Of a stretch of DNA of 42,342 nt, positions 1 to 42,342 are shown in pieces. The DNA is taken from positions 1-42,342 of the forward strand of contig JACPBN010000007.1 of the NCBI GenBank assembly GCA_016180275.1. Direction: 5' to 3'. Both the position numbers and the translations under genes were made by a program. The notes under the pieces were generated by a model. It had not been told where the DNA came from. It saw only the letters and a program-made list of their open reading frames with translations, and made no database searches. How positions within the stretch are numbered: position 1 is the stretch's first letter; every line of letters starts with the position of its first letter. This DNA is from Candidatus Woesearchaeota archaeon (GTDB lineage Archaea; Nanobdellota; Nanobdellia; Woesearchaeales; UBA10200).

Positions 1-251
1 TGTTATCAAGGGCAGGAAGAAAGCTCGGAGAGCCTGTTCTTTATTTTTTATTTTTTAAAAAGTATGCCCTATCTATATCAAAAACAATTTTGGATAACAC
101 CTTCTATGCGAAGTAGCTTGTATATTGCGCTTAGAAGGTGTTATACGCAATTTTGTGACCTGATGTCTGGAGAGGATGATTGTGTTTTTGGTTATCTATA
201 GTATCTATACTGACAAAAAGGTATAAATAGGGGGCAATCTTTGCTGAGATT

Positions 252-512
252 ATGTATAAATTCACAACTCGCTCTAAAAAAGCTGAAAAACAGTTTTATG
301 AAGCTATTAATTCGAGGAATGATGTTAGAGAAAAGTTACAACGTTTGCAGAATAACCCTAGATTAGAGTTAGATGCCCATAAGCTCAAAGGAAAGCTTAA
401 AGATAAATGGAGCTGTTGGCTTGGTGGTGATCTAAGGCTTATCTATGAGATAGATGATGATAATAAAGAAATTATTGTTGTAGCTGCAGGATCACACAAA
501 GAATATTTCTAG
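252..512 (+). CDS. RelE/YafQ/ParE-superfamily type II toxin (mRNA interferase)
   Basis: 86 aa basic protein with HKLKGKLKDKWSCWL..DLRLIYEI...I.VVAAGSH, the typical RelE/YafQ fold pattern; TATA box TATAAATA just upstream. Confidence 0.85.
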   Translation: MYKFTTRSKKAEKQFYEAINSRNDVREKLQRLQNNPRLELDAHKLKGKLKDKWSCWLGGDLRLIYEIDDDNKEIIVVAAGSHKEYF

Positions 513-661
513 ATTTCTAATTCCCATGGCTTAACTCCCTTAGCCTTGGCTTTATCACTTTCATCAATTGCTTCAGACATCTTAGGATTTCTCAATATCC
601 CAACTTCTTCTAAAAGGAGCTCATATTCTTTCTTAGATATACATACAGTTTCAGCTTTCAT
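509..661 (-). CDS. Putative antitoxin (50 aa, Phd/YefM C-terminal-like), missed by the ORF track
   Basis: Manual translation MKAETVCISKKEYELLLEEVGILRNPKMSEAIDESDKAKAKGVKPWELEI*; stop overlaps the toxin stop in CTAG (509-512); TATA-like element upstream on the minus strand. Confidence 0.7.
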   Translation of the reverse strand: MKAETVCISKKEYELLLEEVGILRNPKMSEAIDESDKAKAKGVKPWELEI

Positions 662-732
662 GGCATTAATAAACTCACCTAAATATATAAATTTTTCTCT
701 ATTGTAAGCTGTTTAAAGTAAGTTGAATAAAA

Positions 733-1101
733 TCACCTTATCTTGTCAAGAGCATTCTCCCTTATCTTCTGGATTGTTCTTATGCTATATCTTTCGCCTC
801 TGTTGTTTTTGACAAGCTCAACTATCTGCTTTGGCTTTAATTTTAGCTCAAATAGCATCTTTAGCACAAGCTTATGCGTTTCATTGTTTGTGGTAGAAAG
901 TATTTCCTGCACAGTTGGCTTTTTTATGCCTGCTGTTTTTGCAATCTCTTTGCTGCGCTTCAGCATGATTTCATTTGCTCTTCTGAAGGCAGAGTATATT
1001 ATACCCTGGTTGCCTGTGTTCAGTCCATATTTTATGCTGCGCTCTAAATTAAGCAATGTTATGCAGTTTTTATCTGCTATGTCCAGTGTTTTGTATTTCA
1101 T
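733..1101 (-). CDS. Hypothetical protein whose C-terminal half resembles a degenerate tyrosine-recombinase segment
   Basis: QEILSTTNNETHKLVLKMLFELKLKPKQIVEL...YSIRTIQKI aligns by eye to EMIEKTENLKHKLLISLLYSSGLRVSEAIRL...VCTRTAEEI of the integrase at 1987. Confidence 0.5.
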   Translation of the reverse strand: MKYKTLDIADKNCITLLNLERSIKYGLNTGNQGIIYSAFRRANEIMLKRSKEIAKTAGIKKPTVQEILSTTNNETHKLVLKMLFELKLKPKQIVELVKNNRGERYSIRTIQKIRENALDKIR

Positions 1102-1237
1102 TTTATTACCTCAAATGATTTTAGCAATAAAAGGAGAGAAGCTGGTCAATGAAGGTTTCTATGCAATGGAAAGCCCAATTAACCTGCTCTTTTCAGATTA
1201 AGTTGTTACATGGCATTTGAGGCAGATGAATACAGAA

Positions 1238-1321
1238 ATCCACTGGACAGCTTTAAAATTGGTTATACTATTTTTTTAGACAGCGTTGAGCATGAAAATA
1301 GCATCCACTGGACACTGGACA
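1238..1321. promoter_or_regulatory. Repeated palindromic motif (TCCACTGGA), candidate protein-binding sites
   Basis: ATCCACTGGACA at 1238-1249 and 1303-1314, plus CACTGGACA at 1313-1321. Confidence 0.4.
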
Positions 1322-1407
1322 TTCTCGGTCAGAATTTATAAATGCAAATTGTTTTACTATAATTGAAGAAAATCAAAAAATAAAGAAAAAAGCTGCACAG
1401 TCATTAA

Positions 1408-1493
1408 TGCGCCGAACTTAAAATCAAGTGTCCTTTCCAGGGACATGCGGGTTCGAAATGTTCATTTTGAGCACGGATCTCCCGTCCACGGCG
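1408..1493 (+). pseudogene. Partial tRNA-Leu(TAA) lacking the 5' acceptor strand, with a 59/60 intron (1458-1479)
   Basis: Loop CTTAAAA, variable arm GTCCT/GGGAC, T-arm GCGGG-TTCGAA[intron]T-CCCGT, acceptor 3' strand CCACGGC; the 5' anticodon strand CCGAA does not pair with TCAAG and no GCCGTGG is present upstream. Confidence 0.7.
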
Positions 1494-1533
1494 CACAAAA
1501 CATCCATGAAAGAAATAATAAAAGGTGATTAAC

Positions 1534-1725
1534 GTGAAAAAATGCAGAATCTGTGATAAAAAGATATCAGCCAATTATGTGTATTGTTATAGCTGCTGGA
1601 AAGATAAAACGTATGACAATACAAGCCATGTCAGCGAATTTTCAGGTGATGGGCAATTCTCGCCGGAAGTTTATTCTCCTACTCCGGCAGATTTTATGAG
1701 ACAATGGGGAATAATAAACAGATAA
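1534..1725 (+). CDS. Small Zn-finger protein (CxxC-x10-CxxC)
   Basis: CRICDKKISANYVYCYSC; GGTGA Shine-Dalgarno 5 nt before the GTG at 1534. Confidence 0.6.
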   Translation: MKKCRICDKKISANYVYCYSCWKDKTYDNTSHVSEFSGDGQFSPEVYSPTPADFMRQWGIINR

Positions 1726-1743
1726 TAAAAAATAAAGAAAAAT

Positions 1744-1797
1744 TGTCGCATAACTTGTATTGTACTGAACTCAAAATTCAGTAACCCTTACCTGGAT
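1744..1797 (+). repeat. Degenerate internal fragment of tRNA-Leu(CAA) (D-arm to variable arm), att-like remnant
   Basis: TGTCGCATAACTTG..CTGAACTCAAAATTCAG..CCTTACCTGGAT matches 1850-1904. Confidence 0.7.
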
Positions 1798-1844
1798 TAT
1801 AATTAATAATGTATACAATTATTTAAGCTTTTCGTTTGTGCAAT

Positions 1845-1954
1845 GCCGGTGTCGCATAACTTGGTAGTGCGCCGAACTCAAAATTCGGTGATCCTTACCT
1901 GGATCCTGCTGGTTCGAAATGTTCATTTTGAGCACGGATGTCCCGTCGCCGGCG
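1845..1954 (+). tRNA. tRNA-Leu(CAA) with a non-canonical 22-nt BHB intron at 59/60 (1919-1940)
   Basis: Acceptor GCCGGTG/CGCCGGC, D-stem GCA/TGC, anticodon arm CCGAA-CTCAAAA-TTCGG, long variable arm GATCC/GGATC; BHB helix TTCG/CGGA with bulges AA|A and TG|T. Confidence 0.85.
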
Positions 1955-1986
1955 CACTAAACTTACATTAATAAAAAGGTGAACCA

Positions 1987-2817
1987 ATGTTAAACTCAAC
2001 AGATTATGAAGAAAGATTAAAGCAAGAATTATTGTCTCGCGGATTTAGCCATGCAACATTTAAGACATACTCTACCGGCATGAATGAATTTGCAGGATTT
2101 CTCAAGAAAGAACTGCGTTATGCAAAGAATGATGATTTCAGGGATTTCAAATTATTCTTGAGGGAGAAGAAGTTTGCAACAAAGACAATAAACAGCTATC
2201 TTGCAGCAGTTAAATTCTTCTACAGGAACGTGATGAGCAGAAAGCTGGCTTATCTTCCTGGCTACAAGAATGCAAAAAAGCTTCCTGTTGTGCATAATCA
2301 GGAGTTTATTCTTGAGATGATTGAAAAGACAGAGAATCTGAAGCACAAGCTGCTGATAAGCTTGCTTTATTCCTCAGGATTGAGAGTTTCTGAAGCAATT
2401 AGATTAAGATTAGAAAATATTGACATACCTGCCAAAGAATGCAGGATAATAGCTGGCAAAGGAAATAAAGATAGAATCTCTATCTTGTCTGATAACTTCA
2501 TTGGTTTCTTGAGTCAATATTTAACTGAATATGATATTGCTTCTGGTTATCTGTTTCCAAGCCACAAAGGCCATGTTTGCACAAGGACTGCAGAGGAGAT
2601 CGTAAAACAAGCAGCTGCCAGGATTGATAAGAACAGGAGAGTGTTCTGCCATTCATTGAGAAGCAGTTTTGCAACGCATCTGATGGAGAACAATGTTCCA
2701 ATAAATAAGATAAGTGACCTGCTCGGGCATACAGATCTCAGAACCACTCAGGTTTACTTAAATGTCAATAGAAAAAGATTTGAAGGGATTAGGTCTCCGA
2801 TTGATGTTGTGCATTAA
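1987..2817 (+). CDS. Tyrosine recombinase/integrase (Xer/IntI-like) with N-terminal SAM-like domain
   Basis: Catalytic motifs SGLRVSE, GKGNKDR, HSLRSSFATHL, LLGHTDLRTTQVY; GGTGA RBS; begins ~30 nt after tRNA-Leu. Confidence 0.93.
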   Translation: MLNSTDYEERLKQELLSRGFSHATFKTYSTGMNEFAGFLKKELRYAKNDDFRDFKLFLREKKFATKTINSYLAAVKFFYRNVMSRKLAYLPGYKNAKKLPVVHNQEFILEMIEKTENLKHKLLISLLYSSGLRVSEAIRLRLENIDIPAKECRIIAGKGNKDRISILSDNFIGFLSQYLTEYDIASGYLFPSHKGHVCTRTAEEIVKQAAARIDKNRRVFCHSLRSSFATHLMENNVPINKISDLLGHTDLRTTQVYLNVNRKRFEGIRSPIDVVH

Positions 2818-3021
2818 GCAGCTGATATGTGTATAGCAGCTTAGCAGCTGCCTCCAGAGCCAATTAAGTCGGCACGTTTCCTGATTGTTTTTAGAGCTTC
2901 TTTTACTTTATCAACAAGAACTGGTTTTCTGTACTTTGGAATCAGATAATGCGACAATTGATGTTGTATTTGCAATGGTAAGATGTTCTCACAGTTACGA
3001 TTTATTTTTGGAGTATGTCAT
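2815..3021 (-). pseudogene. IS200/IS605 tnpA (Y1 HUH transposase) N-terminal remnant
   Basis: Minus-strand frames give RTSYHCKYNINCRII/(frameshift)/IPKYRKPVLVDKVKEALKTI, matching the TnpA start H..YN..YH.VW.PKYR..VL. Confidence 0.75.
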
Positions 3022-3023
3022 TT

Positions 3024-3377
3024 TTATGCGCTGCCAAAACCTATAAATGACACACCTACTATAATTATCGCAATCCCAAACCATTTGTAAGAGTTCATCT
3101 TCTCATTCAACATTTTTATGGATAAGAAGGCAATCCAGATATATGTTGTTGCGACTAATGGATATAAGACAGATAATTCACCTGCTTTCAAGGCGATTAT
3201 GAATAAAACTGTGCCGATGCCGTAAAAGAACAATGAGATGATAAGCTGGGGATTTTTTATAGGATGCCTTATGCACTGTCTTATATGCGCAGAGACTTTT
3301 TTTAGCATCACTGCGCCATAGCTGCCGACAAAGCTAGCTAATAACACTACGCCAATTGACCATAATGGAGTTGTCAT
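3024..3377 (-). CDS. EamA/DMT-family small membrane transporter (ArnE/F-like)
   Basis: 4 TM helices, GELSVLYPL...Y, EKMN..KWFGI motifs. Confidence 0.85.
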   Translation of the reverse strand: MTTPLWSIGVVLLASFVGSYGAVMLKKVSAHIRQCIRHPIKNPQLIISLFFYGIGTVLFIIALKAGELSVLYPLVATTYIWIAFLSIKMLNEKMNSYKWFGIAIIIVGVSFIGFGSA

Positions 3378-3758
3378 TTAAATTACCTCAGCAGGAATTG
3401 CCTGTGTTTTTGAACCATAGCCTATAACAGTTACACCAATTATTACGAAAATGATGCCAAGCCATTTGAACAGGTTAACAGGTTCATTAAAGAAATATGA
3501 GCTTGCAAAAGTGACCCAGATATAGCTTGTTGCAATTATTGGATATAAAACAGAAAGCTCTCCGCCCTTTAATGCAATTATAAGCAAGGCTGCGCCTATC
3601 GCATATAATCCTAACCCAATTATAAGATTATAATTTGTAATCAATAAGGGAATATCAAATTTCAGGACATTTGCCCCAAGCTTATAGAATACCTGAGCAG
3701 ATGTGGTAATAGCTGTACAAAATAATACAAGCAGGACTGCCCATGTTTTTGTTGCCAT
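3378..3758 (-). CDS. EamA/DMT-family small membrane transporter (paralog, likely heterodimer partner)
   Basis: 4 TM helices, GELSVLYPIIATSYIW, EPV...KWLGI. Confidence 0.85.
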   Translation of the reverse strand: MATKTWAVLLVLFCTAITTSAQVFYKLGANVLKFDIPLLITNYNLIIGLGLYAIGAALLIIALKGGELSVLYPIIATSYIWVTFASSYFFNEPVNLFKWLGIIFVIIGVTVIGYGSKTQAIPAEVI

Positions 3759-3852
3759 GGATTGACAGAATAAATTAAATGTATAAAAAGTTATGGGTTG
3801 GAAGATTTGGATTTGATTTAGAAGAGTGTTAATTTGTGCATGTAAAAATTAG

Positions 3853-4111
3853 GTATTTGTTTAGCATGTGTGATAAAATCCTCTAAAGCGGTGGCGACTG
3901 CCGACGAATACTGGCAGGTAATATTAAAGAGTTGCTCCTCCTCTACGCTCAGATAGTAGATGTGATAATAGTAAAGCATTGCATGATGTGTTTATGAATG
4001 TGTAGTTAGAAGGTCTTGCCCGTCGCAACTTATCACAGTTACTGTAGAATTATGTTCGTCATATAATGGCAGTCGCCACCACTTTTGATGTTGTTATAAC
4101 TAAACAAATAC
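3853..4111. mobile_element. MITE-like nested-palindrome element, copy 1
   Basis: Perfect 12-bp TIR GTATTTGTTTAG/CTAAACAAATAC; 8-bp direct repeat AAAATTAG at 3845-3852 and 4112-4119; inner stems GTGGCGACTGCC/GGCAGTCGCCAC, GACGAATA/TGTTCGTC, AGTTGC/GCAACT. Confidence 0.75.
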
Positions 4112-4130
4112 AAAATTAGTTTTAGAATTA

Positions 4131-5984
4131 TTAATTGCCTTCCTTCATCAGTATCTCAAGTATCTTTGCAAATGCCGGACGCGCGATAAAGACACCCATA
4201 GTGATTCCAGCTAATGTTGTAAGAGCAAATCCTTTTAACAACCCAGCGCCTGCGAACAATAACGGCAGCATGGCAACAGAGACTGTTAAATATGCTCCTG
4301 AGATTATGAAGAATGCAGCTTTCAATTTCTCTTTCCAATTTATGAATCTTTCATGCCTTCTTGCAAGAGTCTCGTCTGTGATGACAACAAGATGGTCAAC
4401 ACCAGTGCCAGTGGCAATTATGATTCCTGCAATCGCTGCAATGTCTAAATTCCAGCCGATAAATGATGCAAGTCCAAGCAATAAAACTACTTCGCTTGCC
4501 AGCATGAGTGTCATAGGCAAAGCAATCTTTAGATTCCTGTATTTGATGAATACTATTGAAGATACAGCTAACAATGAAAGCACTCCTATCAATAATGCAT
4601 TTTTAATAAACTTCTCTCCTAATGCAGGAGAGACGTTATCTGTCCTTACAATAGCCAATTTTACAGGAAGGCTTCCTGTGATAAGGACTGTCTGGAGTTT
4701 TTTCATGTTATTAAGTGCATCAAATATTGCTTCCTGCTGAGATCTTCCAATGCCTGAACCAGAGATCTGGATGTCAGTAACTGCTCTTCCACGCAAATCT
4801 GCACCTATGTTCAGTGCATCAACTTCCTGATTGTCAAGGTATAATTTCAATTGCTCGCTTAAGTAACGGTCTCTGCCAGTGCCAGTTATACTTAACGGTT
4901 TTGTTAAATCTGCCTGCCTTTGAGCAGCTTCTGGAGAGAGAGTAATGCTGAATGAGAACCTGCAGACAGAGTTTGCGCCATATCCTCCACAGCCTTGATT
5001 AGGGTCAATGCCTGAGCATTCTGCGCTTCTGCAAACATAAGTCACATCCTGACCGCCTTTGAATACTGTATCATTCTTTATTTTTGCTTCAAACTTACCT
5101 TGCTTGCTTAAAAGCTCTTTAACTTCCTGCTCATTTGCGCCAGGAATCTCTACAAGGATGAATTTAGGCAAACCACCTAATATTGCCGGCTTGTCTCTTA
5201 CTACACGGATAGTTATATCACTTAATCCATAAACATTCAATCTTCTTTCCATGTTGCTCTTAAGAATATCCATCTCATCTTCAGAGAGAGAGGTTTCAGG
5301 CTCTAAGATTACTCTTGTACCGCCTTGGAGATCAAGGCCTTTTCTCAGATTTGTAGTAGGTGCTTTCTGGACAGAAATCCCTAATGGCTCTACTCCAATT
5401 ATGTTTGTGATTGTCTTGTTGACAAATATTTTTTTTGTTGCATTAACTGTTTTTGTGACAGATCTTTCCACCAAGTATGGCTCAAAATTTGTCTCATTTA
5501 TCAGAGTAATATTAACTTTTTCAGTTATGTTCTTTGTGATGTATTCTGTCAATGTCTTGTTTTTGCCGTCTTCAACGATGGTCTTTTCAATGCTTACAGG
5601 AATTTCTTTGGCTTCAAGCTCGCCTGTTATTATGGTTTCAGTTATTGGCTTTGTTTTTAATAAGTAAGAGTTTTTGTTTGTAAATAGCCTTATGCTCTGA
5701 TCAGCTTTTAGATCTTTTGTCGTTTCATGGAATTCCAGTACAGAAGTTATAGGGATTCTTTTATTATTAAGTTCGACTGCATAAATCCTCTCGCGGGACA
5801 TCGGAGGGAGATTTGGCAATGGCTTCTCTATGCCTGCGATTATTGCGCTGCTATTAGCAGTAAGGCTCTTTATTGCAACTCCAGATGCAAATGGATTAGG
5901 ATGAATCGCATATAGGGCTATGAATAAAGCTACCAATAAGAATATTACTCTTCCGGTCTTTAATATCTGTTTTAGATTAGACAT
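4131..5984 (-). CDS. secD: Protein translocase subunit SecD
   Basis: KGLDLQGGTR motif, RLNVYGLSD, TGVDHLVVITDE, six TM helices. Confidence 0.95.
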   Translation of the reverse strand: MSNLKQILKTGRVIFLLVALFIALYAIHPNPFASGVAIKSLTANSSAIIAGIEKPLPNLPPMSRERIYAVELNNKRIPITSVLEFHETTKDLKADQSIRLFTNKNSYLLKTKPITETIITGELEAKEIPVSIEKTIVEDGKNKTLTEYITKNITEKVNITLINETNFEPYLVERSVTKTVNATKKIFVNKTITNIIGVEPLGISVQKAPTTNLRKGLDLQGGTRVILEPETSLSEDEMDILKSNMERRLNVYGLSDITIRVVRDKPAILGGLPKFILVEIPGANEQEVKELLSKQGKFEAKIKNDTVFKGGQDVTYVCRSAECSGIDPNQGCGGYGANSVCRFSFSITLSPEAAQRQADLTKPLSITGTGRDRYLSEQLKLYLDNQEVDALNIGADLRGRAVTDIQISGSGIGRSQQEAIFDALNNMKKLQTVLITGSLPVKLAIVRTDNVSPALGEKFIKNALLIGVLSLLAVSSIVFIKYRNLKIALPMTLMLASEVVLLLGLASFIGWNLDIAAIAGIIIATGTGVDHLVVITDETLARRHERFINWKEKLKAAFFIISGAYLTVSVAMLPLLFAGAGLLKGFALTTLAGITMGVFIARPAFAKILEILMKEGN

Positions 5985-6081
5985 TTTATAATAGATTTAA
6001 TTGTAATTTATTTTGTTATTTTTTGTTAATTTTTTTTATTTAGTTAATTTATTAGTCTTATTTCAATTATAAACTTATTAA

Positions 6082-7320
6082 CTAATTTTTCAGCGGATGC
6101 TTTTCAAGATACCATCTTAATATGCCTGCATTCTGTATCCATGTGTAAGGCATATCTACGCATAATCCTATCAAAATTATAGTCATTATCTGTGTCAAAT
6201 CTGCGGACTGTGAAAATATTATTGCAACCAATACAGCTGCGCCTGTCGTAATAAGCATCATTGTCCCTGTTTTCATTGCACTATAGACCCTGTCCAAGAT
6301 TGTGCCTTCTTTAGTTCTCAAAACTCGCGAGGAAAGAAGTATGTCTGTATCTACGCTGTATCCTATGAGCATCAAAAATGCCGCAATTCCAGCTGTGCTT
6401 ATTCGCATACCCATCAGGTTGACTATCGCCAAAGTTGTTATTATGTCAGAGAATGCTGCCAGCAAAACAGCTGAGCTAGGAATAGGCTGGCGAAAGTAGA
6501 TGAATACGACAATTGCCATCAGCACAAATGCAACAAGCATTGCCTTGAATGTCTGCTTAAAGAAGCTCTCTCCCAAAGTTGAGCCAATAGCGACTGTGTT
6601 CTTGTCAATCAAATCTTTTTGCAAGCCTGGCATCAATCCAGTAAGTGTTTTTTTAAACTCATCAATATCATTCTCACTTTCTAATGCCGCATCTATTGAG
6701 ATGGAAATCCTTTGTCCTAAATCTGTCTGCTCCCTGACAGAAATATCTGCTTTAGGGAATTTTGAGGCTAACTGGGATTCTAATAAGCTGATCTCAAGTC
6801 TTGAGACATCAAGCTCTTCGTTGTTGACTGTAATGCTCAGGCCGCCTTTTAGGCTTACTCCTTTCTTCATGAAATCGCCAAAATGAAATTCCTCTCCAAC
6901 ATAATAAGAAGTGGAATAGATCTGATAGCCTACTTGAGCAATTGACAGGAATACCATCAATAAAGTCAGGATAAGAAGTTTCTTGTAATGAAATTCATAG
7001 ATGTGCTTTAGATTGCCTAATAATCCTCGTTTATGTCCATAATGGACGGTGTGATGTTCAGTATGGCTCGTATGTTTACTCTCTTTATGTTCGTGTGTCT
7101 TATGGCCTTCTGAATGAGAATGTTTTACTGCGCCATGAGTGTGAGAGACAGGCACTTTTGATGCAATAGAAGTGACTTGTGCAGCAGAGTCTTTTGCAGG
7201 TTCTTTTTGTTCAGGTGTGTTTATATCTTTAACTCTAATATCCTGCTGCTCTTCAGAAACAGATTCTTCTGAGTTCTCTAAACTTTCTTCTTCTTTTTTA
7301 GAAATATATTCTTCATCCAT
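6082..7320 (-). CDS. secF: Protein translocase subunit SecF with an acidic/His-rich N-terminal extension
   Basis: KGVSLKGG, AAFLMLIGYSVDTDILL, TWIQNAGILRWY archaeal SecF motifs; adjacent to secD. Confidence 0.95.
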   Translation of the reverse strand: MDEEYISKKEEESLENSEESVSEEQQDIRVKDINTPEQKEPAKDSAAQVTSIASKVPVSHTHGAVKHSHSEGHKTHEHKESKHTSHTEHHTVHYGHKRGLLGNLKHIYEFHYKKLLILTLLMVFLSIAQVGYQIYSTSYYVGEEFHFGDFMKKGVSLKGGLSITVNNEELDVSRLEISLLESQLASKFPKADISVREQTDLGQRISISIDAALESENDIDEFKKTLTGLMPGLQKDLIDKNTVAIGSTLGESFFKQTFKAMLVAFVLMAIVVFIYFRQPIPSSAVLLAAFSDIITTLAIVNLMGMRISTAGIAAFLMLIGYSVDTDILLSSRVLRTKEGTILDRVYSAMKTGTMMLITTGAAVLVAIIFSQSADLTQIMTIILIGLCVDMPYTWIQNAGILRWYLEKHPLKN

Positions 7321-7377
7321 TTTTACGTTAGAAATAAAATATTGGTTTAAAAAGTATTCGGTTTTGGGATGGAAAAA

Positions 7378-9105
7378 TCACTTTAAGCAATTCTTTACAA
7401 ACTCAAGATACAACGGCTCTGGGTTTAATGGCCTAGATAAAAATTCCGGATGAAATTGGCAGCCGATAAAATATTTTAATTTAGGCAGCTCAAGTATCTG
7501 CATGATATTATATTTTGGATGCTTGCCGGAAAATACCATTCCGTTCTTTTCCAGTAATGGGATGAAATCTGGGTTTACTTCATATCTATGACGGAAACGT
7601 TCTCTTATTTTTGTTTTATTTCCGTAGATTGCAAATGCTTTTGTGCCTTTCTTTATCTCAACTTCCCTGCCGCCCAGGCGCATATTGCCGCCAAGGCCTT
7701 CGATCTTTTTCTGCTCAGGAAGAATATCTATCACATGATTCTTGCATGTAGTCTCTACCTCTGTAGTATGCGCATCCTTTAATCCGCAGACATTTCTCGC
7801 AAATTCAATGACTGCCATCTGGAAGCCATAACATAATCCTAAATAAGGCAGATTATTTTCTCTGGCAAACTTAACACAGGCAATCTTGCCATCTACACCG
7901 CGTTTGCCAAAGCCGCCTGGCACAATTATGCCAGAAACATCTTTTAATTCTTCTTTTACTGTTGTTTTTTTGTTTTCAATAGCATCAACATCAATCCATT
8001 TTATTCTAACATCAGCCTTTAGCCTACTGCCTGCATGTTCTAATGCAGCAATTATGCTGGCATAAGAATCCCGCAAACTTGTGTATTTGCCAGTAATGCC
8101 AACTGTAATCTGCTGCTTGTAATCCTTAATACCGGCAATAAATTCTCCCCATCTCTTGAATTCTGCAGCTTCAGCTTTTGGATTAAGCTTCTTCTTATCA
8201 TTCTTGTCAAAATGCAATATCTCTAAAACTTGTTCGTCTATCTTTGCTTCTTTCAACAGCCCAGGAATCAAATATACGCTATCAACATCATGCATGCTTA
8301 CAACTCTGCTCAATGGCACATTAGAAAACATGCTGACTTTCTCTTTTACTTTGTCAGTCACTTTATTTGCTGCTCTCAATGCAATTATGTCTGGCTGTAT
8401 TCCTTGCTCTAATAATCTTTTTATGCCAAGTTGAGCTGCCTTGCTTTTCTGCTCGCCTAAAGATTTTGGCTCAAGAACATAGCTTAATGCGACAAAGCAA
8501 ACATTATACTTGCCTTCTTCATATGCAAGCTCTCTCATGGCTTCAATGTAATGCTGATTCTCAATATCTCCAACTGTGCCGCCAATTTCAATTGCAATCA
8601 CATCTGCCTTTGATGATAATGCAAGATGTCTCAACTGGTTTTTAATCTCTCCTGTAACATGAGGGATAAACTGGACGTCTCTGCCAAGATAGCCGCCTTT
8701 TCTCTCTCGCTCTAAGATTCTTGTAAATATCTGGCCATTTGTTGTGAAATTTGATTTTGTAAGATTTAAGTCAAGAAATCTTTCATATGTTCCAAGGTCC
8801 ATGTCGCATTCCATACCGTCATCCAGCACAAAAACTTCACCATGGCGATATGGGTTTAATGTTCCTGAGTCAATGTTAAGGTAGCCTTCCAGTTTAATTG
8901 GCGCAATCTTCAGGCCTTTCATCTGAAGCAGTTTTGCTAAACTTGCTGAAAATATGCCTTTGCCTAACCCAGACATGACTGTGCCAAAGATAACTATGAA
9001 TTTTGTCTGGCCTAATTTATATCCTTTAGGGATAGGTGTATAGAATTCTGTCTCATCTGTCTTTGTTGCAATTGTCTTTAATAATTCCTGAGTGTCAGGA
9101 TCCAT
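7378..9105 (-). CDS. pyrG: CTP synthase
   Basis: SGLGKG, PYRHGEVFVLDDG.E.DMDLG.YERF, GGTVGDIE, GLCYGFQ, RHRYEVN, QFHPEF; GGAGGT RBS favours the start at 9105. Confidence 0.98.
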   Translation of the reverse strand: MDPDTQELLKTIATKTDETEFYTPIPKGYKLGQTKFIVIFGTVMSGLGKGIFSASLAKLLQMKGLKIAPIKLEGYLNIDSGTLNPYRHGEVFVLDDGMECDMDLGTYERFLDLNLTKSNFTTNGQIFTRILERERKGGYLGRDVQFIPHVTGEIKNQLRHLALSSKADVIAIEIGGTVGDIENQHYIEAMRELAYEEGKYNVCFVALSYVLEPKSLGEQKSKAAQLGIKRLLEQGIQPDIIALRAANKVTDKVKEKVSMFSNVPLSRVVSMHDVDSVYLIPGLLKEAKIDEQVLEILHFDKNDKKKLNPKAEAAEFKRWGEFIAGIKDYKQQITVGITGKYTSLRDSYASIIAALEHAGSRLKADVRIKWIDVDAIENKKTTVKEELKDVSGIIVPGGFGKRGVDGKIACVKFARENNLPYLGLCYGFQMAVIEFARNVCGLKDAHTTEVETTCKNHVIDILPEQKKIEGLGGNMRLGGREVEIKKGTKAFAIYGNKTKIRERFRHRYEVNPDFIPLLEKNGMVFSGKHPKYNIMQILELPKLKYFIGCQFHPEFLSRPLNPEPLYLEFVKNCLK

Positions 9106-9460
9106 TATAGCAACCTCCATACAAACAAGTTATTTTGCGATTGATGTATGTAAAAGAATTAAGAACCTGTGTTGCTGTTAAATAGCCTAATTTAATACTG
9201 CGCATAGATAAAGAAATAGGCGTTATTATATAAAGTTTGCGGTTTATAGACGAGAAAATGTCATTATGCAAACATTGATATTGTATGTGATGTGGCTTAT
9301 CCACTAAGATCTAGTTTTCAATTCATTAGAATATGCCAAACAGCAATATTTATAAACAAGCTGATTCTCATGCTGCATTAGCAGTGAGGGATTAACTTTT
9401 AGATTATTGCTTTAATCAGCTTATAGTCACAACTCAAGAGATAGGAGATGAGAAATAGAG

Positions 9461-11458
9461 ATGATAAGGTTATTAATTTATATCAGCTTGATTGCATTAT
9501 TGACTGGCTCTTTTATTCCGCTAATATCAGTGAAACATGCCAGAATAGTTAGGAAGTTTTCTTTATTTGCAGCTGTGATTGGCTCAATCGCTATGCTGGC
9601 ATTCTCATCTGCCATATTATATACAGGAAATGCACTAAGGATATTTCTTTTCCAGGTCCATCCGCTTTTTCAGATAGGGTTATTTATTGACAGGCTTGCT
9701 GCATTCTTTATGTTTACAATTGCAATCGTCGGGCTAGCTGTTGCAGTCTATTCATTAAGCTATATTGAGCATTATGAGTATAAGACAAGAAAGAATGTCC
9801 TTACTGGCCTTATGTCTATTTTCATTTTATCAATGGCGCTTGTGATAGCATCTGCAAACATGGCATCATTATTATTTTTCTGGGAGATCATGGCCTTATC
9901 ATCATTTATCTTAGTTTGCCTTGATTATGATAAGAAAGAAACAAGAAAAGCAGCATTATTTTATTTTGCAATGACGCAGCTGAGCACATTGTTCTTAGTC
10001 GCAGCGTTTGCGATAATATATAACATTACTGGCTCGCTGGAGATAACTCAAATGCAATCCCTATCATCAGGCCCGCAAATCACTCCTCTGTTATCAACCA
10101 TCCTATTCTTATGCATTTTCCTTGGCTTTGGGATAAAAGCAGGGATAATCCCATTCCATAAATGGCTTCCTTATGCGCATCCTGCTGCTCCTTCCAATAT
10201 CTCTGCACTTATGTCGGGGTTAATGATCAAGGTTGCAATTTACGGCCTTATAAGATTCATTATGTTTGTGCTTCCGGTAGCAAGCCTTTGGTGGGGAGTG
10301 CTTATATTAGTTGCAGGCACACTCTCTGCAATTTTAGGGGTCATCTATGCATTAAAGGAGCATGATATAAAGACTCTTCTTGCATACCATAGCATAGAAA
10401 ATATTGGGATAATCCTGATGGGATTTGGGCTGTATATAATCTTTTCATTGAATAATCTTACGCAATTGGCAATGCTAAGCCTGGCAAGCAGCTTGTTTCA
10501 CACCCTCAACCATGCATTGTTCAAAAGCATCTTATTCATGGCAGCTGGCTCTGTTGTAAATGCTACAGGAACAAAAAATATCGAGGAGCTTGGAGGCCTA
10601 ATTAAAAAGATGCCAACAACAGCTGTTCTTTTTTTGATAGGAGCCGTGTCAATTTCAGGATTGCCTCCGTTCAATGGATTTGTAAGCGAGCTTATGCTGT
10701 TTCAGGCATTTTTCAATGTGTATCTATTAGGAAGCTATTCTCTTCAGATGCTTCTTGTAGTATGTGTAGCTGTACTAGCCCTTACAAGCGCGCTTGCAGC
10801 TGCCTGCTTTGTAAAGGCATTTGGGATCATATTTCTGGCGCAGCCTCGCTCAAAAAAAGCGGAAGATGCTAAAGAAGCGCCTAGCTCAATGCTTCTTGGG
10901 CCAGGGATATTGGCAGCGTTATGCATCTTGCTTGGGGTGTTTTCATTTCAGATCTTTCAAGCAGTTTCAGGTATGTTTGGGATTCAGTTTTCTATACCAA
11001 ACCTTCTTGTAATTGGGATTCTGCTGATACTTACTTATATGCTTGCTTTGTTCTTTGCAGATTCAGGCAAGAAATCAAAACTAAAAAATATAAGAGAAAG
11101 CGAGACATGGGGATGTGGATATAAATTTCCTTTGAAACATATCCCAACAATACCAACAGAATATACTGCATCTGGATTCTCAGAGCCTATAGTAAATATC
11201 TTCAAAAAGTTCTATCTGCCAAAACGCAATCTTGAAAGGAATTATTATGACCAGGCACAGAGTGTATTCAAGGATGGCTTTGTTGAGATCAGCTTAATAA
11301 AATTTTTTGAAAAATACATGTACATGCCGGTTGCTGCAGGCGTTGATTTCGTCTCAAGAAAAATATCTAGATTGCAAAGCGCAGGCTTAGATGCGTATGT
11401 CTCATATTTATTTATTGCATGCCTTGGAATAATAATCCTGATGAGGTTTATCATATGA
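9461..11458 (+). CDS. hyfB: Hydrogenase-4/Ehr antiporter-like membrane subunit (HyfB/NuoL-like)
   Basis: FFWEIM, KAGIIPFHKWLPYAHPAAPS, LLAYHSIENIG, HALFKS, GLPPFNGFVSE, TWGCGY. Confidence 0.9.
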   Translation: MIRLLIYISLIALLTGSFIPLISVKHARIVRKFSLFAAVIGSIAMLAFSSAILYTGNALRIFLFQVHPLFQIGLFIDRLAAFFMFTIAIVGLAVAVYSLSYIEHYEYKTRKNVLTGLMSIFILSMALVIASANMASLLFFWEIMALSSFILVCLDYDKKETRKAALFYFAMTQLSTLFLVAAFAIIYNITGSLEITQMQSLSSGPQITPLLSTILFLCIFLGFGIKAGIIPFHKWLPYAHPAAPSNISALMSGLMIKVAIYGLIRFIMFVLPVASLWWGVLILVAGTLSAILGVIYALKEHDIKTLLAYHSIENIGIILMGFGLYIIFSLNNLTQLAMLSLASSLFHTLNHALFKSILFMAAGSVVNATGTKNIEELGGLIKKMPTTAVLFLIGAVSISGLPPFNGFVSELMLFQAFFNVYLLGSYSLQMLLVVCVAVLALTSALAAACFVKAFGIIFLAQPRSKKAEDAKEAPSSMLLGPGILAALCILLGVFSFQIFQAVSGMFGIQFSIPNLLVIGILLILTYMLALFFADSGKKSKLKNIRESETWGCGYKFPLKHIPTIPTEYTASGFSEPIVNIFKKFYLPKRNLERNYYDQAQSVFKDGFVEISLIKFFEKYMYMPVAAGVDFVSRKISRLQSAGLDAYVSYLFIACLGIIILMRFII

Positions 11459-12564
11459 CTGCCATACTACAAAATTTTATGCAGGGTTCAGTTCAGAAAT
11501 TTCTGCGAGAATCATTGCCCATATTAGCTATGATAGGTTATGCTGCTTTGAATACCTTCTTTGTGATCCTTATCTCCCCATTTTTTATGGGAGTTATAAA
11601 AAAAGCTAAGGCTTTATGCCAAAGAAGAAAAGGCCAGCCTGTTCTTCAGCAATATTATAATTTGCTTAAGCTTTTTAAGAAAGAAACTGTTGTCTCGCAT
11701 AATTCTTCATGGATAATGCTAAAAGCGCCTTATATAAACATAGCTGTTATCATAGTTGCATCATTGTTTGTCCCTGTCTTGTTTTCATACAATAATACTT
11801 TTTCATTTTATGCTGATCATACTACTGATAATAATACATCAAACTATACTAACCCTAATAATGCATCAAATTCTCCAATCTTCGGAAACATACTTTTATT
11901 TTTATACTTGCTTGCATTGGGAAAATTCTTCATGGCGCTTTCTGGATTAGATGCAGGCAGCGCTTTTGGTGGTATGGGGAGCTCAAGAGAGATGTCATTA
12001 TCTGCCATACTTGAGCCAATAACATTCTTGATCCTGCTGGCATTTGCATTTGTATTTAAGACTACCAATTTCTTTGAGATATTTACACTGACATCCACAA
12101 CAGGCATAGTGTTGGCAAACCCTGCGCTTATACTATTAGCAGCGTCATTGTTTGTAGTGCTCATAGCGGAAACTGCGAGAGTGCCAGTTGATAATCCTGA
12201 AACGCATCTTGAGCTAACGATGATACATGAAGCCATGATTCTTGAGCAGTCTGGAAAGAATCTTGCGCTTATGGAAGCTTCACATGCGATAAAGCAGACG
12301 CTTTTTATGGCAGTATTCATCAATATATTTGTTCCGTTTGGATATATAGGGAATACTGGAAATATAGGAAATTCTGCAGCAATAACTTTTGTCAGCATCA
12401 TGATTGCAATGCTTTGGTTTTCTCTAAAAGGCACAATATTAGCTGTGGCAATAGCATTGTTTGAATCATCAACAGCAAAACTAAGGCTGTTTAAGGTGCC
12501 AGAGCTGTTTATGATCTCATTCTTCCTTGCATTCCTTACGATCATAATTGAGGTGTTCAGATGA
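11455..12564 (+). CDS. hyfC: HyfC/HycD (NuoH-like) membrane subunit
   Basis: GLDAGSAFGGMGSSRE, RVPVDNPETHLELTMIHEAMILE; ATGA overlap with the hyfB stop. Confidence 0.9.
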   Translation: MTAILQNFMQGSVQKFLRESLPILAMIGYAALNTFFVILISPFFMGVIKKAKALCQRRKGQPVLQQYYNLLKLFKKETVVSHNSSWIMLKAPYINIAVIIVASLFVPVLFSYNNTFSFYADHTTDNNTSNYTNPNNASNSPIFGNILLFLYLLALGKFFMALSGLDAGSAFGGMGSSREMSLSAILEPITFLILLAFAFVFKTTNFFEIFTLTSTTGIVLANPALILLAASLFVVLIAETARVPVDNPETHLELTMIHEAMILEQSGKNLALMEASHAIKQTLFMAVFINIFVPFGYIGNTGNIGNSAAITFVSIMIAMLWFSLKGTILAVAIALFESSTAKLRLFKVPELFMISFFLAFLTIIIEVFR

Positions 12565-13397
12565 TGCTAACTGCAATATTATCAGGACTATCAGAGACAC
12601 CTGAATTCTCTTCCTTTTCCTCATCTATTTCTTCACTCCCGTCTGCACTTTCTTCTTCACTTTCTTATCCTTTAGAGCAGGTAGAAAAAGTGCTGCCAGC
12701 AGACATCCAGATCTCAGTTGACATAATCAAGATATTTTTGGTATTGATAATTTTAACTGCAGCATTTATCACTGTAAGAAGAGACCTTATCTCAATGATT
12801 AATATCTATAGTATCCAGTCTTTTCTCATAGTAATTGTCTCCCTGGCAATTTATTATTCAGAAAAACACCCAACATTAATCTATATTGCGCTCATAACTC
12901 TTGTAAGCAAAGTTATTGCGGTGCCTTTTATAATAAAAAGAGTCTCAAAAGACCTGAAGATAAAGCGCGATGTTGAATTCCATTATCTTACACCTACAAG
13001 CACTATATTTGTGAGCATATTGATCCTATTCTTCATGTATGGGGCATTTTCTGATCTTGGGCTTGAGCCTGTGCATCCATTAAGCAGGATCTTTACACTA
13101 GCTGCGACTTTGTCAATCTCCCTTGTGTTTATGGGAATGATCATAATATTTACAAGAAAACAGACAATCACAGATGTAATAGGCTATCTTACAATGGAAA
13201 ACGGAGTAGTATTGTTCAGCCTTTTTGTTGCAGAGCTGCCGATGGTTATAGAAGTCATGATATTGCTTGATCTTGTCATGCTTATACTATTGCTTGTGTT
13301 GCTTGGGTTTGGAATAGATTCAAGCATTGAAGAGTTCCATGCTAAGCTTGATCCATTCAGAAAACTGCTTGGAAAAGAAGGAGAGGAACAAGAATGA
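12561..13397 (+). CDS. hyfE: HyfE-like membrane subunit
   Basis: IGYLTMENGV motif, multi-TM, operon position. Confidence 0.85.
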   Translation: MMLTAILSGLSETPEFSSFSSSISSLPSALSSSLSYPLEQVEKVLPADIQISVDIIKIFLVLIILTAAFITVRRDLISMINIYSIQSFLIVIVSLAIYYSEKHPTLIYIALITLVSKVIAVPFIIKRVSKDLKIKRDVEFHYLTPTSTIFVSILILFFMYGAFSDLGLEPVHPLSRIFTLAATLSISLVFMGMIIIFTRKQTITDVIGYLTMENGVVLFSLFVAELPMVIEVMILLDLVMLILLLVLLGFGIDSSIEEFHAKLDPFRKLLGKEGEEQE

Positions 13398-13503
13398 GCA
13401 TTGGGGAAATAATATTATTGAAACTAATAATGAAAACTAAGAAAAACAGCAGGAATAGGAATAATGATTGGCCATGTATTTGGATTAATGGAGTTGAATT
13501 AGG

Positions 13504-15015
13504 ATGATGCTTTTAATTTATGTGCTAATAGGGCTAGCTGCACTGGCATTCATTATAATGTCGCGATCGTATAAGCTTATGAACTTCTTTTCACTCTTGC
13601 ATTCAGGCTCTTATATGGTGCTTGGATTGTATATCTTATCATTCAAGCAGCTGCCGATATATTACACCTCAAAAAATTATTTTTTCATGGATAATTTTGG
13701 TTTGTATCAGGCAACCATCGCTTCTTTAATATTTTTTCTCGCATCGCTTTATCTGGATGGATATATTTGGAGCCTTATCAGGCTGAAAGAGCTTAACCCG
13801 AAAAATATCAAGCTGTTTTATGCAGCAATGAATCTTTTATTGATAGCTACCATATTAGCATTCTTTTCAAATAATCTTGCCGTGTTCTGGATAGCTTTGG
13901 AATCAACCACTTTATTTGCTGCAGTGCTTATAGTAATACTTAATGCAAAGGAGAATATTGAAGCTGCGCTTAATTACCTGTTTGTAGCTTCCCCTGCAAT
14001 GCTGTTCTCATTCATTGGGCTAATATTATTATATTCAGCTACCCAAGCTTCATTAAAAGGCACACTTGACTGGAATGTGTTAATAGAGAGCACAAAGAAT
14101 ACTGCAGCATCATCTTTATCTTCTTTACCAGGTCCATCATCGGCATATCTATTATCGCCAAAACTGCTTTCTGCTGCATTTATATTTATTTTCATCGGAT
14201 TTGCATCAAAATCTGGGATTGTCCCATTCCATGCATGGCTCCCAAGCGCATATGCAAAAGCGCCTTCTCCAGTGAGCGTTGTGCTGTCGGCAGTTGTAAG
14301 CAGCATAAGCATTTATGGCATCATAAGGGTATTTTCCCTTTTAGTGCATAGCCCTGCAGTTAATTCAATCTCATGGTTTCTTATCGTATTTGGGGTTATC
14401 ACCATTGCAGTAGCAAGCTTTAACATGGTCAGAAAAACAAATGTAAAAAGAATCATTGCATTCTCAAGCATTGAGCATATGGGGATAATATTAGTAGGCA
14501 TAGGGATTGCCACAAGAGCTTCTATCTACTGGACAATTTTTTATATGCTTGTCCATTCTCTCATCAAGGCGCTTTTATTCTTTTCAGCAGGCGTAATCAA
14601 CAGCCAGTATGGAAGCAATGACATAAACTCTATAAAAGACCTTATAAAGCTGCAGCCATTGGCATCATTAGGATTAATCATCGGAAGCATTGCAATTATA
14701 GGCATGCCGCCATTTGCGCTTTTCCTGCCTAAACTGATGATCTTTATTGAAGCAAGCAAGTTCTCTCTGGGATTATTTTTTATAATAATTATGCTGGTGC
14801 TTGTTGCCATCTGCGCATTTGGCATGTTCATGACACAATTATTTTCATCTGTGTCTGAAAGCAATGCCCAGGAAAAGATAGAGAGATACATAATGCCTGT
14901 AGAGATGAAGCTGCCCATCATCATCCTGGTAGTATTAATCTTAGTCCTTGGATTAGTTATTCCGCAGGAAATTCAGCAAGTATTGAATAATATAGTCGGT
15001 GAGCTTGGATTATGA
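13504..15015 (+). CDS. hyfF: HyfF-like antiporter subunit
   Basis: WIALESTTL, KSGIVPFHAWLPSAY..APSPVS, SSIEHMG, HSLIKALLF, GMPPF. Confidence 0.88.
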   Translation: MMLLIYVLIGLAALAFIIMSRSYKLMNFFSLLHSGSYMVLGLYILSFKQLPIYYTSKNYFFMDNFGLYQATIASLIFFLASLYLDGYIWSLIRLKELNPKNIKLFYAAMNLLLIATILAFFSNNLAVFWIALESTTLFAAVLIVILNAKENIEAALNYLFVASPAMLFSFIGLILLYSATQASLKGTLDWNVLIESTKNTAASSLSSLPGPSSAYLLSPKLLSAAFIFIFIGFASKSGIVPFHAWLPSAYAKAPSPVSVVLSAVVSSISIYGIIRVFSLLVHSPAVNSISWFLIVFGVITIAVASFNMVRKTNVKRIIAFSSIEHMGIILVGIGIATRASIYWTIFYMLVHSLIKALLFFSAGVINSQYGSNDINSIKDLIKLQPLASLGLIIGSIAIIGMPPFALFLPKLMIFIEASKFSLGLFFIIIMLVLVAICAFGMFMTQLFSSVSESNAQEKIERYIMPVEMKLPIIILVVLILVLGLVIPQEIQQVLNNIVGELGL

Positions 15016-15082
15016 ATGACATAATTTGAAATTAGATAAAAAATTTATATAAAATTTAAACTATATTATAAAATGGTATAAA

Positions 15083-16690
15083 ATGAATGCATTCACGCAT
15101 AAACTGGAAGAGATATTTGGAAATAAAGTAACTGTGCTTGAAATGTCTGGGGGCTGCAATAATGAGGTATTCATAAGAGTAAAAGAAGATGATGTTGAGA
15201 AAGCAGCATCAATGCTCTCAAAAGCAGACTTTGTCTTAATTGCAATGTTCTGCGAAGAAGGATTTCAGAATAAAGGGAAGTTCAGCATATTCTATGTTTT
15301 TGAAAAAAAGAGCTACAACAAAATTTTGGTTTTAGTTCGTGACATAAGCTCAAATAATATTAGCTCAGTTACGGGTATATTTCCAGCAGCATTCTGGTAT
15401 GAAAGGGAGATAATGGATGGATTTGGAATAAACTTTAATGGCAATCCTGACAAAAGAAGATTGTTTTTGCATGAGTGGTACCAGAATGAGTTTCATCCAT
15501 TGCTTAAGTCATTTAAAAACAGAAAGATTGAGAATATCGGGCCTAGAAAAATTGAGTTCAAGAAAGAAATGGAAGAAAACACAGGCAATGATTATGAATT
15601 TAAAGAGATGAAAGGTGATGGTGTTTATCAAATTCCTGTAGGGCCAATACACGCAGGCATAATAGAGCCAGGGCATTTTAGGTTCAGCGTTATTGGTGAA
15701 GTGATATACAATCTTGAGATAAGGATGTTCTACAAACATAGGGGAATAGAAAAATTTGCAGAAGAGAAGAAAGCTGAAGATGCTATTGCGATTGCAGAAT
15801 CAATAAGCGGAGATGAAAGTGTTGCAAACAGCACAGCATTCTGCACTGCTGTTGAAAAGATATATATGGCTGATGTGCCAAAAAGAGCTCTTCACTTAAG
15901 GACAATACTTTTGGAGCTGGAAAGGATCTATTCGCACTTGGGAGACTTAGCAGGCATGATAATTGATGTTGGATTTCCTGCAGGAGCAAGCCAGTTTTTT
16001 ATATTAAGGGAGGAAATATTAAGGATGAACAACAAGCTCACTGGCTCGCGTTTTATGAAAAATATATTAACTATAGGCGGCCTGAAAAAAGAAGTGAAAA
16101 ATGATGCTCTTATACGGGCTAATCATTATTTTAACAAATTTCTTGGTGAGTTCCATAAGGCAGTCAAAGTTGTCCATACAACTGCATCTGTAATCGACAG
16201 GCTTGAGACAACAGGCATAATAAGAAAAGACCTGATAAAATGCTTGAACATAACTGGGCCAGCAGCAAGAGGTTCAGGAGCAGCAATAGACACAAGAATT
16301 GATCACCCTTATGGGATTTATGGAAAGATAATGCAAGCTCCTAAAATAAGGTATGCTGGAGATGTACTATCAAGATTTGAAGTCAAGACAGAGGAGACGA
16401 TTGAATCTGTCAAAATGATACAGAATCTGATCAACACAGTTCCAGAAGGGAATGTAAATGCAGAGTATACTCCTAAAGACGGGTTTGGGTTGTGCATTCT
16501 TGAAGCGCCGAGAGGACAGAGCATACATTGGGTGGATATAAAAGACGGTAAAATTTATAGATATAAGATAAGAACAGCATCTTTCTGCAATTGGCAGGCA
16601 ATAGAGCATGCAGTATTAGGAAATATTGTGCCTGATTTTCCGCTTATCAATAAAAGCCTGAATCTGTCATATGCAGGGACTGATTTGTAA
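15083..16690 (+). CDS. hyfG: Ehr-type large subunit (HyfG/HycE, NuoC-D fusion) lacking NiFe CxxC motifs
   Basis: WYEREI.D.FGI, GPIHAGIIEPGHFRF, ELERIYSHL, EAPRG; AESISGD and DFPLINKSLNLSY occupy the L1/L2 CxxC positions. Confidence 0.88.
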   Translation: MNAFTHKLEEIFGNKVTVLEMSGGCNNEVFIRVKEDDVEKAASMLSKADFVLIAMFCEEGFQNKGKFSIFYVFEKKSYNKILVLVRDISSNNISSVTGIFPAAFWYEREIMDGFGINFNGNPDKRRLFLHEWYQNEFHPLLKSFKNRKIENIGPRKIEFKKEMEENTGNDYEFKEMKGDGVYQIPVGPIHAGIIEPGHFRFSVIGEVIYNLEIRMFYKHRGIEKFAEEKKAEDAIAIAESISGDESVANSTAFCTAVEKIYMADVPKRALHLRTILLELERIYSHLGDLAGMIIDVGFPAGASQFFILREEILRMNNKLTGSRFMKNILTIGGLKKEVKNDALIRANHYFNKFLGEFHKAVKVVHTTASVIDRLETTGIIRKDLIKCLNITGPAARGSGAAIDTRIDHPYGIYGKIMQAPKIRYAGDVLSRFEVKTEETIESVKMIQNLINTVPEGNVNAEYTPKDGFGLCILEAPRGQSIHWVDIKDGKIYRYKIRTASFCNWQAIEHAVLGNIVPDFPLINKSLNLSYAGTDL

Positions 16691-16829
16691 GAGAATATTT
16701 GAAAGTAATCAACAGCAAGATATTAAAATGGGAAGTTGATAAGGATATGATTAAGCTTAAGGGTAAGCTAGAGATAGGCGATGGGATAAATAAAATAATT
16801 GCAAAACTTGCGGAGGTTAATGAACTAAA

Positions 16830-17201
16830 ATGAAAAAAATGACACTATCAGAAACAAGCATATTCCAGCACATCAAACAACTCATAACTAATGCAAGAAA
16901 TAATGTCGCAATTGCAATAAATTCAGAATTATCCTTATTATACTGGCAGATTGGAAAGAAGATAAAAACAGATATCTTGAAAGACAAAAGGGCAGAATAT
17001 GGAGAGAAAATAATAGAGGATTTGTCCAAGAGATTGACTTTTGAATATGGCAGAGGATGGAGTGAAAAACAGCTGAGGCATTGTCTCCGCACTGCGGAGA
17101 CTTTTCCGGATGAAGAGATTTTCTCTGCGCTGCGGAGAGAATTGACTTGGACTCATATTAAAGCATTAATGTATATTGACGATCCGTTAAAAGAAGATTA
17201 A
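16830..17201 (+). pseudogene. Truncated DUF1016/YhcG N-terminal domain
   Basis: NSELSLLYWQIG, RAEYGEKIIEDLS..LT.EYGRGWS, LTWTH; ends before the PD-(D/E)xK nuclease domain. Confidence 0.8.
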
Positions 17202-17219
17202 AATAAAGAAGGGACCAAA

Positions 17220-17756
17220 ATGGAAGCAATATTAAACATATTCAGGAAAAAGCCAACTGAAAATTTTATGATGCATGGCAAAGAGCAGAAAGAGACTGAA
17301 AAGATCAGCATAGAGCTCAAGAAACACATTGACACCATATTCGGAAGAAGCCTTGCAATAAGAGAGGTTGATTCCGGAAGTGATAATTCAACAGAGATAG
17401 AATTAGTCAACCTGACAACTCCTCATTATGATATTGAAAGATTTGGTATCAGTTTTGTAGCTTCTCCAAGGCATGCAGACGCCATGATCGTAACAGGGGC
17501 AGTAACCCACAATATGGAATTTGCCTTAAGAAAAGCCTATGATGCAATGCCTGCGCCAAAGCTTGTGATTGCAGTTGGCAATGATGCATGCAACGGAGGA
17601 ATATTCAGGGAAGGTTATGCAGTCAATAATGGAGTTGAAGAGATATTGCCAGTTGATATGAAAATACCTGGCAATCCGCCAACGCCAAAAGAGATCCTTC
17701 TTGGGCTGCTAGCACTGATGAAAAAGATAAGGCATGAGAGAGAAAAAGGCAAATGA
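17220..17756 (+). CDS. hyfI: Ehr-type small subunit (HyfI/HycG/NuoB-like) with canonical Fe-S cysteines replaced
   Basis: FGRSLAIREVDSGS, YDIERFGISFVASPRHAD..VTGAVT, P.PKLVIAVG, PVD.KIPG.PPTP. Confidence 0.88.
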   Translation: MEAILNIFRKKPTENFMMHGKEQKETEKISIELKKHIDTIFGRSLAIREVDSGSDNSTEIELVNLTTPHYDIERFGISFVASPRHADAMIVTGAVTHNMEFALRKAYDAMPAPKLVIAVGNDACNGGIFREGYAVNNGVEEILPVDMKIPGNPPTPKEILLGLLALMKKIRHEREKGK

Positions 17757-18006
17757 ATCTGATTCTATTAAATTTTTCTAGATATTCTTAACAATGTTTA
17801 GTCTCATAATTGGTTTACATTTTCTTTAGTTTATAAACAACTTTTTATTAGGTCATTAAATTATGAATAAAGAGGCGGTTATTATGCCAAAACTTAATGA
17901 AAAAAAACAGACTATAAAACTCCTGAAGAAGTATATCAACAAAATCTGTGAACTAATTTCGGAATTATACCCTCAATTGATGTAAAATAGCCATTATATG
18001 ATTTAA

Positions 18007-18615
18007 CTAAAAAAATGTTTTTATGACTCCATTCAGCACATGCTCACCATCAAACCCAAATATAGGTATCATGTTGAAGAAAAACAAGAGCATGTTAATA
18101 TGCTTGGTTAAAGTGAAGAATGCAATGTATTTCTTTCCGCAGAGCTTTTGTTTTATGATGAGCCAGCCAGAAAGCCAAAGCAATAAGTTAACTCCTGGGC
18201 CTGCAGCTGCAATCAATGCAGACTGTAAATATGTTGCACCTCCGCTGTGGCTGACATACGCAGGAACAAAAAAAATAAATCCGGAATTTAACAGTTTTAA
18301 AATTATTCCAAATATCAACCAGCTATAAGCTGCGTGAAAAGTTGCCTGCAATCCAAATGCTAATGCAGCAATCTTATGGCCTAATTCATGTAAAATGATT
18401 GCAGGAGCTGTCACATAGCAGGCAAATTTGAATGATTCCCAGTTGTAGCCTGCAAAGAGCTTGTTTGTTGTGTATTCCTGCAATGGATTATATTCTGGCG
18501 CTAAATGCCTTTTGTAGCTGTGTGCAAACTTGCTGAATGAATCTGCAAATATATAGCCTAAAGCAGCTGTCATTAAAATAATGTCAAAGATTTCATTAAA
18601 TGTGATGAGTGCCAT
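18007..18615 (-). CDS. M50 family (site-2) membrane metalloprotease
   Basis: HELGH, AAAGPGVN, NMIPIFGFDG. Confidence 0.9.
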   Translation of the reverse strand: MALITFNEIFDIILMTAALGYIFADSFSKFAHSYKRHLAPEYNPLQEYTTNKLFAGYNWESFKFACYVTAPAIILHELGHKIAALAFGLQATFHAAYSWLIFGIILKLLNSGFIFFVPAYVSHSGGATYLQSALIAAAGPGVNLLLWLSGWLIIKQKLCGKKYIAFFTLTKHINMLLFFFNMIPIFGFDGEHVLNGVIKTFF

Positions 18616-18726
18616 GATAGTTATTGTAATTTAATTTGTGTTATTAAATCTACCTGTTTGTTTTGATTGAAATCAGTTTTATCAATAAAAATATAAAAGA
18701 TTATAAGATAAGTGATTACATTTAAA

Positions 18727-18931
18727 CGAAAAGCAGTGGCGACTGCCGACGAACACCGGAAAGAAAGAAAAAAGAGTTGCTCCTCCTCTACATTTAGGGA
18801 TGCAACTTTGTAATTTGGTAAAACATCACATAAGTTAATCACTTAGTCAATGGTCTGCATTGCCCGTCGCAACTTAGTATAGTTATTGTGGATTTGTGTT
18901 CGTCAAATAATGGCAGTCGCCACAGATTTTG
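18727..18931. repeat. Nested-palindrome element, copy 2
   Basis: GTGGCGACTGCC (18736)/GGCAGTCGCCAC (18923), GACGAACAC/GTGTTCGTC, invariant AAGAGTTGCTCCTCCTCTAC and GCCCGTCGCAACTTA. Confidence 0.85.
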
Positions 18932-19013
18932 ATCTAAACTCATTGGAAAACATTATAAATAAAGCTGAATAATTTATGCAAATAATGTAGTTTTGCATTT
19001 GGAGGAAATCTTT

Positions 19014-19457
19014 ATGGCAAATAATGTTGTTGAAGCAGGAAACACAGTCAAGGTTGATTATACCGGCAAATTAGATGATGGCACAGTATTTGATGCTTCA
19101 GAAGGAAAACAGCCATTGCAATTTCAGACTGGAGCTAAGCAGGTAATACCTGGATTTGATAATGGAATTATCGGGATGAAGCTAAATGATGTGAAGAACA
19201 TCAAGATCCCTGCAAAAGATGCCTATGGTGAATCGCGCCCTGAAATGATAATTGAAGTGCCTAAGCAGCCATTTGTAACTTCACAGAACATGGAGCCAAA
19301 AGAAGGGATGATAGTGACATTGAAAGCAAAAGACGGCAATATGATGAATGCGATCGTCAAGGAAGTTAAAGGAGATAAGATGATACTTGATTTCAATCAT
19401 CCATTAGCTGGAAAGAATCTTAATTTCCATGTAAAGGTTGTTGAGATTGTGAAGTAA
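19014..19457 (+). CDS. FKBP-type peptidyl-prolyl isomerase (SlyD-like)
   Basis: VDYTGKLDDGTVFD, VIPGFD, AYGE, LDFNHPLAGKNLNF; GGAGG RBS before the ATG at 19014. Confidence 0.93.
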   Translation: MANNVVEAGNTVKVDYTGKLDDGTVFDASEGKQPLQFQTGAKQVIPGFDNGIIGMKLNDVKNIKIPAKDAYGESRPEMIIEVPKQPFVTSQNMEPKEGMIVTLKAKDGNMMNAIVKEVKGDKMILDFNHPLAGKNLNFHVKVVEIVK

Positions 19458-19578
19458 TTGTCAGGTTATTTCTTTCTTTCCGACTTTTCTTATATCACTT
19501 TAATTTTATTTGAACTTATACAAAGTTATTTATATCCTAATCTATTATTAAATGTTATATTATTTGAGAGGGATTCCT

Positions 19579-20367
19579 ATGGCAGAAAAAAAAGAATGTC
19601 CGTATAAAAAGATCCATTGGATTTTGGCAATTGCTGTTGTTGTTTTATTGGCAGCTGCGTTTAAGCTAGGGTATTACAAAAGCTCTTATCATGAGAGCTA
19701 TGGTTCAAAATATAACAGGAACATAATAACCGTCTCTGGAAATTCTGAGATTGATGCTTCTCCTGATAAAGCAGAGATGTATGTTGCAGTAAGTAATGAA
19801 GCATTAGCTGCAAAAGAAGCTAAAGATAAGAACAGTGAAACAAGTAATAATGTGATTGATGCATTAATTAAGCAAGGGCTTAAGAAAGATGATATTGAAA
19901 CAAGCAGCTTTACAATCTCTCCTAAGTATGAATGGGAAAATGATGAGAAAGGGATTGGGAAGCAAGTGTTTAAAGGATATGAAGTAAGGCATGTTCTTAA
20001 AATTACTACACAAACAATAGATAAGATCGGTGAATTTCTGGATGCAGCAGTTGATGCTGGAGCTAATAATGTCGAGCAGATAAGATTTGGACTGACTAAA
20101 GAGAAAGAGGTAGAAGTGAAAACAGATGCTCTCTATGAAGCAGCTAAAAACGCAGAGGAGAAAGCAATCGTGCTTGCAACTAGCTTAGGAGTGAATTTAA
20201 AGAAAGCTGTAAGCATACAGGAGACAAGCTTCAGCTATCAGCCCTATTATTATGACACAAGAAGCTTTGAAACTGCTGCGATGGCAAAAATGGAGTCAAC
20301 TCAAGTAATTGCGCCTAAGAATGTTGAAGTAAGGGCTAATGTGAATGTTGTGTTCGGGATGAAGTAG
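19579..20367 (+). CDS. SIMPL/DUF541 domain protein
   Basis: N-terminal TM, ITVSG.S....SPD.A, D.AVDAGAN, A.KNA.EKA..LA..LG. Confidence 0.85.
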   Translation: MAEKKECPYKKIHWILAIAVVVLLAAAFKLGYYKSSYHESYGSKYNRNIITVSGNSEIDASPDKAEMYVAVSNEALAAKEAKDKNSETSNNVIDALIKQGLKKDDIETSSFTISPKYEWENDEKGIGKQVFKGYEVRHVLKITTQTIDKIGEFLDAAVDAGANNVEQIRFGLTKEKEVEVKTDALYEAAKNAEEKAIVLATSLGVNLKKAVSIQETSFSYQPYYYDTRSFETAAMAKMESTQVIAPKNVEVRANVNVVFGMK

Positions 20368-20565
20368 AGAATAAGATAAAAAAATTATTGTACGAATAAA
20401 AGCCTTTGATTGGAGCCGGCAGCAGGAACTTCTGCCTTAACCTCCTGAGATACATACTTAAATAAGTGAGCGGAAATTTCAACCATTTAAGATTGAGATT
20501 GATAGCGATTGCGTATTTATCAATTAAACTCAAAGGAATCTCTGCCTTTTATGGTTGAGATGATG

Positions 20566-21171
20566 TCAATTATTATTTTTGCTCAAATAAACTTTATATC
20601 CAGACTCTTTAGCCAATGTTGCTGCGTTGCCAAATACTTCTAGCATCTTTTTTTCAGTTTCTTTGCCGCCTTTTTGATGCCTGGCAACAACCTGCAAAGT
20701 CCCGCCATGTTTAAGATAGTTTTTTGATTGCTCAATTATGGTGAAGCATGTTTTTCTGCCTGCGTGCTGAGGCAAGTTAGATATTATAGTATCGAATTTA
20801 AGTTCTGTAGGAATGCTTTCATACAAATTTCCTTGGAATGCGGTTATGTTCATATTATTCAGCTCTGCATTCTTTCTTGCAATCCTGACTGCGCGTTCGT
20901 TAATATCTGTTAAGTAAACTTTTGTCTGTGGCAATATTTTTTTTATTGCTATTCCAACTACACCAATTCCGCAGCCAAAATCAAGCACAGAATCTTTCTC
21001 TCTAACAATAACATTTTCTATCAAAATTCTAGTGCCAGTATCAATCTTCTCTGCAGAAAAGACGCCAGATGCAGTATAAAACTCAAAATCAGTATTTTTA
21101 ATATTAACATTTATTTTCTTAATAATTTCTTTGCTTAATGGTTTCTTAGAAAAATAATGTTCTTCTTCCAT
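20566..21171 (-). CDS. RsmC/MTS-family SAM methyltransferase
   Basis: EHYFS, SGVFS..KIDTGT, VLDFGCGIG, DINERA, SNLP. Confidence 0.88.
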   Translation of the reverse strand: MEEEHYFSKKPLSKEIIKKINVNIKNTDFEFYTASGVFSAEKIDTGTRILIENVIVREKDSVLDFGCGIGVVGIAIKKILPQTKVYLTDINERAVRIARKNAELNNMNITAFQGNLYESIPTELKFDTIISNLPQHAGRKTCFTIIEQSKNYLKHGGTLQVVARHQKGGKETEKKMLEVFGNAATLAKESGYKVYLSKNNN

Positions 21172-21177
21172 GTTTCT

Positions 21178-22023
21178 TTATCCAATTATCGCATACGCTC
21201 TCATAACCAGGTTTTCAGCTGCTTTAATCAAATCCCATTCTCTGCCTTCAATTATTGTGCAGTTGCCTGCAAATGTTATTTTTGGCTTAGCTGCTTCTCT
21301 AACAAATATTACTGCAGTGTCAGTTGAATTTTCACAGGTTATTATTGGCCTGCTAAAGCATGCAGGAGATTCTTCGTTTGTGCACGCTGCAATTATCTCT
21401 TTTTTGAATGTCTTGATAAAATGAGTGTCTATCTGGCCAACTGCCAAGGCAACATACTTCATTGTAGATTCATTATTCTCAGACCTAGCGTATTTTGATT
21501 CATTCGGATCAAATGTAACATATAACTTTTCATTTTGGAATGCCGTGCCAAATACGTTTCCATTTTCGCCTGCTGTCTGTATGTTTTCTATCTCTCTAGG
21601 CCCGTAATAGAATTCTGTGCTGTATACTGTATTTCCTGTCTTTAGATCAGCATACCAAAAATCATCTTTGCGCATAAATTCGATGTTGTTATAGACATAT
21701 TCTTTTGCTTTCTCTGAAGTAGGATGAGGCGCATTTATCTTAACTAAACCGGTGCTTATCTTTGGCTCTGGATTGTAGATGTAAGGAATAGATGCAATGA
21801 TTGCTATGATTACGACAATAGATATTATGCTAACTATAGTAACATTAATGCTTTTCTTATCGCTGATGCCATAATCTTCTTTTTCTTCTGCGAGTGTTAT
21901 TTTAGTATCATCGCTGACTAAATTATCCTGATTAGCACTTTCTTCTTTTTGGTATTCTTGCTTTTGTTCCTGAGTATTTGTTTCTTGCAGGCTTTCTTGT
22001 TCTTTTATATCATTTTGCTCCAT
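21178..22023 (-). CDS. Hypothetical single-TM protein with Cys-containing extracellular domain
   Basis: 281 aa ORF, acidic N-terminus, one TM, co-oriented with the methyltransferase. Confidence 0.7.
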   Translation of the reverse strand: MEQNDIKEQESLQETNTQEQKQEYQKEESANQDNLVSDDTKITLAEEKEDYGISDKKSINVTIVSIISIVVIIAIIASIPYIYNPEPKISTGLVKINAPHPTSEKAKEYVYNNIEFMRKDDFWYADLKTGNTVYSTEFYYGPREIENIQTAGENGNVFGTAFQNEKLYVTFDPNESKYARSENNESTMKYVALAVGQIDTHFIKTFKKEIIAACTNEESPACFSRPIITCENSTDTAVIFVREAAKPKITFAGNCTIIEGREWDLIKAAENLVMRAYAIIG

Positions 22024-22082
22024 CGTGCTGACTAATTTATCATGGCTGTATAAAAATATTGCGCATGTGCTGACTAAAATTG

Positions 22083-22327
22083 GTGTGTATTAGGCTTTAG
22101 ACGATAAAAGCCAGAACTGTGGCTTTGTCTCAAGTCGGAAATTTATATACTGCGTATACAAATTTCCGCCTTTCGACCGTCGCCTGCGAACACTGGCAAA
22201 GTTTATTACAAGGAACTTGCCTTTCATGGAACCTCCGGCAAGTTCTTGCAGGAATCCATAAAGGTGTTCGCAAAATTGGCGACGTCAGCCACAGCTCTGG
22301 CTTTTTTAAGATTAGCTTAATACATAC
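22083..22327. mobile_element. MITE-like nested-palindrome element, divergent copy 4
   Basis: TIR GTGTGTATTAGGCT/AGCTTAATACATAC; 8-bp direct repeat TAAAATTG at 22075-22082 and 22328-22335; core GCC-T-GCGAACAC...GTGTTCGC-AAAATT-GGC shared with copy 3. Confidence 0.7.
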
Positions 22328-22379
22328 TAAAATTGTATTGGATAGAAAGATATATATTCTTTTGAGATATTAGGTTATT

Positions 22380-24179
22380 ATGCCTAAAAAAACAATGATA
22401 TTTACTATTTTGGTGATTGTTTTAATTTTATTTGTAAGCTGCAAAAGCCCTAGTGATATGCCTTCTAATAATAATGCTAATAATATATATGATGATAATA
22501 ACATAGTAGAGAATATTCCATCAGATGCAATTAAAGAAACTTTTGTTGAGCAAAATCTTCCAGAGCATTGCAAAGATGGATTATATGATAAAGGCGAAGA
22601 AGGGCTTGACTGCGGCTGGAGCTGCCCGAATAAATGCAATTTTGCAGAGAAATGCGGAGAGTTAACCGAAGATGAGACTTGGGAAGGGAATATCCATGTA
22701 AATTGTTATGTCAGTGTCCCTGAAGGCATTACATTAACCGTCCAGCCAGGCACCATAGTGAAATTTCATCATGACAGGGACTACAAGACATTTGGCAGGG
22801 CAGGATTATCTGTAAACAAGGGAAACCTTAGAGCAATAGGCAATAAAGACAAGATGATATGGTTTACCTCAGATGCAAAAGACCCTATCAACGGAGACTG
22901 GATGCATATTAATATCGACCACAGCAAGAATTCGAGACTGGACCATGTCATTGTGGAATTTGCAGAGCTTGGAATATCACAGTTCGATTCCTCAGTGCCA
23001 ATCACTAATTCCATCATCCGCTGGATCAACAGCGAGGGCCTTTACGGAGAGCGTTCAACTCCGATCATCCAGAATAATACACTTTACAGCAATGGTTACC
23101 ACGAAATTGCGCTAGAGCAATACAATAAAGATGCGATCATTTCTGACAATTACTTTAAAAATGGGCATCATGGAGTTCATTTTGAGAAGAGCACGGGGAC
23201 AGTCAAGAATAATTTTTTTGAGAATTACAGTGTCTTAAAGACCAATGACCCCGAGTTTACAGTAAGTGCAGGCATGGAATCGCAAGTGACTGTAGAGGAT
23301 AATGAGTTCCAGAATACAGGAGAAACTCTTTTTGCCATCGATGATAATGTAAAGAGTAACCTAAAAAATAATCAGGTGGTTAATGGCAGAAAACCGCCTA
23401 TTTTTGACTATCAGGACATAAGAAACTTTGAGATACCTTATATACCAGGCGATGAAGAAGATAAATTCCCATATGTATATGCAGATCAAGATGAAACAAG
23501 AAGAGTAGTTAAAAAGATAGGAAAGGGCCTTTACTTTGGATGGTCATTGGTTTATGCAAACGGCTATCTTTATCGCTTTAGTTTAGATAGCAAGATCGGT
23601 GGAGACCTTGACTTTATCAAAATTAATCCGGAAACAGGAGCTACTGAACTATTTGGGAATAATGGCATCATAAGCCCAAGGGGATTGGCATATGACGGAG
23701 AATATTTTTATATCAATGATGGCAGCCTAAAAAAAATCTTTAAATTCAAATTAAAAGATGGTGCAAAACAAGGAGATTTTATCGAGGTAGTTGATAAGTT
23801 TGATATCCCTGAAGCAGATAAAGGCGGCACAGCCGGCTTGGCTTCAGACGGCGAGTTTCTCTATCTAGTCCATCGTTATGGAGAGAAGATCTGGAAATTA
23901 GACAAGAAAGGAAATGCAGTTGGAGAAATCCAATTTCAGGCGCCAGGCGGCTCAATCACTTATGCAGACGGATATTTCTGGGTGTATGCAGGCTGCAAAA
24001 AAGGCATCTGCAAATTTACAAAAGATGGAAAATTAGCCGGGGAGATATATCCTGCAGCCAAAGACCCATGGGCATTGGCATGGGACGGGAAATACCTCTG
24101 GGCATTATACAGGACAAGCGAAACTTGGAATGATGCAAAGATATACCAGATGGAGATCCTGGATGATTCGTTGGATTGA
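22380..24179 (+). CDS. Secreted/lipoprotein with Cys-rich motif, parallel beta-helix and C-terminal beta-propeller
   Basis: Signal peptide ending FVSC; C.DG....GEE..DCG.SC...C; LTVQPGTIVKF, I.FTS, I.NN repeats; GLAYDGEYFY/GLASDGEFLY/ALAWDGKYLW repeats. Confidence 0.75.
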   Translation: MPKKTMIFTILVIVLILFVSCKSPSDMPSNNNANNIYDDNNIVENIPSDAIKETFVEQNLPEHCKDGLYDKGEEGLDCGWSCPNKCNFAEKCGELTEDETWEGNIHVNCYVSVPEGITLTVQPGTIVKFHHDRDYKTFGRAGLSVNKGNLRAIGNKDKMIWFTSDAKDPINGDWMHINIDHSKNSRLDHVIVEFAELGISQFDSSVPITNSIIRWINSEGLYGERSTPIIQNNTLYSNGYHEIALEQYNKDAIISDNYFKNGHHGVHFEKSTGTVKNNFFENYSVLKTNDPEFTVSAGMESQVTVEDNEFQNTGETLFAIDDNVKSNLKNNQVVNGRKPPIFDYQDIRNFEIPYIPGDEEDKFPYVYADQDETRRVVKKIGKGLYFGWSLVYANGYLYRFSLDSKIGGDLDFIKINPETGATELFGNNGIISPRGLAYDGEYFYINDGSLKKIFKFKLKDGAKQGDFIEVVDKFDIPEADKGGTAGLASDGEFLYLVHRYGEKIWKLDKKGNAVGEIQFQAPGGSITYADGYFWVYAGCKKGICKFTKDGKLAGEIYPAAKDPWALAWDGKYLWALYRTSETWNDAKIYQMEILDDSLD

Positions 24180-24222
24180 TTACTGATTGTGCCTTAAAAT
24201 TTCCGGATTTTAGGCTGAAATA

Positions 24223-24294
24223 TTTCCGAAAATAAAAACATTTATATACTAGCTTAATTTCTGAAATTACAGATTATTTGAAATTTCAGAAAGT
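24223..24294 (+). promoter_or_regulatory. TATA box with three TTTCnGAAA palindromic operators upstream of the regulator
   Basis: TTTCCGAAA at 24223, TTTATATA at 24241, AATTTCTGAAATT at 24256-24268, AATTTCAGAAAGT at 24282-24294. Confidence 0.55.
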
Positions 24295-24391
24295 TATGGT
24301 CATAGCCAAGGGCCGCAATGGAAAGTTCTAAACCCCCAAAAGCTGCTCTTGGCAACTTTATCCTTTTCATGGTTTTCAGAGAAAATGGAAA

Positions 24392-24820
24392 ATGAAGGAG
24401 AATAATGCAGTAATCAGTGAAGTTATTTCTAATCTAGGCAATGTTACCGAGAAATTTGGGATGAATTCTGCGACAGGGATGATATTTGGAATGCTGTATT
24501 TTTTCGGAAGCAAGACGCAGGAGCAGCTAAAGGATGAACTGAAGCTTGGCCTTAGTACAGTGAGCCAGAGCTTGACTATTTTAGAAGCGTTTGGTTTTGT
24601 TAAGGTTGAGAAAGACGGGAGAAAGAAATCTTATTCTGCAAACCTGGAGAAAAGCAATGCTGTTTTAGAGAATATCATGCGGTTCAATATACAGCCATTA
24701 GCTGCATTAATTGAAAGCAGAGAGAAATATGTGAAAGATAAAGAAACTAAATTAAAACTGAAACTGCTCAGAGAGCATTGCAACAGTTGTTGTGATAAGA
24801 TTGAGAGGATGATGGGATAA
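24392..24820 (+). CDS. GbsR/MarR-like winged-helix transcriptional regulator
   Basis: FGMN...G.IFG.LY, L...L.LGLSTVSQSL..L..FGFV. Confidence 0.8.
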   Translation: MKENNAVISEVISNLGNVTEKFGMNSATGMIFGMLYFFGSKTQEQLKDELKLGLSTVSQSLTILEAFGFVKVEKDGRKKSYSANLEKSNAVLENIMRFNIQPLAALIESREKYVKDKETKLKLKLLREHCNSCCDKIERMMG

Positions 24821-24895
24821 AGAGCAAGATTAAATGACCATAAGAAACAAATGAAGATAAAGAATAAAAGTAAAAAATAAAATGATTTAACGCAA

Positions 24896-25585
24896 ATGAA
24901 CAGGACAATAATCAAGCTGGAAAATGTGTGGAAGATATATAAGATGGGTGAAGTAAAGGTAAATGCATTGCGGGGAGTAGATTTATCCATCAAAGAAGGT
25001 GAGTTTGTCTCAATAATGGGGCCTTCTGGGTCTGGCAAAAGCACTTGTGTCAACATGGTAGGATGCTTAGATGTGCCAAGCAAAGGAAGAATCTCTTTGG
25101 ACGGACATAATATTGCTCATTTATCTGAATCAGAGCTTGCGCAGATCAGAGGGAGAAAGATCGGATTTATCTTCCAGCAGTTTAATCTTATCCCAACTCT
25201 GACAGCAATAGAAAATGTGATGCTGCCTATGGTATTTCAAGGCTATTCTCAGGAAGACAGGATAAAAAGAGGAAAGGAATTGCTTGCATTAGTTGAGCTG
25301 CAGGACAGGATGCATCACAGGCCAACAGAGCTTTCAGGCGGGCAGCAGCAGAGAGTGGCGATTGCGAGAAGCCTGGCAAATAACCCTGAAGTTATCCTTG
25401 CAGATGAGCCAACTGGAAATTTAGATACAAGCACAGGAAAGAATGTGATGGATTTCCTGATGAAACTGAACAGGAAAGAAGGCAAGACAATCATCATGGT
25501 TACGCATGACAGCTATGTTGCAAACGCTGCCAACAGGGTCGAATACCTTAAAGATGGAAAGATAATCAAGACTAAACATAACTAA
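24896..25585 (+). CDS. ABC transporter ATPase (LolD/MacB type)
   Basis: [37 protein letters not shown]. Confidence 0.95.
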
Positions 25586-25654
25586 GATGGAAGAGAAGAC
25601 TAAAGATAATTGAAGAGATGATTGAATAATATAAAACAGAAAGGGTGAAGAAAA

Positions 25655-27055
25655 ATGGAAGCAAACAATCTGAAAGCGAAGACAAGAGTAAATTTAGCAG
25701 GAGAAGTTAAATTATTGAGGATGTTTGCTTTGTTATCGTTGATAGTTATAGCAGTTATAGCGGTAGCTTTCTTTGTGTTCCCTACAGTAACTGCAGTGAA
25801 TGAATTAGGAACTCCAACTATAAATACGACTCTGAAAAGCCAGAGCCCTGATCCTTTAGAGCCAGATAAGACAGCTGAGCTCAAATTTACAATCCGTAAT
25901 AGGGGAAAAGTCGCTGCTAAAGATGTTGTTGTGCAGTTAGTGCCTGAGTTTCCTTTAAGTGTTTTCGGCAAAGAAACTGAAAGTATAGGAGACCTTAGTG
26001 GCGGTGAGGATATAGGTGAAGCAACTGAAGTCGTATTTAAGGTAAAAGCTGAGAAAGATGCTACAGAAGGAGAGCATAAAGTAAAGTTAAAGATAAAATA
26101 CAATGGAGTCTGGACAGGAACACAGGATTTTACAGTAAGAGTGAGGACATTTGATTCAATATTAAATATTGAAGAATATAGTTTTGAGCCAGAAGAGATA
26201 AAGGCAGGAGAGCCATTCAAGCTAAAACTGAGATTAAAGAATTATGCTGACAATTACTTAAGAGATGTAAGCGTAAAGCTAGAGATTGATGGGACAAGCT
26301 TTGCACCTGATAAATCAACAAATGTAAAAGTAATAAAAGAGCTTGCTGCATACAAGACAGAAGAAGTTGATTTCGACCTGATAAGCGACAATACACTCAC
26401 AGCAAAGCTCCATAAGGTGATTGCTAGGATAACATATGTGAATAATCTTGGAACAAGCTTTGCAAGAAACAGCACATTAGGCATTGCAGTAAAGAGTGAG
26501 CCAGAGTATACTGTTAATATTGACCAGACAGAAGTGTTCTCCAAGAAAGATAAAGGCAAAGTTGTTGTCTCTTTCTATAACAAAGGCACAAGCGACATCA
26601 ATTTTGTCTCGCTTGAATTAGCAGAGAGCAGTGATTTTGAAATATTGTCTCCAAAGAATGTTTACTTGGGCAATATTGAGAGCGATGATTTTGAGAGCGC
26701 AGATTATAACATCTATGTCAAGGAAGTGAAGAAAGAGATTGAATTGAAAATGACAGCTAAATTCAAGGACAATTATAACAAGGAATATGTCAGGCAGATA
26801 TCATTGCCGTTAAAGCTCTACTCTGAGAAAGATGCCATCAAATATACTCTCAAAAAGGCAGAAAGCAAGGCAATGCAGATAATATTCGGGATGATCGGAG
26901 TTTTGTTTGCAGCATTCTGGGTGTTTATGCTAGTTGACTGCTACAACAGCAGATTGACAAGAAACAAAAAGATCGCTTGGCTTGTGATAATTGGGCTTTC
27001 GTTCGTGTTCGGCGCAGCTGCATATTATTTTATCGGGAGAAGCAAGAGCATTTAA
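25655..27055 (+). CDS. COG1361-like S-layer/Ig-domain protein with C-terminal TMs
   Basis: Q.PDP.EP....L.F.I.N.G repeats, IGDL..G; typical archaeal partner of MacB-type ABC systems. Confidence 0.7.
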   Translation: MEANNLKAKTRVNLAGEVKLLRMFALLSLIVIAVIAVAFFVFPTVTAVNELGTPTINTTLKSQSPDPLEPDKTAELKFTIRNRGKVAAKDVVVQLVPEFPLSVFGKETESIGDLSGGEDIGEATEVVFKVKAEKDATEGEHKVKLKIKYNGVWTGTQDFTVRVRTFDSILNIEEYSFEPEEIKAGEPFKLKLRLKNYADNYLRDVSVKLEIDGTSFAPDKSTNVKVIKELAAYKTEEVDFDLISDNTLTAKLHKVIARITYVNNLGTSFARNSTLGIAVKSEPEYTVNIDQTEVFSKKDKGKVVVSFYNKGTSDINFVSLELAESSDFEILSPKNVYLGNIESDDFESADYNIYVKEVKKEIELKMTAKFKDNYNKEYVRQISLPLKLYSEKDAIKYTLKKAESKAMQIIFGMIGVLFAAFWVFMLVDCYNSRLTRNKKIAWLVIIGLSFVFGAAAYYFIGRSKSI

Positions 27056-27076
27056 TCAGATATTTTTATTATAATC

Positions 27077-27282
27077 AGTTAAGGCAGTGGCTACGCCTGC
27101 GAGCACTCGCTTAGATTATTGAAGAGTTGCTCCTCCTCTACGCATAGTTAAGATGCAACCTCGCTAGAATAGTTAGTTGTTATGAATATTGCTACCTTAC
27201 CAGTTCAAGTTCGCCCGTCGCAACTTAAGATGTTTTTATTGATTTGTGCTCGCCAAAATTGGCTGTAGCCACTGCCTTAACT
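27077..27282. repeat. Nested-palindrome element, copy 3
   Basis: Perfect 18-bp IR AGTTAAGGCAGTGGCTAC/GTAGCCACTGCCTTAACT; GCGAGCAC/GTGCTCGC; same invariant motifs as copies 1 and 2. Confidence 0.85.
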
Positions 27283-27312
27283 CTGCAGAAATTATTTTAG
27301 TATGAGGTACTT

Positions 27313-28533
27313 ATGCTGAACGAATATTTCAATCTTGCATTAAAGAATCTGCTGAAAAGAAAGCTGAGAAGCTGGCTGACTATGATAGGCATCTTCATAG
27401 GCATTGCTGCAGTTGTATCTTTAATCGGATTAGGACAAGGGTTAAGAAATGCTGTTATCGGGCAGTTCAGTTTTCTTGGGACAGACTTTATTACAGTGCA
27501 GGCAGGTGGAGTGCAGTTTGGGCCTCCAGGCAGTGGAGTCGTTAAGCCGCTTACAAAAGATGATGTCGAAGATCTGAATGATGTAAATGGAGTGAAGTTT
27601 GCAATTGGCAGACTTATCAAGACAGGCAAGACTGAGTTTGATGATAAGGTAAGCTTCAATTTTGTAGGAAGCATGCCAGATGGTGAGCAAAGAAAAGAAG
27701 TTGAGAAGATTCTCGGCATTAAGGCAGAGAAAGGAAGATTGTTGAAAGATGGAGACAGGCTTAAGGTTGTAGTTGGAAACCATCTGCTGAACAAAGACCA
27801 TTTGGGAGAGAAGCTGAAGATAGGGAGCAAGATTCTTGTGCAGGGTAAGCAGTTTGAGGTAGTAGGGATATTAGAGAGCAGAGGCAGTTTTATCATCGAT
27901 ACTGTTGTTTTTATGAACATTGATACTATGAGAGAAGTATTTGACAAGAAGGATGATGTGAGCGCAATCCTTGTAAAGACAAGAGACGGAGCTAACATGA
28001 ATATTGTCAAAGAGAATATTGAGAAAGTCCTTAGAAGGACAAGAAAAGTAGATGAGGGAGAGGAAGATTTTAGGGCTGAGCTTGCTGCCAATAATCTCGC
28101 TGCATTAGATTCTACATTATTTGCAGTGCAGCTTTTTGTCTATATAATTGCAGGAATATCTTTAGTAGTGGGAGGCATAGGGATAATGAACACGATGTAC
28201 ACTGCAGTTATCGAGAGGACTAAAGAGATAGGAATAATGAAGAGCATAGGCGCAAAAAACGAGGATGTGTTTATTCTGTTCTTTTTTGAATCAGGATTAT
28301 TAGGGATGGTGGGAGGGATAATAGGCATAGGCATTGGAGTTGGATTAGCAAAAGGCCTTGCATACATCGGAAGCTTGCAGCTGGGGAGCAATCTGATACA
28401 AGCAAATATTTCATTTGGTTTAATTGTTGGCGCATTGCTGTTTTCGTATTTAATTGGAAGCCTTGCAGGAATATTGCCTGCAGTTCAGGCGAGCAAGCTA
28501 AGCCCTGTTGAGGCGCTGAGGTATGCGAAATGA
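27313..28533 (+). CDS. ABC transporter permease (MacB/FtsX family)
   Basis: RKLRSWLTMIGI.IGI, GIMNTMYTAVIERTKEIGIMKSIGA, PVEALRY. Confidence 0.93.
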   Translation: MLNEYFNLALKNLLKRKLRSWLTMIGIFIGIAAVVSLIGLGQGLRNAVIGQFSFLGTDFITVQAGGVQFGPPGSGVVKPLTKDDVEDLNDVNGVKFAIGRLIKTGKTEFDDKVSFNFVGSMPDGEQRKEVEKILGIKAEKGRLLKDGDRLKVVVGNHLLNKDHLGEKLKIGSKILVQGKQFEVVGILESRGSFIIDTVVFMNIDTMREVFDKKDDVSAILVKTRDGANMNIVKENIEKVLRRTRKVDEGEEDFRAELAANNLAALDSTLFAVQLFVYIIAGISLVVGGIGIMNTMYTAVIERTKEIGIMKSIGAKNEDVFILFFFESGLLGMVGGIIGIGIGVGLAKGLAYIGSLQLGSNLIQANISFGLIVGALLFSYLIGSLAGILPAVQASKLSPVEALRYAK

Positions 28534-29744
28534 AAGCAGATTATTTCAAATATGCAATTGATAATCTATTGCACAGAAAGATGCGAAGCTGGCTTACTGT
28601 GCTCTCTATACTTATTGGAATAACAGCAATATTTGCGCTAGTGAGCTTTGGGCAAGGGCTTAGCAGCTATGTTGATAATATCAGCAATGAAGCTGGCAGA
28701 GATAAGCTTTTGTTCCAGAGCAGCAGAATGCAGGCTCCAGGAGCAGATGATACATTCTTCCTCAAGAAAGAGGAGATTGACTTTTTGAGAAAAGTAAACG
28801 GAATAAAAGAGGTTGCTGCTACTTATATCAAGGTTGCAGAAACAGAGTTTGACAAGCAGAAAAAATATGTGTTTATATTTGGCATCAGGCAGAATGAGGA
28901 ATATAAGCTTGTTGAAGAAGCATTCACATTAAAATTAGATAAAGGAAGGAAGCTAAAGCACGGAGATAAGTTTGATATTGTGCTTGGATATAATTATCAG
29001 CTACCGAATAAGATCTTCAAGAAACAGATAGGATTAAGAGACAAAATAAAGATCAATGGCAAGGATTTTGAAGTTGTTGGGTTCTATAAATCTATAGGAA
29101 ATCCGCAGGATGACAGTAACATATATCTCACAGATGAGGCATTTGAAGAGCTTTATCCTTCGCTTGTTGACAAATTTCAGTTTAGCATTGCGAGAAGCGA
29201 GAAAGAAACTGCAACCAAAGAGCTTGCAGAATTTGCTGAAGATAAGCTAAGAAGATTCAAAGGCCTTGACAAAGGAGAAGAGGATTTTTCTATCCAGACA
29301 TTCCAGCAGGCAGTTGAGACTTTTACAAACATACTGAATGTCATCAATGCTGTGCTTGTCTTGATTGCATTAATCTCTCTTTTAGTTGCAGGAGTAAATA
29401 TAATGAACACGATGTATACTGCCGTATTAGAGAGAACTCAAGAGATTGGTGTGATGAAGGCAGTAGGTGCGCAGAATAAAGATATAATGCTGATATTTTT
29501 GCTTGAGTCTGGGATGCTAGGGTTGATAGGCGGAGTTCTTGGTGTTGTTTTTGGTTATCTGATTGCAAGCATCGGCGGACAGATAGCTGTGAGTTATGGG
29601 TATGCTATTTTGCAGCCAGTGTTTAGCTGGATGCTTGTTGTTGGATGTTTAGGATTTGCTTTTTTCATCGGTGCAATCGCTGGATTACTGCCTGCAAGAC
29701 AAGCAAGCAGATTGAGGCCAGTGGATGCGCTTAGGTATGAGTAA
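28530..29744 (+). CDS. ABC transporter permease (MacB/FtsX family)
   Basis: RKMRSWLTVLSI, NIMNTMYTAVLERTQEIGVMKAVGA, PVDALRYE. Confidence 0.93.
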   Translation: MKADYFKYAIDNLLHRKMRSWLTVLSILIGITAIFALVSFGQGLSSYVDNISNEAGRDKLLFQSSRMQAPGADDTFFLKKEEIDFLRKVNGIKEVAATYIKVAETEFDKQKKYVFIFGIRQNEEYKLVEEAFTLKLDKGRKLKHGDKFDIVLGYNYQLPNKIFKKQIGLRDKIKINGKDFEVVGFYKSIGNPQDDSNIYLTDEAFEELYPSLVDKFQFSIARSEKETATKELAEFAEDKLRRFKGLDKGEEDFSIQTFQQAVETFTNILNVINAVLVLIALISLLVAGVNIMNTMYTAVLERTQEIGVMKAVGAQNKDIMLIFLLESGMLGLIGGVLGVVFGYLIASIGGQIAVSYGYAILQPVFSWMLVVGCLGFAFFIGAIAGLLPARQASRLRPVDALRYE

Positions 29745-29848
29745 TCTTTATATACTTGAATTTATTATTTGTTGATATTGTATTGTTATAAATTTTTTAT
29801 TAAGATTTCAGTTTAAGATTTTAATAGTATAAAAAAGAGGGCGATAAG

Positions 29849-31171
29849 TTGGTAGAACTAAATGTATTCTTGAATTTCCTGATAGCAATGGCTTTAGGGG
29901 CAATGGTAGGGTTTGAAAGGGAGATTGGGCAGCTAAAAAGCGTTGCCAAGGAATTCGCTGGATTGAGGACATTCATACTTATTTCTCTGCTTGGCGCGAT
30001 CACTGGTTACCTTGCAAATGTGAGCAATTCTAATATATTATTTATTGTTGCTTTAGCAGGAGTCTTTTTTATTACGATTGCAGGATATACAGTAACTAGT
30101 TTTGTGTATAAGAAAGTAGGCGCGACTACTGAGGTAGCAGCATTGCTTGTCTTTCTATTGGGTGCAATGACAACAACCGGATTTAGAGAACTTGCGATAA
30201 TATTTACGATAATCGTTACTGTTGTTCTTGCAACAAGGCCAATTTTAGCTGGATTTGTAAAGAGAGTAGATACAGCTGAGATATATGCTACTTTGGAGCT
30301 TGCAGTAATATCTTTAGTTATTCTGCCTTTTCTTGCAAACAAAAGCTATTCTCCGCTTGATGTGCCTATATTAGCAGATATAATCAAAGTCATGCCGTTC
30401 TTTTCAATTGAAATGGTTGCGCAGCTTGCTGTTTTTAATCCTTATAAAATCTGGCTTATGATTGTGTTTATTTCTGCACTAAGCTTTGCAGGGTACATAT
30501 TGATAAAAATTGTCGGAACAGAAAAAGGCATTGGGCTGACAGGATTTTTAGGAGGCATAGTGTCAAGCACAGCTATTACAACCAGCTTGGCGCAGGAAAG
30601 CAAAAGAACAACTGCTGTTTTCAGGCCATTTGTGCTTGGAGTTGTGATTGCTTCTTCCACAATGTTTTTGAGAGTAATGCTTGAAGTTCTTGTAGTAAAT
30701 AATTCATTAATAAAATTTGTTGCACTGCCGCTTGGCATAATGGCATTAACAGGTTTCATCGCTGCGTTTGTCGTCTGGCAGAAAGAAAAGAGCGAGCCAA
30801 AAAAGCACATAGATTTCAAAAGCCCATTTGCATTATTGCCAGCGATCAAATTTGGGCTGTTTTTTGCATTTGTATTATTTGCTGCAAAATTGGGGCAGAT
30901 ATTGTATGGCAGCAAGGGTATCTATCTTGCTTCATTGCTTTCTGGGTTAGTTGATGTAGATGCTATCACATTAAGCATGTCTAGCTTGGCATTAGCAGGA
31001 GATATATCTTCAAAAGTGGCTGTTACGGCTATCACTATTGCAGTGTCTAGTAATACGATAGTCAAGGGAGGGATTGCTTATTTATTTGGAGCTCGAGAGT
31101 TTGGGCTGATGATAATGAAGATATTTGGGCTGATATTATTGCTTGGGTTGGCTAGTACGCTACTGCTTTAG
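29849..31171 (+). CDS. MgtC/SapB + DUF4010 membrane protein
   Basis: GFERE, AGLRTF, GATTE, GGIVSSTA, GLVDVDAI. Confidence 0.88.
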   Translation: MVELNVFLNFLIAMALGAMVGFEREIGQLKSVAKEFAGLRTFILISLLGAITGYLANVSNSNILFIVALAGVFFITIAGYTVTSFVYKKVGATTEVAALLVFLLGAMTTTGFRELAIIFTIIVTVVLATRPILAGFVKRVDTAEIYATLELAVISLVILPFLANKSYSPLDVPILADIIKVMPFFSIEMVAQLAVFNPYKIWLMIVFISALSFAGYILIKIVGTEKGIGLTGFLGGIVSSTAITTSLAQESKRTTAVFRPFVLGVVIASSTMFLRVMLEVLVVNNSLIKFVALPLGIMALTGFIAAFVVWQKEKSEPKKHIDFKSPFALLPAIKFGLFFAFVLFAAKLGQILYGSKGIYLASLLSGLVDVDAITLSMSSLALAGDISSKVAVTAITIAVSSNTIVKGGIAYLFGAREFGLMIMKIFGLILLLGLASTLLL

Positions 31172-31229
31172 ATAGGTAATGAGGATATTGATTATAAGTG
31201 GATAATTATTTGGATGCAGTGAACATAAA

Positions 31230-31808
31230 ATGAACATCTTTGATGCAGTTGCCTTATTGTCCATCAGTTATATTTTTCCATTGCCTTTCTGGTGGTTTGT
31301 AATACATTCTAAGTTTCTGGCTTTAAGAAAATTTGGACTTGGCTTTCATATTATGATCATGGCCATTTGGGTGATGATAGGCATAATTCTCTTCAAATAC
31401 TCTTTTAAGATATTGGCTTATCGCTTAGAGACAAGATACACATTTTTTGCTGGGATCTTATTAACATGCCTAGTTGTTTTTATTGACCTAAAAAGGCAGC
31501 AGGATTTCTCATTCACGACCATAATCGGATTGCCTGAAGTTTTGCCTAAAAAATACAAAAGCAAGCTTATAACTCAAGGTGTCTTTAGTTATATCAGGCA
31601 TCCACGGTATTTAGAATACATATTGTTTGCTTTGGCGATGGCATTTGTTACAGGGTCAGTGATTTGTTATCTGTTCTTCATTTATACGCTTGTTGCATTT
31701 AATTTTCTTGCAAGATTGGAAGAGAAAGAGCTTATCCAGAGATTTGGGAAGAAGTATCTTGCTTACATGAAGAGAGTGCCGAGGTTTTTGCCGGGATTAC
31801 GTGCATAA
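31230..31808 (+). CDS. Isoprenylcysteine carboxyl methyltransferase (ICMT/PEMT) family
   Basis: LITQGVFSYIRHPRY, EEKEL..RFG..Y..Y.KRVPRFLP. Confidence 0.88.
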   Translation: MNIFDAVALLSISYIFPLPFWWFVIHSKFLALRKFGLGFHIMIMAIWVMIGIILFKYSFKILAYRLETRYTFFAGILLTCLVVFIDLKRQQDFSFTTIIGLPEVLPKKYKSKLITQGVFSYIRHPRYLEYILFALAMAFVTGSVICYLFFIYTLVAFNFLARLEEKELIQRFGKKYLAYMKRVPRFLPGLRA

Positions 31809-31820
31809 TAAATAGCTAAT

Positions 31821-32837
31821 CTATCTTTTCATACCCTCGCAAATAGTGCCGAGACTCATCAAGCATGACAGACCGAGTAGGGATGATTCATCATTGGGTC
31901 CTAATATCTCTTCTTTGGCATGTGCATATGCAGGTTGGATCGCTGAAAGATAAATCAAAGCTGTGGGTATTGCTCTAATCAAAAACAACTGCTTTATATC
32001 TCTGTAGGCAAATGAACTAGACTTTTCAGGATCGTGCTCAGCTGAACAGTAAGCTCCTAAAGGGATAGGCCCTGTGTTATTAACAGGTAAAAATCCGTAA
32101 TTTTCTCCTAGTCCATTTTGTATAGCAGATGCTGCGGTGTCATAGTAGATTGCGTTCATTATTCCAGCTGAAAATTTTCGCAATGGTAAAGGCCAGCCTA
32201 TTCCTAATCTGCCTCCTTTATGTTTTGCTCTAACTCTATCAAAGTATAAAGCAATTTTTTCATTCATTTCTGATTTTAAATGAGCTAATCGGGTTTCATC
32301 TTCTGTGAAGCCCATAAGTACACCAAAGTCGGATATTGCTTGTCTTTTATTTTTAAGTAAATCACTATATTTTAATGGATGTTGTCTTGCAGCCACTTTA
32401 ATTTCTTCAACAAGCTCAGCTATAGACACAGATCTATCTGGATTAATATCTTGTATAAGTGAAGAATAGAGTTCTACCACTGTATCCCAAAAGCCAGAAT
32501 AATTTAATGCCACTAGCCCACATATTCTTGCTTGTGTTTGTGAAGAGAATGGTAATTGGAGATTTATTTTGGAAACACTATTTGCAAATCCGTGAACTTT
32601 ACCTTTCACATCTTCTATTCCTTTTCCTGCTCCAAATTCATCAAACATTTTTCTATACACCGCAAGCATTCTCCCTGTTGCATTTCCAAGAGAGTATGCA
32701 AACAATTTACCTAAGATTCCGATATTTTCAGGCATAGCTGCTGAACATGCATGATAATCATTAACCTTTGCTTCTAGCAGTTCCTCAACAATAACGGTTC
32801 CATCTTCAGTTATGTCTGTCATTTTTATTATCCCCAT
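31821..32837 (-). CDS. Hypothetical protein
   Basis: 338 aa ORF, no recognisable motif. Confidence 0.65.
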   Translation of the reverse strand: MGIIKMTDITEDGTVIVEELLEAKVNDYHACSAAMPENIGILGKLFAYSLGNATGRMLAVYRKMFDEFGAGKGIEDVKGKVHGFANSVSKINLQLPFSSQTQARICGLVALNYSGFWDTVVELYSSLIQDINPDRSVSIAELVEEIKVAARQHPLKYSDLLKNKRQAISDFGVLMGFTEDETRLAHLKSEMNEKIALYFDRVRAKHKGGRLGIGWPLPLRKFSAGIMNAIYYDTAASAIQNGLGENYGFLPVNNTGPIPLGAYCSAEHDPEKSSSFAYRDIKQLFLIRAIPTALIYLSAIQPAYAHAKEEILGPNDESSLLGLSCLMSLGTICEGMKR

Positions 32838-33005
32838 AATCTATAAATATGCTTATGACTCAATTTTGTACGTTTATCCTCATCATCTATTTTAATCCCC
32901 GGAGAGTAAAAACTCGATGTAGTTAATATATCCTCGGTTTCAAAAACTGCAACTTTAAGTTTCAGAGCAAAAAGCTTAAAAACTATAGGGCATTAACAGC
33001 CAAAG

Positions 33006-33827
33006 ATGTATGTAAAAACAATATTTCCGCAGAAAGACACGATAAGCACACTGATCATTGCAGTCTTAAGCAGGAATTATCCTCTTTCTAAGATGAAGCT
33101 CTTTAACACGATAAAGTCAGAGCACAAGAAGAATATAACGTATCAGGGCGTGTCAAAAGTTGTCGGGCAACTGGCTGAAGAAGGCATACTGCAAAGACAA
33201 GGAAAGGAATATGCCTTAAACAGTGAGTGGATCAATAATCTCCATAAATTCAGCCAGGAATTAAAGGGAAATTACACCAAAGGAAAGTTAGGGTTGATAG
33301 ATAAAAACACGACAGAAGCCACATTCTATACAGTGGGAGAGTTTATTGATTTTACATTTAATAATCTTAACACAGATTTCCTTGGTTGCGAGAAAGGCAA
33401 AAAAATAGCATTGCAATTAAGAAATATCGGATTTATGCCTGTTTCAAGAGCCCATATAGCGCATCTGAAAAAATTCATGGAAACAAATGAGATGTATGTT
33501 GCAGTCCAGGGAAATACAATAGTAGATAAGACCTTATCAAAGTTTCTCAAATCTTTTGGGATTAAAGTTAAGTTAGGGGCTGACTGCGCAAAAGACTCAT
33601 TAGTTCTTGTTACTGAAAATTGCTTAGTTAATATTTATGAGTCAGACGAGCTAAGAAAAGAGCTTAGGTCAATCTATCATGATGCCAAAGGCCTTAAAGA
33701 CCAAAAGCTGATGGGCTTTTTCAGGGATATCTTGTTTAAGCAGTACACATATCATGTAACATTTAACAGAAATAAGGAGCTGGCTGCCAAAATATTAAAG
33801 CAGACACTTGCATTTTTTGAGAAATGA
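33006..33827 (+). CDS. Hypothetical protein with N-terminal winged helix
   Basis: YPLS...L.N.IK....K.ITYQGV.K....L.EEGIL.....Y.LN.EW. Confidence 0.7.
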   Translation: MYVKTIFPQKDTISTLIIAVLSRNYPLSKMKLFNTIKSEHKKNITYQGVSKVVGQLAEEGILQRQGKEYALNSEWINNLHKFSQELKGNYTKGKLGLIDKNTTEATFYTVGEFIDFTFNNLNTDFLGCEKGKKIALQLRNIGFMPVSRAHIAHLKKFMETNEMYVAVQGNTIVDKTLSKFLKSFGIKVKLGADCAKDSLVLVTENCLVNIYESDELRKELRSIYHDAKGLKDQKLMGFFRDILFKQYTYHVTFNRNKELAAKILKQTLAFFEK

Positions 33828-33875
33828 TGATGATATTTTGTTTTTTTAGCTAATGCAATAAAATCCTATAATCTG

Positions 33876-34301
33876 CTATTTCTTTCTCATTGTTATTATC
33901 TTATACCCAAATATCCTGCTCAGAAAGAGGTTAAACAGATTCTCTCTGATGCGAAAAAGGAGACTCATCTTGTCTGTTTTCTTAAATCCGCATTTTTTAT
34001 ATAACTTCTCAAGCTTTGAGTCACACTGTAAGAAGAGATCTGAATCTGTTGTTGATAAAACTTTTTTTACCAATTTTTCCGCATAACCTTTGTTCCTGTA
34101 TCCAGGATAAGTATAAGCTGTCTTTAATTCGTAAAATCCATCATATTTTTTCAGGGTCAAGAAAGAGATGATACTTCCCTTTTTTATCATATAAACTTCA
34201 GAATTAAAGAGGATCACTGATGGGTCAAGGGGCGGAGAATTCTTTAAGATTGTCGCCATTAATCCAGGATGTTTCCAAAGCTTTGATTTTGTTATCTTCA
34301 T
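33876..34301 (-). CDS. GNAT-family acetyltransferase
   Basis: YTYPGYRNKGYA motif A; LYKKCGF. Confidence 0.85.
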   Translation of the reverse strand: MKITKSKLWKHPGLMATILKNSPPLDPSVILFNSEVYMIKKGSIISFLTLKKYDGFYELKTAYTYPGYRNKGYAEKLVKKVLSTTDSDLFLQCDSKLEKLYKKCGFKKTDKMSLLFRIRENLFNLFLSRIFGYKIITMRKK

Positions 34302-34321
34302 TGTTGTTATCTTTATTATGA

Positions 34322-34939
34322 TTATTTGCGTTTTGCAATGAACACTTTAAACACATCAGTCCAGCCTGTTGTATGCTCTTCAACGATCTTAAACCCTGCA
34401 TTTAAAATATCTGATTTAGTGTCTCTTGTCATATCAGAGCCAATCACTAATCTGCTAAACGGCTCCATGACATATTGGTGCAGTTTTATCAACCAATTCT
34501 TGCTTAATACGTGCGCAATGACAATCATCCTGCCATTTTTCTTCAAGACTCTTTTTGCTTCCTTCAATGCAGCAACTGAATCCTTAACAGAACAGCAGTA
34601 GATAAACACCACAACAACAGCATCAAAAGAACTTTTTTTAAGCATCGATAAGTCCTGCGCATCTGCATGGATGAAAGTGTAGTTTTTTTTATCTGAAACG
34701 GTTTTTTTTGCGAGCTCTAACATCTTTTTCTCAAAATCAAGGATGGTTACCTTTGCGCCTTTTGAATAATATCTGTAATTGCCTGCGTCTCCAACACCTA
34801 TATCAAGAACTTTGCCTTTGAGCTTAGGAAGAAGCTTCTTCCTCAAGGATTCTAAATCAATAAGGCCAATATGCCTAAATAAGCCATAAATTATCCTGTA
34901 CATATGCAGGTTTCTTGAATTCTTTATCAATTCACGCAT
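34322..34939 (-). CDS. Class I SAM-dependent methyltransferase
   Basis: VLDIGVGDA, DAQDL, SFDAVV, RVLKKNG. Confidence 0.88.
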   Translation of the reverse strand: MRELIKNSRNLHMYRIIYGLFRHIGLIDLESLRKKLLPKLKGKVLDIGVGDAGNYRYYSKGAKVTILDFEKKMLELAKKTVSDKKNYTFIHADAQDLSMLKKSSFDAVVVVFIYCCSVKDSVAALKEAKRVLKKNGRMIVIAHVLSKNWLIKLHQYVMEPFSRLVIGSDMTRDTKSDILNAGFKIVEEHTTGWTDVFKVFIAKRK

Positions 34940-34959
34940 TTTATTGTTTCTTAATCTTC

Positions 34960-36195
34960 TTATGCTCTCTTCTTCCTTATAAACTCCCTTTCCAATCTTC
35001 TATGATATCTCCAGTGTGAGATCTTGTTCCATAGGATTATAGTCAATCCTGCGCCAATACTCTCAGTTGAGCCAACTGCTGCTAAAACCCAACCATTGTA
35101 CATTAAACCGGAAACTGCAGCGATTATGCCAGTAATAGGCGCTAATGAAGAGCCAATCAATAATCCCAATCTTGCAGGGTTAGTAAAATCCTGCCTTAAC
35201 GCTTCAATTACTTTCTCCCATCTTGTATGAGGCTTTAATTTCCTTTCTTTTATAAGCGTTTCAACACTGTGATAATACATGCTGATGCTGAGTATGGCAG
35301 TTGTCAATGAAAGAGCAACGCTGCTAAGGCCAAACAAAATGCCTGCAAATATAATGTGACCTGAAACAAAAAAATGCTCGACTTTGTAAGCACCATATGT
35401 TGCAAGAATAAAAACAGGCACAAGAATCTTTAATCTCTTTAACAAGAATCGCCATGAAAATCCAGAGCCGCGGAGAGCCATTAATTCTGCAGATTCGCCC
35501 AACAAATCATCTGCGCTTGCAGCAAATATCTTTCCAAAGCCATGTGAATATTTCTCAAGAATGTGGGCAATTGGACCGACAAACAACATTGCTTTTATTA
35601 TGTTTTGGGCAATTGCAGTCCTTTCATGGGCATTATCGCTGATAATCCTAAAAATAATATAGTCAACTGCCAACTGATAAAGAATCTCATTTAAATGCGC
35701 GACAAAATCCTGCTCGTGCTTTGTGATGCCTGAATTATTTATGTCAATCAAGACTACCTGCTTGAACTTTGTCTTGTACCTAAGGATTGTGTTCAGATCT
35801 TTGTCCAAATCAACCTTATGGGCTTTTGCATGATTATAATCGTTTTCAGTGAATATTGGCTTTTTGCCTTCTTTTAACAATTGAGGAAGCCATGTTGTGA
35901 TGCAGAAATGCTGGCTATTGATGCTGATATCAGAAACTGCTTTCAACAAAGCATCTGGTGTTCTTTCAAATATTCTTACGCCAATAGCTTTGCCTTCTTC
36001 TATAACTTGTATTAGCTTTTCCCTGTTATGAGGAGTCTCTTTCAGAATATACTTAATCTCGTCTGGCAGATATTTTTCATTCTTTGGAGTCAATTCTTCA
36101 GGGATAGAGATCACTTTAAGGGCATAATTATCATCTTCTCTTATGCCTTCTTTCTTAAGAAGATTATCAATTCTGGTTTTTATTGATTTGAGCAT
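34960..36195 (-). CDS. Hypothetical membrane protein (soluble N-terminus, several C-terminal TMs)
   Basis: 411 aa ORF at the head of an apparent operon with the MTase and GNAT. Confidence 0.7.
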   Translation of the reverse strand: MLKSIKTRIDNLLKKEGIREDDNYALKVISIPEELTPKNEKYLPDEIKYILKETPHNREKLIQVIEEGKAIGVRIFERTPDALLKAVSDISINSQHFCITTWLPQLLKEGKKPIFTENDYNHAKAHKVDLDKDLNTILRYKTKFKQVVLIDINNSGITKHEQDFVAHLNEILYQLAVDYIIFRIISDNAHERTAIAQNIIKAMLFVGPIAHILEKYSHGFGKIFAASADDLLGESAELMALRGSGFSWRFLLKRLKILVPVFILATYGAYKVEHFFVSGHIIFAGILFGLSSVALSLTTAILSISMYYHSVETLIKERKLKPHTRWEKVIEALRQDFTNPARLGLLIGSSLAPITGIIAAVSGLMYNGWVLAAVGSTESIGAGLTIILWNKISHWRYHRRLEREFIRKKRA

Positions 36196-36249
36196 TATTT
36201 ATGATGAAGCAACAACCTTTTTATATTTATCTCTTATTAGCGCTTTTTT

Positions 36250-36414
36250 ATGAAATGCGAACTATGCAAGAAACAGCTAGAAGAATTGTTTTTGAAGAAG
36301 ATAAAAGGCACTTATATCAAAGACAGCAAAGGCAAGAAGCATGCTGTATGCTTTGAATGCCAGAAGAATCTTGGGAATGATAAAGAGGAGATACTGAAGA
36401 AGATGGGAGTCTGA
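36250..36414 (+). CDS. Small Zn-binding protein (54 aa), missed by the ORF track
   Basis: MKCELCKKQLEELFLKKIKGTYIKDSKGKKHAVCFECQKNLGNDKEEILKKMGV*; two CxxC pairs; TATA-like element upstream. Confidence 0.75.
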   Translation: MKCELCKKQLEELFLKKIKGTYIKDSKGKKHAVCFECQKNLGNDKEEILKKMGV

Positions 36415-36420
36415 GAATTT

Positions 36421-36466
36421 ATAGATGATTATTAATAATTCATATAGATGATTATTAATAATTCAT
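36421..36466. repeat. Perfect 2x23-bp tandem repeat
   Basis: ATAGATGATTATTAATAATTCAT twice, upstream of tRNA-Thr. Confidence 0.85.
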
Positions 36467-36491
36467 TTTTGTTTCAAGTGATTTCATATTT

Positions 36492-36564
36492 GCCCTTGTA
36501 GTATAGCGGTTAATACGGCACTTTCGTAAAGTGCATATCCCAGGTTCAAATCCTGGCAAGGGCT
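36492..36564 (+). tRNA. tRNA-Thr(CGT)
   Basis: GCCCTTG/CAAGGGC acceptor, GCACT-TTCGTAA-AGTGC anticodon arm, CCAGG-TTCAAAT-CCTGG T-arm, followed by a T-run. Confidence 0.95.
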
Positions 36565-36607
36565 TTTTTTATTATCATTATCATCATTATCTCTCTATTT
36601 TAGTAAA

Positions 36608-37012
36608 ATGCAGCCAACAAATAAAGACCACAAACTGGCTTTATGCCCAAAGTGCAATGCATGGATCAATTATACGCCTATCTCTGGCATACATCTCTCT
36701 GCATTGACCAGGAAGTTTGGGTTAAGCACTACATATTTCAACAAATGCCATAAATGTGGGTATATGCCAACACACAAAGAGCTTGAGCAAGGGCATAAAA
36801 TAATTGAGCATGCGTATCATACTCCTGAAGGCAAGAAGATAACTTCTGACTTTAAGGCATATAATGACAAATACCTTGCAATATATAAAAAATTGCAGGC
36901 AAAAGAGATCTCAGAGACGGTGTTTGATAAATATGAAAAGATCTTTAAGGAGGAATTCAAAGAGCTCTGCAGTAAGCAGGAAGAGTTCAATGGGAAGATT
37001 GTGTTTAAGTGA
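36608..37012 (+). CDS. Hypothetical Zn-ribbon protein
   Basis: CPKC...CHKCGY. Confidence 0.65.
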   Translation: MQPTNKDHKLALCPKCNAWINYTPISGIHLSALTRKFGLSTTYFNKCHKCGYMPTHKELEQGHKIIEHAYHTPEGKKITSDFKAYNDKYLAIYKKLQAKEISETVFDKYEKIFKEEFKELCSKQEEFNGKIVFK

Positions 37013-37059
37013 GATATTGATTTTTTCTGAGATTGAATTTAAGAATATGAGATAATGTA

Positions 37060-37395
37060 TCAATGAACAAGGCTCTTCTCTAACTTCTGTTTCTTAATCT
37101 CTTTATCAGAAGCAAGGCTTGTCATATTGTCATATAACTTAATAAGGGCTTTAATGAACTCATTATCAAGATTTAATCTATACAATTGCATGTTGCCAAA
37201 TTTTTTTGCTGGCAGAATGATTTTGTTTTTTAACAGCTCATCAATCATCCTATAGAATGTGGCTCTTCCGATTTTTGCCTGCTCTGCTATATCGCTGATG
37301 GAATACTCTAACTCTCTGCCTGTTATCAGCATATCCAATACCCTGATCTTTGGCGAGTCTCCCAAAAACTTCACAAATAAAGTTGTTTCTTCCAT
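37060..37395 (-). CDS. HTH/wHTH DNA-binding protein
   Basis: GDSPKIRVLD.L, YSISDIAEQAKIGRATFY. Confidence 0.8.
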   Translation of the reverse strand: MEETTLFVKFLGDSPKIRVLDMLITGRELEYSISDIAEQAKIGRATFYRMIDELLKNKIILPAKKFGNMQLYRLNLDNEFIKALIKLYDNMTSLASDKEIKKQKLEKSLVH

Positions 37396-37515
37396 CTGCA
37401 ATAGAAAGATGTGCTAGTATTTAAATGTTTCGTTTTGAGACAGTGATGTATTAGTTTGATACAGCTAGTTAATAACAGAAAAATATTAATAAATAGGTAG
37501 TTCTCTAGCAGTATA

Positions 37516-37776
37516 ATGGACATCCTCTCACTCCAAAAATTCTTTTTAAGAAAACTGAGAAATTTCTCTCCGCCTAAATGAGGCGCTTCCCATACAGAAG
37601 AAAGAAATCTCTTTAAAGGATTGCCAAAGCATCTTATCGGAAGAAAAGAGACTAAAGATGCATTGGCTGAACTGTATAAGATAGGCTTTATCAACAGATA
37701 TAAGAAAACCTATGAAGTTCATGTCTCTCTTAATATCGAGAAGAAGAAAGAGATTGAAAGATTACTTGAAGAATAA
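37516..37776 (+). pseudogene. Small basic protein gene interrupted by an in-frame TGA (37579-37581)
   Basis: MDILSLQKFFLRKLRNFSPPK*GASHTEERNLFKGLPKHLIG...EVHVSLNIEKKKEIERLLEE*; reading frame continues cleanly past the stop. Confidence 0.6.
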
Positions 37777-37825
37777 AGAAAGTGGGCTGCTGCGACGCTT
37801 ATCGCATATATTTTTAAGAGCTTTA

Positions 37826-37860
37826 TGTTACACGTAACATCTTTTCTATTATATGTAACA
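37826..37860. repeat. Left direct repeat: two 14-bp TGTTA-n4-TAACA palindromes
   Basis: TGTTACACGTAACA-TCTTTTC-TATTATATGTAACA. Confidence 0.7.
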
Positions 37861-37865
37861 GATAA

Positions 37866-38507
37866 TTATTTGCACCAAATCTCCTTAACAGTATAAGGTA
37901 TTTTAAACTCCTTAAGAATATCCAACACTTTTTTTAAATTATTCACTCTTACCTTTATTTGATTTACAGTTACCTTAACAGCACCAAGCTCTTCAGCCAT
38001 TCCTTTTTGCACATAGATCATTTTTCCCTTTTTATTTTTGTATCCATACATCTTCCTCAAAAAATTCATTTTTTTATTCTGCATTATCTTATTGAGTGAA
38101 TATGACACTAATGCATCATGCTGCAAATCAGAAGGATTTTTTTCATATTTTCCATATATTACAATGCCCGTGCTTATAATTTCACTATGCAACTCTTCCC
38201 ACTCAGGCTCATTTAATCTGCCAATAATTGGCTTTATAGGGAAATATTTTTTTTTAAGCCCCCATGTCTTTTCTGATTTTATATCAAAATTGCTAATAAC
38301 TTCTTTAACTGCTTTCTCAAATGTATTCTTATGGCTAAGATTCTTAATTTCTATAAACAAATCAATGTCGCTTTTATCATCAAAATCTCCTCTAGCCATA
38401 GAGCCGAATAATATTATCATGTCTAAATTACTTATAACTTCTTTTCTTTCTAAAAGCATCGATATAAAGTCATATAAGTATGCGAATATAATATTCTGCG
38501 AATTCAT
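37866..38507 (-). CDS. Minimal nucleotidyltransferase (MNT) domain protein with C-terminal extra domain
   Basis: ILFGSMARGDFDDKSDIDLFI. Confidence 0.88.
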   Translation of the reverse strand: MNSQNIIFAYLYDFISMLLERKEVISNLDMIILFGSMARGDFDDKSDIDLFIEIKNLSHKNTFEKAVKEVISNFDIKSEKTWGLKKKYFPIKPIIGRLNEPEWEELHSEIISTGIVIYGKYEKNPSDLQHDALVSYSLNKIMQNKKMNFLRKMYGYKNKKGKMIYVQKGMAEELGAVKVTVNQIKVRVNNLKKVLDILKEFKIPYTVKEIWCK

Positions 38508-38908
38508 AATTCCTCACCTAGTAATTCTTCCAATATCTTTTTGAGCTCAAATAGATTTTTGACAGCACCATTAATAAGGGTTTCATCTTTTTGTTTGCCA
38601 TAGCATAATCTTTCACGGAAAGTCTCTTGCTTAATCAAAAGATCAACAATTAATTCCTTTTTATCAAAACTTTCCTTAAATACATCATTAGCTCTTTTTA
38701 GAGAAGCAAAAAACTTATGGTTGACATTAAAGCCCGGGGTTATTAATTCTTTTTTATGAAGAAAGGCTGCAAAGAGGTTGGTTGAAGCTTCAGATGCTGA
38801 AAATCCTATTATCTTCTGCCTTTTTACCAGCAAATTAGCCCTTATCTTCTCATTAATATCCTCTATGAATTCATGCGCAGCTTTTATATGCTCTTCTGTT
38901 GAAGTCAT
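38504..38908 (-). CDS. HEPN-like partner of the MNT
   Basis: All-helical 134 aa, RERLCYG at the HEPN Rx4-6H position, ATGA overlap with the MNT gene. Confidence 0.6.
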   Translation of the reverse strand: MTSTEEHIKAAHEFIEDINEKIRANLLVKRQKIIGFSASEASTNLFAAFLHKKELITPGFNVNHKFFASLKRANDVFKESFDKKELIVDLLIKQETFRERLCYGKQKDETLINGAVKNLFELKKILEELLGEEL

Positions 38909-38944
38909 AAGCTAACTATACTAGTTAGGATATATAAATTTTTC

Positions 38945-38979
38945 TGTTATTTGTAACATCTTTTCTGTTATTTGTAACA
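38945..38979. repeat. Right direct repeat: two 14-bp TGTTA-n4-TAACA palindromes
   Basis: TGTTATTTGTAACA-TCTTTTC-TGTTATTTGTAACA. Confidence 0.7.
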
Positions 38980-39001
38980 TACGAGCTAGAATTAAAGAAA
39001 G

Positions 39002-39209
39002 TGGGGACACTGGGAATTCCTTAAGCAAAGGTTTCCCTTAGGCTTATTTTGAATTTCTGAAGTGATAGTTATTCGCTAACACTCGCCCAGATCCGGGGCT
39101 TTCTTCATGGAAATATTATATCATCGGCTTTCGCCTCATATCTCCAGTTACTGGAGGCCCCTACTCTAGTGTCTTTGAGACATTTCTAGCCAGATTAAAA
39201 TATGTCCCC
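39002..39209 (-). tRNA. tRNA-Trp(CCA) interrupted by four BHB introns
   Basis: Removing 39164-39183, 39101-39150, 39054-39085 and 39016-39047 gives a 74-nt cloverleaf: GGGGACA/TGTCCCC, GGGGC-CTCCAGA-GCCCC, CTGGG-TTCAAAT-CCCAG. Confidence 0.85.
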
Positions 39210-39249
39210 ACTATATCCAGAAAAAGCCTGCGGTTATATAAAAATATTC

Positions 39250-40617
39250 CTACTTCTTCCCGTCAACGTAATACTCTACCAGCTGCTTAACTGCTCTTAC
39301 TGCGCTTTCTGGGAAAGTAAAGCAAGGCACTCCGTTCTCTTCCAAAGATTTGCGCAAGGTCATCGTAAATTCGCCACCTGTAGAAACACATACAATTGGC
39401 TTCTTTCTCAGCTCGTCAAATTCAGAAATGATATCAACAATGTCTGGAGTGATCAAAGGCGTCTGCATCAGAACAAGCACGATTATGATATCTACATTAC
39501 TGTCATTCAAAGCTGCGTCAATCGCCAATCTGTATCTCTCAGTTGTCGCATCTCCTACTAAATCCATTGGGTTGCTGACAACAACTATAGGCGGAAATAC
39601 TTTGCGCAATTCTTTTTTCTTTTTCTCATCCATCTGCGCAAGAGCTAGATTATTATTAACTATAGCGTCTGTTGTAATTATGCCATAGCCTCCGCCGTTA
39701 GTGATTATCTGGACTCTATTTCCTTCTGGCTCAACAGCTTTTTCCAATATTCTTGCTGCATTAAACATTTCTTCCAAAGAAGCAGCGTGGATTATGCCAA
39801 CCTGTCTGAACATCCCAGAGTAAATTGCTGCATTGCCTGCTAAGCTGCCTGTATGGCTCAAAGTAGCCTTGCTGCCTGCCTCTGTTATGCCGCCTTTAAT
39901 TGCAATTACTGGCTTTTTTTTTGTGACATGCTTAGCTACTTCTATGAATTTCTTGCCACGATTTATTCCTTCAACATATAAACAGACAACTTTTGTTTCT
40001 TCATCATTGCCTAAATATTCTAAAATATCTGCTTCATCAAGATTCAGTGCATTTCCATAGCTGATGACTTTTGCAAAACCATAGCCTTCGGTTGTTGCCA
40101 GGTCTAAAATAGTGGAAGCGATTGCACCTGACTGACATGCAAAGCTTATGCTGCCTGGCTTTGGGCGTTTCATGCGATAACGTGGCAGGAATAATGTATC
40201 TAATTTAGTGTAAGTATCTAATGTTCCCAAACAATTTGGGCCGATGATTTTTATTTTGTATTTGTCTAGCAATTTTACTAGTTTTTCTTCTAACTTAAAA
40301 TTACCAATTTCTCTAAAGCCAGCTGTTATCATCACTACGTCTTTAATTCCTTTCTTGCCGCAATGCTCTATTGCTTGCAAAGAAATCTCTGCAGGAACAC
40401 AGCAAACAGCCAATTCAACAGGCTCTTTAATATCAAGAACTGATTTATAGCTGCGGTAATTCAGAACCCTGTCTGCATTAGGATTTACAATATAGATTTT
40501 GCCAGGATAATGCCCGTCAAGAAGATTTCTAAAGACAACATGGCCTATCTTATTAGGATTCTTGCTTACTCCTATGATTGCAATGCTTTTTGCCTTGAAA
40601 AACTTGGTTAAATCCAC
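39250..40617 (-). CDS. acdA: Acetate-CoA ligase (ADP-forming) alpha subunit
   Basis: SIAIIGVS, ITAGFRE, IGPNCLG, QSGAI, SHTGSLAG, TNGGG.G, NPMDL.GDA. Confidence 0.92.
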   Translation of the reverse strand: MDLTKFFKAKSIAIIGVSKNPNKIGHVVFRNLLDGHYPGKIYIVNPNADRVLNYRSYKSVLDIKEPVELAVCCVPAEISLQAIEHCGKKGIKDVVMITAGFREIGNFKLEEKLVKLLDKYKIKIIGPNCLGTLDTYTKLDTLFLPRYRMKRPKPGSISFACQSGAIASTILDLATTEGYGFAKVISYGNALNLDEADILEYLGNDEETKVVCLYVEGINRGKKFIEVAKHVTKKKPVIAIKGGITEAGSKATLSHTGSLAGNAAIYSGMFRQVGIIHAASLEEMFNAARILEKAVEPEGNRVQIITNGGGYGIITTDAIVNNNLALAQMDEKKKKELRKVFPPIVVVSNPMDLVGDATTERYRLAIDAALNDSNVDIIIVLVLMQTPLITPDIVDIISEFDELRKKPIVCVSTGGEFTMTLRKSLEENGVPCFTFPESAVRAVKQLVEYYVDGKK

Positions 40618-40902
40618 AGATAACCTCTTTTCTTACTGCTTAAAGTTGTTTTATACTCCACCGCAATTATTTTTCTGAATTTTCTGCGGTTTAATAACAC
40701 GCAACCATAATGCTAAGTCCGAAATTTTGCCTGCTGTTGCGTATATTAGATATTTTGTATGTATTTGAGTGAGATAGTATATACCAGTATATTCACATAT
40801 CTCTCTTAATAAAAATTAAGATAGGCTATTATATAAATATTATGGAAGAGAAAAAATCCTAAAACATACTATTATTTATATTACCAATACTTAACTTTTT
40901 TA

Positions 40903-41520
40903 ATGCAATTAAAAAAAGGCATCTACGCAGAGCATGAAGCAGAGCAGTTTCTAGCAAAAAGCTTGCCTGTTGCAGCTTCTTTATTGACAAAAAAGCATGA
41001 GCAAGCTACCGAGTTTATTAAAAAACAAAAGCTTTCTTATCCTGTTGTACTAAAGCTGATTTCTAAACAAGCATTGCATAAGACAGACATCGGCGGAGTG
41101 AAGATTGCAAAAAGTGAGCAGGAGCTTAATGATCATTACAATGAATTACTTGCTGTTTCTAAAAAGAAAAAACTTAAGATTGCAGGAAAGACAGAAGGAA
41201 TATCAGTCCAGGAATTTATTGAAGGCAAGCAATTGCTTGTTGGCATAAAGAAAGATGCAACATTTGGCCATGTCATAGCCTTTGGGTTTGGAGGCATTCT
41301 AGTTGAAGTGATGAAAGATGTTTCTTTCAGAGTCTGCCCAATCGAAGATCATGATGCACAGCAGATGATTGATGAGCTGAAATTGTCTAAGATTCTTTAT
41401 GGTGTAAGAGGAGATAAGCCAGTTGCATTTAAAGAGCTCAAAAATATCTTGATCAAAGCATCTAAGATTGCAGAGAAGAATCCTGAGATCTCTGAGCTGG
41501 ACATTAATCCGCTGATTATC
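40903..41520 (+). CDS. acdB: Acetate-CoA ligase (ADP-forming) beta subunit (ATP-grasp); native C-terminus missing
   Basis: YPVVLKL.S....HKTDIGGV, D.TFG.VI.FGFGGILVE..KDVSFR, ISELDINPLI; expected VDAR tail absent. Confidence 0.85.
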
Positions 41521-42342
41521 AACTCCGGCTTGGATAGAAAAAATGCCAGTATCGGTATACGAGCTAGCTTCGGCATGAATGGAATAACATAAGCCTTGGC
41601 GTTCACGCACTCGAATAAATAACCGAGAGCTCATATTACCGCCTAAAATAATTGCCAGCACTTGGGCGGCCGGTAACCACGGGTGATGATACGGATACGC
41701 CACCAAACCTAAACCGAGCTGGGTTTGCTGGGTATCTTTGTGACGATACACGATGGTTGACTGACGCTGCGATTGACTAAATGGCTTCGGACGCAAACGC
41801 CGGTGCGGTTGTGTATAATTACCAAAATAACGCCGCGCCAACGCCAGTGTATTATGTGGCACATTACCAGCGATCACAAGCTGCATGGTACTAGGCCGAT
41901 AATGCTGCTGCATAAATCGAAAAAAGGCCTGGCGAGGTAAATGAGTAATATTGGGTTTTGGTCCGGCAATATCGTATCCCAGTGGATGGTGTTCGCCAAA
42001 TACTCCCATTTCTAAAACCGTATCCAAGTGCATCAGAGGATTATCTTGATACATGTTAATTTCCTCTACAATCACTCCCCGTTCGCGTTCAATTTCTTTA
42101 GGGTCAAACACTGAATGAAATAACATGTCCGATAATAAATCGAGAGCCAGTTCAGTATGTTGGTTAGCTAACTTAATATAATACAAAGTATGGTCTTTAG
42201 CAGTATAGGCATTGTATTCGGCTCCCACGCTATCAAGCGCCTTGGAAATATCCAGAGTGGTGGGACGCCGGGTAGTACCCTTAAACATCAAGTGTTCTAA
42301 AAAATGGGAAATGCCATTATTGACTTTGGTTTCATAGCGTGA
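41510..42342 (-). CDS. M16 family zinc peptidase (pitrilysin-like), partial, bacterial-type
   Basis: GISHFLEHLMFKGT (HxxEH), YNAYT, ERERGVIVEEI, GGNMSSRLF..VRE..GLCY; runs off the window end; visibly higher GC. Confidence 0.9.

Follow-up and report, generated by a model that had tools for sequence, protein, structure and literature searches.

A tRNA-Trp gene of a Woesearchaeote interrupted by four BHB introns, with a six-nucleotide exon between the two in its T loop

We find that a 208-nt segment on the minus strand of the window (the whole 42,342-nt stretch of DNA analysed) is very probably a real tRNA-Trp gene, and its interruption by four introns is well supported. The host is a Woesearchaeote, a DPANN archaeon, with an assembly of 1.37 Mb in 97 contigs (35.8% G+C) that is 76% complete. 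The gene structure, the BHB geometry at the four junctions, the orthology, the compensatory evolution of the stems and the presence of the processing enzymes are observed directly. On these sequence grounds, the locus is quite likely a functional tRNA-Trp(CCA) gene with four BHB introns, which would be spliced by a single alpha-type EndA together with RtcB. A precursor of about 210-220 nt would be transcribed from a TATA box located 26-33 nt upstream and would end at a T-rich stretch. The single alpha-type EndA would then cut the four introns at their BHB motifs, and RtcB would join the exons. The most interesting aspects of the gene are the 6-nt exon between the T-loop introns, the turnover of introns within the genus and an EndA resembling the strict alpha4 enzymes. 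The parts of the gene are as follows, in the order in which the minus strand is read.

39002..39209, minus strand: whole tRNA-Trp(CCA) gene, 208 nt, five exons and four introns, from the BHB scan, ARAGORN and alignment to orthologues
39235..39242, minus strand: TATA-like box UUUAUAUA, putative promoter, 26-33 nt upstream of the mature 5′ end, in a flank conserved with the same-genus genome G001
39184..39209, minus strand: exon 1, 26 nt, with the acceptor 5′ strand, U8, the D stem 5′ strand, the D loop and positions 22-24
39164..39183, minus strand: intron 1, 20 nt, at position 24/25, of HBh′ form, central helix CTAG/CTAG with 4/4 pairs, inner helix of 5 bp, no outer helix
39151..39163, minus strand: exon 2, 13 nt, positions 25-37 with the anticodon CCA
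39101..39150, minus strand: intron 2, 50 nt, at the canonical position 37/38, central helix CUCC/GAAG with 3/4 pairs, with a conserved K-turn-like core
39086..39100, minus strand: exon 3, 15 nt, with position 38, the anticodon stem 3′ strand, the variable loop and the T stem 5′ strand
39054..39085, minus strand: intron 3, 32 nt, at position 53/54, strict hBHBh′, central helix UCUG/CAGA with 4/4 pairs, outer helix of 2 bp, inner helix of 5 bp
39048..39053, minus strand: exon 4, the 6-nt micro-exon UUCAAA, T-loop positions 54-59
39016..39047, minus strand: intron 4, 32 nt, at position 59/60, central helix UUCA/AGGA with 3/4 pairs (one mismatch), inner helix of 5 bp
39002..39015, minus strand: exon 5, 14 nt, with position 60, the T stem 3′ strand, the acceptor 3′ strand and the discriminator A73
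38994..39001, minus strand: T-rich stretch CUUUCUUU, directly after the discriminator, read from the sequence, a possible terminator

Performing a BHB scan over all cut-site pairs (a central helix of 4 bp flanked by bulges of 3 nt, each cut behind its second base), we found that all four junctions fit the BHB geometry. Introns 1 and 3 form four of four central pairs, and introns 2 and 4 form three of four, which is the relaxed class. Expressed as central pairs, outer run and inner run, the geometry is 4/0/5 for intron 1, 3/5/1 for intron 2, 4/2/5 for intron 3 and 3/0/5 for intron 4. Each intron has at least one flanking helix of at least 2 bp, namely h′ of 5 bp in intron 1, h of 5 bp in intron 2, both h of 2 bp and h′ of 5 bp in intron 3, and h′ of 5 bp in intron 4. 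The bulges of intron 3 are GG|C and AA|T. In intron 2, the outer helix is the 5-bp anticodon stem, the inner helix is a single pair, and the central mismatch is C34-A. Taken alone, the motifs of introns 2 and 4 carry little weight. The central helix of intron 1 takes up D-loop bases and G22, and so the D stem forms only after intron 1 is removed. RNAfold assigned low probabilities (0.00-0.42) to the 4-bp central helices in every context, whether the precursor or any of the intermediates was folded, at 37 °C or at 15 °C.

Removing all four segments yields a 74-nt product that ARAGORN identifies as tRNA-Trp(cca). Its acceptor strands, GGGGACA and TGTCCCC on the minus strand from 39209 to 39002, pair at seven of seven positions and are followed by discriminator A. 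The anticodon stem and the T stem are also complete (5/5 each), and the D stem has three of its four pairs, the mismatch being U10-U25. We then passed each of the 16 subsets of intron removal through ARAGORN. Only two subsets gave a tRNA: either all four introns were out, or introns 1, 3 and 4 were out with intron 2 read as a canonical intron. Both were called as tRNA-Trp(cca) of 74 nt, and no tRNA appeared when fewer than three introns were removed. The unspliced 208-nt gene was detected neither by ARAGORN nor by the Rfam model RF00005, even at E<=10. A preliminary description of this DNA had placed introns at about 24/25, 37/38, 53/54 and 59/60 with given lengths, helices and bulges, had set the 6-nt exon TTCAAA between the last two, had proposed a 74-nt spliced product and had expected standard finders to miss the gene. 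Every detail of that structure is present in the sequence according to the BHB scan and ARAGORN, and both ARAGORN and the Rfam tRNA model do miss the unspliced gene.

We examined the two T-loop introns for the order of their removal. U55 and C56 are claimed by two helices, the outer helix of motif 3 (nt 117-118 of the precursor with nt 158-159) and the central one of motif 4 (nt 157-160 with nt 189-192). As both helices need these bases, the two complete motifs cannot coexist. The outer helix of intron 4 is the T stem, and both the BHB scan and RNAfold bear out the earlier statement that it becomes available only after the 53/54 intron is removed, since only then does the T stem adjoin motif 4. 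By RNAfold at 37 °C, the probability of the T stem was 0.01 before the removal of intron 3 and 0.21-0.54 after it; this T-stem result alone is informative, as RNAfold gave no clear thermodynamic ranking of splicing orders. With U55 and C56 shared, ordered splicing of the T-loop pair, as first proposed, is geometrically plausible. Intron 3 would go first since it has the complete hBHBh′ motif. Its cutting and ligation would bring the T stem beside the 59/60 motif and thereby complete motif 4. The same order would keep the 6-nt exon covalently attached, and a free hexamer would never be released. The proposed order is not necessarily required, as an HBh′-tolerant enzyme could cut intron 4 first. 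An obligatory order in the T loop is thus a tentative proposal, to which we give somewhat less than even weight.

A serious alternative, which also falls short of being probable, is that the four introns are real and are removed independently in any order by an EndA that accepts HBh′ without an outer helix. Intron 1, lacking an outer helix, can be cut only as HBh′. With equal tolerance towards intron 4, the EndA would be able to remove it while intron 3 is still present, and an enzyme that accepts HBh′ for intron 1 could probably cut intron 4 first. Removing intron 4 first would leave the motif of intron 3 unchanged, and the lack of a clear thermodynamic preference in RNAfold also favors independent removal. 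However, the mutual exclusion of complete motifs 3 and 4 speaks against it. If all four T-loop cuts preceded any ligation, we infer that the 6-nt exon would come free without a stable tether to the tRNA body and would probably be lost. Moreover, the EndA of this genome appears to lack the specificity-loop insertion seen in N. equitans. That one intron has to leave before the next BHB is able to form has already been described for two- and three-intron genes (PMC8450103). With its 6-nt exon between two introns, the gene allows a stringent test of how EndA and RtcB work together in cutting and joining RNA.

We also checked which splicing enzymes the genome encodes. A single EndA of 185 aa was found on contig C45 of this 76%-complete genome (PF02778 and PF01974, E 3.6e-29). 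The closed relative G018 likewise has a single EndA match, in a 185-aa frame, and the relatives G001 and G170 each have a second, sub-threshold match. RtcB is encoded on contig C83 (E 1.7e-147), and fibrillarin is encoded as well. The best solved relatives of the EndA are the alpha subunit of N. equitans (3iey_A) and the alpha4 enzyme of M. jannaschii (1a79). It aligns without gaps to 1a79 over residues 45-185, with the N-terminal 44 residues outside the alignment, and relative to 3iey_A six residues are missing directly ahead of the catalytic His. Over residues 45-185, it thus shows no insertion relative to the M. jannaschii alpha4 enzyme; the insertion of N. equitans is presumably L3. By its sequence, the EndA appears to be alpha-type and looks like the strict alpha4 type. 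The preliminary description took four introns to imply a broad-specificity splicing endonuclease; this 185-aa protein is the only EndA found. Kaneta et al. (PMC5829648) tie a broad substrate range of EndA to inserted loops and describe the M. jannaschii-type alpha4 enzyme as strict for the canonical BHB; they also note loop-bearing alpha4 enzymes in DPANN, along with disrupted tRNAs that had escaped identification.

These observations raise the question of whether a plain alpha4 EndA without known specificity loops processes relaxed, non-canonical introns through an obligatory cycle of cutting, ligating, cutting and ligating, enforced by the exclusive motifs that share U55 and C56. We consider this combined proposal unlikely. 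If true, it would separate a broad substrate range from loop insertions and would reveal RNA-encoded control of splicing order in archaea. Independently of the order, the gene makes it possible to ask if a broad substrate range is within reach of an alpha4-type enzyme that has none of the known loops.

The tRNA set of the genome looks incomplete with standard tools. ARAGORN reports 9 tRNAs; Rfam reports 17 over the cut-off, eight of which are 97-167 nt long. We therefore searched both strands of all 97 contigs with our own exon-chain search, taking the reversed genome as a decoy. The search uses acceptor pairs as anchors, follows the T arm backward and the remainder forward, and allows up to 5 jumps across relaxed-BHB segments. 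It demands U8, A14, G18-G19, U33, R37, U55-C56-R57-A58 and at least 6 of 7 acceptor pairs, and it admits introns of 10-180 nt within a gene span of at most 460 nt, while excluding them from the acceptor stem and from positions 61-65. Genome-wide, the variable loop was set to 3-5 nt and each intron was charged 1.5 points. In the real genome, 1174 candidates were obtained, among which 27 loci scoring 20 or more form a distinct upper group that includes the tRNAs known from ARAGORN and Rfam. The tRNA-Trp locus scored 21.5. None of the 1929 decoy candidates reached this value; the highest had 20.0 (a single candidate, only 1.5 below our locus), and the next had 18.5. The margin over the decoy is modest because 1.5 points are charged per intron. 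At the locus itself, the T-arm search returned a single solution, the two-intron one. The intrinsic evidence, being modest, does not by itself settle a four-intron gene; the comparative evidence makes the case strong.

According to the exon-chain search and hand checks, most recognisable tRNA genes of this genome have 1 or 2 introns. These counts are approximate, as the search misparsed class II tRNAs, one Val(UAC) gene and the 37/38 intron of the metagenome locus L101, and it missed the U54-C55 loop of the relative G124. tRNA-Gln(CUG) (C90:2474-2627) has three introns at about 21/22, 37/38 and 59/60, a parse backed by its close paralogue Gln(UUG), and a locus at C76:8677-8851 holds several inserts. 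The tRNA-Trp gene is the only well-supported four-intron gene in the genome. The preliminary description had suggested checking whether it is the sole tRNA-Trp. Within the 76%-complete assembly, it is the only CCA-anticodon candidate at 21.5, the next CCA candidate scores 14.5 in the exon-chain search, and BLAST of the locus reveals no second copy. When each intron was used as a blastn-short query against the genome, it matched only its own locus at E<0.05, and the assembly therefore gives no sign that introns have transposed. The gene is identical in contigs assembled separately from 3 runs of one groundwater study, which lack at most its final base, and a contig from a fourth run covers part of it. 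In the contigs of these 4 DNA runs, no intron-less DNA form was seen; no RNA run was found to contain the locus.

Performing BLAST and pattern searches in relatives and metagenome contigs, we found 7 further tRNA-Trp loci with the conserved core of intron 2. The exact core pattern is present in 5 of the 401 genomes of the order that were searched. In metagenomes, a scan with the same core gave 3 loci (L100-L102), of which L102 has the same sequence as G170, and a scan with the conserved 5′ flank gave no matches. The orthologues are as follows.

G001, same genus: 152 nt, two introns, in the D loop after nt 15 (28 nt) and at 37/38
L100, metagenome contig: 150 nt, two introns, in the D loop and at 37/38
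G018, same order, closed genome: 220 nt, two introns, at 37/38 and at 59/60 (100 nt, geometry 4/5/1)
G124, same order: 134 nt, one intron
G170 (same sequence as L102), same order: 121 nt, one intron
L101, metagenome contig: 178 nt, three inserted segments relative to the best references G018 and G124, with one strict BHB intron at 59/60 (25 nt)

The orthologues thus have 1 to 3 introns, and the four introns of the present gene are the most among the 8 loci. Position 59/60 is also interrupted in G018, in L101 and in the tRNA-Gln(CUG) of the same genome. The match to G001 reaches 92% over a 74-base stretch that holds intron 2, and the 5′ flank with its TATA-like box and the neighbouring gene are conserved with this same-genus genome. 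Aligning the 208-nt gene globally, with no use of the motifs, to the spliced sequences of G001 and G018 returned exactly the same four inserts (two of four references). Against G124, introns 1 and 2 were the same and the micro-exon was shifted 7 nt upstream to the hexamer 39055-39060; against G170, the most divergent reference, the alignment was fragmentary. Once spliced, the gene is 77-81% identical to three 74-nt orthologues in gap-free alignments; the 73-nt G170 is 71% identical and needs one gap. In the five spliced sequences together, pairing is retained in 101 of 105 stem cells, and double-sided (compensatory) changes occur in 11 of the 21 pairs. Among these five, pair 7:66 is A-U only in this genome, a lineage-specific state that points to selection on this copy. 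The spliced T loop is the same as in G001 and G170, and in G001 it is uninterrupted.

Because introns 1, 3 and 4 are absent from the same-genus orthologue, they are probably lineage-specific gains. Together with an old intron 2 (see below), this is the account that best explains the locus. Between two species of the same genus, three introns of a single gene have been gained or lost, and a D-arm intron sits at a different site. Such a same-genus pair offers a close comparison for studying the origin of tRNA introns.

Some observations count against a functional gene. Another tRNA-Trp could lie in the part of the genome missing from an assembly of 76% completeness. Two central helices have mismatches, intron 1 lacks an outer helix, the D stem has U10-U25, and RNAfold gives the central helices low probabilities. 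The EndA, which shows no insertion relative to the M. jannaschii alpha4 enzyme over residues 45-185, resembles the type described as strict for the canonical BHB (PMC5829648). In the same vein, the locus might be a decaying or silent relic, with a working tRNA-Trp in the unassembled quarter of the genome. We regard this as improbable. The incomplete genome, the weak BHB motifs of introns 2 and 4 and the D stem mismatch would agree with a relic, but the stems are otherwise intact and every junction keeps the BHB geometry. The stems also show compensatory, lineage-specific changes such as A7-U66, the promoter flank is conserved with G001, the gene is identical in contigs from three runs, and the relatives have one tRNA-Trp, at the syntenic place. 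A real gene with another parse, having a different T-loop hexamer or one large T-arm insert processed otherwise than by two BHB cuts, is most improbable: the alignment to G124 does assign precursor nt 150-155, and not 157-162, to the micro-exon, and the boundaries of intron 4 could move by one base and still leave a 7-nt loop, but only 157-162 yields the canonical U54-U55-C56-R57-A58 loop identical to that of G001 and G170, only 157-162 has BHB geometry at both junctions, it is the sole solution of the T-arm search, and the alignments to G001 and G018 agree with it.

Returning to the functional four-intron gene, we looked into intron 2, which is shared by all these loci. It contains the following elements.

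39142..39147, minus strand: the candidate guide CUGGAG
39120..39139, minus strand: K-turn-like element with a D′-like AUGA, a GGC-GAAA-GCC hairpin and a C′-like GAUGAU

In an alternative fold of the intron, CUCCAG pairs with the intronic CUGGAG, followed by AUGA, the hairpin and GAUGAU. These last three elements are kept in all 8 loci (G001, G018, G124, G170, L100-L102 and the present gene). The fifth base upstream of the D′-like AUGA pairs with C34 in all five genomes (this one, G001, G018, G124 and G170), and the C34-A mismatch of the central helix recurs in G001 and G018. The Rfam C/D sRNA family sR47 matched weakly (E 0.38, below the gathering score). We found no terminal box C in intron 2, only the internal C′/D′-like K-turn. 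Position 39 is G, and a guide for it is not evident. The best explanation is that intron 2 is an ancient, conserved tRNA-Trp intron, which seems to contain a K-turn together with one half of a box C/D guide. The guide geometry would predict 2′-O-methylation of C34.

In Haloferax volcanii, a box C/D guide in the 37/38 intron of tRNA-Trp selects C34 and U39 (PMC4090602). The tRNA and the intron position are the same here. The guide pairs with the anticodon region in H. volcanii, and the present intron has the geometry for C34. In contrast to the archaeal guide for both C34 and U39, we see half a guide, with no terminal box C and none evident for G39. The intron is 50 nt long, compared with the median of 65 nt given in that review.

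tRNA genes with multiple BHB introns are known from Thermoproteales, where two papers give a maximum of three per gene (PMC4033280; PMC8450103). The present gene resembles them in having BHB introns at non-canonical D-arm and T-loop sites as well as at 37/38, with EndA as the known enzyme of removal there and the predicted one here, and in the close spacing of introns; in those genes, introns can be so close that one must go before the next BHB forms (PMC8450103). It differs in having four introns against the maximum of three in those papers, in belonging to a mesophilic DPANN Woesearchaeote and not to hyperthermophilic crenarchaea, and in being accompanied by a single alpha-type EndA gene instead of the (alpha-beta)2 enzyme with the crenarchaeal loop. 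The preliminary description had regarded multi-intron tRNAs as mainly a matter of Thermoproteales and four introns as exceptional. The maximum of three holds for Thermoproteales in these papers, and our host lies outside that group. Four introns in one gene do exceed the "up to three" stated in 2014 and 2021 (PMC4033280, PMC8450103), but they are fewer than the up to five intervening sequences per gene reported in Asgard archaea by a preprint of October 2026 (10.64898/2026.10.13.758758).

Two other systems share parts of this arrangement. The tRNA-Ile of C. merolae has three introns; as here, the D stem, the T loop and position 37/38 are interrupted, and RT-PCR intermediates revealed a preferred order in which introns 1 and 3 leave before intron 2 (PMC3728597). 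That is a eukaryotic nuclear gene with one T-loop intron and an observed order; the present gene has two T-loop introns, and its order is predicted. The pre-tRNA-Cys of ARMAN-2, another DPANN archaeon, also has an intron at 59/60 with a relaxed motif (hBH, PMC5829648). Its intron is cut by an epsilon2-type EndA with a specific loop, whereas the 185-aa alpha-type EndA is the only candidate here.

A further likeness is to the Asgard archaea, in whose genomes 92-95% of tRNA genes are interrupted (PMC11291895). As described there and in the preprint (10.64898/2026.10.13.758758), most genes are interrupted, many introns are non-canonical and some introns are missed by standard finders; introns have likewise been gained repeatedly in close relatives. 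The present case comes from a different phylum, and DPANN, Woesearchaeota and Nanoarchaeota do not occur in the text of the preprint. Our literature searches found no four-intron tRNA in DPANN or Woesearchaeota. The gene extends very heavy interruption of tRNA genes to DPANN archaea, and it helps explain why the tRNA sets of such genomes look incomplete, with 9 found by ARAGORN and 17 by Rfam in this one. In summary, the tRNA-Trp gene is of a known kind and ranks among the most heavily interrupted tRNA genes recorded outside Asgard archaea.

The tRNA genes of the host genome are rich in introns across the whole assembly. ARAGORN yielded 9 tRNA genes and Rfam 17; our finder, an exon-chain search for genes interrupted at bulge-helix-bulge (BHB) motifs, gave 27 loci, most with 1-2 introns, all these counts being approximate. 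The tRNA-Gln(CUG) gene has 3 introns by the same approximate count, one of them at position 59/60. Two tRNA-Thr(CGU) genes in the assembly are uninterrupted, one of them 2.4 kb away from the four-intron tRNA-Trp gene.

C90:2474-2627, C81:9638-9797 and C42:312-478: examples of the intron-rich host tRNA loci
Window 36492-36564 (+) and C67:8189-8261: uninterrupted tRNA-Thr(CGU) genes
C76:8677-8851: tRNA-like locus, 175 nt
L101, about 300-480: related Woesearchaeal tRNA-Trp, 178 nt

In the tRNA-like locus on C76 the acceptor, D and T arms are well formed, and position 59/60 carries a 33-nt insert. Additional inserts, for which no parse was obtained, interrupt the anticodon arm, and the locus may be a second gene with at least three introns. 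Three inserted segments were found in the tRNA-Trp of the metagenome contig L101; the one at 59/60, 25 nt long, is a strict BHB intron, and another falls where the variable loop meets the T stem.

Host contig C83:2692-4410 holds a match to the tRNA ligase RtcB in two parts that overlap, one covering profile positions 1-117 and the other 45-426, both within one open frame. At 628 aa, this single frame is longer than the 426-position profile and thus may hold an insertion.

Window 38939-38979: two 21-bp repeats in tandem, each with the palindrome TGTTA-N4-TAACA

These repeats lie past the 3' end of the tRNA-Trp gene and ahead of the point where the next minus-strand gene starts, and may be an operator. 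The site is the only one of its kind in the genome, and similar stretches are present on other contigs of groundwater runs. A conserved neighbouring gene lies 5' of tRNA-Trp in the host and in a same-genus genome but 3' of it in the metagenome contig L100 (compared with window 39250-39300); the tRNA-Trp gene is therefore inverted relative to this neighbour.

Window 39120-39147, minus strand: core of the tRNA-Trp 37/38 intron, also in L002, L003, L013, L014, L100 and L101

The core is conserved in 8 loci. Its elements are a guide complementary to the anticodon, an AUGA motif, a GGC-GAAA-GCC hairpin and GAUGAU; a terminal box C was not found. Judged from these sequence elements, it looks like a K-turn plus half a box C/D guide directed at C34.
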